Notes: a model not told the origin generated them from the letters alone. A stretch of 64,000 nt of DNA from Leptospiraceae bacterium (GCA_040217195.1 JAVJNR010000004.1:448001-512000), one strand, 5' to 3'; positions 1 through 64,000 are shown, counted from the first letter of the stretch. A program made the numbers and translations.

Positions 1-2198
1 CCAGCAAGCTCCTCCAGTGTTTCCAGAGAATCCCCGGTTAATTCAATGGCCACAGCTTTGCCCACCGGCGGACCACCTTTGAGTTTCTCCATATCCAGGC
101 TTGTAAGTGTACCGGCCAGATCTTCGTAACCGGGCACAGGTTCGGTCTGAAGCGCTGGCAATTCCAGCTCATCATCCTTTTCTTTCATCTGATTTCGCTG
201 TTCTTGAAGCCGCTTCCTGGCTTCCCCACCCAGCATCCAGAATGTGGCAGCACGAAGATCATCGATGGAGGCCTGGGCGGACCTCTCTCTGCTGTTTTCC
301 GGAGTCAGATATACAAGTAACTGAGCATATTGATTTCCTCTTCGCGTGAATGGATCGTTGGGATTCTGCTGAATGATTCCTACCCGAGTGGTATAGGTAT
401 CCAGCTCCTCTTTAGGAAGCTTTTCTACACTTTGCTCCACTACTTCGGTGTAGCGGTTCATTTGCTCCAGGGTTGTTCCAGGCTCCGCCGTCAGCTTCAC
501 ATGAAATGTTTCAATGGCACTGGGAAAGAGCACAAATTTCCCGAATGCTGCCTGGATACCCCCGGCTACAATTACCATTGCGAACAATACAACTGCCACT
601 ACCCATTTATTCTGAAGTGCAAATTGCAGCGAAGGTTCATAGGTTTCTTTGCGAAATCGATTAAACCACCCACTTTCTTCTTTCATCTCGGATCCAGTTT
701 GACGGGTCATACGATTCATGTCGTAGAGGTGAGATGGCAGAATAATCAAGCATTCAAACAGGGAAGCGACAAGGGCAATAATGATGACAAGTGGAATGGT
801 AAATACAAACTTTCCGAAAATACCGGTCATGAACATCAAAGGACCAAAAGCAGCGACGGTTGTAACGATGGTAGCTGTTACCGGAGCCACCACTTCCGCA
901 GTCCCTTTCCTTGCAGCCTCAAAGGGACTGTAACCCTCCTCCAGGTATCTGTAGAAGTTTTCGCTTACGATAATAGCGTCATCAACGAGAATACCAATTA
1001 CGATGATAAGGCCGAACATGGAAATCAGGTTCAAGGTCACACCAAGAGCACTCATTACAATGAATGCGATTCCAACAGAAATGGGAATTCCCAGAGCAAC
1101 CATTAAAGAAGTGCGCCAGCCCATAAAGAAAAACAGAGAGCCAACCACCATGATCAGACCCACGGCAGCATTGTTACTAAGTACTCCCAGGCGTCGGTTT
1201 ACAAAGTAGGATACATCGTTTACGAATTCAATGCGAATCCCATCAGGCATTGTGTCCTGATATCGGGCTACGGTGCGGCGCACTTCTTCCACTACAGTGA
1301 TGATGTCTGCGCTGGATTGCTTCAGAACCGTTAAACTGATAGTCGGAAAGCCTCTAGTTTTTTCAATGTAATCGGCTTCTTCAAAGGTTTCCAGAACCCG
1401 GGCCACATCTTGAACTCGAACAAGTTGACCCACATCGTTTCCGCGAATAGGCACCTGCCTTACCTCTTCGATGGTTTCCAGCTCACCGACAGTACGAATC
1501 ACAAGTGCATCGCCATTATGCACTACTTCACCGCCCGGAAAATTTACGTTTCGGTTTTGTAGAGATTGAATGATTTGACCAAGGCTAACGTACTTATCAT
1601 TCATCAGACCGGGATGCACCCGTACCTGATATTCCACATCCTGCCAGCCCCTTCGTGCAATACGCGCAACTCCATCAATGTCCAGCAGATGATCCTCTAG
1701 ATTCTGTGCTTCATCCCTTAGCTCTTTTTCCGAAAGAATGAAGGCACCATCCTTTTTAGTCCGACTTACACTTACTTCTATTACCGGGGTTCGGCTGGAA
1801 GTAAGCTCTACTATTACCGGCGTCTCTGCATCACCGGGAAGATCCTCGGTCCGGTCCACAGCAGAGCGAATATCATCTATTACTTTCTGGCTATCATCTT
1901 CATCTGGATCAATGGTAATGGTAACGACGGAGAGATTCTCCACAGAGGTGGACCGGAACTCTTTAATCCCATCCACTTCTTTGATTTGATCCTCAATAGG
2001 ATTTGTGACCAGTTTTTCCACTTCCAGGGGTGCCGCCCCGGGATAGATGGTCTGTACGTTCACTATGTCAAAATCAATGTTCGGGAATGCTTCCCGGTTC
2101 ATGGTTGCTGCAATGACTCCACCAAACAGAACGATGGCCAGAGTGAGCAAATTCACGAATAAACTGCGGTTCAGGAAATACTCAATGAAAGCTGCCAT
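1..2198 (-). CDS. AcrB/AcrD/AcrF-family RND efflux permease (partial; C-terminus beyond left edge)
   Basis: Not in the ORF track because it has no stop inside the window. From ATG 2198 the minus frame reads MAAFIEYFLNRSLFVNLLTLAIVLFGG...REAFPNIDFDIVNVQTIYPGAAPLEVEKLVTNPIE. The same frame reads ...GGPPVGKAVAIELTGDSLETLEELA at the left edge. These are typical RND permease motifs. Confidence 0.93.
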   Translation of the reverse strand, partial: MAAFIEYFLNRSLFVNLLTLAIVLFGGVIAATMNREAFPNIDFDIVNVQTIYPGAAPLEVEKLVTNPIEDQIKEVDGIKEFRSTSVENLSVVTITIDPDEDDSQKVIDDIRSAVDRTEDLPGDAETPVIVELTSSRTPVIEVSVSRTKKDGAFILSEKELRDEAQNLEDHLLDIDGVARIARRGWQDVEYQVRVHPGLMNDKYVSLGQIIQSLQNRNVNFPGGEVVHNGDALVIRTVGELETIEEVRQVPIRGNDVGQLVRVQDVARVLETFEEADYIEKTRGFPTISLTVLKQSSADIITVVEEVRRTVARYQDTMPDGIRIEFVNDVSYFVNRRLGVLSNNAAVGLIMVVGSLFFFMGWRTSLMVALGIPISVGIAFIVMSALGVTLNLISMFGLIIVIGILVDDAIIVSENFYRYLEEGYSPFEAARKGTAEVVAPVTATIVTTVAAFGPLMFMTGIFGKFVFTIPLVIIIALVASLFECLIILPSHLYDMNRMTRQTGSEMKEESGWFNRFRKETYEPSLQFALQNKWVVAVVLFAMVIVAGGIQAAFGKFVLFPSAIETFHVKLTAEPGTTLEQMNRYTEVVEQSVEKLPKEELDTYTTRVGIIQQNPNDPFTRRGNQYAQLLVYLTPENSRERSAQASIDDLRAATFWMLGGEARKRLQEQRNQMKEKDDELELPALQTEPVPGYEDLAGTLTSLDMEKLKGGPPVGKAVAIELTGDSLETLEELA

Positions 2199-2393
2199 AT
2201 GGGATATGCCAGAGCAGTTTCCAGTGTTTACAGTGTCAATTTAAACGAATGGAAAATGCGTTACAGAATGACAGGTTGGGCAGGGAGATTCTGCACAGAT
2301 TGGTTCTATCCTATTTAAATTTGGTGTAAATTCTAGATGGGAACGGAAGTCCTCATTTCTGAAGCCGGTGCCCGGCGAGGTGCCGGAAACCTA

Positions 2394-5300
2394 TTAAAAG
2401 CCGTTGTTTGAGAATTGCTGGAAGTTGATGTTTTCCAGGGTAGTGCCGGTGGCAATTCCGGTGCATCCAGATGCCGTCAGAGCGCCATGCCCCTGGTAGG
2501 CACCGAGATTGGGAGTATAGATACAACCTTCATTTCCAAAGCAAAGAGGTAGATCAGAAATTCCATCCGTTCCATCTTCTATAGCATGCCGAAGAAATGT
2601 GATGGAACCTGGAGTAGCAGTGGTCCAGGTGTGGGTGATGGTGTCGTTGCCCGTAGGGCATGTGAGGCCATTCAATAGCTCAGTGGAAGTGGATTTGAGA
2701 GCCAGGTCCCACTGCTCGCATCGCTTGGTGAGGGGCGCCGGGTTACCGATGCATTGACCACGGGCTCCCGCCGGAATCAGAAGTGTTGCATTAAGGCCAT
2801 ATAGCTGGTAAGGATTGGCGAATCCCACCCAGTTGAGAGCCAATGAAGCATTCACTGCCCCACCGGAGGGGCCAACAAAGCCACCACCATTCCCAGAGAC
2901 CGGATCAGCATCATTAAAAAGCACAACGGAGTGGTCCGAACCGGTGTCCGGGTCACAGTCCGCCGGAAGATCATCGATTCCAGTGCCAGTGCCAACATTG
3001 ATACACTTGTCCGCCAGGGGACTGAATAGTATCATTTTTCCAGAGAAGTAGGCTTGCGCTCCGGAATCCATATCAATCAGAGAATTAGCATGCAATGCGA
3101 TAGCAGAATCGATGACTTGATTGGAGCTCGATCCGTTGGCAAAGCGGATTCCGGTTCCTGGAGCATTCACTGCGATAATGTTGATTAGACTGATTCCTTT
3201 GTTATCAGCGGCAGTTCCAAAATCGAAGGAATCAGCTCCATTGTTTGCCACCGTCATATTCATGAACATGGACGTACGTAAGCCGCCACCGGAGCTCAGA
3301 ACAAATATACCGTCCCCTTCGTTCGAGGCAACGAATGAGTTCATTACGATTAGATCATCCACCATCCCATTGGCAACAATGTGAATACCCGAATTGAAAT
3401 TGTTATAGAATGTACTGTTTACCACCATGTTTCGCGCAGTATTATTGCCGCCAGAGTCCTCGATTATTAGCCCGTTGCCCGACATACTATTGGCACCACG
3501 CACTCCGGTGAGAATTGAATCGCTTACATCTGTGAGGTGAATGTTTCCAGTATTTGCGGAACCATCCACATTCCAGACCCGAACATTATTCAGTCTATGA
3601 TAATAGGATGGTCCAACAATACGAATGCCGGACGTTGTAACCATTCCGGGACCATTCCCGTCGAATTTCCCTTCAATCCAGAGGAAGTTTTTCCCGTTAT
3701 TGTTTACCATGGGATCGGCACCAGACGCTCTCAATAGGACCCCGGTATCCATTGCAATCACTACGTTGTCTGCTGCGATATCAAGAGTGCCGGTAAGTGT
3801 TGAGTTGGCCGATTGAACATAGATTCCTCCTGCTGTAGCGAGACTACCGCCACCTACAGGTATGTTCGTAACTGCATTGTTCCACCAGGCAGCTGCCGGA
3901 GCATTCGGAACGTTGGTACCGGCAATGGTTACCGAATTTGTATTCCAGGCAGGAGTACCGAAATCGATAAGATCCTTGAGTGACTTACCGACCTGAAGAT
4001 TGCCAGATACCAGCAATACGGGTAGACCCGCCCCCTGGGGAACGCAGTACCAATTCATCCAGCCCTGGGCATCTGTTCCAGAGACTCCAGTGCAATCATT
4101 GATCTTATCCAGAACCATGATCTTTCTAACCTGGCCGCCATGCAGACAACCGAAGTAAAATGCATTCTCGGATCCATCGCAGGATGTGTCCGATGCAGTC
4201 AGACCTGTGGTTCCATCATTCTTTATGTAATAATTCCAATTGGCCGCATTCGTAAAATAGGGCTGCACAGTGCCATCGCGCATGATGTATGTATGGCTCA
4301 CACTGGCGGAGTTTCCGGCCCTATCTGAGACTGTAAGATCCAGAGCTCGATTGAGTCCAGGAGACCAGATCATCATTCCTGTGGTATGAAAACCGATGGC
4401 AGGACTGATTCTAATCTCATCGTCTGGATTGGTGCTTGTGAAATAGGCTCCGCCATCATCCTCATTTTCAATATCGCCTCCGGCAATAACAGTGGCGCCA
4501 GTATCCACTGTTTCGCTGAATCGATAGACGATCGGATCATTATGTTTTACATAGGTCCCGTTTCCCGTTACATCTGTAATCACAGGCGCGGTTTCATCCC
4601 TGGTTACAGTTATAGTCTTACCCAGATCATACTGACCTACATAGTTCTCTTCGCATATTCGCACTGTATATGCGGTATCTGTTCCTGGGGCAAAAGCAGT
4701 GGCGGCAATAGCCGCGCTGGTTTGGCCTGGGCCAGCACCTGTGGTACCTGTATCTATGACCGTTCCATCGGTACAGTTCGTGCTATTGATTCGCAGGCTA
4801 TACGGTCGATTGGAGCGATCTGAATCCCAGGAAATTACCGTTGTAGTTTTGGTTCCGACGTTACTCACAAAAGCATTGGTAACGGCTTCATTGCTAATAT
4901 TACTAAAGCTGGAATCTACGGTATAATTAAAGATCTGCACAGCGCTCTTATTTCCAGCCAGGTCCACAGCGATGGCCTCGATGGTTGTAACCTGTAGATC
5001 TGGTGCTGAAATGGCCCCGCCATACGGCGCCGGAGTAGCCCCGGTACCATCGATTGCAATGTCTGGATCTGTCGGATTTGGCGGTGCCGATGGAGCAGCC
5101 ACACTCTGACTTACCACAGCCATGCCATTGCAGCCCGATGGGGAATCATTGCAGGTAAGCGAAATACTTGTTGCAGCCGTGAGATTGCCCGGGGCCTGGG
5201 AAGGACTGATTGTAGGTGCTGCATTATCTACAGTTACAGTGCGAGCAATCTCATCTCTCAATGTCGGCCCCGTCTCATAGCCACATATCAAATAGGTATT

Positions 5301-5897
5301 GGAACCAGATATGAGAGGAGTGCCGCCGGTGGTTGCGTTGAGAGTAACCACGCTGGTGCCTCCATTTGTAAGAATACCCGTGGCACTGGCATCAGGATAC
5401 GGAGTTCCGGTGGCACAGTCCGCCCCTGACTTGATTATGTAGGTTCCGGCATACGCGGAAACAAAGGAAATCTGCACCGAGTTGTATGCGCCGGCATTGG
5501 CGCTTATGTAGGTTCGATCCTGTGTTATGCTATTGATAGCAACACTGGTACAGGTCACAGTGACATTACTAACGCTGGCTGTCAGGATTCCGCTTGCACC
5601 GCTAATTGTGCAGGTCTGACCGGTGGGAGGAGTGCCGATGCTAAGACTATAAGCCGTGCCTGAGGCATACTCTTTGTTAAGCGGATGATTTCCGCCGCCG
5701 GGTATGGTAAAGGTCTCACCGTTATTTACGACTGTAAAAGAGCCGGTGGCTCCACTTACAGCCAGAGTAATCGTAAATTTATCCCCGGGAGTAGCCAGAA
5801 CTAACAGAGGATCATCCGGATAACTCTTAACGCAGTGCGAGGCAGTAAACAATGCCAGCAAGGCAAGGCAAATGGCTGTTGATATTGTTTTTCGCAC
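2394..5897 (-). CDS. Large surface lipoprotein/adhesin-like protein with Ig-like repeats and a right-handed beta-helix (pectin-lyase-like) region
   Basis: 1183-aa ORF (2394..5945). Likely start is GTG 5897 (VRKTISTAICLALLALFTASHC, a spirochaete-type lipobox). Contains Thr/Gly/Ser-rich Ig-like modules (DNAAPTI, DETAPVI...FSETVD), Asn-rich parallel beta-helix repeats (NSTFYNNFNSGIHI, NMTVANNGADS) and a Cys-rich C-terminus. Confidence 0.75.
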   Translation of the reverse strand: MRKTISTAICLALLALFTASHCVKSYPDDPLLVLATPGDKFTITLAVSGATGSFTVVNNGETFTIPGGGNHPLNKEYASGTAYSLSIGTPPTGQTCTISGASGILTASVSNVTVTCTSVAINSITQDRTYISANAGAYNSVQISFVSAYAGTYIIKSGADCATGTPYPDASATGILTNGGTSVVTLNATTGGTPLISGSNTYLICGYETGPTLRDEIARTVTVDNAAPTISPSQAPGNLTAATSISLTCNDSPSGCNGMAVVSQSVAAPSAPPNPTDPDIAIDGTGATPAPYGGAISAPDLQVTTIEAIAVDLAGNKSAVQIFNYTVDSSFSNISNEAVTNAFVSNVGTKTTTVISWDSDRSNRPYSLRINSTNCTDGTVIDTGTTGAGPGQTSAAIAATAFAPGTDTAYTVRICEENYVGQYDLGKTITVTRDETAPVITDVTGNGTYVKHNDPIVYRFSETVDTGATVIAGGDIENEDDGGAYFTSTNPDDEIRISPAIGFHTTGMMIWSPGLNRALDLTVSDRAGNSASVSHTYIMRDGTVQPYFTNAANWNYYIKNDGTTGLTASDTSCDGSENAFYFGCLHGGQVRKIMVLDKINDCTGVSGTDAQGWMNWYCVPQGAGLPVLLVSGNLQVGKSLKDLIDFGTPAWNTNSVTIAGTNVPNAPAAAWWNNAVTNIPVGGGSLATAGGIYVQSANSTLTGTLDIAADNVVIAMDTGVLLRASGADPMVNNNGKNFLWIEGKFDGNGPGMVTTSGIRIVGPSYYHRLNNVRVWNVDGSANTGNIHLTDVSDSILTGVRGANSMSGNGLIIEDSGGNNTARNMVVNSTFYNNFNSGIHIVANGMVDDLIVMNSFVASNEGDGIFVLSSGGGLRTSMFMNMTVANNGADSFDFGTAADNKGISLINIIAVNAPGTGIRFANGSSSNQVIDSAIALHANSLIDMDSGAQAYFSGKMILFSPLADKCINVGTGTGIDDLPADCDPDTGSDHSVVLFNDADPVSGNGGGFVGPSGGAVNASLALNWVGFANPYQLYGLNATLLIPAGARGQCIGNPAPLTKRCEQWDLALKSTSTELLNGLTCPTGNDTITHTWTTATPGSITFLRHAIEDGTDGISDLPLCFGNEGCIYTPNLGAYQGHGALTASGCTGIATGTTLENINFQQFSNNGF

Positions 5898-6324
5898 TCT
5901 AAAACTCTTTTTCCGATTGCCTGGAACCCAGATTCTTCTGGCCAAACTCTATTTGTATGCAAGATGAGAGGTCTGGTCCCACACCGTACAGTTAACCATT
6001 ATTGTCCGTGTTTTTGTAGGATTTTCGTACCCGGTCAACTAAATCCATGTACTAAGTTATAAAAATCGCAGTTTGGCTCTGGTTCGATTCGGTTGCATCT
6101 TTATGCGACTTAATAAAGTCGCTTTCGTAACCCTCCGGGTATATCCAACTTCGCATACCATAATACCATGACAGTAAGCCCTGCGAAAGTAGACGAAGCA
6201 CCTGGCAGGACCAGAAGTACGGTGTGTGAATGCCAGCCCTGAATTGTCAGACCAACCAGTACTCAATTCGGCAACCACCAGTATTCGCAGCCAGGAAAAT
6301 CGAAACCGTGGTAATGAGCGCCGC

Positions 6325-6355
6325 AAAAAAGGGCCGACATGAAGCCGGCCCTTTT
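6325..6355. terminator. Rho-independent terminator downstream of glnA (possibly bidirectional)
   Basis: AAAAAAGGGCCG-acatgaagc-CGGCCCTTTT: a GC stem flanked by A/T runs, about 35 nt after the glnA stop. The U-tract follows the stem on the minus strand. Confidence 0.85.
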
Positions 6356-6391
6356 AGAATACCTGGATGGTATTTACAAGATGATCTGTGG

Positions 6392-7822
6392 TTAACAATC
6401 GTAGTAGAGAACGAACTCGTAGGGGTGCGGCCTCTGATTTACAATCTGCTCAACCTCTTCGCGTTTGTACTCAATGTAACTATCAATGAAGTCTTTAGTA
6501 AATACATCTCCTTTCGTCAACCATCCATGGTCTTCTTCCAGAGAGTCCAGTACCTTGGTAAGATTGGCCGGTACAGCATGCAGACCTTCCAGTTGTTCCG
6601 GAGTTGCATCGTACAGATTGAAATCCGCAGGTTTGCCCGGGTCCAGTTTTCGCTGCACTCCATCAAGACCGGCCATTAGCATGGCAGCAAAAGCGAGATA
6701 CGGATTCGCAGCGGCATCGGGAGTTCGGAATTCGATTCTGCGAGCCTTATCCCCGTGAACAGCAATAGGTACTCGAATGGAAGCAGATCGGTTTCTGGCA
6801 GAATAAACCAGATTCACCGGAGCTTCAAAGCCGGGAACCAGTCGCTTGTAGCTATTGGTGGTGGGATTGGTGAAGGAAAGCAGGGCCGGTCCGTGCTCCA
6901 GGATACCTGCAATATAGTTCATGGCCATATCGCTAAGATGAGCATACCCATTACCTGCAAACAGATTCTTACCGTCTTTCCATAGTGACTGGTGAGTGTG
7001 CATACCAGTTCCGTTATCGCCGAAAAGAGGCTTTGGCATGAAGGTAGCAGAGAATCCATGCTTTCGCGCAACATTCTTTACCACGTATTTATAGAGCTGT
7101 AGCTTGTCTGCGATTCGAGGCGCTTCATCCAGTTTGAAATTAATCTCTGCCTGACCAGCGGAGGAAACTTCATGGTGATGCTTCTCTGTTGCAATTCCCA
7201 TTTTTTCCAGCATGGCCAGCATTTCGCCCCTCAGGTCCTGGAAATGATCGTTTGGAGGCAGCGGGAAGTAACCTTCTTTCGTTCTCATTTTGAAGCCCAG
7301 GTTGGGTCCTTCATCGGTTCCCATGTTCCAGCGAGCATCAATTGAGTCGATGAAATAGAAACCACTATTCGTTTCCTGGTCAAACCTTACATCGCTGAAT
7401 ATAAAGAATTCAGCTTCCGGTCCAAAGAATACCTGATCGGCCAGGCCGGTACTTTTCATGTATTCTACCGCACGCTTCAAAATAGTACGTGGGCTTCGGG
7501 CATATTCAGTGGGCGTATCGCCGGGCTCATAAATGTCGGCGATAACTGCCAGTGTCTTCTTTTCAAAGAACGGATCTATGTAAGCACTGGAGGCATCCAG
7601 TACAGCCAGCATGTCGGATTCGTTGATTGCTTTCCATCCGCGAATAGAAGAACCGTCAAATCCAAGTCCTTGCGTAAAATCATCCTCATCCATTGCATTG
7701 ATATGCATGGTGAAGTGGTGCATCATACCGAGCATGTCGGTGAATCGCACATCCACATAATCGATTCCCTTGTCCTTACAATATTTTAGTAGTTCGGACG
7801 GTGAATTGGGCAATTGTTCCAT
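6392..7822 (-). CDS. glnA: Glutamine synthetase type I (GSI-beta)
   Basis: Motifs FDGSSIRGW, HHHEV, FMPKPLFGDNGTGMHTHQSL, NSYKRLVPGFEAP, RIEFRTPD, and adenylylation-site-like NLYD. Shine-Dalgarno AGGAG upstream. Confidence 0.98.
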   Translation of the reverse strand: MEQLPNSPSELLKYCKDKGIDYVDVRFTDMLGMMHHFTMHINAMDEDDFTQGLGFDGSSIRGWKAINESDMLAVLDASSAYIDPFFEKKTLAVIADIYEPGDTPTEYARSPRTILKRAVEYMKSTGLADQVFFGPEAEFFIFSDVRFDQETNSGFYFIDSIDARWNMGTDEGPNLGFKMRTKEGYFPLPPNDHFQDLRGEMLAMLEKMGIATEKHHHEVSSAGQAEINFKLDEAPRIADKLQLYKYVVKNVARKHGFSATFMPKPLFGDNGTGMHTHQSLWKDGKNLFAGNGYAHLSDMAMNYIAGILEHGPALLSFTNPTTNSYKRLVPGFEAPVNLVYSARNRSASIRVPIAVHGDKARRIEFRTPDAAANPYLAFAAMLMAGLDGVQRKLDPGKPADFNLYDATPEQLEGLHAVPANLTKVLDSLEEDHGWLTKGDVFTKDFIDSYIEYKREEVEQIVNQRPHPYEFVLYYDC

Positions 7823-7935
7823 TTCGATCTCCTGTTTATCCTTTCTTAAACTCGAAACTTTCGATGCTCAACGAGCCTATCTCCATTTCCGGACAGAGGT
7901 CCCTGCTTCGGAAATGCCAAATTGCTATTTTTTCG

Positions 7936-7951
7936 TGCAAATGGTGTGCCA
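7936..7951 (-). promoter_or_regulatory. Sigma-54 (RpoN) -24/-12 promoter of glnA
   Basis: Minus strand reads TGGCAC-ACCAT-TTGCA, an exact match to the TGGCAC-N5-TTGCW consensus, about 115 nt upstream of the glnA ATG. Confidence 0.88.
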
Positions 7952-8214
7952 TGTATTCATAGTAGCTGAATCCTCAATAGGTCCTTCAAGAAAAAACTCA
8001 GCCCCCTTCTACCGGCATTGAGACCACGGTAACGGCATTATGCCTCCTCAACAAGCATATGTTGGTGCCACCTGGCCCTTCCACTGCTTCGGGAGCGGTT
8101 TTGAAATCTCTTCCACTACATTCGGGCATTCCACAATGAACTGGACAGTGAAACTGGCCGTCTACGATAGTAGACCGATTTCATTTCCGCTAATTATAAG
8201 GAAGGATTTTGTAA

Positions 8215-8523
8215 ATGTTTCAGAGATCACCGGCCATCATCCTACTATCCGTTGCAATCAGCTTTGCCGCAGCATTAACCAGTTTCGCTCAGGTGGAAGC
8301 TGCAGAATGCTCTGAGATTTGCCAGGCCTATCTCAGCTGCGTGGAGCAATCCTATCCCGGCCATAGCACAGAGGCACAGAAAAAAACCATCCAGGAAGGA
8401 TGTATTGGCAGCTGCCAGAAAAGCACGGACGCTGCGAACCAGTGTTACCGGCAATCCGATGGAACAGCCGGAAAGGTCGCTTCTTGCAATGAATTTTCGG
8501 CCTGTATTCTGAATGTAAACTGA
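8215..8523 (+). CDS. Small secreted Cys-rich protein (8 Cys; resembles Leptospira 8-Cys proteins)
   Basis: Signal-peptide-like N-terminus, then eight Cys in the pattern CxxxC..C..CxxxC..C..C..C. Confidence 0.7.
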   Translation: MFQRSPAIILLSVAISFAAALTSFAQVEAAECSEICQAYLSCVEQSYPGHSTEAQKKTIQEGCIGSCQKSTDAANQCYRQSDGTAGKVASCNEFSACILNVN

Positions 8524-8695
8524 GGTTCGCTCAATTCCTGGCTCCTATCTGGAGTAAACAAGAAGGCAGAGGAATCCTATTTGCCGATTCTTCCGGTCAG
8601 GAGCACTTACGAAGAATCCTGGCTCTTTGTCGAATGGTCCCGGCGAGATAAAATTACCATCTTCAAACCAGTTCAGATGGAAGCCGCCTGGCGGT

Positions 8696-9997
8696 TTATT
8701 TTAACAGAGAACTCCAGTCCAGAAAGATGGGCTCCTTGCCCAGCTCTTTCAATCGATCATGCATCTGCTCGATGGTGCGATGATCATCTATAGAAAATTG
8801 CTCTGCTGCTCTGTTATCTTTGCTGACTTCGTATCCACCCGGATCTGTCTTGCTTCCTGCAGACATCTGAGTGATACAAAGACCGGCCATTCGGTCGCGA
8901 AACTCCGGACTTTCGCGAGTAGAAAGAGTAATCACTGCATCTGGCAAAAACAATCGCAAAGCCAGTAAATAGCGAACGAATTCCCGGTCCTTAACTTCCG
9001 GCAGGTCTGAAACCCCGGTGGCCGCCCGGAGCCGGGGAAGCGAAACGGACAGCTGGGACTTCCAGAAATTATGCATCAGGTACCGACCATGTAAACCCAG
9101 CATGTAGACTTCGCTGGCTGGATCCGAAAGACCCAGCAGAGCTCCGATGGCTATTCTACGAATTCCTGCCTGGCCCGCCCGGTCAGGACAGTTTAGCCTG
9201 AACTCCATGCGTTTCTTCATTCCCTGCAAATGCACCTGTTTGTATCGTTTCGGATCATACGTTTCCTGGTAAACTGCCAGTCCATCCACGCCGGCCTCTC
9301 TAAGTCTTTCATAGTCGGCGCGCTTCAAAGGGTAGACTTCAATAGAAATGGATGGGAAGCGATGTCGAATCCGATTAGCAGCCTCTTCCAGGTAATCCAC
9401 CGGAGTTGCACGATAGTCTTCGCCGGTGAGCAATAATATATGACGAATCCCCTGGGAATGAAGATTACCGGCTTCCTGGTCCAGTTCCTCCATGGTCAGA
9501 GTTTTTCTTTTGATCTGGTTTCCAACGCTGAATCCGCAATACGTACAATGGGAATTGCATTCGTTGGAAAGGTACAGTGGAGCAAAGAGCTGAATTACAT
9601 TTCCAAACCTCTGCAATGTGAGTTCCCGGGCTGCAGCCGCCATGGGCTCCAGGTAGGAATTCGCAGCCGGTGAAATCAGTGAGCAAAAATCAAGAAATGT
9701 CAAAGACTTCCTGGCCGTTGCCTGATCCAGGGCTCGCTCCACATCCTCTTCGGTTCGCTGCTCAATGATTCCTGGTATGGAGGAAAAATCGAGCCTGGCT
9801 GCCACCGAAGCAAAGCCTCCTGCATCCTTCTTCTCTGGATCCATTTTTCCGTCTGGATGAGCAGGAAAATCAGGCTCCAGGGACGGATTTAATAGGATTT
9901 GCTCCAGCTTATCAATGGAACTATCCGGCTGTATACCGGCCTTCAATTGGCTGGAGTCGGACTGTATAGATTCGTGGATATCTGGAATTGTACTCAT
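8696..9997 (-). CDS. thiH: 2-iminoacetate synthase (radical SAM tyrosine lyase)
   Basis: LFAPLYLSNECNSHCTYCGFS (CxxxCxxC), YQETY, SAGSKTDPGGY, EQFSIDDHR. Lies in an operon with thiG. Confidence 0.92.
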   Translation of the reverse strand: MSTIPDIHESIQSDSSQLKAGIQPDSSIDKLEQILLNPSLEPDFPAHPDGKMDPEKKDAGGFASVAARLDFSSIPGIIEQRTEEDVERALDQATARKSLTFLDFCSLISPAANSYLEPMAAAARELTLQRFGNVIQLFAPLYLSNECNSHCTYCGFSVGNQIKRKTLTMEELDQEAGNLHSQGIRHILLLTGEDYRATPVDYLEEAANRIRHRFPSISIEVYPLKRADYERLREAGVDGLAVYQETYDPKRYKQVHLQGMKKRMEFRLNCPDRAGQAGIRRIAIGALLGLSDPASEVYMLGLHGRYLMHNFWKSQLSVSLPRLRAATGVSDLPEVKDREFVRYLLALRLFLPDAVITLSTRESPEFRDRMAGLCITQMSAGSKTDPGGYEVSKDNRAAEQFSIDDHRTIEQMHDRLKELGKEPIFLDWSSLLK

Positions 9998-11373
9998 AGT
10001 AGCGTGCCGGTTAAAATTAGAACCGCTACTGAGAAATAAATAACCAATCCAGTTACGTCCACAAGCATTGCCACAAAAGGAGCCGATGAGGCGGCCGGGT
10101 CAAACCCCAGGCGCTGCATTACAAGAGGCAACATGGAACCGGTAATAGTTCCCCACATAACAACTCCCAGCAAAGAAATTCCAATTACGCATCCGAGCAG
10201 AATATAATGTTCCCCATAGTCCGGGAAAAAGATCGGCCATAGAACCACTCGGAAAAAACCGATGACTCCCAGGATACCGCCCAGGGTTAAGCCGGCCAGG
10301 ATTTCTCTTCGCATGACAATCCACCAGTCTTTCAGACCCACCTCACCCAGGGCCAGGGCCCGAATGATCAAAGTAGCTGCCTGGGAACCAGAATTACCGC
10401 CGCTGGAAATAATTAGTGGAATAAAAAGACCCAGTACCACAGCCGCAGCAATCTCATCTTGAAAGAAGCTCATTGCAGTGACTGTGAACATCTGACCAAA
10501 AAACAGTAGAATCAACCATCCCACTCTTCTCTTAATCATCTGAAAAAAGCCAGTATGCATATAAGGAGTTTCCAGAGCATCCAGACCACCAAACTTCTGA
10601 ATGTCCTCTGTATGCTCCTCTTCGATTACATCCAGAACATCATCCACGGTAACTATACCCAGTAGAAATCGCTCCGAATTCACCACCGGAAGTGCCACTC
10701 GGTCATACTTCTTGAAAACATCCACAGCATCTTCCCGGTCATCCGTTGCCTGAAGAAAGATAAAGGATTCATCCATCAGATCCTGCACCTTCTTTCGAGC
10801 CGGAGCTAGCAGGATTTCTCTAATTCGCAAATCGTCGATCAAACGTCCTCGATCGTCAGTAACATAGATTACATTAATACTCTCTGAATCTTTTCCATTC
10901 TTTCGAATATGATCCAGTACCTTTTGAACGGTCCAATCCGGTCGAATGGAGATGAAGTCCGGCACCATCAATCGACCTATACTATCTTCAGGATAGCCCA
11001 GATGTTGCACGGCCACGATTCGCTCATCCGGAGTCAATAGCTCCAGCAGCTGCTTTACAGCGAAACCAGGCAATTCTTCCAGAAGGGCGGTTCGGTCATC
11101 CGCCTTCATCTCATTTAGTATAGCCGCAACTTCATTCTTTGCCAGAGTCTTGAGTAAATGTTGCTGCGAACGAAAGTCCAGGTATTCGAAAGTATCTGCT
11201 GTTAGCTCCCGTGGAAGCAGGCGAAATACCACTGCTTTATGATTGTCCGGTAAATCCTCGATTAGTTCGGCCAGATCCCCTGGTCGAAATTCCTTCAAGC
11301 GATCGCGCAAAGCCCTGGACTTTCGTTGTTCAATCAGTTCTGCGATTTCAGGAATGATGATCAGGTCGGACAT
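9994..11373 (-). CDS. mgtE: Magnesium transporter MgtE
   Basis: MgtE N domain, CBS pair (GRLMVPDFI; LPVVN..GIVTVDD) and TM motifs SSGGNSGSQA and DPAASSAPFVAMLVD. Confidence 0.96.
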   Translation of the reverse strand: MSDLIIIPEIAELIEQRKSRALRDRLKEFRPGDLAELIEDLPDNHKAVVFRLLPRELTADTFEYLDFRSQQHLLKTLAKNEVAAILNEMKADDRTALLEELPGFAVKQLLELLTPDERIVAVQHLGYPEDSIGRLMVPDFISIRPDWTVQKVLDHIRKNGKDSESINVIYVTDDRGRLIDDLRIREILLAPARKKVQDLMDESFIFLQATDDREDAVDVFKKYDRVALPVVNSERFLLGIVTVDDVLDVIEEEHTEDIQKFGGLDALETPYMHTGFFQMIKRRVGWLILLFFGQMFTVTAMSFFQDEIAAAVVLGLFIPLIISSGGNSGSQAATLIIRALALGEVGLKDWWIVMRREILAGLTLGGILGVIGFFRVVLWPIFFPDYGEHYILLGCVIGISLLGVVMWGTITGSMLPLVMQRLGFDPAASSAPFVAMLVDVTGLVIYFSVAVLILTGTLL

Positions 11374-11375
11374 AA

Positions 11376-12263
11376 TTAGCTCCTGCTTTCTTCATCCAGA
11401 AATCCTGTAAGTGGACTGGATGCGCTGGCCTGTTTCCAGTTTCCAGAACTACCGGCCACGCCAAAAAGGAAATGCATTCTACCGGCCGTTGTAGCTCTTG
11501 CGAAAGCCTGACCGGCCATTGCCTGATTCCTGGCCACAGCCAGCGCTGTATTGACCAGCACAGCATCAGCCCCCATTTCCATTGCACGGGCTGCATGGGA
11601 AGGAGCACCCAGTCCAGCATCTACCACCACAGGCACCCTGGCCTGTTCAATAATGATTCGAATGCTTTCTTCTGTTTTAATTCCCTGATTGGAACCTATA
11701 GGAGATCCCAGAGGCATAACGGTGGCAGCACCCACATCCTGAAGCCGCAATGCAAGCACTGGATCTGCATGAATATAGGGAAGCACGATAAAGCCATCCT
11801 TCACCAGCGCTTCCGTAGCTCGATAGGTCTCCACCGGGTCCGGCAATAAATAGACCGGATCCGGAGTAACTTCAAGTTTTACCCAGGAGCCGCCGCCCAT
11901 CTCCCGGGAAAGCTGAGCCAGACGAATGGCCTCATCTGCATCCCGGGCTCCGGACGTATTGGGAAGAAGCTGTAGACGATTCCGATCCAGAAGAGAAATC
12001 ATATCTTCCTGCTCCATGGACTTACTGAGATCCACTCGGCGCAGGGCAACCGTGACCATTTCTGTGGCTGAAGACTGCACGGCCAAAAGCATATCCTGGT
12101 TCGAAGCAAATTTGCCCGTTCCTACAAAAATCCGGGAATTGAACCGTCGTCCGGCAATGACCAGGGGACGGGGATCCACCTTACCTAATTCGATGTTTTC
12201 CTGTTCTACGGAGGCACCCGAGGATATCTGCAGGCCTGCACCGTTTTTCGCTGCCTGTTCCAT
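11376..12263 (-). CDS. thiG: Thiazole synthase
   Basis: [58 protein letters not shown] upstream. Confidence 0.97.
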
Positions 12264-12563
12264 AAAAACTCCTGTCTCCAGAATCCTACTTTATTGCCCT
12301 GCTGGCAAGCGTTCCCTGCCAGAGTAAACAGTTAGATGGAAGTATGGAGATATTGCATCTCCAATTAGATCCAGATGGCAAAAGAAAAGGGATTCCAGGG
12401 CAAAGATTGAAGACTGGCTGAATTGCAGACCATTACCTGGAGGGGCAAGACAGAAGGTCTGGCGGCGGCTTCAGGTATCTTGAAAATCGACCATGACTTC
12501 TAAATTTGCATAAACCGGCTGAGCCACCTATTCGGTATCGGAAGTTTTATTTTTGGAACCAGG

Positions 12564-12628
12564 GGCTTTGCCGGGATACAGGCAAAGCCATGGCCGATTG
12601 CGATTTAACCGGGAAATTGCAATCGGCC
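12564..12628. repeat. Two tandem inverted repeats (stem-loops)
   Basis: GGCTTTGCC/GGCAAAGCC (12564-12589, perfect 9 bp) and GGCCGATTGCGATTT/AAATTGCAATCGGCC (12592-12628, 15 bp with one mismatch), just past the OmpA gene stop. Confidence 0.8.
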
Positions 12629-12642
12629 GGATCATAGACTGT

Positions 12643-14328
12643 CTATTTTTTATAAGAGATTCGAATTTCCACTCTTCGGTTTTTGGCTTCAGGTCCCATT
12701 GTGTTCACAAGCTTACGGTCATCGGCGAAGCCCTGCACCTCAATGAATCGACCAGGAGCTATCCCTTTGCGTTCCACCATGGCATTCTTCACCGCTTCAG
12801 CCCTGCGAAGACTGAGAATCTTATTGGATCTATAGGCTCCCACAGAATCCGTATGTCCGTGGACTTTGGCCACTGTATCCGGATTATCCACCAATCCCTG
12901 GGCTACCTGATCAATCAATTGCAATGCTTTCTGAGTAAGCTTCGCACTTCCGGTATCAAATGAAAGGTCACCATCGATGGTAGCTACGATTTCTTTTGTA
13001 TTTCCCGTGGCTTCATCTTTCACTTTTTGCATTTTGAAACCCAGGGCCCGGAAACTGTCCTCCAGTTCTTCCAGAGCGATCCCCTTTCGACCAAACTCAT
13101 CTTTTACGGTATCATAGAGTTTATCCAGGTATTCGCCTACTTCATCCGACGTCGGCTCTGGTTCTTCAGGCGTTTCGGTTTCTGTTTCAACAGGATCGAT
13201 GCGAGCTGGATCCGGCGAGGTGGTAGTAGTATTCACGTCCCCGAGATGGAAGGCCATTCCTACCTTCACGTACAGCTCGGTGCGATAGCCTTTGGAAGAG
13301 GATGCCCGTTCACCCAGACCAAATGTGCTGGATTTCTGGCTGATATCGGTAAGCGGACCGGTCTGGAGTCCGTAGAATTCACTATAGGTTCTGGTCCAAT
13401 CCTCTCTTTCCAGTCCAATGGTAGCGGACAGCCTGCAATATCTGAACTCTGCTTCCAGTCTATGCATCATCCCGCTATCGCTTGCTTTGCCAGACTGGTA
13501 GATTCCAGCCAGATCCAGACTTTCTGCATCGTTTTGATCCCTGAAGTTTACCAGCTGCGGACCGGCGGCCTCAAATGTACCGCTTCGTTCCATAATGTAC
13601 AGCTGATACTTGATGCGCAGATAATCCAGAACGTCCCATTTCAGACCCAGGCCAAATACGAATCCATTTAGATGATAGTTAAGCTTTACGTCTCCAGCAT
13701 TGGCCCAGGTAGTCAGTGATGGATTGCTGGATACGCTATTACTGCGAAGTGTGTATGAGCCATAGGTGGCGGTCAGAGATTCATGCACACTCTGGTATCC
13801 TATGATGGGTCCGGCCCGGAGATTCTTCAACCATCGATGATAATAACCGAATTCATAGATCCTGGAATCGTAGTGATATCTAAGAAGCCTGGTGCCTTCA
13901 AAAAGACTGGTGGCATAGGTGTCATTTCCAGGAAATGCAAATAGAACGCTGGGGCTGGTTTCCCGGGAGAACTTTCGAACTACATTACTTCTATGGTAGG
14001 TAACATCGAAACGGTCTCCATAGGAATACAGCAAAGTTGTACGAATAGGAAAGTAGTCATTTTCATCCCCCTCTCCCAGAGGGATGGCGGCTGGCTGGCC
14101 AGTACTTCCTGAATTGATGGCAGAGTTAATTAACCAGGAGGGACCGGTTTCAGTCATCAGATTCTGTTTTCCGATGGCATATCCCATACCTACATCGAAC
14201 TGTATTCGATGCATGTAGGCATCCAGAAATGGAGTGTCCTGCTTTAGGTCCTGTTCTTCCGCTTTTAGAAGAAAAGGCATAAACAAGACAAGGATGGACA
14301 GGTATTTCAGTCCCAGATTTACTTTCAT
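12643..14328 (-). CDS. OmpA-family protein: signal peptide, probable beta-barrel N-domain, Pro/Thr/Glu linker, C-terminal OmpA-like peptidoglycan-binding domain
   Basis: ORF 12643..14382; likely start ATG 14328 (MKVNLGLKYLSILVLF). Aromatic amphipathic beta-strand region, then LSFDTGSAKL, HGHTDSVG, NKILSLRRAEAV and NRRVEI. Confidence 0.85.
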   Translation of the reverse strand: MKVNLGLKYLSILVLFMPFLLKAEEQDLKQDTPFLDAYMHRIQFDVGMGYAIGKQNLMTETGPSWLINSAINSGSTGQPAAIPLGEGDENDYFPIRTTLLYSYGDRFDVTYHRSNVVRKFSRETSPSVLFAFPGNDTYATSLFEGTRLLRYHYDSRIYEFGYYHRWLKNLRAGPIIGYQSVHESLTATYGSYTLRSNSVSSNPSLTTWANAGDVKLNYHLNGFVFGLGLKWDVLDYLRIKYQLYIMERSGTFEAAGPQLVNFRDQNDAESLDLAGIYQSGKASDSGMMHRLEAEFRYCRLSATIGLEREDWTRTYSEFYGLQTGPLTDISQKSSTFGLGERASSSKGYRTELYVKVGMAFHLGDVNTTTTSPDPARIDPVETETETPEEPEPTSDEVGEYLDKLYDTVKDEFGRKGIALEELEDSFRALGFKMQKVKDEATGNTKEIVATIDGDLSFDTGSAKLTQKALQLIDQVAQGLVDNPDTVAKVHGHTDSVGAYRSNKILSLRRAEAVKNAMVERKGIAPGRFIEVQGFADDRKLVNTMGPEAKNRRVEIRISYKK

Positions 14329-14587
14329 TGGCGATGACTTCACTATAGTTCGGCAGACTGACGCCCAGGATGCACGTCCCATCTTTTATTTTACATAGGA
14401 CGGATTTTTCAGCTCTCAGAACCAGAAGGTTTTACGATGATACCGTGTAGTTACCTGTCACCTTTTACAGTTAACCCTTCGAATGATTTTCAGGTTCTGT
14501 TAGTCAACTTCAGGCAGGTCTGGAATTCTGGAGATTATTTCCCTGAATTGTCTTGAGCAATTATTCCATAGAATCGAGAGATAAGAA

Positions 14588-15262
14588 ATGATGCGGATTA
14601 TCTACGCAAAGCTTTTACCGGTCACCCTGTTAATCCTCTTAGGCGGTAGCTCATGCACCACTTTCCAGGAAGTACCGTCCTATTTTGGATATGACTCCTA
14701 CTGGGGACTATTCTGTGGATGCACCACCAATCGCTCGGCCATCGATCCCGCCACCGATGAAGCTTCGGATAGCTTGAACAAAGTCTATGCCAGAGTAAGA
14801 AACGATTTTGCCGGAAACGGCGAAATACTGGAAGAACTGGAAGACTCATTTAGGGCCCAGGGCTTCGAGCTTCGTAAAGAATTGGATGCTGGCGGAAATA
14901 CCAAAAGACTGGTGGCCATCATTGATGGGGATTTGTCCTTTCCCACCGGTTCCTCTGAGCTAACTCCTAAAGCACTGGAAATTGTAGATAAAATGGGAGA
15001 AGGTCTGGCAGATATACCAAACACCGTGGCCAGAATTCATGGTCATACGGACACTCCCGGTTCCTATCAGGGAAATAAAATCCTCAGCCAGAAGCGAGCG
15101 GAGTCGGTGCGAAAAGCCCTTATTACTCGAAAGGGTATTGCGGCAGAGCGAATCATAGAGGTGCGAGGCTTCGCAGACGATCGAAAGATAATCGATACTA
15201 CCGCTTCCGAGCCCCGAAACCGCAGAACCGAGATTTTGATTTCCTTTAAAGGCGATTCCTGA
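14588..15262 (+). CDS. OmpA-family lipoprotein
   Basis: Lipoprotein-like signal (LLILLGGSSC), then LSFPTGSSEL, HGHTDTPG, LSQKRAESV and NRRTEI. Confidence 0.9.
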   Translation: MMRIIYAKLLPVTLLILLGGSSCTTFQEVPSYFGYDSYWGLFCGCTTNRSAIDPATDEASDSLNKVYARVRNDFAGNGEILEELEDSFRAQGFELRKELDAGGNTKRLVAIIDGDLSFPTGSSELTPKALEIVDKMGEGLADIPNTVARIHGHTDTPGSYQGNKILSQKRAESVRKALITRKGIAAERIIEVRGFADDRKIIDTTASEPRNRRTEILISFKGDS

Positions 15263-15267
15263 TATTT

Positions 15268-17583
15268 TTGGCCATGTTCCGGCCGCGGATTTTGCTTATT
15301 TGTCTGACCCTGGGTCTGGTGGTGTTCTCCCGACCTGCCCTGGCTCGCAGCCTGACGGATTGTCTGGAGTTTGTTGCCCTGGAAAAAGGCTCCAAAGCCA
15401 CTCCAGAACAATTACTTGAAGTTGAATTCCGGCCATTCTCTGAATTAGAGCATATAACGTTCAATGACGGACCTCTGTGGCTTCGTTGTCGTATTAATAA
15501 GCTTCCGGGAGTGAATCCTGATTTAGATTACAGATTACATCTGGCCAATGGTTTTATTCAATTCGTAGATCTCTATATATTGTCGGAAGGAGACAGGATC
15601 GAACGAATTGCCAGATTAAATGCAGGAAGTTCCTTACCCAGGTTCAACGGTAATCGTAACAGGCAACCGGCCTTTCGCCTACCTTCGCTTCAGAATAATT
15701 ACACTCTTATGATTCGGGTACAGACAAAGAGCCGAATTCGAATACCAATTTCTTTACTTACCGAATCTCAATACGAAGCGCAGGAAAGTCAGAACCAAAC
15801 ACTGTTTCTTATATTTTACGGACTGGTTCTGGTACTGTTCGTAACCAATTTCCTGGGGTACGCCGGACTGCGAGATCGCAGATACCTGGAGCTGAATGGT
15901 TATCTGTTTCTTTTTATGATTTTTCACAGCTACATGGACCAATTCTGGCCCGCCGGACCGGGAAACAGTACCTGGATCTTTCAGGTGCTTTGCGCGGCCG
16001 GTCCAGCTTCAGCCAGTATGCTTGCACTTTTCCTGGGTAGCTTTCTGGGAATTACCAGGCAACAGAGAGCCGTTCGAATTCTTCAACTTATCCTATTCTA
16101 TTCCGGCTTGAGTGTAGCCTTGCTTACCCTGGTTAATTACCAATGGGGCATTGTAGCCTCTTTATTTTCCTTACCTCTGTGGCTAACATTAATCCTGGCA
16201 ATCATAGCCCTTTCCTATAGAGAGTCCAGAACAGAGGCACGGTACCTCTCCTGGGCTATGTTTGTTAGCATTCCTCTCCCAATATTGATTTCAATATCTG
16301 ATCTACTTCTGGGATGGGACTCTATGAACATCATTCATTTGACCCGGTTGTTTATGCTGCCAGGAGGACTGATTCTAACGATTTCAGTAACCCTGCGCCT
16401 GAATATTAATAACAGAAATCGACAGGAAGCCCTGGAAGAGGCGGTTAGAGAAAGAACCAGGCAATTGATGACCGAATCATTGCGAAGCGAGGAAGCGGGC
16501 AAAATCAAGGACAATGTGCTACGAATCGTTTCTCACGATATTCGATCACCACTGGCCGCTTTAAAAACGAACCTGCCTCTTTTGAGAAAGGAAGGACTTT
16601 CGGACAACGTTCGCAAAGAGCTGGTTCGGGAAATGGAATCCACCGTCGATGAATTATTGCATCTTTCCAACTGGTTACTGGAATCTTCCAGAGCAGGAAG
16701 CGGTAAACCAGGACTTGAGCCTCGCTGGATCAACATTCAATCGGTTCTAAAAGACATTGCCGGAAGGTATGAGAACTCCTCGGGTGCAGAGCATGTTCGC
16801 TTTCAGGTTTCGGCGCCGGAAGGCTGGGAATTTCTTATCGATCCACCTCTGTTTTCCAGTATGATCTCAAACCTTATTTCCAATGCAATGCCACATATTG
16901 GTAGCGATGGAACCATAGACCTGGTGGCCAACCTGGAAGGCGATTTTGTGCTGCGAATCATGGATAATGGTTCCGGAATCCCGGAAGAACTCCAGCCAAT
17001 GCTTTTTGATCCAACGAAAACTGGACAGAGTACCGAATCCAACAGCTTTCGAGGTCATGGGCTGGGATTGATCCTTTCCAGAGAGATTGCATTGTTACAT
17101 GGTGGAGAACTGGAACTGGAGCATAGCGTTCCAGGAAACACTGTATTTATCTTTCGCATGCCCGGGAATCGAATCTATATTCCAGGCCATGAGATGTCCA
17201 GAGGCCAATCCATTGTACTGCTGGTAGATGATGACCCAGCATTTCGGCAGATGGTGCGAACCCTGTTTTATCAGGCTGAACCTAACCTGGCTACCGTAGA
17301 AGCCTCCAATACGAGACAGGCTCTTCGAATACTTCGAGAGCTTCAGCCCAGGTTAATTCTCACAGATGTATGGATGCCCGGAGAAGATGGATTCCACTTG
17401 ATTCAAAGTCTTGCAGGAGATGAACGATACTCCAGAATACCGGTCTGGGCCATCTCTGCAGACGGAACGACTGAAAAGCAGGCTACTTCGTATCCTAACG
17501 TTACTACTTTTCTAGAAAAGCCCATCCAGCCGGATAAATTGAAAAAACGATTTACCGATTTCTCTCGTGAAAATAGGCGATAA
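15268..17583 (+). CDS. Hybrid sensor histidine kinase: 7TM-DISM extracellular domain and 7TM, HisKA, HATPase, receiver
   Basis: DISM-like periplasmic domain and about 7 TMs. H-box SHDIRSPL, N-box NLISNA, G-boxes DNGSGI and GHGLGL, receiver LLVDDD...LTDVWMPG...KP. Confidence 0.93.
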   Translation: MAMFRPRILLICLTLGLVVFSRPALARSLTDCLEFVALEKGSKATPEQLLEVEFRPFSELEHITFNDGPLWLRCRINKLPGVNPDLDYRLHLANGFIQFVDLYILSEGDRIERIARLNAGSSLPRFNGNRNRQPAFRLPSLQNNYTLMIRVQTKSRIRIPISLLTESQYEAQESQNQTLFLIFYGLVLVLFVTNFLGYAGLRDRRYLELNGYLFLFMIFHSYMDQFWPAGPGNSTWIFQVLCAAGPASASMLALFLGSFLGITRQQRAVRILQLILFYSGLSVALLTLVNYQWGIVASLFSLPLWLTLILAIIALSYRESRTEARYLSWAMFVSIPLPILISISDLLLGWDSMNIIHLTRLFMLPGGLILTISVTLRLNINNRNRQEALEEAVRERTRQLMTESLRSEEAGKIKDNVLRIVSHDIRSPLAALKTNLPLLRKEGLSDNVRKELVREMESTVDELLHLSNWLLESSRAGSGKPGLEPRWINIQSVLKDIAGRYENSSGAEHVRFQVSAPEGWEFLIDPPLFSSMISNLISNAMPHIGSDGTIDLVANLEGDFVLRIMDNGSGIPEELQPMLFDPTKTGQSTESNSFRGHGLGLILSREIALLHGGELELEHSVPGNTVFIFRMPGNRIYIPGHEMSRGQSIVLLVDDDPAFRQMVRTLFYQAEPNLATVEASNTRQALRILRELQPRLILTDVWMPGEDGFHLIQSLAGDERYSRIPVWAISADGTTEKQATSYPNVTTFLEKPIQPDKLKKRFTDFSRENRR

Positions 17584-18286
17584 GCTCTGCAGTAGTTTCA
17601 GCGTTTAGCTTTTCCTTTAGATTGCCTTTATGAAAGGCCACGGTCCGGGCTGAAATATCCAACCTCTCTGCAATTTCCTTATCTTTGAAGCCATGGGCCA
17701 CCAGTTCAAAAACCTGCCATTCTCGTTCGCTTAACTTGGGGCCGTGCTCTCTATGCTGTTCCAGAATGGCCTGTACCTTTTCTGAGAAAACCGGATGTCC
17801 AGAAACAATTCGATCCAGGGCAGCTATAATGTTTTCATTCACATCGTCTTTTAGAAGCACTCCATCCACCTGCAAACGAGTGGCTGCAGCAATAATGGCC
17901 GGAGATTCCTGTTGAGTTACTATTAGAATTCCAGTGTCTGGATAATGCTTTTTTATGTATGAAACGGCCAGAAGCCCGCCGTACTGGGAGGCTTCTCGAA
18001 TCCCCAATCGCTCCATCTCTTCTGTTATCCCGGGTTCTGCCTGATCCTGTAGTTCCGGCCCTGGTGGCATCCCAATATCCAGAACGGCAATTCTAGGTGG
18101 ATTTTGCGAAAATCCAGTAAGTACATCGGCTCCGTTTCGCCCTTCAAAGGATACAAAAAAGGAATTGGATTCACCGATCACAATGCGCAGGCCGGTGAGG
18201 ATCAACTGATGATCATCGGCTATCAGGACTGAATGTTTCTGGCCTTCCATATATTGAACAGGTTTGTAATGCTGCAAACTTTGCAA
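17552..18286 (-). CDS. NarL/LuxR-family response regulator
   Basis: IADDH...VLDIGMP receiver and LSEREWQVFELVAHGFKDKEIAERLDISARTVAFH HTH. True start may be ATG 18250. Confidence 0.93.
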   Translation of the reverse strand: MQSLQHYKPVQYMEGQKHSVLIADDHQLILTGLRIVIGESNSFFVSFEGRNGADVLTGFSQNPPRIAVLDIGMPPGPELQDQAEPGITEEMERLGIREASQYGGLLAVSYIKKHYPDTGILIVTQQESPAIIAAATRLQVDGVLLKDDVNENIIAALDRIVSGHPVFSEKVQAILEQHREHGPKLSEREWQVFELVAHGFKDKEIAERLDISARTVAFHKGNLKEKLNAETTAELIAYFHERNR

Positions 18287-18290
18287 GTCT

Positions 18291-19490
18291 TTGTCTCATT
18301 CAGTGACTCATCCGGCTGTATTGCTCTCATTCCAGAGGGAACATTTTTACTTGATTCATACAGGGATAAATCCCGCTAATGAAGTAGTGGATAACGGACT
18401 CATACCGTTCAGGCCGGTAAGCGGCGCACGGGGACCTCATGCTCAGACCATTGCAACCCATCTTCTGGGGCGAGCGACCTTTATCAACAGCAAGAAGTTT
18501 AAATCAGACCTGTATACAGTAGCCCTGCCCAGCCCGGAAGGGAGCATGGATCGAATTTTGTTGAAGATCCATCGCCAGAAAGTCCGGGAAGCGCCGGCTG
18601 TAATTCTAGTGCATGGGATGGAAGGCAGTTCTGAGTCCGTTTATATCATCAAGCTCACAGAGAAATTGCTGAGCCGGGGCTTTCATGTAGTTCGAATGAA
18701 TCTCAGACAATGTGGCGATGGGCGGGACATGGCCCGTATGACCTACAATGCGGCCATGACCGTGGATCTGCATGCTGCCTGCATTTTTGTTCATGAGAAT
18801 CTAGCTGAAAGAATGGCAGTAGTTGGTTATAGCCTGGGAGGCAATATTACCCTAAAATATATGGGGGAGCCGTCCACAGAAAGGGCCCGCCAGATACGCA
18901 ATCTTCGCAGAGCACAGCCAGATTACCTGGAAAGGGAAAGTCCATTACCCAGGCGCTGGAAAGAGTTTCCTCTTCGATTACCCGAGCGATGGGTGGCTGT
19001 AAGTGCTCCCCTGGATCTAAAGGCTACTCAGGTGAGGATGGATTCAGATAGGGCCAGACTTTACAGAGAAGCTTTCCTGGATGAATTCAAACTTCGCGTG
19101 GATTCAGGCGTTTACGGAGAACTGGCCAGAAATCTGCCCGATGCCCATCGAAGGCCAGACACATTTTATAGATTTGATACACTGTATACAGCTCCGGCCT
19201 CCGGCTACCTGGGTGCGGAGCATTATTATGAAGTTGGCTCCGGAGGCAGCTACCTTGCCAGAATCAAAACTCCAGGCCTTTTGCTTCACTCCCTGGACGA
19301 CCCATTGATTCCCCATGAGCCGATACATGCAATCCCCTGGTCTCAGTACAAAGATATTGAGGTTCATTTTACTTTGAATGGCGGCCATGTGGGCTGGCTT
19401 GCCAGAAAGCATCCGGAATTCCCGGACCGGCGCTGGATGGACTACCGGATTGAAACCTACTTAATGGACTGGATTGGACGCAAGTCCTGA
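18291..19490 (+). CDS. YheT-like alpha/beta hydrolase
   Basis: LVHGMEGS, nucleophile GYSLGG, DDP and GGHVG triad residues. True start may be GTG 18387. Confidence 0.88.
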   Translation: MSHSVTHPAVLLSFQREHFYLIHTGINPANEVVDNGLIPFRPVSGARGPHAQTIATHLLGRATFINSKKFKSDLYTVALPSPEGSMDRILLKIHRQKVREAPAVILVHGMEGSSESVYIIKLTEKLLSRGFHVVRMNLRQCGDGRDMARMTYNAAMTVDLHAACIFVHENLAERMAVVGYSLGGNITLKYMGEPSTERARQIRNLRRAQPDYLERESPLPRRWKEFPLRLPERWVAVSAPLDLKATQVRMDSDRARLYREAFLDEFKLRVDSGVYGELARNLPDAHRRPDTFYRFDTLYTAPASGYLGAEHYYEVGSGGSYLARIKTPGLLLHSLDDPLIPHEPIHAIPWSQYKDIEVHFTLNGGHVGWLARKHPEFPDRRWMDYRIETYLMDWIGRKS

Positions 19491-20356
19491 ATGCATTCAG
19501 TACTAAGCCCCATTTCCTTCTGAACATCCATGGCTGGATCTCGACTATAATTTCGAAGAAAGGCTGAGCCTTCCTTGAAATAGGAATGGGGATTCTGAGT
19601 CTGCAAACTTAGATCTTTATGCGTCTCCTGGAGCATGGTTCCTGTGTCATAGGGACCCATGAGCTGTTCGTAAAAACCAAAGCGAAATACCTTTCCCTCT
19701 TCTTCGAAGGCCAGGGGAGTTATGGAAGAATCTCCGGCATTAAAAAAGTACAGCAGTGGTTTTCGCTCCACCATCTTCTTTCGGATGTCCAGCTTTTTCA
19801 ATGCAATATCAACGCTCATAGGCTGAATGCATTTTCGATCTGATTCTTCATGATCCATAAGTACCGGGCCCTGGGAACTATGGTAGACGAATCTTGTACG
19901 GAACAGAACCCAGGGACCTTTCAATTCCACAATACCTTTTTCGCCGTAGATATTCCTGAATGCCTTTCCCCTGACCCATTCTTCATAGGTATGAATTCTG
20001 TAAAAAATCAGATTTCCATTATCATTTTCTATTTTCAGAAGCTGAGTGGATGAGGAAAGACTGTGGGAGTCAGCAACGGAGTAACGACTGGATACCGGAC
20101 GAAGATAGGTTCCCACCAGGTTTTCCGCGCTCACCGATAGTAATCCAGGGTTCAATTCAGATTCAGCGGAACTCCCGGACTCAGCATCGGAGGGAATCAA
20201 CTCATCGGCCCGGGGCAGTCGATGGATCCAATCCGGTGTAGAAAAACAGGATACCAGGAAATGCAAACTGCCAATGGCGGCGATCATTAGGGCCGGACGC
20301 AGTCCGGGATAAAATCGATAGAAAAGTAATTTGGCTCGGGCGAAATGCAAAATCAA
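19457..20356 (-). CDS. Hypothetical lipoprotein
   Basis: ORF 19457..20506; its first part overlaps the upstream gene, so the start is probably TTG 20356 or ATG 20287. Lipobox-like HFLVSC. Confidence 0.6.
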   Translation of the reverse strand: MILHFARAKLLFYRFYPGLRPALMIAAIGSLHFLVSCFSTPDWIHRLPRADELIPSDAESGSSAESELNPGLLSVSAENLVGTYLRPVSSRYSVADSHSLSSSTQLLKIENDNGNLIFYRIHTYEEWVRGKAFRNIYGEKGIVELKGPWVLFRTRFVYHSSQGPVLMDHEESDRKCIQPMSVDIALKKLDIRKKMVERKPLLYFFNAGDSSITPLAFEEEGKVFRFGFYEQLMGPYDTGTMLQETHKDLSLQTQNPHSYFKEGSAFLRNYSRDPAMDVQKEMGLSTECIQDLRPIQSIK

Positions 20357-20411
20357 CCTACTGAAGGCTATACTTCTGGCCTGGATCTCGAAAGCAAACG
20401 ATAATCTTCGA

Positions 20412-22151
20412 TCAAATGGACTTACCGCGAAATTCGAATCTGGTATGGCCAATCTGGATTTCATCGCCATTGCGCAGCGGCCTTGGACGAAGCACTCTCT
20501 TTCCATTTAAATAGGTACCTGTATCGCTTACCAGGTCAAAAAGTACATATTTCTGATCGATCTTTCGAACCTTTCCATGCAACATGGAGGCTGATTTATC
20601 CGCCACGACCAGACTTGCCATGGGGCTTCTTCCTATGTAGGTCTCTTCAAGAAATAAATCATATTCATTTCTTTGCCTGTAAGGATCTCCACCGACCAGC
20701 ACCAGAGTGGCATACTCATATCGACTGGCATCGCGCAATGCCATTTGAAGCACCTGATAGGACTTTTCTTTGAGCTCCAGGGAAATGGTTTCTGGACTGC
20801 GAGTTCTAAAAGGCATCTCGGATTGATATATTCTGGCCATTGCATCGTCGCTGGCCAGGGCTGTGGCCGCTGCTTTTTGACCTGCCTCCGATTGTGCAGA
20901 TTCTACAGGATAAGAATCAGGACCGGCCTGGTCGCCCGGCACACTTTCAGACACAGAAGTGGGCATGCCTTCCGGATTTTGGCTTCTTGCCAGAGCTTCC
21001 GTAAAATCCGTTATCTGACCAGGAGGCTGGGCTTCAAGCCGGGTTGGCTTTTCATGGTCCGCAGACCAGCCTTCCATGACCTCATCGCTCACAGGAGGTA
21101 GACGTTTGCGAGCCTGGGCTCTGCGAAGAACTATCCATAAGAATACAAAAAATGCAATTAACAGTAAAAGTCCCAGGCCAACAAGTATCCAGGCCAAAGA
21201 ATCCTTTCCGTCCAGAAAGCGAAAGGGAACCTTGTAGGTGTACTCTGCGAATCGATCCGGTTCGTTCAGATATTCTACTCGAACTTTAATTTCCTTGCCC
21301 GGATATCGGTTCCAGATTTCTGCAGCAGATTTATACTTAAGTGTAAAATGCGACCTTGACTCCGAGGACGGTTTTAGTCTGCCTGGTGGAAAGTTTCCTT
21401 TAAACACTTCTCCGCCGGTTTTAAGTGCAATCTTTTGAAATCGCTCCTCTCCTCGTGCTTTTCCGTTCAAGATTGTATAAACAGGAATCTTCGCATCCCG
21501 GGCTTCGCCTGCAATGGCAATTGCATCCTCTTCGGAAAGATAGGATCCTTCATCGCGACCATCAGTAAATAGAATTAGTCCGGAGCCCCGGGGTGAGTAG
21601 GCATCCCTGGCCTGGGTGGCATGATCCAGGCCAACATAAAGGGCATCATAAATTCTGGTTTTCATTCCGGTACGGTCAATGCCTTCAATACCGGCCAGAA
21701 CTCTGGCTCTTTCTGTAGATAAACCGGTCATGGACAGGATTTGAACTGGCTTTCCATTGATTCGATAGACCGCGACTCGGTCCGCATCTGGCAGGTTTCG
21801 CACAAATTCCAGAGCCGCTTTTCGAGAGCGCAGAAAATCCTTTTTGGGAACGGACTTTGTGGCATCGAGCACAACCACCCAGTTACTTCCGTTCTCCTGG
21901 GCGGAAACTACGGTGTCCAGATTCTGTGCCTGGCTGCCCGAGCCGTAGTCCTCATAGACAACAAAGGTAGGTTCTCCTTCCGCGGAGGAAGGAATTTCAA
22001 CAGTCACCTCCATTTCCGGGAAAGCTCTGTAGTCCACGCCAGTTATCTCCACATCCGCCAGCAATATGCCAGGAAGCAGAAAGCTCAGGATGAATAGAGA
22101 GCGTTCCAATAAATAGCGGAACCTGTCCATATCTGACATTATCGGACACAA
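20412..22151 (-). CDS. VWA domain - TM - cytoplasmic FHA domain protein
   Basis: MIDAS-like DATKS...T..YDAL...LFTDGRD, a TM helix (WILVGLGLLLLIAFFVFLWIVL) and FHA motifs IGRS...SMLHG...DLVSDTGTYLNG...LRNGDEIQIG. Confidence 0.88.
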   Translation of the reverse strand: MCPIMSDMDRFRYLLERSLFILSFLLPGILLADVEITGVDYRAFPEMEVTVEIPSSAEGEPTFVVYEDYGSGSQAQNLDTVVSAQENGSNWVVVLDATKSVPKKDFLRSRKAALEFVRNLPDADRVAVYRINGKPVQILSMTGLSTERARVLAGIEGIDRTGMKTRIYDALYVGLDHATQARDAYSPRGSGLILFTDGRDEGSYLSEEDAIAIAGEARDAKIPVYTILNGKARGEERFQKIALKTGGEVFKGNFPPGRLKPSSESRSHFTLKYKSAAEIWNRYPGKEIKVRVEYLNEPDRFAEYTYKVPFRFLDGKDSLAWILVGLGLLLLIAFFVFLWIVLRRAQARKRLPPVSDEVMEGWSADHEKPTRLEAQPPGQITDFTEALARSQNPEGMPTSVSESVPGDQAGPDSYPVESAQSEAGQKAAATALASDDAMARIYQSEMPFRTRSPETISLELKEKSYQVLQMALRDASRYEYATLVLVGGDPYRQRNEYDLFLEETYIGRSPMASLVVADKSASMLHGKVRKIDQKYVLFDLVSDTGTYLNGKRVLRPRPLRNGDEIQIGHTRFEFRGKSI

Positions 22152-22178
22152 AATGAATTGAAAAGCGGATTTTCCTGG

Positions 22179-22487
22179 TCAGCGCTGCTGCTGCGGAAAG
22201 TACATTCGGTTCATTTCACGTTGCTGTCTTTGATGCTCCTGGCCCTCAGGAGTAGAAAGAAAATAGGTTAAATAGCCAAAGTAAAGCCCCAGAATTAGAA
22301 AGCCACTTCCCATTATGGCAAGAGCCATCTTGCGGGGCCGATTCCAGGATTTCATATAATCCCGATGCAAAACACCCATTACCATCAAAATTAGATACAG
22401 GCCGCCAAATCCGGCCAGGATTGCAAAAAACAAAGAGTCCTCCTCTGGGGCTGCTGGATTCAGCGGTTCCAGTAGCGAAAAAATCAA
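22179..22487 (-). CDS. Small two-TM hypothetical membrane protein
   Basis: Two hydrophobic helices; fits the minus-strand gene run without overlap. Confidence 0.6.
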   Translation of the reverse strand: MIFSLLEPLNPAAPEEDSLFFAILAGFGGLYLILMVMGVLHRDYMKSWNRPRKMALAIMGSGFLILGLYFGYLTYFLSTPEGQEHQRQQREMNRMYFPQQQR

Positions 22488-22550
22488 TTCTTACGTGAAA
22501 TTCAACGGACATTACCGGACAGTATAAAGCCTGGCATAGAGCTCCAATCC

Positions 22551-23528
22551 CTAACTTCTGGATGCGATGGCAGCACCCAGGGGTCCTGCCAGATCTCCCA
22601 GTACGGCAAGTTGAAGCCTGGGCGCCGGTCCCATACAAAGAGATTCCAGTTTATTTCGCACCACAGGTAATAGATATTCACCCATGGCTTCCATGATACC
22701 ACCACCAAGAACAATACAATCCGGGGCCAGAAAGTTGGCCGTCTGGGAAATCCCAACGGCCAGGTATCCGGCATAATGCTCTTCCATTAATTCAACGGTG
22801 AATCCATCGCCCTTTTCATAGGCCTTCTTCAAGCTGGAACTCTTTACAGGCTGTTTCTTTAGATTATAATTTATGATCGATTTCAATCGGGTTTTCTTTT
22901 TGGCATCCAGGGCCTTAAGAATCTGAGCATTCAAAGCCCATTTGCCGATGTAGGCTTCCAGACAACCCTGGCGACCACAGCCGCATTTGCGCCCTGCGCT
23001 TCGAACAACCATATGGCCCACTTCACCGGCGGCTCCATCCTTTCCTTCCAGTAGCTTTCCGCCCAGGGCCACTGCGCCACCAATCCCGGTTCCGCAAAAA
23101 TATGCGACGGCGCAGACAGGGTCATCATCCATGCGATTCAATTCGCCCAGCAAACCAGCATTTACATCGTTTAAGAGAATTGTGCGTTCCTTCAGTTCTT
23201 GCGGCAAGTCCATGTCACGTACTGGCTTACACTGGGACCAGCCCAGGTTAGGGGCCACGAGAACGGAACCATGATCCGATTGCACCAGCCCTGGCACTCC
23301 CAGTCCAATCCCCTCCAGTTCATAGCTTTCCTCTTCCAGCCTCTTCTTCAATTCCTGGATCTGAAGCGCTACACGGTCGATGACATGAAGATAGCCCTCC
23401 CGGGCCTCAGTATCTATTTTTGAATGAAATATGGGATTGTATTGAGCATCGAATGCTACGGAATACAGATTGCTACCGCCCAGGTCCATACCCAGATAAG
23501 CTTTCCTTTTTGCGCCGAACAGTGACAT
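22551..23528 (-). CDS. ROK-family sugar kinase (glucokinase-like)
   Basis: GMDLGGS, NDVNAG, GTGIGG, GEVGH and the CGCGRQGCLE zinc motif; no N-terminal HTH. Confidence 0.93.
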   Translation of the reverse strand: MSLFGAKRKAYLGMDLGGSNLYSVAFDAQYNPIFHSKIDTEAREGYLHVIDRVALQIQELKKRLEEESYELEGIGLGVPGLVQSDHGSVLVAPNLGWSQCKPVRDMDLPQELKERTILLNDVNAGLLGELNRMDDDPVCAVAYFCGTGIGGAVALGGKLLEGKDGAAGEVGHMVVRSAGRKCGCGRQGCLEAYIGKWALNAQILKALDAKKKTRLKSIINYNLKKQPVKSSSLKKAYEKGDGFTVELMEEHYAGYLAVGISQTANFLAPDCIVLGGGIMEAMGEYLLPVVRNKLESLCMGPAPRLQLAVLGDLAGPLGAAIASRS

Positions 23529-23531
23529 GGA

Positions 23532-24131
23532 TTAGTCCAAACCAAAGAGTTCCTTTTCGATAAGGGAGCATAGGATCTGGCCAATCATGATATGGGATTC
23601 CTGGATTCGGGCCGTTTCATCGGATGGCACCACAATGGAAATATCTACAAGGTCCGAGCGATCTTTGAGAATCTTTCCTCCATCGCCACCTGTAAGCAGG
23701 ATGGTTCGTACCCCGGCCCGACGCCCCTCTTCCATGGCCAGTTCAATATTGCGAGAGTTCCCGGAAGTAGTGATTCCCACCAGGACATCCTCTGGTTTAC
23801 CGAAAGCTTCCAGCTGGCGGGCAAAAATCTGATCGTATCCATAATCGTTTCCGCAGGCAGTTATTACGCTTGGATCCACAGATAGAGAAAGAGCAGGCAG
23901 CGCCTTTCGCTCATTGCCGCCTTTATATCGAACCACCAGTTCAGCAGCAATGTGCTGTGCATCTCCAGCGGAACCGCCATTTCCACAAAACATTGCCTTT
24001 CTGCCTTTTTGTAATGACCGGGAAAGCATTCGGCCGGCGGCTACGATTTGATCCAGCAGCTCCGAATCCTGGAGGATTTTCTGCTTGGTTTCAATGGATC
24101 GCTCAATTTGCTCTTTTACCAGGTTCTGCAC
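23532..24131 (-). CDS. gmhA: D-sedoheptulose 7-phosphate isomerase
   Basis: [35 protein letters not shown]. Confidence 0.96.
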
Positions 24132-24235
24132 AATTCCAATTAGAGGTCTACGGTTTACCGGTCAAAGCCTTTCGGTACGGATCTACATTACAAATTGTGA
24201 AGTGCTGACCGGCCTGGTTTTCCGAAGTTTAGAGT

Positions 24236-24814
24236 ATGGACCGGCAAGAAGAGCTCGTATATGTTATTGATTTTATACTGAATCGAGCCGATCCCGAAGC
24301 GTTAGAAGCGGTAAGATTGGCCCTGGAACGCAAAGGAGCAGCTCAATCCCCTCGATTTACCGGTCCTCTGGGCGGTACCGGAATGACCTCGGATCAAGGG
24401 GACGTGATGGATATTCAAAGGATTGCCAAGAAGTATGCCGAGGAACTCCAATCCTCCATTGACATAGATGTTCCGGGAATGTCTCGCCGACTGGTGCGAA
24501 ATATGATCAAAACCCATGAACCCAGCATACCGCCCGAACACCTGGATGCCCTGGTAGAACATTTTGTGCCGGATCCCAATCGACCGGCACCGGGCAGTCA
24601 GATCCCCCACGATGTGCTGGTTTCCATGCTTCGCCAGTTTGTGGATTATTCCATTGGCCGTATGAAGGATCGAGAGTTAAAGGAGTTGAAAGCCGCATCT
24701 CCGGACTGGGTCGAAAGATACTGGAATGCTTTTCCGGACCCGGTCCGAAAAACCGTTTCGGATCTGATCCGCGGCAATATTGGAGAAAAGGAATTCTGGC
24801 AGAAAATCAATTGA
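24236..24814 (+). CDS. Hypothetical protein
   Basis: 192-aa helical ORF filling the space divergent from gmhA; no family recognised. Confidence 0.7.
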   Translation: MDRQEELVYVIDFILNRADPEALEAVRLALERKGAAQSPRFTGPLGGTGMTSDQGDVMDIQRIAKKYAEELQSSIDIDVPGMSRRLVRNMIKTHEPSIPPEHLDALVEHFVPDPNRPAPGSQIPHDVLVSMLRQFVDYSIGRMKDRELKELKAASPDWVERYWNAFPDPVRKTVSDLIRGNIGEKEFWQKIN

Positions 24815-24847
24815 ATTGAGAGGGCCTCTGATCTGTTCTGCTAGTCT

Positions 24848-26125
24848 GTGCATCTAGATCCCTTCCTACCGGTACGTCCAAGGGCAGACGCGAATATGCG
24901 TCAGAACTTTGAGGCTCTGTGCGAAATCTGTGGCCCTGGCCTTCCCGGCCGCGGCAAACTACTACATTCCATAAGTTATTACCCTCGATTACTGGAAGGG
25001 GCTTATGTGGCCGGATACGAAAATATTCCTCCCATCACCGAGGAGGCTCCCATCATGTGTTTTTCCCATAAGAAGATTCATGATGTAATGGCACTGGCTC
25101 AGTACATGATTGGTCGAGAGGTGAATCAGTTTCATGACCTGACTCTGGTAGCCCAGGGAGGCCTATTCCATGGTATATTCCCCTATCAAGATCTTGTTCC
25201 TTCCATTTTTAAGAACCGGGTTTTCAAAATGCCAGCAGGCTGGGGCTCCCGATTATTGGGTCGCTATTTTCGCGGATTGTTCGAAGATTTGAATGCCTAC
25301 CCGGTGTACCGAGATGGTGCCGATTTGCCGTTGAACGAAGCAGAATACAAGCATCCGAGCTTCGCAGGACCACATGTTACCGGGATGAACTTTCAGGACT
25401 TTCATAAGTATACCAGAAAGCAGACTGCCAAATCGGTACTTCAAGTGCAGCGCGATATGGTAGAAAGCAATCGGTCTTTTGTAATTTTACCGGAAGGTCG
25501 TTATTGTCATGATGGCAGAATCAGCGAATTGCTGGACCTGGCTGCCTTCGCATCCCATCGAAAATCCAGGCCCATTATATATACTACACTTTCCTACGAT
25601 GAACTCTGCCCGGATGCTATGGGCAAGATCGATGTCTTTATGTACACCGCTCCGCCGGTAGCGCCGCCAGAATCCAGAAACGATTTCAAAGCCCACATGA
25701 ATAAAGGTCGCACTCTGTTACAGAACAATACTACCATTGTTGCTTCCAGTATTCTGGCTGCCGCGACATTCAGTTTGCTGGAGCAAGGTCCAATCATTTC
25801 TCGCGAGGCTCTGAAGCAAAGATTCGAAGAATTCAGTCAGAAAGTACTGTCATCTGACTTGATTTACGATCCTAGATTAAAAGATTCAGAGTTTAGAAAG
25901 GAGAGATGCAACCGTTATATTTCTCGAAAAGCCTTTCGCTGGTTCTCTGTCCGCGGAGATGCAATGAAGGTCCGACCGAAAAGAATCCTGGCATACGATG
26001 ATGGTGAACGGACGGTCCCTGATCTTCTCTGGAACATAAACAATGCCATTCACATGGTGCCTCTGCTGGGCATGGACCCGGACCGAATCTCTCCTGATGT
26101 GTTTGAATCACTGGTCCAGGCCTGA
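24848..26125 (+). CDS. Divergent PlsC/GPAT-superfamily acyltransferase
   Basis: HxxxxD motif (SHKKIHD), AYPVYR and FVILPEG blocks in the order typical of lysophospholipid acyltransferases. Confidence 0.65.
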   Translation: MHLDPFLPVRPRADANMRQNFEALCEICGPGLPGRGKLLHSISYYPRLLEGAYVAGYENIPPITEEAPIMCFSHKKIHDVMALAQYMIGREVNQFHDLTLVAQGGLFHGIFPYQDLVPSIFKNRVFKMPAGWGSRLLGRYFRGLFEDLNAYPVYRDGADLPLNEAEYKHPSFAGPHVTGMNFQDFHKYTRKQTAKSVLQVQRDMVESNRSFVILPEGRYCHDGRISELLDLAAFASHRKSRPIIYTTLSYDELCPDAMGKIDVFMYTAPPVAPPESRNDFKAHMNKGRTLLQNNTTIVASSILAAATFSLLEQGPIISREALKQRFEEFSQKVLSSDLIYDPRLKDSEFRKERCNRYISRKAFRWFSVRGDAMKVRPKRILAYDDGERTVPDLLWNINNAIHMVPLLGMDPDRISPDVFESLVQA

Positions 26126-26241
26126 ATTGGACCGGTGAGGTTTTTCTAGAAAGCCGCCAGGGCACGCCCCCCGCCCGGAACGACCCTTCATTGCTAAAAT
26201 TCCTTGCCCCCTGGGGACCTATCTGCTATCTTGCTCATGGG

Positions 26242-26258
26242 ATACCCCCCTACCCTAT
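26242..26258 (+). promoter_or_regulatory. Possible CsoR/RcnR/FrmR/CstR-type operator
   Basis: ATACCCCCCTACCCTAT: a C-tract flanked by ATAC/TAT, 30 nt before the DUF2892-like gene. Imperfect palindrome. Confidence 0.4.
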
Positions 26259-26288
26259 ACTACCAGGCGGAATCCCCGGGAGATTTTT

Positions 26289-26528
26289 ATGACTGTAGAG
26301 CGAATTGTACGCATTGTTGCCGGATTCTTTGTACTTCTATCCCTTTCACTGGGCGTAGAAGCTAGTCCGGTGTTTCACCATCCATACTGGCTGTTTTTCA
26401 CCGTCTTTGTGGGCCTGAATCTATTTCAAAGCGGTTTTACCACCCTCTGTCCTCTGGCCATTATTCTGGGAAAGATTGGTGTAAAAACCGAAGCGGCCTG
26501 CGCCAGAGAAGCCCGGGGTCAGGCCTGA
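26289..26528 (+). CDS. DUF2892 / YgaP-like small membrane protein
   Basis: [12 protein letters not shown]...[27 protein letters not shown] is the characteristic pattern. Confidence 0.85.
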
Positions 26529-26584
26529 ACTGCCAGAACTGTTTCTATTAAGTTTTTTCTTCCCGGGGCGATATACGCTTCAGG

Positions 26585-27685
26585 ATGACAAACCATAACA
26601 TAAGATTACCCGAGCGCCTTATCGTGGCAGCACTGATTTTTCTGGCCGCACCCCTATTTTCGGAAGACCTGGACGATCCGAATCTTGATCCCGATCGCCG
26701 CAACGAAATCATTCAGTCCCAGGAAGATAAATGGGGATACGAAGAAGAATCGGTAAGGCTTCCGCAGAGAATCCAGGTTTCGGATATTCTTCGCAAAATG
26801 TTAAACTGCCCGACTCTCAGTTTCAACCCTCGCTATTTTCAAAAGTTGCGCCTGGGACCATTGAGCATCGAGGTTCCGGCCAATACATTCTCAGGCGAAT
26901 CAGTGGAAGTTCAGGCGCTGATTCTGCAGACTCCTGCGGACTATGCCCTTGCGGATATCTCCCTGGAATACAGAGAATCCGGTACGCCGGTTGTTCTGGA
27001 ATCCGATGGAATGTTTCAGCTCACTTTTCTGCAGGGCGGAAAACCAGTGGAACCCGCAAGTCCCATCACGGTAAAAATGTCCCCGCAGAGCGGAGATTCC
27101 ATGAATATGTATCGCCTGGACGGGGATTCCTGGACCGAAATGGGCTCCACTGGAATGGTCACAGACTGGCCGGAAGGATGCGATGTGCGGCGGGATGATC
27201 GAAATCCAGGTTTGATACTAGTTGAGTCACCCTACTGCGAAGGTGAGTATCCTGCTGTTAGAGTCTTTCGAGATATCACTCGCTCGGGCTGGTGGAACTT
27301 TGATAAACCGGCAGATAATATTACCTGTATTACCGGGGATTTTAACTCTCCGAATAAGAATTATACCGTTCTGTTGCGGGCTGTAGGTCTGGACTATCTG
27401 GGGCTCAGCCATGCAGTCATCAAGGGAAAACGATTTGGCATTAATGTAGCGGCGAATCAATCTGTAAAAGTGTACGCACTGGTCACAGATAAAGATAGCC
27501 GAAGCGTTTATGTGGGCAGTCTGGAGCCGGTAAAAACCCAGAATAAGACCGAGTTCATCGATGACAGGGACTTCAATGGATGCCAGGATGTAGGTAGTCT
27601 TAAACTGAAGCGATCAAGCGTAAGATTACTTACAGATAGAAAAGCATTTCTATCTGTCATAGGACTGCCCGAAGGCGGAATCTAA
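26585..27685 (+). CDS. Hypothetical exported protein
   Basis: Signal-peptide-like N-terminus and a beta-rich body (LESDGMFQL, GWWNFD). Confidence 0.7.
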   Translation: MTNHNIRLPERLIVAALIFLAAPLFSEDLDDPNLDPDRRNEIIQSQEDKWGYEEESVRLPQRIQVSDILRKMLNCPTLSFNPRYFQKLRLGPLSIEVPANTFSGESVEVQALILQTPADYALADISLEYRESGTPVVLESDGMFQLTFLQGGKPVEPASPITVKMSPQSGDSMNMYRLDGDSWTEMGSTGMVTDWPEGCDVRRDDRNPGLILVESPYCEGEYPAVRVFRDITRSGWWNFDKPADNITCITGDFNSPNKNYTVLLRAVGLDYLGLSHAVIKGKRFGINVAANQSVKVYALVTDKDSRSVYVGSLEPVKTQNKTEFIDDRDFNGCQDVGSLKLKRSSVRLLTDRKAFLSVIGLPEGGI

Positions 27686-27816
27686 AACCGGACCATAGTG
27701 GCTTTGCTTTCCATCTCCGGTTCTGATTTATAGAGATCTGGACTCTGTCACCAAACAAAGCGAAACTCTGCGAAGCAGTCAGGAATCAGGATCGAAGCGA
27801 AAGAAGCTTAAACGAA

Positions 27817-28917
27817 TTATAGAATTTCATCCAGGGCAGTCAAAAGTTGATCCATTTGCTGCCGGGTTCCTACGCTGATGCGAAGATACTCCTTCACCCT
27901 GTCTGCCGAAAAGTATCTGATCAAGATTCGTCGCTTTTCCAGAGCTCCATGAATACTCAAGGCCTGCTCGGCCGATGCAGCAGGAACTCGAGCCAGTATA
28001 AAATTCGCCGATGAAGGAAGGCATTCGAATCCTCTAGCAGTCAATCCCTGAACCAGATGTTGCCGGGCTGCCTTGATCTTTCTGGCATTTTCCTTTTGCC
28101 ACTCGGTATCCAGGATGGCTGCTCTGCCGGCCACCTGCGCCGCTCTGGAAAGGTTATAGGAATCTCGAATCTTATCTATCTGCTCGACGAGCTCTGGATG
28201 TGCAGCCATCCAGCCTATGCGAAGCCCGGCCAGTGACCAGGCCTTGGAGAATGTAGAGGTGCATATTAGATTGGGGTATTCGATGCCTGCCTTTTGCATA
28301 AAGTTTGAATCCGCAAAAGGGGCATAGGCCTCATCAAGAATGACCCATCCTGGAAATGCTCGAATAAATCGATCCAGATCATCAACAGACTCTGCGATGC
28401 CGGTGGGCGCATTGGGCATGGCCATAATGGCAACTCGGGCTGGATTACCTTGCTGCGCGGACTCAAGCATTCCCTCAAAATCAATGCGAAAATCAGTGTT
28501 CAGAGGAACTGTGCGAAACTTCAGTCCAGTGGCTTCTGCAAGAATCGGGTATAAGCTGTAAGTAGGATCTGGCATTACGAAACTCTGACCCGGATCCAGA
28601 AGCCCGCGAAAAAGTAGAGCCAGGATTTCATCGGATCCATTACCTGCCAGAACTGTTCCAGCCTTTAGGTGCAGAGCTTCCTCTATAGCATGACGCAATT
28701 CATGTGATCTGGGCGAAGGATATTTTTCCAGAGATGTTCGCTCCGGATCGGCAAGATCTCTTAGAGCTTTTTGAACGTCCGGTGATGGAGGAAAGGGATT
28801 TTCATTACTATTAAGCTTTAGGATTTCCGGGTCGTTCTTCTGTAATCCAGGAACGTAACCATGCATTTGACGCACACGTTCGGGTAAGAGCTCTAACAGT
28901 TCCTGGATATTGTCCAC
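27817..28917 (-). CDS. hisC: Histidinol-phosphate aminotransferase
   Basis: KLNSNENPFPP, GNGSDE, PNAPTG, DEAY, TFSKAWSLAGLRIG. Confidence 0.95.
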   Translation of the reverse strand: MDNIQELLELLPERVRQMHGYVPGLQKNDPEILKLNSNENPFPPSPDVQKALRDLADPERTSLEKYPSPRSHELRHAIEEALHLKAGTVLAGNGSDEILALLFRGLLDPGQSFVMPDPTYSLYPILAEATGLKFRTVPLNTDFRIDFEGMLESAQQGNPARVAIMAMPNAPTGIAESVDDLDRFIRAFPGWVILDEAYAPFADSNFMQKAGIEYPNLICTSTFSKAWSLAGLRIGWMAAHPELVEQIDKIRDSYNLSRAAQVAGRAAILDTEWQKENARKIKAARQHLVQGLTARGFECLPSSANFILARVPAASAEQALSIHGALEKRRILIRYFSADRVKEYLRISVGTRQQMDQLLTALDEIL

Positions 28918-28988
28918 ATCTCCAACAATGGAAGAGCCTCTGTGATTTCATCTAAATTTTACCAGGCCTGGTTCAAAATTCAGTGAAT

Positions 28989-29789
28989 CTAGCCGGGCTC
29001 TATTTCCACTTCCTTTAAGTTATAGCCCGGACGACCAAAGTAAAATCCCTGCCTGAGGTCGATCCCCAGGTTTAGAATGGAATGAAATTCCGCACCGGTC
29101 TCAATTCCTTCTGCAATTACTTTTATTTTCAAACGTTCGCAGATTCGAACCAGGTTTTCTACGATAACATACTTAACCGGTTCCCGGTGGATATTTTGTA
29201 TAAAAAATCTATCAATTTTCAAGTAATCAGGCTGAATGGATGCCAGCATCTTCAAACCTGCATAGCCAGCCCCGAAGTCATCTATGGCTATCCTGTAGCC
29301 CTGATCTCTATAATGTGCGATGGTTCTTGTAAACAAATCAAAGTTCTGTATTGCCGTTTCTTCTGTAATCTCCAGAACTACCTGATCCTTGCGCATACCG
29401 GATAATTCCACCAGTTCATCCGTCAGTCCTACAGAGTGCTGAGGACTTAACAGGCTTTCCGGACATATATTGATGAACAGCCGATTCTTCCATTGCTGGG
29501 AGGCTGCTTCCTCAATAATTTGCTTTCTGCAATAAAAGTCCAGATCCATGATCCAGCTCGAGGATCTGGCCTTTTGGAATACATGTTCCGTTGAAATGGG
29601 ACTACCTTCCAGAACCCCGCTCTGGCTGTTTCGCCGGGAATACTCTACGGCTTGCGCGAAGCGCATCAGCGCTTCCACACCATGTAATTTGCCATCCGGT
29701 TCGTAAATTGGCTGAAAAGCCACTCGAGCGAAGTCAAAGCCCAGAGCGGATTGCACCAGAGAAGTAGAATGAGATTCGGCCACGGACAT
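28989..29789 (-). CDS. Stand-alone EAL domain c-di-GMP phosphodiesterase
   Basis: FQPI, EALMR, LFINI, LEITE, IDDFGAG, LKID, AEGIE, QGFYFGRP. Confidence 0.92.
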   Translation of the reverse strand: MSVAESHSTSLVQSALGFDFARVAFQPIYEPDGKLHGVEALMRFAQAVEYSRRNSQSGVLEGSPISTEHVFQKARSSSWIMDLDFYCRKQIIEEAASQQWKNRLFINICPESLLSPQHSVGLTDELVELSGMRKDQVVLEITEETAIQNFDLFTRTIAHYRDQGYRIAIDDFGAGYAGLKMLASIQPDYLKIDRFFIQNIHREPVKYVIVENLVRICERLKIKVIAEGIETGAEFHSILNLGIDLRQGFYFGRPGYNLKEVEIEPG

Positions 29790-29888
29790 AGGGTTAGCTA
29801 ATCCAGAGAATATTACCTTCCGTTTACAGAGCTATAACGGAAGGAAATCCGATGGATCAGCCCGGGCTCAGAACTGTAGCAGAACCGC

Positions 29889-29922
29889 CCCCTGATGCCC
29901 CTGATGCCCCTGATGCCCCTGA
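29889..29922. repeat. Tandem repeat (CCCCTGATG) x ~3.8
   Basis: cccctgatg cccctgatg cccctgatg cccctga in the intergenic region between two divergent c-di-GMP genes. Confidence 0.95.
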
Positions 29923-30061
29923 CCTGAAGAAAGTCAGAAGTTCATACCGAGCAAATCAGTTTCTTTTTGCAGAATCCACCCATGAATGCAGGGGACCAGA
30001 AACAGATGTTGAATAAATTTTAATGACTTAATTAGCCTCACCATCAAAATCCACCGTTACA

Positions 30062-32134
30062 ATGGAAGGTCAAAACAAGGAATTGCGAATTCTGGCAGTG
30101 GATGATGATCCAATTGCACTCCTTGTTTATAGAAGAGTGCTCGAAAATGTCTCAAACCTTGAGACTTTCTCCACTGCCGAAAGTGCACTTGAATCTTTCC
30201 TCCAATGCCCGGCTCAGATCCTTCTTCTGGACTGGATGCTTCCTGGAATGGATGGACTGGAACTGACCAGCAGGATTCGACAGGAGCCCGGAACCGAGGA
30301 CGTACAGATACTGATCGTTACAGGCAGGGATGAAGCGGATAGTCTGGAAAAAGCGTTACAGGCAGGAGCAAATGACTACCTGGAAAAACCGGTGGCTCCA
30401 CAACAATTACTGGTTCGCATCGAAATTGCCAGACGAAACCTTGAGTTGCGAAAAAGAAAGAATGAAAGCGATAGTAAAGGCGCTCTTATGCTGCAGGTAT
30501 TCGATAACAGTATGCATGCCATACTGATTACGGACAGAGAGAATCGGATTATCTATACCAATCGGGCTTTTTCCAGCATTACCGGCTACGAACAGGACGA
30601 GGCCCTGGGCCAGAAGCCTTCTTTTCTAAGTTCAAATTTTCACAGTGCTGCCTTCTATGAACAACTCTGGGAATCCGTAAACGAACATGGCGGTTGGCAG
30701 GGAGAAATCTGGAACAAGCGAAAAAATGGTGAGATTTATCCAGAGTGGCTGGAGATCTCCACAGTGATCAACGAAAATCGAGAGCTGACTCATTTCATTG
30801 CACACTTTTCGGACATTTCTCAGAAAAAAGAACACGAAGAACAACTTAGATTCCTGGCATCCTATGACACTCTGACCGGATTGCCTAACCGGACTCATTT
30901 TCTGGAGATCCTGGACAGGTCCCTGCAACGCTGCCGAGAAAGCCATGATCAGGGAGCCATCCTGTTTATGGACCTGGATCGCTTCCAGGTGATTAACGAT
31001 ACTCTGTCCCATGGTTCCGGGGATCTATTGTTGCGGCAGGTCAGTGATCGTTTAAGAACTCAGATTGGACCGGCAGATACTCTATCTCGTACTGGAGGCG
31101 ATGAATTCACAATTCTGCTGGAGCAATTGCACTCTGTAGAGGAGCCAATTCAGAAGGTGGAAGCTCTGATGGCAGAATTCAGCAAACCGTTTTACATTCA
31201 GGACCAGGAAATATATATCTCTGCCAGTACCGGTATTTGTGTTTTTCCCAACGATGGTGATGATTCCGCCACCCTTCTTCGAAAAGTGGATATGGCCATG
31301 TATCGAGCCAAGGAAACCGGTCGAAATACATATCACTTCTATTCCCCTGAAATTAATACCAGAGCCTTTGAGCACCTTGCACTGGAGGCCAGTCTGCGCC
31401 GGGCCATTGAACGGGATGAATTCGTTCTGCATTACCAGCCATTGATCTCCTCGGAGGATTCAGCTATTGTTGCTGCAGAAGCACTGATCCGCTGGGAACA
31501 CCCGGAACTGGGAATGGTGCCTCCCGGTCGATTTATCCCCATGGCCGAAGAAAACGGACTCATAGTTGCCATGGGTGAGATTGTGATGCAAAAGGCCTGC
31601 GAAGCGTTCAGGGAGTTACACTCCCAGGGACTGATGCTGGACTACATTTCTGTAAATGTTTCAGCCAGGCAGTTTTTTCAGGAAGGATTTCTGGAGATGA
31701 TAGATAAGACTCTTGAAAGAACAGGAATGAATGCAAGAAATCTGGAACTGGAACTTACAGAAAGCGCCTTCATACAGGATGTGGACCGTACCGTAGAACT
31801 TCTGGATCAGCTGCGAAGCAGAGGACTGCATCTGGCCATCGATGACTTTGGGACCGGCTTTTCCTCGCTTAGCTATCTGAAACGATTTCCGCTGGATACA
31901 CTTAAGATCGATCAGTCTTTCATAAGGGACATACATCAAAACAAAGACGATATGGCTATTGTGCGAGCCATCATCGCACTGGCACGGGTAATGAAACTTC
32001 GTATTGTCGCGGAAGGGGTGGAAACTGAAGAGCAGGCATCCATACTCAAAAAAGAAGGATGCAATATATTGCAGGGTTATTACTATTCCCGTCCATTGGC
32101 CTTTGCAGATTTTCGCGCATTTCTTTCCAGATAA
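30062..32134 (+). CDS. REC-PAS-GGDEF-EAL diguanylate cyclase/phosphodiesterase
   Basis: Receiver (VDDD, LDWMLPG), PAS (WQGEIWNKRKNGE), intact GGDEF, and EAL motifs EALIRW, DDFGTG and QGYYYSRP. Confidence 0.96.
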   Translation: MEGQNKELRILAVDDDPIALLVYRRVLENVSNLETFSTAESALESFLQCPAQILLLDWMLPGMDGLELTSRIRQEPGTEDVQILIVTGRDEADSLEKALQAGANDYLEKPVAPQQLLVRIEIARRNLELRKRKNESDSKGALMLQVFDNSMHAILITDRENRIIYTNRAFSSITGYEQDEALGQKPSFLSSNFHSAAFYEQLWESVNEHGGWQGEIWNKRKNGEIYPEWLEISTVINENRELTHFIAHFSDISQKKEHEEQLRFLASYDTLTGLPNRTHFLEILDRSLQRCRESHDQGAILFMDLDRFQVINDTLSHGSGDLLLRQVSDRLRTQIGPADTLSRTGGDEFTILLEQLHSVEEPIQKVEALMAEFSKPFYIQDQEIYISASTGICVFPNDGDDSATLLRKVDMAMYRAKETGRNTYHFYSPEINTRAFEHLALEASLRRAIERDEFVLHYQPLISSEDSAIVAAEALIRWEHPELGMVPPGRFIPMAEENGLIVAMGEIVMQKACEAFRELHSQGLMLDYISVNVSARQFFQEGFLEMIDKTLERTGMNARNLELELTESAFIQDVDRTVELLDQLRSRGLHLAIDDFGTGFSSLSYLKRFPLDTLKIDQSFIRDIHQNKDDMAIVRAIIALARVMKLRIVAEGVETEEQASILKKEGCNILQGYYYSRPLAFADFRAFLSR

Positions 32135-32168
32135 CTTCCCGGATTCTTTCAGGAGTCCTGAATCTGTA

Positions 32169-32957
32169 TCAGGACAGTCCTTGCAGGCCAGACAATATTC
32201 CTGAATAGAATTCCTGCTGTTCGAGTATTGTCGATTCAGTTCCTAACCAGGCCTGCCAATCGTTATCATGATGATCCGGTCGAAGCTCAGCAGCCATGCG
32301 CAGAAAAGCCCTGTAATGGCCCACTTCGGATTCCAGCAGGTTGGAATACATGTCTGCCATATCTGCGATCAGCGAATCTCTGCTCTCTTCAGATTGTTTG
32401 TTCTCTGAAACCTTTTGCTCACAACCACGGACAAGCTGAATGAATCGTTCGCAACTTCTAGCTTCTATTAATGCTGCCACATACAACCTGTCAGTAAGCT
32501 CAGCTCTGCCAGCTCCTTTTCGCACCCGTGCATGCAGTTGACCTGCATAAGGATTTCTGTGGTTCCGGCTGACCTGAAATCCTCGTTTTAGCATGAAGTG
32601 CGATACAAGTCTTAAATGCTCGGATTCATCGGCGGCGATGGAGGTGAAGGCGCGTACCCAGAAATCTGGTGGTTCTCCATGAGGCCAGCGAAACAATAAT
32701 TCCAGTGCATTGGCAGCTGCCTTTTTCTCAAGATGTGCATGATCATTCAAGACAGACACTGGTTCGTTAAGTGCCTGCAGAGCCCATTGCGGCGGAGTGA
32801 ATGATCGCAGAGGAAGTTCCTGCAACACTGAATTCAGATAGTCCGGCCCACTATCGGGTACAGATGAAAAATCTGAATGCAAATACTGGCGGGACATCAC
32901 TTCCGCCCCTGGTTTAGAAAATTCCATGCAAGGGCCCTCCCGGGGCTGCCAGTTCAT
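32169..32957 (-). CDS. miaE: tRNA-(ms2io6A) hydroxylase MiaE (di-iron)
   Basis: DHAHLEKKAA, DESEH, IEARSCERF, SEVGHY. True start is probably downstream of 32914. Confidence 0.85.
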   Translation of the reverse strand: MNWQPREGPCMEFSKPGAEVMSRQYLHSDFSSVPDSGPDYLNSVLQELPLRSFTPPQWALQALNEPVSVLNDHAHLEKKAAANALELLFRWPHGEPPDFWVRAFTSIAADESEHLRLVSHFMLKRGFQVSRNHRNPYAGQLHARVRKGAGRAELTDRLYVAALIEARSCERFIQLVRGCEQKVSENKQSEESRDSLIADMADMYSNLLESEVGHYRAFLRMAAELRPDHHDNDWQAWLGTESTILEQQEFYSGILSGLQGLS

Positions 32958-34773
32958 CTACTCTTTGCACTACTTTCGGATCGGATTCAAGAGGAGGAGC
33001 ATGGTGGGGTTTTATTCGTGCATCTATGATAAGTGGGCCATGACAGCCCCAATGCTTGAACTCCACAAAGCTATCCACTCCATAGATATCATGGGAGGGA
33101 TTCGAACGAGTAAATGTAACCCATAGAAAGTTGTCCAGGTTTCGCGCCGTGAACTCCGAGTCGTCGCTGACTACAATCATTGGAAAGGATTGTAATTTTT
33201 CCTTCTGGCCGGACAGTCGATTACAAAGATCATCGATATGGATACGATCTGCCTCGGATCGAAACGCAGGTCCTTTGAAAGAGAGCACTCCAGGAAAGAT
33301 TACCCGTGGATCTGACATGGTTTCCGGAAGTTGAATTTCGGGTACATCGCTTCCCAGTTTTCTTTTTACTTCGCCGGCGGCTGCAATGACTACGCGAGAG
33401 CCCTGATTGATTCCCACCCCGCTGTAATCCAGGGTATCCATGGTAGTACTGGTTTGAAAATGGAGGTCCCGGCTCCAATCCACTCGAGACAGCATATGAC
33501 AGAAGAAATCCTCCATATGATGCGTATCCAAATCTGGATTATCCTGATAAGCCGCAATCCAGAGATACTTAGCAAGCGAGGCCTGACCAAAACCAAGGAT
33601 TGCATTTGCCACCGTCAGAATCTCAGCCGGTCTTCTCTCGGACTCGTATGGAGTGTATCGCTCTTCACCGATTGCTATCATCAATGGATGAACTCCGGCC
33701 TGATCTACAGCATGCATGGAGCGAAGACCTGGAATGGATACTGGTACCATGGGACCGGTGAGCTCATGGATCATGGAGCCAAAGATAGTGTCCTCCTGAG
33801 GTGGCCGTCCCACAACAGTGAATGGCCAGATAGCATTCTTGCGATGATATACAGAAGTTATGCGAAGTGCTGGAAAGTCATGGGTAAGGCTGTAGTAACC
33901 CAGGTGATCTCCAAAAGGCCCTTCCGGCAGTAGTTGTGGATCCACAATGCCGGTAATGCAGAAATCAGCATCCGCAGAGACCACAGATCGAACCCTGGAT
34001 TCGGAATCCTTATCTCTGTGGCGATCCACTGAATAGCGAAAGGCTCTACCTGCCAGAGCCCCTGCGAAAGCAACCTCCGGCAATCCCTCCGGAAGCGGCA
34101 TTACAGCAGAAAATGTATGAGCAGGAGGACCGCCAACAAAGATGCTCACTGGAAACGGTCTTCCCTTTTCTATTGCACGACTGTGATGTACTCCTATGCC
34201 TCGATGGATCTGATAATGCAGCCCGATTTGCTCATTGGTTCTGTACTGATTGCCGGCCATTTGCACTCTGTACATACCCAGATTGGATTTCATCACACCT
34301 GGTTTGAATGCATCTTCGGTATACACCTGAGGCAGAGTAATAAAGGGTCCACCATCGTCTGGCCAGGATTTGATAAAAGGCAATCGATCGATGGTTGTGC
34401 GACGATAGCGCACCGCCCCTCCTGGCACTCTTCGAGGAAGTGCATTGAAGCCCGCGCGCATGGCATAATAAAGATTCATGGGATTCTTGAATGCGCTGGT
34501 AGGATCCGCCTTGAGTCCTATAAGGGATTGGACTCGGCGAATGGTTTTGCGAAATATGAACCTTGCCCGATCCATGGTACCAAAAAGGTTGGACACGGCA
34601 GGGAAATCCGATCCTCGAACCCGTTCGAAAAGTATGGCAGGACCACCGGCAGCAAATACACGACGGTGTATCTCCGCCATCTCAAGATCCGGGTCCACTT
34701 CCTGTTTTATGCGAATTAGATGAGAATTCTTTTCTAGATCCTTAACACAATCGCGAATACTTTTATAGGCCAT
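32914..34773 (-). CDS. UbiD-family prFMN-dependent decarboxylase (menaquinone-biosynthesis type likely)
   Basis: NLFGT, WPDDGG, NLGMYR, PEGPFGDHLGYY, VVGRPPQED, DTLDYS, IIDARIK. Confidence 0.9.
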   Translation of the reverse strand: MAYKSIRDCVKDLEKNSHLIRIKQEVDPDLEMAEIHRRVFAAGGPAILFERVRGSDFPAVSNLFGTMDRARFIFRKTIRRVQSLIGLKADPTSAFKNPMNLYYAMRAGFNALPRRVPGGAVRYRRTTIDRLPFIKSWPDDGGPFITLPQVYTEDAFKPGVMKSNLGMYRVQMAGNQYRTNEQIGLHYQIHRGIGVHHSRAIEKGRPFPVSIFVGGPPAHTFSAVMPLPEGLPEVAFAGALAGRAFRYSVDRHRDKDSESRVRSVVSADADFCITGIVDPQLLPEGPFGDHLGYYSLTHDFPALRITSVYHRKNAIWPFTVVGRPPQEDTIFGSMIHELTGPMVPVSIPGLRSMHAVDQAGVHPLMIAIGEERYTPYESERRPAEILTVANAILGFGQASLAKYLWIAAYQDNPDLDTHHMEDFFCHMLSRVDWSRDLHFQTSTTMDTLDYSGVGINQGSRVVIAAAGEVKRKLGSDVPEIQLPETMSDPRVIFPGVLSFKGPAFRSEADRIHIDDLCNRLSGQKEKLQSFPMIVVSDDSEFTARNLDNFLWVTFTRSNPSHDIYGVDSFVEFKHWGCHGPLIIDARIKPHHAPPLESDPKVVQRVDELAAPGGPLHGIF

Positions 34774-34778
34774 GTAGG

Positions 34779-34807
34779 AAGTTAGAGAAAGCCGGTGGCC
34801 TCAGCAA
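34779..34807 (-). promoter_or_regulatory. Putative sigma-70 promoter giving a leaderless UbiD transcript
   Basis: Minus strand TTGCTG-N17-TAACTT-N5-ATG(34773); no SD. Confidence 0.5.
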
Positions 34808-34880
34808 GCAAGTGAAATCCCAGCACCGCTGAATTCAGTGGAATAAATCCTGACAGCAATGCGGTATCTCCGTCCAGGCC

Positions 34881-35567
34881 TCAGAAGAAACGCTTCAGCG
34901 CTTCCACAGCATAGTTTCTATACATAGAATCCTCTATAGCATGATCTGGCTTGGGATGACTCCCTACCAGATACTCCAGATGTTCCCTGGCATTATCCTT
35001 CTTGCCCATATCCAGATAAAGTTCCGCAAGAAAGGATCGGTTGTTGAAGAATTCAGGTGCCAGCTCCACCGCTCTTTCAAGGTGCTCTGCGGCTTTATTT
35101 TTGTTTCCTACGGAAATTGGCCAGCCCGGCGCCTGGTGAAACAAGCGGCCCAGGGCTCTATGCGGTCCGGCAAAAAAGAAGTTTTCATTCTCCTTTAGAA
35201 CCACTTCCATAGATTTTTTGAACGGGTCAATACTGGCTAGTGAAGCCATTATTCCCTGACAGATTCCCAGCTGACCTGCATTGGAGGCGTACCAGAAATT
35301 GCCATAGATAGCCCTTGGATTCATATTTATGGCTTCTTTGCCAAAATTGGTTCCATGTTCATAGAAGAGTTCTCGTTTCTGATCATCTTTAGTAAAAAGC
35401 CCTCTGTAGAAGTACACGCTACTTAATTTACCACATATCAAATCTTCATCGGGATGCTCGGCCCTTAAGGAGAGCAGCGCCTTTTCTGCTTTCTCCAGGT
35501 TTCCTTCACTTTCCCGCTGGTCGATCCAGTGATTAATGTCTGTAAGCTTTCCCTTGATTTCACTCAT
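34881..35567 (-). CDS. TPR-repeat protein (TatT-like helical repeats)
   Basis: Helical repeats, e.g. HRALGRLFHQAPGWPISVGNKNKAAEHLERAVELAP...LAELY. SD upstream. Confidence 0.75.
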   Translation of the reverse strand: MSEIKGKLTDINHWIDQRESEGNLEKAEKALLSLRAEHPDEDLICGKLSSVYFYRGLFTKDDQKRELFYEHGTNFGKEAINMNPRAIYGNFWYASNAGQLGICQGIMASLASIDPFKKSMEVVLKENENFFFAGPHRALGRLFHQAPGWPISVGNKNKAAEHLERAVELAPEFFNNRSFLAELYLDMGKKDNAREHLEYLVGSHPKPDHAIEDSMYRNYAVEALKRFF

Positions 35568-35640
35568 CGAATTCTCCCTTTCTCTGGTACTTTCCTGTTT
35601 TTGAATTACTATGCGAAAGCGGTTAGACTTAATCAGAGAT

Positions 35641-36924
35641 TCAGTCTATGGCATCTTCGCCCACATCAAATGGTTCAACGATGGACGATGTTAGATCTTC
35701 CATTCCATGAAGTAGTCCTGCAATATCCTTTCTTATTCTCTCAGTGACCTTTTCTACAGTGGCCTTTTTATTTTTCTTGTAATCTCCCATATAGTCAGCC
35801 AGATCAAAAGCTGGAGCAAATCGCACATGCGCCGTTCGTGGCAGTATGGAGGGCTCCCCTCCGATCATTCGGGGCTTCCTCCTGTAAACATAGGTCTCAA
35901 ACCTGGTAAGCCATTCAAAGAATCGTTCCGGGGTAGGATTGGAGATAAGATAATCTTTCTTGATTACGATGAAGTCAAAAGCGGCGAGAATTTCACGCAG
36001 CATCCAGTCTCTATCATCTTCGCTCAAATCCGGAACAGAGGGATCCGGATAATTCAATACGATGAGCTCATAAGCAGAGATTACCTGCCGGAGTTTCTGA
36101 ATGGCATCGCCGCCGGCATCAAAGTTTTTCAGGTTAAATCTTTCAGCAATACCGTCCAGGATCTTATGTCTTAGCCTACCAATACGATAATCAAACCCCC
36201 GGGAAGATTCTAGAGGGATCTGGTATTCCTGTTCTGCTTTTTCCAGAAGAACTCGGCCTACGGTCAAGAAGCGACGGAGTAGATTCTTAGGACCAGGATC
36301 AATTTTGAGGATTTTTTCCAGCTTTCCAATATGCGTATGAAGAGTTTTATGAACTTCGTTCGCATTACTGCGAATGGTATATTTTACCGCAGCAGGTAGT
36401 ATGACCAGAGAAGCATTGGGATCATCTTTCCTTGCATCGTCCAGCCCCCAGAAACCTAGTTGTACAGCGCCAGGTTGAAAAGGCATAAGCGAATCGTTCT
36501 CCCCGCTGGTGGGCTCCCCCTCTGGATAAATAACAAGTTTTCCTTTATCCTTTCTCAGTATCTCTCTAGACATTTTCAGGGATTCCCGGTCTGCAATACC
36601 TGCGATGACCGAATAAGCTCCTACCTGACGAATCACTTCGCCGATCAGACCTCCCGTCCAATCAAACACCTGCCTGGAGGCCATGAAATTGAAGCGCGAC
36701 CCCATAACCCTGGAAATAGCCAGAGTAACTGGCGGTTCCGCCGTAGATGGATGGTTTAGAGCCATGAGAATCCGTTTGTCCCGGAGGCTGCGGAGCTTTT
36801 CCCGATCGCCGGGAAGAATATCTATTTGTTCTATATTCTGTAGTATCTTTAGTATTGGCCATTCAAGGAGATCGGCAGCCCATAATAGAGGAAGGTTGAA
36901 AGACGGACCTATAAAGGCTTGCAT
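35641..36924 (-). CDS. Lysophospholipid (1-acyl-G3P) acyltransferase family protein
   Basis: NHPSTAEP (HxxxxD variant with Glu), FMASRQVF, LVIYPEGE. SD AGGAG. Confidence 0.85.
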   Translation of the reverse strand: MQAFIGPSFNLPLLWAADLLEWPILKILQNIEQIDILPGDREKLRSLRDKRILMALNHPSTAEPPVTLAISRVMGSRFNFMASRQVFDWTGGLIGEVIRQVGAYSVIAGIADRESLKMSREILRKDKGKLVIYPEGEPTSGENDSLMPFQPGAVQLGFWGLDDARKDDPNASLVILPAAVKYTIRSNANEVHKTLHTHIGKLEKILKIDPGPKNLLRRFLTVGRVLLEKAEQEYQIPLESSRGFDYRIGRLRHKILDGIAERFNLKNFDAGGDAIQKLRQVISAYELIVLNYPDPSVPDLSEDDRDWMLREILAAFDFIVIKKDYLISNPTPERFFEWLTRFETYVYRRKPRMIGGEPSILPRTAHVRFAPAFDLADYMGDYKKNKKATVEKVTERIRKDIAGLLHGMEDLTSSIVEPFDVGEDAID

Positions 36925-36946
36925 GAATCACTCCTGAAAATCGTAT

Positions 36947-37444
36947 GTGTATGTAGGGTTCGCTACACTGGAAAAAACCTCCAGGGCGAACCACAGAGGC
37001 ATGTTTCTAGTCGCGAACCAGGAACTGTCAATCCGAAATACCGGCAGTAGAAGATGCTACGGCAACAGGGCCGATAGTCCATCAAAGGAGGAAGTTCTGT
37101 CACAGGAAAAAAGACAATATCCGAGGCTTCCGTTTAGACGGCAGCTCACTATTTTTGCTGAGTCTCCGCAGCTGAAAAAGACCATCGAATACGACGCCAC
37201 TGGAATCAATATTTCCCGGGGGGGTATCCTTCTGGAAAGTCGTGCGGACTTTGCAGAAAGTACCCGGTGCTCCATTATGTTTCATGACTTGAACGATGCG
37301 AATGTAACAAGAACTGGTTTAATTCGCAGAGTGGAGACCCCGGAAGGGATGCCCCTTCCAGATGCCGTTAGAATGTACGGAATTGAATTTGATGAACTGG
37401 TTTCCCAGGAAGCTCTGGCTACCATGGTTGGCCACAAAGAATAA
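36947..37444 (+). CDS. PilZ domain protein
   Basis: RQYPR (RxxxR), NISRGG (D/NxSxxG) and YGIEF. Probable real start near 37097. Confidence 0.85.
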   Translation: MYVGFATLEKTSRANHRGMFLVANQELSIRNTGSRRCYGNRADSPSKEEVLSQEKRQYPRLPFRRQLTIFAESPQLKKTIEYDATGINISRGGILLESRADFAESTRCSIMFHDLNDANVTRTGLIRRVETPEGMPLPDAVRMYGIEFDELVSQEALATMVGHKE

Positions 37445-37507
37445 GCCTTCCCGGCGCTCGGTTCGCAGGCGGGAAATCATCAAAATGAACGGCGGTCAGG
37501 TAGGCCT

Positions 37508-38863
37508 TCAGTTAGGATTGCCGATTTCCTTTCCGCCCAGAAAATCCCGTATCATCAGTGCGGAGTCTTTGGGATAACGCTGCTGGGTTTTGTAATCCAC
37601 ATAAACCAGTCCAAAGCGCGGCCTGTAGCCTTCAGCCCATTCGAAGTTATCCATGTAGCTCCAGACAAAGTATCCCTTGATTTTGTCCGAAATACGCGAA
37701 GCCCTCAATGTTGCATCCATGTAGTCCTGAAGATATTTCTGACGCTCCAGATCAGCTACACGACCCTGCTTCAATAGATCGGGAAAGGCAGCACCGCTTT
37801 CCGTAACATAGATTTTCTTGATTTCCGGATAATCTGCAAACTGGAGAAGAAGCTTATACATTGAATCCGGGTAGATTTCCCAGCCCATTTCAGTAGTTTT
37901 CTCCACTCGCCTGGAAGGTTCGATTGTCTTGAACCATAGTACTGGCTGGAAAGGCCAGAACTTCACCACATCATGGATATAGTTCTGTACTCCCACAAAG
38001 TCAAAATCAAAGGCAAGTTTTTCCTCATCACCAGCTTTCGCATATTTCCAGATCTTTTTCAATCCGGGAATATCGTCTACAGGATAGCCGCGACCACAGA
38101 CCGGATCCAGAAAAAATCGGTTAAAGACTGCATCGTATCTTCTTACCGCATTTCTATGTAGTTTTGTATCTCGATAGGGGGTCGGGTAGGCGCAGGAGAA
38201 GGTAGTACCAATTTCCGCGTCTCCGGGAAGATTGGCCCGGGCAATGCGACCGCCTTCGGCCTGGGCCAGGGTAGTATGATGCGCCGCGGGAAGGAAATTT
38301 CGTAACCCCTTTCGACCCGGTGCATGTATGCCTGCAAAATGACCGACCGCGGTAAATACAAAAGGCTCATTTAGCACCATCCAGTGCTTAACAGAATCTC
38401 TGTATTCTCTGGTAATCAAATCCGCGTAGTCGCAAAATGCATGGTAGGTATCGCGGTTGGTCCAACCTCCTCGACTTTCCAGCGCTGAAGGCAGGTCCCA
38501 GTGATACATTGTAACATAGGGCTCAATGTGGCGCTTATGGCAGGCCTCAATTAAACGATGATAAAAATCCAGGCCTTTCTGATTCTTCGCACCTACACCA
38601 TAGGGTAGGATTCTTGGCCAGGAAAATGAAAATCGATAGTGCTTCAGTCCCAGATCTTTCATCAAATCAAGGTCACTTTCGAATCTATGATAGTGATCGC
38701 AGGCTTCGGCCCCGGATTCTCCACCGGATATTTTTCCTGGAGTATTGCAGAAATCATCCCAGATGGAAGGACCCTTTCCATCCTCCTGGGCAGCTCCTTC
38801 GATTTGATAGGCAGCCGTTGCTGTGCCAAAAATAAAATCTTCCGGGAAATCCGATCGCTTCAT
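37508..38863 (-). CDS. GH1 beta-glucosidase
   Basis: FGTATAAYQIEG, YRFSFSWPRI, TMYHWDLP, acid/base LNEP, nucleophile VTESG, DNFEWAEG. Confidence 0.96.
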   Translation of the reverse strand: MKRSDFPEDFIFGTATAAYQIEGAAQEDGKGPSIWDDFCNTPGKISGGESGAEACDHYHRFESDLDLMKDLGLKHYRFSFSWPRILPYGVGAKNQKGLDFYHRLIEACHKRHIEPYVTMYHWDLPSALESRGGWTNRDTYHAFCDYADLITREYRDSVKHWMVLNEPFVFTAVGHFAGIHAPGRKGLRNFLPAAHHTTLAQAEGGRIARANLPGDAEIGTTFSCAYPTPYRDTKLHRNAVRRYDAVFNRFFLDPVCGRGYPVDDIPGLKKIWKYAKAGDEEKLAFDFDFVGVQNYIHDVVKFWPFQPVLWFKTIEPSRRVEKTTEMGWEIYPDSMYKLLLQFADYPEIKKIYVTESGAAFPDLLKQGRVADLERQKYLQDYMDATLRASRISDKIKGYFVWSYMDNFEWAEGYRPRFGLVYVDYKTQQRYPKDSALMIRDFLGGKEIGNPN

Positions 38864-38948
38864 GGACCCTTAAACGTAGCCTTTCTGGCCCCATGACAAG
38901 AAGAAAAAGTACCTGACCACAGGGGCGGCCTATAAAAACTCACCTGCA

Positions 38949-39887
38949 ATGAAATTCAGAAGTGCATTTATGATTCTGCTTATGGCCGGGCTTTCCTGCA
39001 CCAGCGCTGCAAAGGAAGAGACCCCACCCGAGCCAGAACAATCCGGCCCTCTCCGAGGTATTTACCTGGATGTAAATCGCGGCCGGAACCTGGACCTGGT
39101 CCGAGGACTGATTGAGCGTGGCAAGCCCGTTGGATTGAACTATGTAGTGGTGGATGTTCAACCCTATGCCTCCTATCGATTCCTCCTGAATCCAGAGGTG
39201 ATGCAATACCTGAAATCCCAGGGCATCTATGTAACCGGGCGCGTGGTCTGTTTTCAGGATGGGCTGACCAGAAAAGCCAGCGATGCGAAATTAAAGCAAC
39301 TGTACGAACTGATCGAAAAGACGGCGGCCGCTGGATTCGATGAAGTGCAACTGGATTACATTCGATTTGCAGATGACTACACTCCCTATTCGCGCCAGCA
39401 GAAGTACGATTACATTGAAGAAATTCTAAAAGAGGCTCGAGCCATCACTGACAGACATAATGCCAAACTGGGAGCCGATGTCTTTGGTCGAGTTGTATAT
39501 AACCGGGATGACTTGATTGGCCAGAAACTGGAAAACTTTGCCAAATATGTAGATGTAATCTATCCCATGTTATACCCCAGCCATTTTACCGGGGATAGAA
39601 AAAGACTATCCAATCCTGGATTTACGATCCATGAAGGAACCACAAAGGGCCTGGATCGATTGAAAGGTACTCGCAGTACCGTGCAACCCTTCATTCAAGC
39701 CTTCGGATACAATGTTGGCTATGCTCGAATGTCTTACAAGGATTACATCATTGATCAAATTCTGGCCGCAGAGAAAACCGATGCTAGAGGTTGGGTAGCA
39801 TGGAATGCAAGAGCGGAATACGAAACCCTCTTTCAAGCGCTGGAAGAAATAGAAAAAGGTCAAGTAAACTCTTCGCCAGAAGGGTAG
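38949..39887 (+). CDS. Putative glycoside hydrolase lipoprotein (DUF4015-like TIM barrel)
   Basis: Lipobox GLSC, then RGIY, RVVCFQD, GFDEVQLDYIRF and PMLYPSHF. Confidence 0.8.
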   Translation: MKFRSAFMILLMAGLSCTSAAKEETPPEPEQSGPLRGIYLDVNRGRNLDLVRGLIERGKPVGLNYVVVDVQPYASYRFLLNPEVMQYLKSQGIYVTGRVVCFQDGLTRKASDAKLKQLYELIEKTAAAGFDEVQLDYIRFADDYTPYSRQQKYDYIEEILKEARAITDRHNAKLGADVFGRVVYNRDDLIGQKLENFAKYVDVIYPMLYPSHFTGDRKRLSNPGFTIHEGTTKGLDRLKGTRSTVQPFIQAFGYNVGYARMSYKDYIIDQILAAEKTDARGWVAWNARAEYETLFQALEEIEKGQVNSSPEG

Positions 39888-41968
39888 TACTACTTTTGTT
39901 TGCCGCCCTCCCCTGGGCGGTCCTATCCTGTAACTCACCGCACTTTGCCGGAGCCGGTCCCATTTTTCTGGACGACCAGGTAGAGTATCTCCGGGCCGCC
40001 ACCGCATTTCGCTACACCCTGCTGCCTGAAAGCGCCAGCGTTAAAGATGCACTGGCAGATGAGAATTATCAGCCCATCCGATCGGCCTATCCGAACTTTG
40101 GAATCCAGACCGAGACTCTGTGGCTGAGTGCAGAAGTTCACATAGAAACAGATCATCCATTTATTCTAGAGGTAGCATCGCCCCGCTTACGTAAGATAGA
40201 ATTTTTTCAGATCCAGGATGGCAGGATTCTATCCACCGCCAGCGGTACCGAAGCTTCACTGAGAGATCATCCATATTTTCGATTTCCACTGCTAAAAACC
40301 GGAAATGCCAGCCGGGTCTTGATTCGCCTGATTTCTGACGATACTCTTACACTTCCTGTCTATCTCTGGAAAGATGATAAGATGCAGAAAGTGGATTTGC
40401 TTCGCCACTTTGGCTTTGGGGCTTTCTTCGGATTGATGCTTTCACTTAGTATTTACAACTTCTTCATCTTCTTCTCCACCGGCGACCGGGCCTATTTGTA
40501 CTATGTTTTATACATCCTGGGCTTTGGGATTTTCCTATCCGTATTATACGGCTATCAATCATATTTCTTTCCTCTGTCCAGTTATCGATACCAGGCCATG
40601 ATGGCCCCTGTATTTAGCGTAATTACATCCATGTTTGCGCTACTGTTCAGTCAGGGGTTCCTGCTGATTCGCAGCTACTCCCGCATTTTATTTCGTACAG
40701 GCCTGGTGATTCTGACCATTGGGGCATTGTTGCTCTTAATTATACCGTTTCTACATGCCAGCCTATCTATTGTTCTGGCCAACATCTATCCGGTGCTTTC
40801 AGTCATTCTTGTAACAACCAACATTGCCTACTCCTGGAAATCTGGCTTCAGACCTGCCCGGTATTTTGCCCTGGCCTGGTCATTTCTGCTGATTAGTGTT
40901 GTATATTTTGTTCTCGGAAACATGGGCGTGGTCCCCGGAAGCTTTCTAAGTCATTACGGAAGTATATTTGGAGCCTCTCTGGAGGCCACCCTGCTAAGTC
41001 TGGCCCTTGGATATAGAATTAACGATTTGCGCGAAAGACAGGAAGCAGCCCAGAAACAGATACTCGAAGAACAGCAAAAAGCCCTGGCATTGCAGCAGCA
41101 GTATACGGAAAGCTTCCGACGATTTGTTCCGGATCAGTTTTTGCATTATCTGAAGAAAGAAAGCATCCTGGAAGTGGCTCGCGGAGACTCCATCCAAAGT
41201 GAAATGACCGTACTATTTTCCGATTTGAGGGATTTCACCGAATTCTCCGAACAGGCCGGCGAAGAGCTGGTATTCCATTTTCTAAATCTTTACCTGGAAC
41301 AAATGCAACCTATCATCCAGAAGCATGGGGGTTTCATAGATAAGTTCATTGGAGATGCCATCATGGCTCTATTCCCGGATCCCCAAAAAGCGGTTCTTGC
41401 TTCGGTAGATATGGTAAAAGAATTACGGTCAATGCAATCCAGCTCATCGTCCCAGGATGATAGAACCCTCAACAATACTCTTATGGAATCAGGATGTGGT
41501 CTGCACCATGGTTCATTGATGCTGGGAACCGTTGGCTCAAGCGACAGACTGGAAACCACAGTCATTGGCGATACAGTGAATATGGCCAGCCGGCTGGAAT
41601 CTTTGAACAAATCCCTGGGTACAAAGATTCTGATTTCCAGAACTGTTCAGTCAGGTATTGCCCCGGATTCGACCCTGCACGGTGTAATGAGGCAAATAGG
41701 CACCTGGCATATCCGAGGAAAGGCGGAGGCTCAGGCATTATTTGAAGTGTACGGTGCTGATCCAGAGTTGCTGCAGGATTTTAAAACCAGCAGCCGGGAC
41801 GAAGTGGAGTCTGTGGCATCGATGCTGCCGCAAAGCAAGAATGATCCGGGGCTCAAAAGGGCCCTTAAAGAAAGACTGGAGGCCCATCTAGATACAGTGC
41901 CAGAAGGCTATCAAGATGGAGCAGCCAGGTACTTGATGAAACAGTTGGAGCCGCCATCGGGAAGCTAA
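39791..41968 (+). CDS. 7TM-DISM class III adenylate/guanylate cyclase
   Basis: DISM domain and 7TM (YNFFIFFSTGDRAYLYY), then catalytic LFSDLRDFT, DKFIGDAIMA and TVIGDTVNMASRLE. The Lys/Thr pair suggests ATP. True start is probably near 39890. Confidence 0.92.
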   Translation: MGSMECKSGIRNPLSSAGRNRKRSSKLFARRVVLLLFAALPWAVLSCNSPHFAGAGPIFLDDQVEYLRAATAFRYTLLPESASVKDALADENYQPIRSAYPNFGIQTETLWLSAEVHIETDHPFILEVASPRLRKIEFFQIQDGRILSTASGTEASLRDHPYFRFPLLKTGNASRVLIRLISDDTLTLPVYLWKDDKMQKVDLLRHFGFGAFFGLMLSLSIYNFFIFFSTGDRAYLYYVLYILGFGIFLSVLYGYQSYFFPLSSYRYQAMMAPVFSVITSMFALLFSQGFLLIRSYSRILFRTGLVILTIGALLLLIIPFLHASLSIVLANIYPVLSVILVTTNIAYSWKSGFRPARYFALAWSFLLISVVYFVLGNMGVVPGSFLSHYGSIFGASLEATLLSLALGYRINDLRERQEAAQKQILEEQQKALALQQQYTESFRRFVPDQFLHYLKKESILEVARGDSIQSEMTVLFSDLRDFTEFSEQAGEELVFHFLNLYLEQMQPIIQKHGGFIDKFIGDAIMALFPDPQKAVLASVDMVKELRSMQSSSSSQDDRTLNNTLMESGCGLHHGSLMLGTVGSSDRLETTVIGDTVNMASRLESLNKSLGTKILISRTVQSGIAPDSTLHGVMRQIGTWHIRGKAEAQALFEVYGADPELLQDFKTSSRDEVESVASMLPQSKNDPGLKRALKERLEAHLDTVPEGYQDGAARYLMKQLEPPSGS

Positions 41969-43569
41969 AGTGTTTCGGTTACTTCTTCGGTGGGAGCTGT
42001 AAAGGAACGATTGATGGCATCTATATAAGCTCGGGCCGAGGCTTCCACAATATCGGTACTGGTTGCTTTGCCGGCAAAGCTTCTACCAGCAATCTTCAGC
42101 AGGACGCTGGCCACGGCCTGGGCATCCCTTCCTTCGCTCAATGGTTGAATGCGAAACCGATCCACTTTGATTTCCAATCCTGTGAGTCGTTCCAGTACAT
42201 TGTAGATTGCATCCACCGGTCCATCGCCGCAGGCAGCATCTGTAATGGCCCGGGGTTCCTCTGGTTTTTCATGATCGATTAGTTTGACAGTAGCTGTAGG
42301 TACTGTGCCGCTCCCTGCGGAGACATGAAGACTTCCCAGTTCGTAGCGCTGAAATTCCTGCTCGGCCTGCGTATCATTCACGAGAGACAGTATGTCTTCA
42401 TCGTAAACTTCCTTTTTCTTATCTGCCAGATCCAGAAAGCGATTCCAGACCTGCTGAAACTCCTCTTCTTCAAGCACATAACCCAGACGGACCAATCGGT
42501 CTTTAAATGCATGTCTTCCGCTATGACGGCCAAGCACCATTCGGTTGCTTTCCAGGCCCACGGATTCTGGAGTCATGATTTCGTAGGTCAGTCGATTCTT
42601 CAGCACACCATCCTGGTGTATTCCACTCTCATGTGCGAAAGCATTGTCACCAACAATGGCTTTATTGGGCTGAACGCTCATTCCAGTAACCTGGCGGATC
42701 AGCCGACTGGAACGGATAATTTCCTCTGTATGGATATTCGTGTGTAGCCCGTAGAATTCACCACGAGTACGTAGCGCCATAGCCACCTCTTCCATGGCCG
42801 TGTTGCCGGCCCTTTCGCCAATGCCATTAATCGTACATTCGATTTGCCTGGCACCATTCTTAACAGCCGCAAGACTATTCGCAGTGGCCATGCCCAGATC
42901 ATTATGACAGTGAGCACTGAATCGAATGTTTTGTGAATCCGGAACATGTTTAATCAGATGAGCGAAAAGTGCTCCGTATTCTTCGGGCGTGGTATATCCA
43001 ACTGTATCGGGAATATTTATGGTAGTGGCTCCTGCCTCCACGACCCTGGAAACAAGCTCTACAAGAAAATCCCATTCACTTCTTGTGGCATCTTCCGGTG
43101 AGAATTCCACATCTTCCACCAGATCTCGGGCCTGCTTCACTGCTTCAACAGCCAGCTCCAGCACTTCATGGGGCTCCTTTCCCAGCTTGTATTTCATATG
43201 AATAGGACTGGATGCCAGAAAGGTATGTATTCTTTTTCTACGAGCATCTTTCAAAGCGTCCGCAGCGATTTCAATATCCCGGGGCACAGCACGGGCCAAT
43301 GCTGCTATAATGGGGGATTCCAGTTCGCGCGCCACTCGCTGGACTGCTCGAAACTGCACCGGACTGGATACTGGAAACCCAGCCTCGATAACATCCACTC
43401 CCAGAGCTTCCAGGCGGTGAGCCACTTCCAGCTTTTGATCCTCGGTCATGGCAGCACCGGGACATTGCTCTCCGTCTCTTAGAGTCGTATCGAATATATA
43501 TACCAGCCCGGCATCGTTTTGCCGGGCGATGGAATTTTCCAATGTGCCCTGTGGTTCTGAGTTGCTCAT
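41965..43569 (-). CDS. leuA: 2-isopropylmalate synthase
   Basis: DTTLRDGEQ, HCHNDLG, GERAGN, AHESGIHQDG, and a regulatory domain with GDGPVDA. Confidence 0.97.
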   Translation of the reverse strand: MSNSEPQGTLENSIARQNDAGLVYIFDTTLRDGEQCPGAAMTEDQKLEVAHRLEALGVDVIEAGFPVSSPVQFRAVQRVARELESPIIAALARAVPRDIEIAADALKDARRKRIHTFLASSPIHMKYKLGKEPHEVLELAVEAVKQARDLVEDVEFSPEDATRSEWDFLVELVSRVVEAGATTINIPDTVGYTTPEEYGALFAHLIKHVPDSQNIRFSAHCHNDLGMATANSLAAVKNGARQIECTINGIGERAGNTAMEEVAMALRTRGEFYGLHTNIHTEEIIRSSRLIRQVTGMSVQPNKAIVGDNAFAHESGIHQDGVLKNRLTYEIMTPESVGLESNRMVLGRHSGRHAFKDRLVRLGYVLEEEEFQQVWNRFLDLADKKKEVYDEDILSLVNDTQAEQEFQRYELGSLHVSAGSGTVPTATVKLIDHEKPEEPRAITDAACGDGPVDAIYNVLERLTGLEIKVDRFRIQPLSEGRDAQAVASVLLKIAGRSFAGKATSTDIVEASARAYIDAINRSFTAPTEEVTETL

Positions 43570-43694
43570 CTCTAGGACAAATTAACGGCCGGTTTTCGCC
43601 TCGCAAAACCTTTTTTAGCCTGGAAATGGATCACAACGAGGTACTTAAGCATACATTTACTTGTCAAATATCCGCCATGGTACCCTGATTAGTC

Positions 43695-44429
43695 ATGGCC
43701 GATTCTACAGATCCATTTGAACGGTTTTCGGCCAATCTGTATCTCCAGGAATACTATGGCAGTATTGGAGAGGAGAATCAATTCATACTGGATTTTCTTC
43801 ATGAGACCTATGAATCCTGGAAGCCAGTTATTGTGCAGGATATTGGCGGCGGGCCTACCATCTACCAGCTTATCAGCGCTTCCAGAGTCTGCAGAGAAAT
43901 CGAAATCTTCGAATATCTGGAGGAAAACCGCCAGGCTGTGCAGAGCTGGCGTGAGCAATCTTCCGAAAGCTTCAACTGGACTGAATATTTCCAGGCTGTG
44001 GCCCTCAGGGAGAACCAGGCGACCGTGGATGTGGAAAATCGCCTGAGGCAGAAGATTCGTTCCGTGCAAACGATTGATCTGTTCGATCCTTCAGAATTGC
44101 CTCATACACCGGCCAGCGATGGACTCCCAAATGCAATTTCTTCGCATTTTTGTGTAGAATCCATTACCAGCGATGAAACTATGTTTTGCCGCGCCTGGGA
44201 CAATCTTACCTCACTGGTCCGAAAAGATGATTATTTGATTATGAGCCTGCTTAAGAATGCCCATCAATACCGGGCCGGCTCCTTTCATTTTCCCGCATTT
44301 CCTGTTGAAGAAATCTCCCTAAATGCTCGTCTTAAAGAAAAGGGCTTTCGAGAAATTACAATGCAAACCGTTCCTGCCGAACATGGACGGGACTACGAAG
44401 GTATAATCTGTGTCCGTGCAATTCGATAA
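43695..44429 (+). CDS. NNMT/PNMT/TEMT(INMT)-family SAM-dependent N-methyltransferase
   Basis: F...YLQEYY, DIGGGPTIYQLISA, Y..EN...V..W...FNW, RLRQKI..V...D, S.FCVE and Y.AG..F: colinear with the animal NNMT/PNMT signature blocks. Confidence 0.88.
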   Translation: MADSTDPFERFSANLYLQEYYGSIGEENQFILDFLHETYESWKPVIVQDIGGGPTIYQLISASRVCREIEIFEYLEENRQAVQSWREQSSESFNWTEYFQAVALRENQATVDVENRLRQKIRSVQTIDLFDPSELPHTPASDGLPNAISSHFCVESITSDETMFCRAWDNLTSLVRKDDYLIMSLLKNAHQYRAGSFHFPAFPVEEISLNARLKEKGFREITMQTVPAEHGRDYEGIICVRAIR

Positions 44430-45912
44430 ATCAGAATTCGAAGAAAGGCAAAGCAGGAAGCCAATTCTGGAAGCACTGCGGCGACATCATGATGAAGGGA
44501 TAGTTCCGTTTCATGTTCCGGGGCATAAGTATGGTGCAGGGAATCCATTGATGACCGAATATTTTGGTCATGCCATGCTTCAGTCAGATCTTAATGCCAT
44601 GAGCGATATTGATGATTTGGCCAATCCGGTAAGTGTTATTAAAGAAGCTCAGGACCTGACTGCGGAAGCCTTTGGAGCGGACCATGCATACTTCTTAATC
44701 AATGGAACCACTTCAGGAATTCATGCGATGATTCTGTCTGCCCTGGGACAGAGAGAGAGAATCATTGTTCCCAGAGATGGACATAAATCCATGTATTCTG
44801 CTTTAATCCTTTCTGGCGCCAGTCCTATCTTTATACCTCCGGCTATTCATCCGGAGTATGGATTTCCACTTCCTCCAGACCCAGCAGACATTGAGTCCAT
44901 TTTCTCCGAAGTAAATCAAATTCAATCCATAGAGATCAAGGGATTGTTTTTGATCAACCCTTCCTACTATGGTCTGGCCCCCAGGTTAGATACAATATCA
45001 TCCATTGCCAGCAGAGAGAATGTTGCCCTTCTGGTCGATGAAGCTCATGGTAGTCATTTCTATTTCCATCCTGATTTGCCCAGCACGGCCATGGAAGTAG
45101 GCGCATCTGCCAGCGCTTTAAGCATGCATAAGACCGGCGGCTCCCTTACCCAGGCATCGCTTCTACTGAGACAGGGAAATAGAATTAGCAATGATACAAT
45201 ACGAAACATACTGGATATTCTTCGCACTTCATCATCCTCCTATCTATTAATGAGCAGTCTCGATACGGCTCGCTCTCAGCTTGCCCTGGAAGGAGAATCT
45301 TTGCTGGAGAAAACTCTGGAGCTAAGCCGAAGAGCCAGAAAGGAGATCAACGAAATTCCAGGATTGATAGCTCCTGGAGTTGAGGAGTTGAAGCCGGATC
45401 AAAGAATTGGTGGCTTCGATGAAACCAGACTGACAATTTGCGTCAATGGACTTGGATTGAATGGCTTCGATGTTGAAAGGATTTTGCGAAGCGATTATCG
45501 TATTCAAATCGAAATGGCTGATTTCCACACCGTGGTTGCAATTGTTACTTTTGGAGATACCTGGCAGAGACTGGAAACTTTGATTCGTGCATTAAAAGAT
45601 CTGGCCGGTCGATCCTCGGGACGAAGCAAATTAACCAGGTTTCCGGACCATCCCGGTGTTCCTCCAAGAGTCATGAACCCGAGAGATGCCTTCTATTCTA
45701 GAAAAACGAGAGTGGACCTTGAACAATCTGATGGCAGTATTTGCGGAGAGATGATTATGGCTTATCCTCCAGGTATTCCGGTAATTTGTCCCGGGGAGGT
45801 TGTTACCCGGGAAATCATCGAGCATGTGCAGGCACTTAAAAAGGCCGGCGCTTCACTTCAGGGCATGGCCGATATTACCGCCAGTCGGGTCCAAATTGTA
45901 GAGGGCTCTTAA
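44410..45912 (+). CDS. Orn/Lys/Arg decarboxylase (fold-type I PLP, SpeA/YaaO-like, no wing domain)
   Basis: FHVPGHK, LINGTTSG, NPSYYG, VDEAHG, PLP lysine in SMHKT, SSSYLLMSSLD and YPPGIPVICPGE. Confidence 0.92.
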   Translation: MSVQFDKSEFEERQSRKPILEALRRHHDEGIVPFHVPGHKYGAGNPLMTEYFGHAMLQSDLNAMSDIDDLANPVSVIKEAQDLTAEAFGADHAYFLINGTTSGIHAMILSALGQRERIIVPRDGHKSMYSALILSGASPIFIPPAIHPEYGFPLPPDPADIESIFSEVNQIQSIEIKGLFLINPSYYGLAPRLDTISSIASRENVALLVDEAHGSHFYFHPDLPSTAMEVGASASALSMHKTGGSLTQASLLLRQGNRISNDTIRNILDILRTSSSSYLLMSSLDTARSQLALEGESLLEKTLELSRRARKEINEIPGLIAPGVEELKPDQRIGGFDETRLTICVNGLGLNGFDVERILRSDYRIQIEMADFHTVVAIVTFGDTWQRLETLIRALKDLAGRSSGRSKLTRFPDHPGVPPRVMNPRDAFYSRKTRVDLEQSDGSICGEMIMAYPPGIPVICPGEVVTREIIEHVQALKKAGASLQGMADITASRVQIVEGS

Positions 45913-46080
45913 GGCCTTCCAGTCAGGCCTGAGAGAATAAGGAACCCTAACTTCATTTCAGGCTGTTTCAGCGTAACAATTCCGGGCGAAATAAGATATT
46001 CAATGGAAGAAAAGGAAATCACTCGATGAAAAGATAGATTGAGAAATGGCGTTCTGATTGGCTACAAAGGCGGGATCGCA

Positions 46081-47913
46081 TCAGCTATCGTTGGATGCAA
46101 AGACAGGATCTTCATGGTCCGTGCGCGAGTACTTCTGACATCGTTCCAGATAAATCAGTGCCGCTCTATCTTCTGGCACCGCTTTATGAATGGCCATAAA
46201 GGTTTGCTCGGCTTCATCGAATCTCTTTTTATGGTATAACATTACTCCGTGCTCGAAATTCTCTTTCTGAGCGACCTTTCGCTCCACCAATTCCGGAGTA
46301 TCTCCATCCAGGACTTCATAGACCGGTACCGACTTGGTCTTTCCTTTTACTCTAACCTTACCCATGAACCGATAATTCACTTCCATGTCTTCCAGGGTCT
46401 GCCGTAGAGTAACTTCGCTGAGTATGATATGAGCACCCATTTTCTTGGTAAGACCTTCAAGCCTGCTGGCCAGATTCACAGCATCTGCGATGACAGTGCT
46501 TTCCATCCGTTCTTCTTCTCCGATGGTTCCCAGCATCAACACCCCGGTATGTAGACCCACACCAATATCGATGGGCATATATCCTTTCTCTTTTCTATAT
46601 ACATTGAAATCCAGAAGCTCCAGTCGCATATTGATGGCCGCTTCCACAGCACTTCTGGGAGTGTCTGGAAAAAGAGCCATGATCGCATCGCCAATGTATT
46701 TATCTATGAATCCGCGGGAATTTCGAATAACCGGTCCTACTCTTTTCAAATAGGAGTTCAGAAAGTTAAAGTTCTCCGAAGGTCTCAGAGATTCGGAAAT
46801 TGTAGTAAAGGAACGAATATCGGAAAAAAGAACCGTCATCTCTTTCTGGATTTGATCGCCCAGGCGAATATTCAATATACTTTCCTGACCCAGGTGCTGC
46901 AAAAACTCCCTGGGAACGAACCTGTAGTAGGAAGCGTTCAATGCTTGAAGATAATCTGAATAAGCACGAATCTCTTCAACCATGCTATTGAAAGTATCAG
47001 CCAGAACTCCCAATTCATCGTTGGTCTTAACATCTACCCTGGTTTCGTAATCTCGATCCTTTACTCGCAGTGCTCCATCCTGGAGTTTTCCGATGGGCCT
47101 GGACATTAGATTCGCAAGTATGTAAGAAAACACAAGAGAAAGAATCAGGGCCGCAACAACGCTAAAGACGCAAATGTAGAATAGTTCATTTACCTTGTTT
47201 ACTTCGCCGCTGGCATCGTAGTCCAGACCAAGGATTGCAATGGTTTCTCCAGTTTCATCCTTGATAGGCACAGCCGCTGAAAGCCACATCCCCCATCGGT
47301 CTGCCACGAAGTTCTCCTCCGCTGCAGGCTCTCCATTTATGGCTTTAATAAAGGATTGTTGTTTAACACCGTACAGGTTTCCAATTGGATTTTCCTCACC
47401 CTCGGTGTCGTAATCAGCATCAGCAAGAAATTTAAGGATTCGATGATCCGGACTATGCTTCACAGCTACGTACATGTACGCATATTTGATATTAGAATCC
47501 TGTACCTTGCCTTCCTGGGAAGGATCCACTCGTACGGTACTTTTCTTTATGGAACGAAGAATGGCAACCAGGCGCTGGAACTTCTTACCGTTCATCAGTT
47601 CCTGAGCTACTTCCGGACTGAGAGATTCTCGTGTATCTCCCTTGGCCACCTTCATGATTTCAGCCTTGGGACGAATATTCTTTTCTTTCAGGGTTTTTGA
47701 GAGATCCCGGATATAATCCAGGTCTTCCGGGGTCATGCTGTTAACAGAAGTTCGAGCGATGTCCATTAGACGACCGCCCATCACTTCCAGGATCATAGTT
47801 CTGGTACTGGTATAAATTAAATAAGCAGTCACACCCGTTGCAGTCACAGCCAGGGTGGAAACTACAAGCATCAGCTTCCAACGGAATGGAAACTTTCCGC
47901 GACCTGCTTTCAC
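46081..47913 (-). CDS. Cache-like sensor - HAMP - class III adenylate cyclase
   Basis: Two TMs around a Cache-type domain (DRWGMWLSAAVPIKD...GLD), HAMP (DELGVLADTFNSM), then LFSDIRSFT, DKYIGDAIMA and STVIADAVNLASRLE. Confidence 0.94.
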   Translation of the reverse strand: MKAGRGKFPFRWKLMLVVSTLAVTATGVTAYLIYTSTRTMILEVMGGRLMDIARTSVNSMTPEDLDYIRDLSKTLKEKNIRPKAEIMKVAKGDTRESLSPEVAQELMNGKKFQRLVAILRSIKKSTVRVDPSQEGKVQDSNIKYAYMYVAVKHSPDHRILKFLADADYDTEGEENPIGNLYGVKQQSFIKAINGEPAAEENFVADRWGMWLSAAVPIKDETGETIAILGLDYDASGEVNKVNELFYICVFSVVAALILSLVFSYILANLMSRPIGKLQDGALRVKDRDYETRVDVKTNDELGVLADTFNSMVEEIRAYSDYLQALNASYYRFVPREFLQHLGQESILNIRLGDQIQKEMTVLFSDIRSFTTISESLRPSENFNFLNSYLKRVGPVIRNSRGFIDKYIGDAIMALFPDTPRSAVEAAINMRLELLDFNVYRKEKGYMPIDIGVGLHTGVLMLGTIGEEERMESTVIADAVNLASRLEGLTKKMGAHIILSEVTLRQTLEDMEVNYRFMGKVRVKGKTKSVPVYEVLDGDTPELVERKVAQKENFEHGVMLYHKKRFDEAEQTFMAIHKAVPEDRAALIYLERCQKYSRTDHEDPVFASNDS

Positions 47914-49364
47914 ACATGCCCCCGAATATAAAGCACTATGCCATCCTCGCCTGGCAATGTAATGGCCCGGATTTGCTCATGCGCGGATTTTGCTGATCCT
48001 CTTTCCATATGTCTTAAGGCCGTTTCAATGCGCTGACCAAAAGCTTCGGTCAGTGTATGAAATACCAGACCGCTTTCAGGAACAGAGCCAAACTCTTCTC
48101 TTACAGCTTCGGCTCCCTTGTGCTCTGAATCCAGCAGATACATTTTTCCATGTGCTGGATTGGGTTGCAATTCTACGGAAATGAGCTTTCGAATGGGAAA
48201 TATCTCAAAAGCAGAATTCAGCAAATCTCTGATTTCCTGTTTTTTCCGGATTCGACTGTCCACATAACGGCAAAGAGCGGATGCGATTAAATCATCTGGC
48301 TCGGAGGAATCGTGCACCCAGCCCATCATGAAGAAATGGCCGGATTCCAGGGGAATGTGCTGGTAAAAGTGTCCGGGATTCTGGGTTCTTAACGGGCCCA
48401 TTTCTGCCTGCATCCAGTCTTCGTCCAGGGATACCTTCTCATAGGCATTGCTACGAAACGTAGACATCAAATCGTCGGTATTTCGAAATTGCTCCTGTTC
48501 GATCAGTGTTTTTCTGATTCGATCCAGGGTATCATAGAGAAGACTGGTCATGGTCCGAAACGTATTACCCAGATCGTTAAACTCTTCAATCAATCCGCTA
48601 CGAATCCGCACATCGTAATCTCCCTCAGCGGCCCGACTGGCTGCCTCGGTTAGATTGCCCAGTGTGCGCGACAGAATGCTGGCCAGAAATAAAGCTATAA
48701 CTACACCGGCCAGAGCGGCAACCAGCACTCCAATGCCAATCTCTACAATGCTGGCACGCATTTCATTCTTGATCCATGAGCCATCGTACTGGACACCAAG
48801 AATGGCAAAGTCCTCACCCCGGGTATTCTTGAGGATGGCCAGAGCCCACAGATTCTCGGGCGAATTTAAGCTAACGTCAAAATCAGCAATATAAACCCCT
48901 TCGCCACGTAGCTCACCCATTACTCCCGTCTGTCGAGTCAATTCCGTAACCCTGGCGCCTATGTCTTCAAAGCCTTCCGGAGCATAGGAGAATGCTACTT
49001 TTCTGCTCTCCGGGTCTAGAATAACAACTCCGGGCGCACCGGCACTGGACGTTTCATCTGGCCAGAAAAACGTGGAGATAGCACTGGTAGTTACCTGTGG
49101 CTTCCGTAAGTCGAACAGTTGTTGAACCCGATTCAAATCTCGTCTCAACAGTTCCGGCTGAATAGAGGCCAGACCTGGAGCGCCGGAAAGACGCTCCCTT
49201 GCTTCCAGGAATTCTCGCAGGGCCACTGCAAACGTGCGAATCTGTTCTTTGCCGCCGGATTCCAGTGTGCTTGTATCAGCGGCCCATTTTAGACCACCAA
49301 TCAATAGACCGGCCACCAGAAATACAGGCACCAGGAATAGAAGATTCTGTCCGCGAATAGTCAA
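47910..49364 (-). CDS. Membrane sensor with HAMP and degenerate SpoIIE/PP2C-like tail
   Basis: TM-periplasmic-TM-HAMP (EEFNDLGNTFRTM). The tail blocks PGHFYQ, MMGWVHD, VFHTLTEA and EDGIVLYIR resemble PP2C motifs without the Asp ligands. Confidence 0.7.
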   Translation of the reverse strand: MTIRGQNLLFLVPVFLVAGLLIGGLKWAADTSTLESGGKEQIRTFAVALREFLEARERLSGAPGLASIQPELLRRDLNRVQQLFDLRKPQVTTSAISTFFWPDETSSAGAPGVVILDPESRKVAFSYAPEGFEDIGARVTELTRQTGVMGELRGEGVYIADFDVSLNSPENLWALAILKNTRGEDFAILGVQYDGSWIKNEMRASIVEIGIGVLVAALAGVVIALFLASILSRTLGNLTEAASRAAEGDYDVRIRSGLIEEFNDLGNTFRTMTSLLYDTLDRIRKTLIEQEQFRNTDDLMSTFRSNAYEKVSLDEDWMQAEMGPLRTQNPGHFYQHIPLESGHFFMMGWVHDSSEPDDLIASALCRYVDSRIRKKQEIRDLLNSAFEIFPIRKLISVELQPNPAHGKMYLLDSEHKGAEAVREEFGSVPESGLVFHTLTEAFGQRIETALRHMERGSAKSAHEQIRAITLPGEDGIVLYIRGHV

Positions 49365-49750
49365 GAGCGAACCTCCTGACGAGCCTGAAGAGCCACAATA
49401 CCTTGCGCTATTTCTGGTAATTCATACATGGTTCTAAAGAAATATCCCTTTTCTAGAAGCAAACAGGTAGCTCCTTTGTCGGCGGCATAGATGCTTTCGC
49501 CCAATTCATGGTCAAATAACAGGGACTGGATTCCAAGAATTAGACCAGGAGATTTTCCGGAAGCATCGCGAAAGCCACCATTGAGACAGATCAGTAGCCT
49601 CTTCATGCTACGACCTGCTTCCAGCACCAGCTCATTTGGCTCGTAACTTCGCACAATGCAAACCTCTGCAAGGGCTGCCAGTTCTCCTTCGCGCAACCGA
49701 GAAAAGGGAAAAATATGCTGTAATGCTATGATTCTATCTGCCAGATTCAC
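49361..49750 (-). CDS. Stand-alone cyclic-nucleotide-binding (Crp-like) domain protein, degenerate
   Basis: IFPFSRL..GEL..LA....RSYEPNELVLEAG...LLI..G and terminal YF...PEIA pattern. The GE...R cassette is not conserved. Confidence 0.78.
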   Translation of the reverse strand: MNLADRIIALQHIFPFSRLREGELAALAEVCIVRSYEPNELVLEAGRSMKRLLICLNGGFRDASGKSPGLILGIQSLLFDHELGESIYAADKGATCLLLEKGYFFRTMYELPEIAQGIVALQARQEVRS

Positions 49751-51777
49751 AGGATCACCTCCAGATACATGGCATCGGCAGGAGAATCGACGGCAAGTTC
49801 GCTCAACCTGGGCACTGGATTTCCCTGCAGTCTGGAAGTTTCGTCCGAATCATTTCCAGAAACAATGTAGAGCGCCTTCAGACCTTTTAGGTCCGGCTTA
49901 AGGTTTCCTGGCTCAACCATGGTTCTTTTTGCCGAACCGTTGGAAGTGACTGGATACAGATTTAGAGTCGCCGACGATTGTATTTCAATCTCCCCTGTAG
50001 TCTTATGGATCAGGACTATGAAATCCAATTCTTTACCAACAAGTGGCTCCATTGATTCCATGTATTGATCCGGCATCTGCTGCAGTAGCCTTCGGCTTAT
50101 GCGGAAAACATCGCTATGGACTCTGGTGGTTTCCAGTTTATCCTCTCTATCTGCAATGACCCAGACGGATAGAAAATGGGAATCTTCAAAAAGGCCATGG
50201 GTATGTTTTCTGGCTTTATCCAGAATATCCACCGCACTCTTATGTTTCATGAAGCTTCGAACCAGGTTTCCCAGTTCATTTCTTCTACGCTTTTCTTCCA
50301 GTCGAAAGTTTTCGCCTGTTAATGATGTCACAGTTTCCTGCAGAGATCGGCTCAGTCTGGTAAGACTTCCGGAAAGATGTGTGAGCTCTGCAGGATTTTC
50401 TACATGGATTTCATTTCCGAATCCGCCAGCTGCAACCTGAAGTGCGGATTGCTTCAATTCATAGATAGGCCTTGTGAGTCGTTCCGTAATAAAGTAGGCG
50501 ATTACCAGACCAGCAACCAGGGCCACCACACCAATGATTACAACCTGCAACAATGCCAGACGAGTGGCACTTTCAATTATATCGATATTAACATCTGCAC
50601 CTGCATAAGCCACTGCATCCCCCTGCTCATTGAGGATTGGCACATAGGAAGATTTCAAGAGTCCCCAGTCTTCCCAGTCTGCAATGGGCGAAAGATAGAT
50701 TTCTCTTTTTAGAATTACATCTCTTATATCGTCCTGAGCTTCATTACTGTCCGCAACGCCCACATTCGAATGGATATCGCTCTGGGTGGAATCCAGGGCA
50801 TAATTGATATGAGTTTCCCGGTCCACAAGGATGGCCGAATAAAGAAAAGTAATCCCTGTATTCTTTCTTACCCGAATCATCGGATCTACCAGGTTTCCAT
50901 AAATGGTCTGAGCCTCCTGGGGCCCAAAACCGATTCCGGTTAATTCCCGAATCGCACCAGATTCCATGTTAATCGTAATCAGAGCTGCAGTGGATACTCC
51001 ATAATAGGTTCTGCTCAGCGGATCATATACAATGGAGAATACACCAAAACGATACGGCTCCCCATTCTTTGTTAACTTAATGGACTTGCTAATCTTGCCA
51101 TCTTCTGGATTCAGAAAAACTATCTGCCGATTGTTTGTGTCTGTAGCCACCAGGCTTTTTCCGTCTGCAGCCACCGATAATCCTGTCAGTGGAGATTCCA
51201 GAGTAACCACTTCTTCCGGTTCGCCTGCCTTTCCGTTCACAATAGGCACCCGAATCAATCGCTCGCCGGCGCAATATAGAGCACCATCGATGTAGCCCAC
51301 TCCAACGCAATAATCATCAATGCCTGCGAAGGTCTCTGTTTTACCTGTTCGCGGATCAATGGAAACGATGGATGCATCTCCGTTTTCATCCTCCGGGCTG
51401 GCTGCGTAAATCATTCCATTTGCAGACGTAATATCGGTTGTATAGTAAGGCTCTGGATCCAGAGGCCTGGTTTGAGTAAATCGTGCAGGAGGATTCAGTA
51501 GAAGCAGATCCGGAGCAACCGCATACCTTGCATACATCTTACCACCATCAATGGTAAGACCTCGAATCTGGGTTAGCTGTACAATCTGATCATGGTCTTC
51601 GCCGCTTACAAAAGAGGCCACAACAGTGCTGGCTGCCAGGAGTTTCTGATCAAACGTTAGAAGAATCTTTCTATAAAGATCGGAATAAACGACTCGCCCG
51701 AGAAAAATAGTAAGAGCGACCAGAGCAACAGTGATCACTACAAAGAAGAAAGACCTTAGTTTGAGTTGCAGCCTCAT
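49747..51777 (-). CDS. Membrane sensor: Cache-like domain with beta-propeller-like insert, HAMP, divergent cytoplasmic tail
   Basis: TM1, short beta repeats (IVSIDPRTG, IVFLNPEDG, LITINMESG), DWGLLKSSYVPILNEQG...GAD, TM2 and HAMP (ELTHLSGSL). Confidence 0.72.
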   Translation of the reverse strand: MRLQLKLRSFFFVVITVALVALTIFLGRVVYSDLYRKILLTFDQKLLAASTVVASFVSGEDHDQIVQLTQIRGLTIDGGKMYARYAVAPDLLLLNPPARFTQTRPLDPEPYYTTDITSANGMIYAASPEDENGDASIVSIDPRTGKTETFAGIDDYCVGVGYIDGALYCAGERLIRVPIVNGKAGEPEEVVTLESPLTGLSVAADGKSLVATDTNNRQIVFLNPEDGKISKSIKLTKNGEPYRFGVFSIVYDPLSRTYYGVSTAALITINMESGAIRELTGIGFGPQEAQTIYGNLVDPMIRVRKNTGITFLYSAILVDRETHINYALDSTQSDIHSNVGVADSNEAQDDIRDVILKREIYLSPIADWEDWGLLKSSYVPILNEQGDAVAYAGADVNIDIIESATRLALLQVVIIGVVALVAGLVIAYFITERLTRPIYELKQSALQVAAGGFGNEIHVENPAELTHLSGSLTRLSRSLQETVTSLTGENFRLEEKRRRNELGNLVRSFMKHKSAVDILDKARKHTHGLFEDSHFLSVWVIADREDKLETTRVHSDVFRISRRLLQQMPDQYMESMEPLVGKELDFIVLIHKTTGEIEIQSSATLNLYPVTSNGSAKRTMVEPGNLKPDLKGLKALYIVSGNDSDETSRLQGNPVPRLSELAVDSPADAMYLEVIL

Positions 51778-54700
51778 TTGCTCAGCGCCTCCAGAATTGC
51801 AATGGCAGCTTGAGGATCGCTTTCAAGCATCTCCTCCAGGGAGCTACGAGGAATTTCCAGGTAGGAACCGGACTTCATGGTAACCGTGGCACGACGGGTA
51901 ATTTGATCTTCCGAGCCTCTTGCATTTCCGTTCTCATCCGCACCCGGAACAGAAAGATGCCCGGGACCTGTGCCCAGGGTTTCGAGCATTTCATAGCCGG
52001 TATCTTTGCCGTACCTGGAACCGCTACTGACTTCAAATTTTCCCTGCACTGCCAGAAACAGTGCTTCAGCTGGATCACCTGATTTATATAGAGTTGTATT
52101 GTCTGCCACTCTGTACGTTGCTTCCACGGCCGGGCTACGTAGATTCAATACAGAAAGGCCTCCGAGTACTGGCTCAGATTTTAAAGCCTGCAGGCGCTCC
52201 ACTGGATTCATGGGATGGTCCGGTCCTTCGCTCAACGATAGATAAACACTTCTTGCAATGGGGCCGCTGAATGGCTCCGAGCGATAGATTCTATCCAGGG
52301 ATTTTTCTCCCCGGGACTCATACAGAGCCTGACTGGCCAGAGCTTTCTCCAGGTCGTTCTTACTCTTGAGTGCCTTTTCCAGTATTGCCTGCGCCGAGTC
52401 CCGGGAACCCGAGAAGTTTCTGTAATAGAACTGGATCTTCTCTTCCAGGGGCCGCGAATCCACCAGAGGCAAAATATTTCTAAAGACCGTTCTATGGACA
52501 CTTTGCTCCAGGGTCTCGATGGAGTCCCCGCGCATTCTGGGATTGGCAGATCTTAAAGAAGCAGCGATTTGCTCATAGTCCGGGATTCTGCCAGCCAGCG
52601 CAAGTAGCTCCAGAACAAATTCCAGAGTCACCTGCTGCATATCCTGGTAGTACTGACCCAGCAACTGAATGGAAGGCGAAGTTTCTTCGCTGTGCTGCAA
52701 CAAATAGGCCCGGTCAAGGTAAAGATAGGAAGTCTGAATCTCAGTATTTACGATTTCAGCCACCATGGAATCCAGCTGAGCAAAAGAAAGATGCGAAAGG
52801 GTTCTAGCAGCCAGGGACCTGGATCGATAGGGCAAAGTATCATTGTCCAGAACGGCCACAATGGCCGGTACTGATTTCAGTCCCAGAGACCTGGCAAACA
52901 TCTCCACCCGTCGACGCTGGCGGGGATTGAACTCCTGAGCCATGCGAAACAATGGAAATAGACTCTCTGCATCCTGGATCCTTTCCAGGATTTCAATTCC
53001 TCGAAAGCGATCCTCTTCCGATGCATGCTCCATAGTTCTTAGAATTCGTGGAATTAATCGACTGGAGGCAGGGCCTACAAGCATTCGAATGCTTTCCAGG
53101 GCCCGGCTTCGCATCTCTGCAGAGGGATCATCCAGATAGGCGACCAGAGAATGGGCATAACTTTCTTTATTTGTAAATCCAAAGGCTGAGATGGCACTGG
53201 CCTTTTCTTCTTCGCTACCGTCCAATAATGTGCGAAGCTCATCCAGAGCCATAAAGTTATCTTGCAGATCCCTGCTGTTCCATAGAGCTACCACAGCGGC
53301 TTCTCTATCTCCGGCAGAATCTGAAGCCAGTAGTGGCATGGCCTTTCGGGAAGGAATTAGACCATGACTTCCCAGTTCCCTCAATACCGATACAGGAAAG
53401 GATTGCTGCTCCTGTTCTGCCCATTGAATGACTCTCTGGACTACAAAGCTGTCCTCTTCTTCCAGGATTTCAGCCAGGATTTCGGATCGTTCTGTCTGTC
53501 GCCTGGGATCTTCAGAAAATGAAAGAATCAATGATTCCAGAGCGGCGGCTTTCCTTCTAAGACCCAGAAACCTTATGGAGCTGAAGTGGGCTGCGGAATC
53601 AGGATTAAGAGAATCCAGCTGAAAGCTTTCCAGATCTGCTTCGCTGAACTTCTCTCTAAGTTCCTTGCGTGAAAGGGAGAAATTCAGCCATTCCTTTCGC
53701 AGGTTTTCCATAATGGCCGTGGGATAGCGATTACGAAGCAGGAATGCAACTCCCATATGCAAGAATGCCAGACCCAGACCAATAGCCGCCAGGTTTTCCA
53801 GCGAAAACCAGTCCACGGAACCGGCCATGGTGGAGCCAGCCAGAAGCAGTATAAAACCCGCCACCGCGGTGGCCAGAGGATCCATCAAACCTTCGGTAAA
53901 AGTTCGAATCTCCTTCTTTACTTCGGAAGGAGAGGCATTAAACAGAAAATTCCAGTTATTCGCATCGAAGGATAAATAGAAACCATGATAGGCCAGAAAG
54001 CCAAAAATCGCAGCTTTTTCGCCGCCTTCAAAATAGAAAAACACAAAGGCAATTAGATAGATGGCCGGTTGCACCAGCAGGGCGTTCTTCACCCCAATGA
54101 GCACAATGATTCTATTAAAGAGAAAGAAGTTGATCACTACACTGACCAGGTTCACTACAAGAAAAAGCTGACCAAACTTGGTGGCCAATTGCTGCTCTGT
54201 AGCGTTAGCAGCGAAGATATCCAGATACTGAAACTCGGTAAATGTTGTAAGAATTAGAGTTCCAAACATTACCAGATTGATGAGCAATACGTAGGAAGAT
54301 TTCCCAGCGGTTTTCAGAACTTTGCTATTTTGTTCCAGGAAGCCTTCATTGTTTTGCTCCACATCGTCATCGATCTTTCGCTCCGTCCTTCGCAGATGCA
54401 TGGCTACGAAAATGGACAACACCGCCATCAAAGGCCAGAGCAGAAAAATCCAATGACTTCCAATAACGCCTGAGAAGGCAGTAACCAGACCACCACCCAG
54501 AGCGCTACCAATGGCCAGGCCTCCGCCAAAGATCGGGTACAGTCGTTTCGCATCTAGAATATCAAAGTATCCATCCACCAGGTTCCAGAACAATGTAAAC
54601 AGAGAGACCAGCCAGATGTAAGCGTACAGACGAAGAAGGTACAGTACGATACTGGATTCGCCCAGAGCGGGAAACCATCCACTCAATGCAACGAAGAAGA

Positions 54701-54986
54701 ATAATCCACCGCCAATCAAAATGTACTGAATCAAGTCGAATACTCGATCAATGCCCATACGAGCCGTGGAAAAAGATAAGAACGGAACAAAAAGCACCAT
54801 TACCACCGGCGCAATCACGTATACGATGGGCAGACTGGATGCTCCCAGACGAGAAAGGAAAACCGAATCAGCAATGGAAAGCCCTACTGCCACCCCGGCC
54901 TGCAGCAGAGCAGCCAGCAACGTGAAGAGCAAAAGTCTTCGCCCTTCTCCTGGATATACCTTGAATAGTCGCTGAATAAAGGCCAA
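51774..54986 (-). CDS. NTT/TLC (ATP/ADP translocase-like MFS) - HEAT repeats - cNMP-binding domain fusion
   Basis: About 12 TMs with VYPGE...DSVFLSRLG..SLP and FWNLVDGYFDILDAKRLYP. HEAT-like repeats (LDDPSAEMRSRALE; RMRGDSIETLE) and a C-terminal CNB-like domain (LYKSGDPAEALFL..QG...RRATV). Confidence 0.85.
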   Translation of the reverse strand: MAFIQRLFKVYPGEGRRLLLFTLLAALLQAGVAVGLSIADSVFLSRLGASSLPIVYVIAPVVMVLFVPFLSFSTARMGIDRVFDLIQYILIGGGLFFFVALSGWFPALGESSIVLYLLRLYAYIWLVSLFTLFWNLVDGYFDILDAKRLYPIFGGGLAIGSALGGGLVTAFSGVIGSHWIFLLWPLMAVLSIFVAMHLRRTERKIDDDVEQNNEGFLEQNSKVLKTAGKSSYVLLINLVMFGTLILTTFTEFQYLDIFAANATEQQLATKFGQLFLVVNLVSVVINFFLFNRIIVLIGVKNALLVQPAIYLIAFVFFYFEGGEKAAIFGFLAYHGFYLSFDANNWNFLFNASPSEVKKEIRTFTEGLMDPLATAVAGFILLLAGSTMAGSVDWFSLENLAAIGLGLAFLHMGVAFLLRNRYPTAIMENLRKEWLNFSLSRKELREKFSEADLESFQLDSLNPDSAAHFSSIRFLGLRRKAAALESLILSFSEDPRRQTERSEILAEILEEEDSFVVQRVIQWAEQEQQSFPVSVLRELGSHGLIPSRKAMPLLASDSAGDREAAVVALWNSRDLQDNFMALDELRTLLDGSEEEKASAISAFGFTNKESYAHSLVAYLDDPSAEMRSRALESIRMLVGPASSRLIPRILRTMEHASEEDRFRGIEILERIQDAESLFPLFRMAQEFNPRQRRRVEMFARSLGLKSVPAIVAVLDNDTLPYRSRSLAARTLSHLSFAQLDSMVAEIVNTEIQTSYLYLDRAYLLQHSEETSPSIQLLGQYYQDMQQVTLEFVLELLALAGRIPDYEQIAASLRSANPRMRGDSIETLEQSVHRTVFRNILPLVDSRPLEEKIQFYYRNFSGSRDSAQAILEKALKSKNDLEKALASQALYESRGEKSLDRIYRSEPFSGPIARSVYLSLSEGPDHPMNPVERLQALKSEPVLGGLSVLNLRSPAVEATYRVADNTTLYKSGDPAEALFLAVQGKFEVSSGSRYGKDTGYEMLETLGTGPGHLSVPGADENGNARGSEDQITRRATVTMKSGSYLEIPRSSLEEMLESDPQAAIAILEALSK

Positions 54987-54989
54987 TAT

Positions 54990-55793
54990 CTACTCCCGGA
55001 GCTCTGCGGCATTAATGCCGCTTTCCTGAATTTTCTGAAGAAGCAGGCGAGCGCTATTTCTTTGCTCTGGAAGGGGGGCTCTTCTTGCAGCAAATGTCAG
55101 ATCTGGTTTTGCACGATCAAACTCACCCAGTTCAATCAGGGCCATACCCCTGTAGAACCGTGCAAGTGCAAACTCAGTATTGGATTCACCCAGACTCTGA
55201 ATAAATGGATTCAGTATGCCCAGAGCTCTATAAAATTGCTTTTTCTGTAGTGCTTGCGCAGCTTCATCCAGTGGATGCTTCCTCGCGTCTGTGGGCTGGT
55301 TCTCCGTCAAGTCCAGGCCTGGCTTCCCATCGGACTGGCTCGGCCTGGTCGGCTGTTCAGTCTGTTGATGGGCCATCTTGTTTTCGCTCAAGACCCGACT
55401 CAATGTATCTTTCAATCGTTGGGGCCCGGGATATCCATCGATGCGGGCAATGATGCTTCCGTCCGGTTGCAGTATCAGTAGAGTTGGATAGCCCCTTGCA
55501 TGGAAATCGCTGGCCACCTGGGGCTGCCGGTCTCCATCTATGCTAACCGTTATAAACTGAGCCAGCAATGACTTGATTTCTGGACGGGGATAATCCTCTT
55601 TCTGCAATCTTTGACAATAACCACACCATTCGGTGACCACCTGAACAAAGACCAGACTGTGATTTTCTCGAGCTGCCTTTAAGCCTTCTGGCAGCGAAGA
55701 TTTCCAGTGAATCTCCTGGGCCTGAAGACTGGCCGCGAAGAAAAATAGAAGGGCTACTACAAATCTAATCCACATCCCTTGCAAATAATCCAA
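54990..55793 (-). CDS. Exported thioredoxin-family protein with C-terminal TPR
   Basis: Signal peptide, WCGYC, cis-Pro loop GYPT and C-terminal TPR (ARFYRGMALIELGEFDRA). Confidence 0.85.
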   Translation of the reverse strand: MDYLQGMWIRFVVALLFFFAASLQAQEIHWKSSLPEGLKAARENHSLVFVQVVTEWCGYCQRLQKEDYPRPEIKSLLAQFITVSIDGDRQPQVASDFHARGYPTLLILQPDGSIIARIDGYPGPQRLKDTLSRVLSENKMAHQQTEQPTRPSQSDGKPGLDLTENQPTDARKHPLDEAAQALQKKQFYRALGILNPFIQSLGESNTEFALARFYRGMALIELGEFDRAKPDLTFAARRAPLPEQRNSARLLLQKIQESGINAAELRE

Positions 55794-55900
55794 GGAACAA
55801 CAATGGCTTCAACACATTCCCGAATCAATACATCTTTTTTCTGCTGTTAACAGAGGCAGGTCAAATATCATTAAGTGCAGCGCACACATCATTGCTGGTC

Positions 55901-56728
55901 TCAGATTTTTTCAGCTCCGAACAATCCGGAAATCAGCAATGAATAAGACTCATTGATTCTACGGGCTCGTTCCAATCCTTCTGGATTACGGTCAGGATGA
56001 TATCGTAGCATCAGGGATCGAAACTGCTTTTTCAGATCTTCCATTTCCGGAACATAATCCAGCTCCAATTCTTTTAGAGCGTCGCGCAATTCCTGATTCA
56101 AATCCGCCGTTTTGTCTTCTTTGCGATTGGGAAATAGAATCCCGAAACAATGTTTGAACAGTACTTCCCAGTCCAGTTGGCCACCTAGAAAGCAGCGATG
56201 CAAATGGGCGTGCAACAAGGACCGACTGATGGGATAATCTTCGATTTGCAGATACTGTAGATAGAGTTCGATTGCGTAATCAATCAGCTTGTTGCGTTCA
56301 AAGGAAGCATCCATATAGAACATGTACCCATCATCCGGATCCAGGCAGCCCGCCAGAGCAGTGTCCAGAAGATCTGGATCCACAACATGGGATTGAATTC
56401 TGTTCAATACCACGGAAACAAAGAACTCTTGAAATTCGATTAGACGGGGCGTTGAAAAATGCAGACCCGCGGCTTCCAGTCTTTGCAGCACATCCGGAAA
56501 ATGTGGCTCCAGCAAATCCACCAGCTCAAACATGGAGTCCTGATCAAAATCATCCGGTAGATCCGCAAATCCCTGGGTGGGCGAACCAAACCGAGAATTA
56601 TACCGAAAGCGAAGATATTCCTCAAGGCTCATACCCAGCAACTCAAGAACATCCATTACCGGTATCTGAAATTCGGTACCAAGAGATCTGGTGCGAATCT
56701 CTTCTATTATTTCATCAAGTTCGTCCAT
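55901..56728 (-). CDS. C-terminal J-domain (DnaJ-like) protein
   Basis: LKKQFRSLMLRYHPDRNP...INESY. ORF extends to 56824; likely start ATG 56728. Confidence 0.82.
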   Translation of the reverse strand: MDELDEIIEEIRTRSLGTEFQIPVMDVLELLGMSLEEYLRFRYNSRFGSPTQGFADLPDDFDQDSMFELVDLLEPHFPDVLQRLEAAGLHFSTPRLIEFQEFFVSVVLNRIQSHVVDPDLLDTALAGCLDPDDGYMFYMDASFERNKLIDYAIELYLQYLQIEDYPISRSLLHAHLHRCFLGGQLDWEVLFKHCFGILFPNRKEDKTADLNQELRDALKELELDYVPEMEDLKKQFRSLMLRYHPDRNPEGLERARRINESYSLLISGLFGAEKI

Positions 56729-56786
56729 ACAATAGCTGCACTTCGCAGCGCCGAAATTGAATAATGAAACCTGCCTGGTTTGTGCT

Positions 56787-58457
56787 CTAAAGTGGCTCTG
56801 CCAGAATTGAGGGTAACGCTCCACCGGTTAACTCTTCCAGACGATCCAGTAATGGCTCCAGATTCCAGCCTTCCTGAGCACTTACATAGACACGATCAGG
56901 TCGATCCTCTTTCTGGTATTCCAGACGCTGCGCCATGGGAAGCCGATCTACTTTATTGTAAACACGAAGCACTGGAATTTCTGTTAGCCCCAGGTCCCCA
57001 AGGATTTCTTCTACGTCGCGAATCTTTTCATCCCTGGCAGGATCGGACACATCAATGCAATGTAGTAGTAGATCCGAGTCAGCCAATTCTTCAAGGGTTG
57101 CCTGAAATGCCTTCCTCAACTCCGGGGGCAGATCATGAATGAAGCCCACTGTATCGGTTAGAATGATCTCTCGCTCTTCTGGAAAGCGCAACCTGCGTGT
57201 AGTTGGGTCCAGAGTAGCAAACAGTCGATTCTCCTGCATCACTTCCGAATTGGTGAGCTTGTTTAACAGAGTAGACTTTCCCGCATTCGTATACCCAACA
57301 ATGGAGCAAACGGGTACCGCTGAATCATCCCTCCTTCTTCGATTCAGAAGACGACGCTTCTTTATAGAAGAAAGCTCTTTATCCAGTCGGCGAATTTTAT
57401 CCTCAACTCGCCTTCGGCCAATCTCGAGCTTGGTTTCACCGGGGCCACGGCCTCCGATTCCACCGGTAAGTCTGGACATGTTATCATCTGTTTCGCTGAG
57501 TCGCCCTTTCAGATAGCGCAGTTGTGCCAGTTCTACCTGCAACTTACCGTCTCTGCTACGAGCATTACGAGCAAATATATCCAGAATCAATTGAGTACGA
57601 TCCAGAATTTTAAGATCTGTGAGCGTAGAAAGTCGAATGGCCTGAGCCGGGCTGAGCTCCATATCAAAAACCAGGGTATCTGCATTTTGCTGTACGCCTG
57701 CAATGGCAATCTCTCGAATCTTTCCGGAACCCAGCACAGTGGAAGGATCCAGAGTGGCTCGATTTTGAACAAAGGTTTGCACCGGATCCACACCGGCCGT
57801 ATGACATAGCTCCTTCAATTCTGCGATGGAATCCTCCGGTGCCCGTCTCTGCCTGGAGGCGCGGGTATAAACACCTACAAGAATAGCTCGGGGCATTCCG
57901 CCAGCACTACGGGTCACTTCCTCAAAGCGTTTGAATTGCTGATCCAGCTCCGCGAACCTTTCTTCCAGGTCTTCCGGTAGCTGCCCCGGACGACAGGGTT
58001 GCTCCATAGAATAGCCGGGCTTATTCCCGGGAGCAATATAAGCGCAATGGAAATTCTCCGGAAGACCGTGTGCATCTATGGTAATGGCGCAGGCAGCATC
58101 CAGACGAAGCAAAGTCAGGTCAGACAAATCCTCTTCTGTTAAAGGTTCCCGCTTCAAATGAGTGTGAATAAGACGGATGCCCCGAAGGCGCTGGGCCCTT
58201 TCTCGGCCCAGGGAAGGAATCCAGATGCGACTATCGTCGCCTACCATAGTATCCAGGACATGCCCCTGGCGATCCACCAGGACTCCTATCTGACGACCCA
58301 GTTCCTGGGAAAGTCCGGTCAGTTGCCTGGCGAATTCCTGACTGACTATGGCTTCTGGTCTCAGTTTCCGTTGACCCAGTTTTTTCAAGCGCGCAAGTTG
58401 CGCCGGTTTCAATCGATTCAGGTTACCTGTGAGACGAGCTATGGCTGCACCCTCCAA
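56787..58457 (-). CDS. hflX: GTPase HflX, long form with N-terminal extension
   Basis: DRTQLILDIFA, GPGETKLE, GYTNAGKST, LFATLDPT, DTVGF, NKVD. Confidence 0.96.
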   Translation of the reverse strand: MEGAAIARLTGNLNRLKPAQLARLKKLGQRKLRPEAIVSQEFARQLTGLSQELGRQIGVLVDRQGHVLDTMVGDDSRIWIPSLGRERAQRLRGIRLIHTHLKREPLTEEDLSDLTLLRLDAACAITIDAHGLPENFHCAYIAPGNKPGYSMEQPCRPGQLPEDLEERFAELDQQFKRFEEVTRSAGGMPRAILVGVYTRASRQRRAPEDSIAELKELCHTAGVDPVQTFVQNRATLDPSTVLGSGKIREIAIAGVQQNADTLVFDMELSPAQAIRLSTLTDLKILDRTQLILDIFARNARSRDGKLQVELAQLRYLKGRLSETDDNMSRLTGGIGGRGPGETKLEIGRRRVEDKIRRLDKELSSIKKRRLLNRRRRDDSAVPVCSIVGYTNAGKSTLLNKLTNSEVMQENRLFATLDPTTRRLRFPEEREIILTDTVGFIHDLPPELRKAFQATLEELADSDLLLHCIDVSDPARDEKIRDVEEILGDLGLTEIPVLRVYNKVDRLPMAQRLEYQKEDRPDRVYVSAQEGWNLEPLLDRLEELTGGALPSILAEPL

Positions 58458-58473
58458 TCCTTAGACATGAGCT

Positions 58474-60756
58474 TCAAGGAGTAAAGAAATGGTCGGCTCG
58501 TCCAGGAGTTTCTCCGCCATCATCCATTCTTTCCGGGGAATCCGGAAGATGGGTTTCATCGTGGGGATTCAAAAAGGGTACCGGTGTGTCCGAATCCTCG
58601 GGAACTATTTCTGGTTTTTCCAGTTCCGGCGCATCAGGAAATTGAGCCGTTATTCCTCGATAGGCGGAATTGGCAAATTCAGCCCAGATGGCCCCTGCAG
58701 AGGAAGACCCGCCTCCCTGAAAGGGAACTCCATCGTCATGGCCTACCCAGACCACAGTGACTTCACCGGGAACCATACCCACAAACCAGGCATCCCGGGA
58801 GCCAGGCATTCCTGGATACTTTCGTCTGGTGGACGGAGGGGTTTGAACGGTGCCGGATTTTCCGGCTATAGGAAATGGCAGAAAGTTCTTATCTTTTTTC
58901 TTTCGCTTACCCATCCAGCCTGCGGTTCCGTCTTCAACCTCATCGACCACGGCCTGCATAAGCCATATAGCCGAAGCCGCAGATTCAGAGCTTAGAACGG
59001 ATACCTTTTCCGTTTCTTTGATCACCTCCCATTGAACTGTGCCCTGAGCATCTTCGATTCTGGTGATTAGCCTGGGGCGAATCATGTTTCCCTCATTGAG
59101 AATCATGCCATAAAGTCGAAGCAATTCCATGGGCGTCAGTTCGCCTGTGCCCAGAGCAAGAGAGAGGCCGCCTTCAAAACGGTCCGATGCATCATGATAG
59201 CTTAATTCCAGTGCCTGAGTCAATCGATCTCGAAAGTAGCTTACACCCATCTCATGCAAAGTGGACACGGCCACAGTATTAACAGATAGAGCAACAGCCC
59301 GGCGAAGTGGCATTTCACCCTTGTAATGACCGTACCAGTTGCCCGGTGAATAACCATCATAGTCCAGGCGTCGATCCACGACCTGAGAATCGGGCTTTAG
59401 AATCTCCTTATCCAGAGCCACTGCATACAAAAAACCTTTCAGTGCTGAACCTGGCTGGCGACGCATATCATAGATTCTTTTTGCCTGAGTCCAACCTTCT
59501 TTTACAGCATAGCCCCCTACCATAGAGGTGATTTCGCCGCCGGGAACGGACATGGATATGGTTACTCCATTTATTCCATTGGCCAGCCTGGTTTCCAGAC
59601 CGGCCTTTCGCGCGCTATTCTCAACCTGCTCTCGTATGCCATCCACGGTACTGCGAACCGCCTTCAGCGCCTGCCGTTGTTTCTCTATATCGATTGTAGT
59701 GTATATCTTCAAACCGCCCTGACTGATAATCTCCTCGGGAACGGTTTCATAGAGAAAAGACTTGGCCGCTTCGTTGGCTGCCGGAGCATCGTTTCTGCGA
59801 AAATCCCGGGAGGCTCCGTAAGCACCGATCAGTCCAGAATGGGGATTTTCCTCTTCCAGAGAAAGTTCATATCTCCGGGAGAAGGCCTTCATAGCATCTT
59901 CTCTTTCCTCTGCTGTAATCTCTCCCTGCTCCTGCATTGCATCCAGCACCAGATTTTGCTTTTTCGTGGATAGTACGATGTCATTCAAAGGGCTGTATCG
60001 CACCGGACTGGGAAAAAGACCAACGATCATGGCCGCTTCCGCCGCATCCAATTTCTGGGGTGGCTTACGGAAATAAAACCAGGAGGCCTCTTCCGCTCCC
60101 ACACGACCTTCTCCCATGTAGATACGATTCAAATACAGGCAGAGGATTTCCTCTTTGTTCATCATAGATTCGATCTGAAAAGCTGCAAATGTTTCGTAGA
60201 TCTTTCTATAGAGTGTGGGACTGTGATCGGTAAACAGATTCCTTGCCAGCTGCTGGGTTATGGAACCGCCTCCTTCACGAACGCTGAATGCCAGAATATT
60301 GTTAATCATGGCTCTGGCAATTCCCCGCAAGGATATACCGGAATGATCGTAAAACTCCCGATCTTCTGCGCTTACCACGGCCTTTTTGAGCCAGCCCAGA
60401 TCTGCTTTACAGGATTCCAGGGAAATGCGAGAGCCCCTTACTGGAACAAATTCTCCGATCACTTCTCCATTTCGAGCCAGAATCAGGATGGCCGGCCGGG
60501 GTTTTTCCTGCCCCACTCCCTGCAGCCATTGCTTCTCTCTATCCAGAGCCTGCACCAGACCATCCCGATCGCCCAGGAAATCCACAGCTACGGCGGAAAC
60601 CAGAACCGTAACCAGGGCAACCACCGCAATGCTACCCCACAGAAGAATGGCCTTGAATGGTATTTTGCGCAGCACAGAGGGGGTTCGTTCTTTGATGAGA
60701 AGTAAATAGTTCATAGTTTCCTGATCCAGGTTTTCGCTTGAGTTTCTGACTGGCAA
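58474..60756 (-). CDS. Class A penicillin-binding protein (transglycosylase-transpeptidase)
   Basis: EDREFYDH, GGSITQQLARN, YLNRIY, and transpeptidase motifs SALK, SVN, KSG. Confidence 0.93.
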   Translation of the reverse strand: MPVRNSSENLDQETMNYLLLIKERTPSVLRKIPFKAILLWGSIAVVALVTVLVSAVAVDFLGDRDGLVQALDREKQWLQGVGQEKPRPAILILARNGEVIGEFVPVRGSRISLESCKADLGWLKKAVVSAEDREFYDHSGISLRGIARAMINNILAFSVREGGGSITQQLARNLFTDHSPTLYRKIYETFAAFQIESMMNKEEILCLYLNRIYMGEGRVGAEEASWFYFRKPPQKLDAAEAAMIVGLFPSPVRYSPLNDIVLSTKKQNLVLDAMQEQGEITAEEREDAMKAFSRRYELSLEEENPHSGLIGAYGASRDFRRNDAPAANEAAKSFLYETVPEEIISQGGLKIYTTIDIEKQRQALKAVRSTVDGIREQVENSARKAGLETRLANGINGVTISMSVPGGEITSMVGGYAVKEGWTQAKRIYDMRRQPGSALKGFLYAVALDKEILKPDSQVVDRRLDYDGYSPGNWYGHYKGEMPLRRAVALSVNTVAVSTLHEMGVSYFRDRLTQALELSYHDASDRFEGGLSLALGTGELTPMELLRLYGMILNEGNMIRPRLITRIEDAQGTVQWEVIKETEKVSVLSSESAASAIWLMQAVVDEVEDGTAGWMGKRKKKDKNFLPFPIAGKSGTVQTPPSTRRKYPGMPGSRDAWFVGMVPGEVTVVWVGHDDGVPFQGGGSSSAGAIWAEFANSAYRGITAQFPDAPELEKPEIVPEDSDTPVPFLNPHDETHLPDSPERMDDGGETPGRADHFFTP

Positions 60757-60771
60757 GCAGTCCCTGAGCTC

Positions 60772-61614
60772 ATGCAGGATCCCAGGTCAGCCCATCCTAC
60801 TTTGACGGAAAAGGAGCTGGATGTGATCGAGATATTGAAACTGTCTTTTTCGACTCTGAAGAAATCCTGGGCAATCAGTCTTGGAGTTCCGGCAGTGATC
60901 TCCATTCTATATATTCTGTTTAGCTATTTCCAGATGCTTGAAATCCTGGAAAATCTGGGAAGCCAGCCCGCCAATCCGGAGGATCCCTTTCCCGGACTGG
61001 ATAAAATCTTTCGGCCATTTGATTTAACTGTCTGGCTCAGTTCTCTGGTGATGCTATTTCTGCTGTATCTGAGTATGATTTTTCCCATGCGAGCTGCAGT
61101 GCGTACACTTGAATTGCGCCCTCTAAGCTCCAGCAGCCTTGGCCGCCATGCATTTATTCTATTTATAGCCACCGTGTTGCTATCTGCTGGCTCTTTAATT
61201 GGTCTAGTATTCTGTATTCTACCCGGGATGGCATTTCTTGTGGCTTTTCTTTTTGTACCGGCTGCGATTATTGTGGAGGAATCCGGTGTAGGTCGGGCTT
61301 TCTCCCTGGCATACAGAACTTTTTCCGTGCGAAAATCCAAAGTTCTGGCTCTGGCTCTGCTTTTGATGCTCATTTCCGGTGGCTTCTACTTTATTACAAT
61401 CATTCCTGCGCTCATCTACTACATCTATGGCCTGCTAACTGTCATAGTGAATGGTTCTCCAGATATGCTGCCCGAATTCCTAAGAAATTACGTTCTATTA
61501 ACTCATCTTGGCCTGGTTCTGGCATTACCTCCAAGTGCTGGCCTGGTAGGGCATGCGTTGATCATCGCCTACGCGAACTTCAAGAATTTCGTTCCAGCCG
61601 GTCCCGAATTCTAG
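60772..61614 (+). CDS. Hypothetical integral membrane protein
   Basis: Multiple TMs with GLVFCILPG...IIVEESGVGRAF pattern. Confidence 0.7.
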   Translation: MQDPRSAHPTLTEKELDVIEILKLSFSTLKKSWAISLGVPAVISILYILFSYFQMLEILENLGSQPANPEDPFPGLDKIFRPFDLTVWLSSLVMLFLLYLSMIFPMRAAVRTLELRPLSSSSLGRHAFILFIATVLLSAGSLIGLVFCILPGMAFLVAFLFVPAAIIVEESGVGRAFSLAYRTFSVRKSKVLALALLLMLISGGFYFITIIPALIYYIYGLLTVIVNGSPDMLPEFLRNYVLLTHLGLVLALPPSAGLVGHALIIAYANFKNFVPAGPEF

Positions 61615-61705
61615 GCATTGCTGTACAATCCGATCGCTTTTTTTGATTTTGGTTTATTGTTAATCAATTCCAGGATATCGAATTAGAGAGAAACCTATCT
61701 TCCTG

Positions 61706-62929
61706 ATGAGCCGATTCAGATCAGACCTATTAAGATTACTATCCATGACCATGGTTCTGGCAATCCATGCCACCGGTACATACGAATATAGCTTTATTGC
61801 ATCCCATGATTTTCTTTCTCAGGATTTCCTTGCGGTATTCTTAAATCAGCTGGCACGATTTAGTGTTCCAGTGTTCGTAACCCTGTCCGGCTTTGGTCTT
61901 ACTATGAAGTACGGTCTATTAACTACAAAGAACGGAAAATCCCTGGATCAGATTACCGTCCCCTGGAGTTTTTACGGAGAACGGCTGTACAAGATTGGAC
62001 TTCCTTTTCTGTTCTGGAGCGTACTTTATCTGGCAATTCAGGGATACTTCAAGGGACCCTACAATTGGCAATGGATTATGGACCTGCTTCCCTTTCTGTA
62101 TCGCAAAGGAGCCGATTATCATTTTTATTTCTTTCATATCATATTTGAATGCTACCTGCTTTTTCCCTTGCTGGCCTGGGCCTTCGCCCGATTAAAAAAA
62201 CTTCGCCTGCCTGTTCTACTTCTGTCCTTACTTTTGCAGCTATATGTTAGCTCACCAGCGCATATCTGGTTCGATGACTTCCCCAGAGTTCCATTTGTAT
62301 TTTCAGCTTTCTTCCTCTACTGGCAGTTTCCCTTTATTCTGGGAATTTACTTTGCCTTCCGGAACCTGGAGTCTTCCAGTCCTCAGGAGAAATCGAACAA
62401 AAATGCCGATGGGAATCCGGTAAAGCGCGCTTCGGAAGGGAAATCTGCAACGCTTCTACGAAAGGAAAGTAACCTTGATGGGCCAGTCCTATCTCGCAAA
62501 TCGATTCTCTCATTAACTCTATTATTCTGCCTGGTAACTTTTACCGTGGTGATGATTGAATATATTTTCTGGAGCTACAACAGCCGGAGCCCGGGCGACT
62601 TCAACCATTTCACCCGAATGAGCGTAGTGTTCTATTCCGGGGCTTTCTTTTTGATGTTCTATTTCTGGCCGTCATCTAATGAGAAAACCGAAAAGAAATT
62701 TTATTCAGGATGGGAACGGAATGTATCCTATCTGGCCGGTCTGTCATTCTTCGTATACATCGTACATACCTGGATATTACGAGGCCTGGAACTGATCTTG
62801 CCGCAATGGTTGCTTCCGATTCTACTATTATTGATATCCATCTCTTTTCTCCTGGCTACCTTATTGGACAGAATAGTCAGACCGACTCACCTGCGAACCA
62901 TGCTTGGCCTGGAAAAAAGAAAGGGATAG
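61706..62929 (+). CDS. Acyltransferase family 3 (membrane O-acyltransferase)
   Basis: DLLR....VLAIH, RFSVPVF..LSG, YHFYF, SFFVYIVH. Confidence 0.88.
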   Translation: MSRFRSDLLRLLSMTMVLAIHATGTYEYSFIASHDFLSQDFLAVFLNQLARFSVPVFVTLSGFGLTMKYGLLTTKNGKSLDQITVPWSFYGERLYKIGLPFLFWSVLYLAIQGYFKGPYNWQWIMDLLPFLYRKGADYHFYFFHIIFECYLLFPLLAWAFARLKKLRLPVLLLSLLLQLYVSSPAHIWFDDFPRVPFVFSAFFLYWQFPFILGIYFAFRNLESSSPQEKSNKNADGNPVKRASEGKSATLLRKESNLDGPVLSRKSILSLTLLFCLVTFTVVMIEYIFWSYNSRSPGDFNHFTRMSVVFYSGAFFLMFYFWPSSNEKTEKKFYSGWERNVSYLAGLSFFVYIVHTWILRGLELILPQWLLPILLLLISISFLLATLLDRIVRPTHLRTMLGLEKRKG

Positions 62930-63047
62930 AAATCGGTCCCCTACGATTGCCCGGGAGCTCTCTGGAGGCTGGCTATTTCAGCGAGCCGAGTTATCTGCAT
63001 CCGAATCGGTTGTAGATTCTTCCGATAATTAGGTTAAGCAGAATGGT

Positions 63048-63998
63048 TCAGCTCAGGTAGAATGCATTAATCGCGGAGCAGATTCCAATCTGCAACAGTA
63101 AGGACGGAAGTATGCTTTCACTTCTTTCTCGCACTATTCCGGCCCCGATTCCGAAAATGAATGCCCCCACTCCCTGAAAGACCGAAGCCCAGAGGCCCAG
63201 ACTCTGTTCCATTACAGTAATCAATGCAAGTGGACTGATGGCCAGCATGGCAGCATAAGCGAAGCCGGAAACTAAAACCGGTACAGACAGAAACCATCGA
63301 CCACCGGGCTCCATGATCTCATGGTGCTCCTGTAGCCATCCATGGACGTTCACCCGAAACAGGATTTCCATGGCTGCGGGCAGAAATAGCCCCAGCATTA
63401 ACATGTGGTACAGATCCGGAAAAGGCTCCTCAATTGCCCATACACCTCCGACCAGAGCAGCCAGAACCAGAATTGGAATCAGCAAGAGCCAGTCCCAGCC
63501 CGCAGGCCATCGAAAACCATAAAGGAACGGCTTCTGTCTGCACTGCCAGAAGACAATGAGCAAAATCAATACAGAAAGCACAGGAGCGAATAGTTCACCT
63601 GCCAGCCTGGAGGCCGCTTCCGGTAAATTTGCACCGAACAAAGAAAGGATTTCTCGACCTAGAAATGCAATCAGAGCTCCAATGAACGGAAATAGGCTAC
63701 CGGTAAAAATCCGTCCCAGGCGCTCCGCGGCCGGATCTCTCTTGAATGCATGCTTGCAGATTCGAACAATCTCCGATGGTCTCAGGCCAGTTCCGGTCAT
63801 TCGAGGAGAGCCTCCAATTTCCTGCGAGCCACCCCAGCGGTTTTCCTGGTTTCTACCGGACACTCTGGGATCTTCATGGTTGAGAAATCGATAGACTCTT
63901 TCCATTTCTAGAGGGAAGAAAAGATCCGATTTGCGAATGGTATAAACTCCATCACTCTTCTGTAGTAAAAGAACGGCAGGACGAGTACCATAAACTCG
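63048..63998 (-). CDS. C-terminal part of a larger protein: soluble domain fused to a degenerate CPBP (CAAX/Abi)-like membrane domain (partial)
   Basis: The frame of ORF 63048..63905 stays open to the right edge (RVYGTRPAVLLLQKSDGVYTIRKSDLFFPLE-MERV...). It contains RWGGSQEIGGSPR, then TMs with MEILFR and RERSESILP. Confidence 0.7.
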   Translation of the reverse strand, partial: RVYGTRPAVLLLQKSDGVYTIRKSDLFFPLEMERVYRFLNHEDPRVSGRNQENRWGGSQEIGGSPRMTGTGLRPSEIVRICKHAFKRDPAAERLGRIFTGSLFPFIGALIAFLGREILSLFGANLPEAASRLAGELFAPVLSVLILLIVFWQCRQKPFLYGFRWPAGWDWLLLIPILVLAALVGGVWAIEEPFPDLYHMLMLGLFLPAAMEILFRVNVHGWLQEHHEIMEPGGRWFLSVPVLVSGFAYAAMLAISPLALITVMEQSLGLWASVFQGVGAFIFGIGAGIVRERSESILPSLLLQIGICSAINAFYLS

Positions 63999-64000
63999 AT

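Follow-up and report, generated by a model that had tools for sequence, protein, structure and literature searches.

Adrenaline synthesis follows a decarboxylate-then-methylate logic, and a two-gene unit in an uncultured relative of Leptospira raises the question of whether some bacteria build an amine in the same way and, if so, which one. The unit lies in a 64,000-nucleotide stretch of a Leptospiraceae genome (GCA_040217195.1 JAVJNR010000004.1:448001-512000; the whole stretch is called the window here) and consists of a methyltransferase ORF with an ATG start (43695-44429, plus strand, 244 aa) and a decarboxylase ORF with a GTG start (44410-45912, plus strand, 500 aa). The ORF coordinates bear out the 20-nt overlap of stop and start (44410-44429) described in an initial annotation of the locus. 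A Shine-Dalgarno-like GAAGG (44397-44401, plus strand) stands 8 nt 5' of the decarboxylase GTG, and the element formed with the overlap (44397-44429) suggests, from its sequence, translational coupling of the two genes. An AGG(A) and a GTG recur at the matching site in all four orthologues inspected; the same bases are also under methyltransferase coding constraint. A single 283-nt contig from metatranscriptome X1 covers the gene junction, aligning to 44342-44622 with one mismatch, although we do not count it as proof of co-transcription because the contigs are unstranded and DNA carry-over is possible; metatranscriptomes X2 and X3 contained no match to the gene pair. We infer that the two genes are co-transcribed. 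A promoter and terminator scan of 43400-46200 was uninformative (2 and 2 sites versus 3.7 and 2.8 expected), and the GC profile around the pair gave no island signal.

The pair is flanked by leuA (41965-43569, minus strand; NF002086, 778 bits), which is divergent to it, and by a convergent cyclase gene. Among 109 loci compared, leuA adjoins the methyltransferase solely in those of the same genus, and a functional leuA link was rejected on this restriction to the host genus. A scan of 8 neighbouring genes detected no agmatinase, SpeE, or APC antiporter, in agreement with the initial annotation. Its description of an isolated plus-strand unit held for the orientation of both flanking genes but not for the isolation itself, since homologues of the cyclase operon travel with the methyltransferase or the decarboxylase elsewhere.

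The methyltransferase was correctly placed in the NNMT/PNMT type: it matches PF01234 over residues 3-240 with 124 bits (cut-off 25). It also passes the GntF model (NF041360; 77.7, cut-off 60) and fails that of the SCO2525 family (NF040568; 62.3 versus a cut-off of 240, E 4.5e-17); every other distant family member scanned passes 60 or nearly so, and the GntF label is therefore not specific. The AlphaFold model (pLDDT 95.7) has a class I Rossmann fold with the NNMT/PNMT lid and superimposes on human NNMT and PNMT, its nearest solved structures, with TM 0.83-0.87 (E about 1e-24, identity 25-29%). F182, E185, and Y222 of PNMT align with F152, E155, and Y192. Of PNMT E185 and E219, which we take to be the carboxylates of its amine-binding site and which together mark PNMT proper, the former is kept as E155, whereas the latter aligns with Ala189 (73% Ala among homologues), so that the amine site differs from that of PNMT. 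Across 173 homologues, Y16, E19, Y20, Y21, E27, the G51-T55 SAM motif, E155, and Y234 are 82-100% conserved, with the acids E19, E27, and E155 retained in 84-92%. Such an acidic and aromatic site, whose pocket-lining role is read from the alignment, would suit a cationic acceptor.

This methyltransferase is present in 11 of the 36 genomes of the host's family and absent from the 24 genomes of the order's other family and from 400 further genomes of the phylum (E <= 1e-10). Its nearest named relatives come from MAGs of Leptospiraceae, Leptonemataceae, or Spirochaetaceae, and the wider family comprises 798 cluster representatives at E <= 1e-30, some of them eukaryotic. In two genomes (G007 and G033), the methyltransferase is longer and an AAT decarboxylase is absent.

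The decarboxylase identity given to the second gene in the initial annotation was likewise confirmed, with matches to PF01276 (212 bits) and PF03711. The protein has DEAH at 210 and an HK motif with the PLP lysine, Lys241, and the N-terminal REC wing is absent; the two domains, a length of about 490-500 aa, the missing wing, and the PLP lysine all agree with the wing-less AAT-fold type, and by these sequence features the 44410-45912 product is an ancestral (wing-less) AAT-fold PLP decarboxylase. An acid-inducible decarboxylase/antiporter system (AdiA, CadA, SpeF) was considered and rejected: there is no wing, no APC neighbour, and scores fall far below the NCBIfam cut-offs. Ancestral AAT-fold enzymes include ornithine, lysine, or bifunctional decarboxylases, as well as members with no polyamine role, as described in PMC8503589, and an arginine substrate is therefore unreadable from sequence alone. 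Genome context indicates that the enzyme is probably an arginine decarboxylase.

How consistently, then, do the two activities occur together? Co-occurrence in other genomes, which the initial annotation had suggested looking for, is evident within the family: both genes are found in 9/36 genomes and lie <=1 kb apart in 8 of these 9, with five tandem arrangements (same genus), one single fused ORF (G018), and two divergent pairs (G009 and G022); in G031, they are separated by 760 kb. Searches that included a long-form scan (8000 candidates scored, 596-2000 aa) recovered fusions of the methyltransferase with AAT decarboxylases (G018/L023, P0038, and P0141), pyruvoyl ArgDC (PF01862; P0135), and SpeD-like proteins (PF02675; L112 and P0101), in addition to triple fusions of SpeD-like, methyltransferase, and deoxyhypusine-synthase-like domains (P0175 and P0176). 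Among 55 genome loci retrieved with the methyltransferase alignment—a set that includes close kin, with four loci from the host genus—a decarboxylase lies <=2 kb away in 27 and <=8 kb away in 29, leaving 26 with none within 8 kb. These counts used profiles built from the same loci, with a Pfam check on representatives only, and the partner assignments at L053 and L067 come from those profiles alone. The corresponding values for 43 metagenome loci, many of them short, are 28/43 and 29/43. Random windows of the host genome contain a decarboxylase in 0.4% (2 kb) and 1.2% (8 kb) of cases, giving a roughly hundred-fold enrichment near the methyltransferase.

The partners within 2 kb at the genome loci are AAT-fold enzymes (6), PvlArgDC (9), SpeD-like proteins (10), and alanine-racemase-fold proteins (2, one of which is LysA-like); PvlArgDC also accounts for 20/43 metagenome loci at this distance. 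LysA-like alanine-racemase-fold partners occur at L032 and L084 and an NspC-like one at L113, and the SpeD-like partners, as read here, lack the SpeDC residues, which is as far as their typing as arginine enzymes goes. As assigned by sequence, the methyltransferase partners belong to four unrelated decarboxylase folds, three of which are also found fused to it, and most are arginine decarboxylase families. Arginine decarboxylase emerged from four folds, and the four partner folds are the same four named for those origins in PMC8503589. In a FastTree of 84 methyltransferases, which leaves out 11 near-duplicate loci and loci with <190 aligned residues, partner types are scattered over the tree. 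Most clusters contain the decarboxylase and methyltransferase only, with or without a small transporter; at L031, a full biosynthetic SpeA lies directly upstream of the methyltransferase, and at L088, the methyltransferase sits within a DS/CN-hydrolase/agmatine deiminase/SpeD-like cluster. A viral scan returned 1 locus, with the methyltransferase beside PvlArgDC. The decarboxylate-then-N-methylate reading of the initial annotation is thus supported by the conservation of the pair, by its fusion in G018, P0038, and P0141, and by pairing or fusion with three further decarboxylase folds. On this genomic evidence, the pair is real and conserved and probably encodes a two-step amine pathway.

Which amine is made was approached through the rest of the polyamine gene set. 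The twelve family decarboxylases without a methyltransferase link group in a single clade (support 100/99), and all 13 linked or fused decarboxylases fall outside it on longer branches (with long-branch warnings); monophyly of the linked enzymes was not supported in the tree. Given these longer branches outside the housekeeping clade, the linked decarboxylases may have shifted in specificity. A strong agmatine deiminase (E <= 3e-74) is encoded in 12/12 unlinked-clade genomes, which would mark the decarboxylase family as arginine-specific, and 5 of the 7 decarboxylase regions mapped include an adjacent CASDH- or NspC-like gene; from gene content, these genomes have an arginine-agmatine-putrescine route. 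The linked genomes contain no strong deiminase (0/10), with weak matches in two (G004, 5.5e-22; G061, 9e-33), and no arginase/agmatinase was found in any of the 27 genomes searched. In the host genome (93.7% complete), no agmatine-to-putrescine enzyme was detected. Two SpeD homologues are present in 10/10 linked versus 0/12 unlinked genomes, and in the second copy, Gln, Thr, Phe, and Tyr appear in the sequence order that PMC10407285 describes for the ornithine decarboxylase SpeDC. Linked genomes can therefore probably make putrescine without the linked decarboxylase, and no other outlet for agmatine was detected. Because a SET domain is fused to the SpeDC domain, the SpeDC product may be put to a separate use. 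The 10-versus-12 split is not independent evidence, as it covers few genera, with 6 of the 10 linked genomes from one genus and genomes 58-97% complete.

We propose that the PLP-dependent decarboxylase (Lys241) would convert L-arginine to agmatine, and that the co-translated NNMT/PNMT-fold enzyme would transfer one or more methyl groups from SAM to agmatine, most likely at the primary amine; the 43695-44429 product is accordingly proposed to be an agmatine N-methyltransferase. With no detected route from agmatine to putrescine, the pair would constitute a dedicated branch making N-methylated agmatine. Arginine specificity, agmatine as the acceptor, and the site and number of methyl groups are deduced from context, and agmatine is the most likely of the three candidate amines (agmatine, cadaverine, and putrescine). 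Overall, we hold the predicted pathway from arginine through agmatine to N-methylated agmatine to be somewhat probable. Counting against it are the 26 genome loci with no decarboxylase within 8 kb, the distant genes of G031, the missing AAT decarboxylase of G007 and G033, the LysA- or NspC-like partners, and the Ala at the PNMT E219 position. Literature searches, which covered few subscription journals, found no bacterial agmatine N-methyltransferase.

The same two steps could instead act on another diamine, with a lysine or ornithine decarboxylase yielding N-methyl-cadaverine or N-methyl-putrescine. Ancestral ODC, LDC, and O/LDC enzymes exist (PMC8503589), the linked decarboxylases are divergent, a few loci have LysA-like partners, and the lack of a strong agmatine deiminase in linked genomes would fit a non-arginine enzyme equally. 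PvlArgDC, however, is the commonest partner overall (9/55 and 20/43 loci at <=2 kb), L031 places a complete biosynthetic SpeA immediately before the methyltransferase, and linked genomes already have a SpeDC-type source of putrescine, all of which make this alternative unlikely. A regulatory or incidental pairing, in which the methyltransferase acts on some unrelated small molecule (for example nicotinamide, an aromatic amine, or a thioether) while the decarboxylase has a routine role in polyamine metabolism, would account for NNMT and PNMT being the closest solved structures and for the absence of a nearby decarboxylase at about half of the loci; it sits poorly with the recurrent fusions to decarboxylases of three unrelated folds, with the enrichment over random windows, and with the missing agmatine-to-putrescine enzyme in the host, and we consider it quite improbable.

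Another possibility is methylation of a longer polyamine derived from agmatine (aminopropyl- or aminobutyl-agmatine, spermidine, or homospermidine), or of the guanidino group, possibly on arginine before decarboxylation. N-methylagmatine units of saskemycin have a proposed origin in guanidino-methylated arginine (PMC12637814). The triple fusions P0175 and P0176, the L088 cluster, and two SpeE homologues in the host genome point in the same direction, but clusters mostly hold nothing beyond decarboxylase, methyltransferase, and the occasional small transporter, and a DS-family gene is absent from the host genome. To our knowledge, the members of the family characterised so far target amine, pyridine, or thioether atoms and not guanidino groups, which counts against the guanidino variant. 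We regard this alternative as a whole as rather unlikely and retain methylation of agmatine as the preferred reading.

If N-methylated agmatine is made, what would it be for? The operon convergent to the pair offers a candidate answer. Its last gene (46081-47913, minus strand; PF00672, PF00211) encodes a protein with the order TM, Cache/PDC sensor, TM, HAMP, and class III cyclase. The ectodomain (about 47170-47817, minus strand; model pLDDT 87) is a single Cache/PDC-fold module with an insertion and conserved Asp and aromatic residues; its best structure match is the CitA sensor (Z 13.6, rmsd 2.0, 128 aligned), and Atlas ranks sCache_3 first (0.92-0.93). The remaining genes, all on the minus strand, encode a 484-aa membrane HAMP protein (47910-49364; PF00672), whose homologues keep the same order in L039, L032, G031, and G088; a 129-aa protein (49361-49750) with no Pfam match itself, whose homologues in L039 and L032 match the cNMP-binding PF00027 (E 4.5e-6 and 9.5e-4); and a 676-aa membrane protein (49747-51777; PF00672, weak DUF6923) with extracellular repeats, a Cache-like motif, HAMP, and cross-matches to the cyclase sensor domain. 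The operon's first gene (51774-54986) encodes a 1070-aa NTT/TLC-HEAT-cNMP fusion with weak, sub-cut-off matches to PF03219, PF13646, and PF00027. From these domains, the NTT-HEAT-cNMP protein is a candidate cAMP-regulated transporter and the cyclase with its Cache sensor a candidate receptor.

Operon homologues adjoin the methyltransferase or decarboxylase in other genera and phyla, with varying gene orders. The cyclase adjoins the methyltransferase in G009, G018, G022, G061, and G062, following it directly in G009, G022, and G061. In a Bdellovibrionota genome, the whole operon leads directly into a methyltransferase gene of the same strand and a decarboxylase is absent from the surrounding 8 kb, and in a Cloacimonetes genome, the methyltransferase and a LysA-like decarboxylase precede four operon genes, the cyclase missing. 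Of the 36 family genomes, 7 encode a strong orthologue of the NTT protein (E <= 1e-60), and each of these 7 is also one of the 11 methyltransferase carriers; in 9 of 12 unlinked-clade genomes, the gene immediately behind the decarboxylase is a distant NTT paralogue. A DxNxDG-type insert is missing in 7/7 methyltransferase-adjacent sensors and present in 21 of 23 other paralogues; the G031 and G088 sensors also lack it, and monophyly of the methyltransferase-linked sensors was not established (support 83).

A more speculative extension of these observations is that N-methylated agmatine represents a hitherto undescribed class of bacterial signal that cells produce themselves and secrete; the adjacent Cache-cyclase would bind it and change cAMP. 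A two-enzyme synthase, comprising any arginine decarboxylase and a member of the methyltransferase family, would be wired to interchangeable receivers: parts of the NTT-HEAT-cNMP/Cache-HAMP-cyclase operon in Leptospirales, Bdellovibrionota, and Cloacimonetes, and histidine kinases, frequently accompanied by SMR-like small transporters, in Chloroflexota, Deltaproteobacteria, and Patescibacteria. In raw counts without background control, a kinase, cyclase, or 7TM gene lies <=4 kb away in 28/55 genome loci and a small transporter <=1.5 kb away in 15/55. A 121-aa SMR-like membrane protein occurs near the methyltransferase elsewhere (Atlas 0.92; PF00893 in 28% of cluster members; TM 0.65). The uniform absence of the insert in methyltransferase-adjacent sensors speaks for a signal; against it, G088 carries the full operon with the methyltransferase absent, the Cloacimonetes operon has no cyclase, the sensor family is widespread (detected in 22 of the 23 family genomes examined and present four times in the host), and the host genome yielded no SMR- or PQ-like gene. 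A signalling role is thus possible but doubtful.

If the metabolic proposal is true, it would reveal an unrecognised branch of bacterial polyamine metabolism, based on arginine and built like animal trace-amine synthesis, and would provide a bacterial methyltransferase family, whose members are labelled 'hypothetical' or 'nicotinamide N-methyltransferase' in databases, with a testable function. Should the Cache-cyclase respond to the product, a ligand would be in hand for an orphan sensor family that has expanded in these spirochaetes, and the uncharacterised NTT-HEAT-cNMP proteins would gain a context. To this picture the present analysis contributes an AAT-fold partner, the split between deiminase and SpeDC, and the operon link to the cyclase and NTT genes.

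Compared to known systems, the methyltransferase shares its fold, the glycine-rich SAM motif, and the F182/E185/Y222 equivalents with vertebrate NNMT, PNMT, and INMT (PF01234; PDB 7SOK, 1HNN, and 2A14), but differs in its 25-29% identity, the Ala in place of PNMT E219, the family-specific E19 and Y234, and a basic-amino-acid decarboxylase partner in a bacterial operon. The SCO2525 family (NF040568) is a distant homologue, separated by score (62 bits against 240) and by gene context. A bacterial member of the family already characterised, which the initial annotation did not mention, is GntF, whose N-methylation of an arginine-derived intermediate, as given in PMC10673588, lends support to the proposed pathway; the present protein passes its model (NF041360). 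The locus has leuA, the decarboxylase, and the cyclase operon as neighbours instead of a gnt-type cluster. That cluster is gntA-J of the guanitoxin pathway, and a GntF or toxin-pathway assignment was rejected on gene context.

The decarboxylase resembles ancestral AAT-fold enzymes (Bacillus SpeA type; aADC/aODC/aLDC; PMC8503589) in its length of about 490-500 aa, lack of a REC wing, and intact PLP motifs; the known enzymes feed spermidine synthesis via agmatinase or deiminase, whereas neither was detected in this case and a methyltransferase is coupled or fused to the decarboxylase. Plant putrescine N-methyltransferase likewise N-methylates a decarboxylation-derived diamine but derives from spermidine synthase (PMC10407285). 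The distinction from this enzyme drawn in the initial annotation stands, as the methyltransferase has no PF01564 (spermidine synthase) match and PF01234 is its sole match at E <= 0.01. The operon's first gene has the layout of the NTT-HEAT-cNBD fusions in PMC5381601, which reports no function for them, suggests cAMP control, and did not find NTT in Spirochaetes. Finally, the cyclase sensor shares the Cache fold with the dCache_1AM amine receptors (PMC10589655), from which it appears, by model and structure search, to differ in being a single Cache module rather than dCache_1.

Beyond the methyltransferase-decarboxylase pair, the host genome carries a fusion of a SET domain with a SpeDC-type pyruvoyl decarboxylase outside the window (G000:C1:118095-118997; L159), directly preceded by a bona fide SpeD gene. 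SET and SpeDC-type parts also co-occur in all of the 12 other genomes having two SpeD matches, one of these versions containing an in-frame stop. On its predicted domains, the fusion is another case, beside the pair, in which these cells couple a decarboxylase to a methyltransferase. The NNMT-type methyltransferase itself also occurs in other fusions, namely with a C-terminal extension of ~250 aa that gave no Pfam match (L024:8530-10023 in G033 and L025:8570-10072 in G007) and, in P0175 and P0176, between SpeD-like and deoxyhypusine-synthase-like parts in a three-part protein.

The NTT-HEAT-cNMP protein of the window (51774-54986) has paralogues at six further loci (L249-L251, L255-L257). In 9 of 12 related genomes, an arginine-type decarboxylase gene immediately precedes that of the paralogue, a placement hinting that the cargo may be polyamine-related. 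According to PMC5381601, no NTT was found in Spirochaetes. The full five-gene NTT/Cache/cyclase operon is also present in G088 (L264:8184-17878), where it is followed by a radical SAM gene; this genome lacks the methyltransferase of the pair. A second membrane cyclase (7TM-DISM; 39791-41968) lies just past leuA in the window, and two cyclases therefore flank the methyltransferase-decarboxylase pair.

Elsewhere, an AAT decarboxylase, a GNAT-like ORF and the methyltransferase form a single run in Mycobacterium szulgai (L056:5346-8750), and at three Patescibacteria loci (L060, L064, L066) the methyltransferase gene is succeeded by a GNAT-like ORF resembling this one. A viral contig encodes a phage-borne methyltransferase and PvlArgDC pair (L263:4001-5232). 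Another such pair is adjoined by an unnamed 121-aa four-helix membrane protein (L044:3023-3388), to which 13 further ORFs are similar; this protein has a likeness to SMR/DMT transporters and is a candidate exporter.
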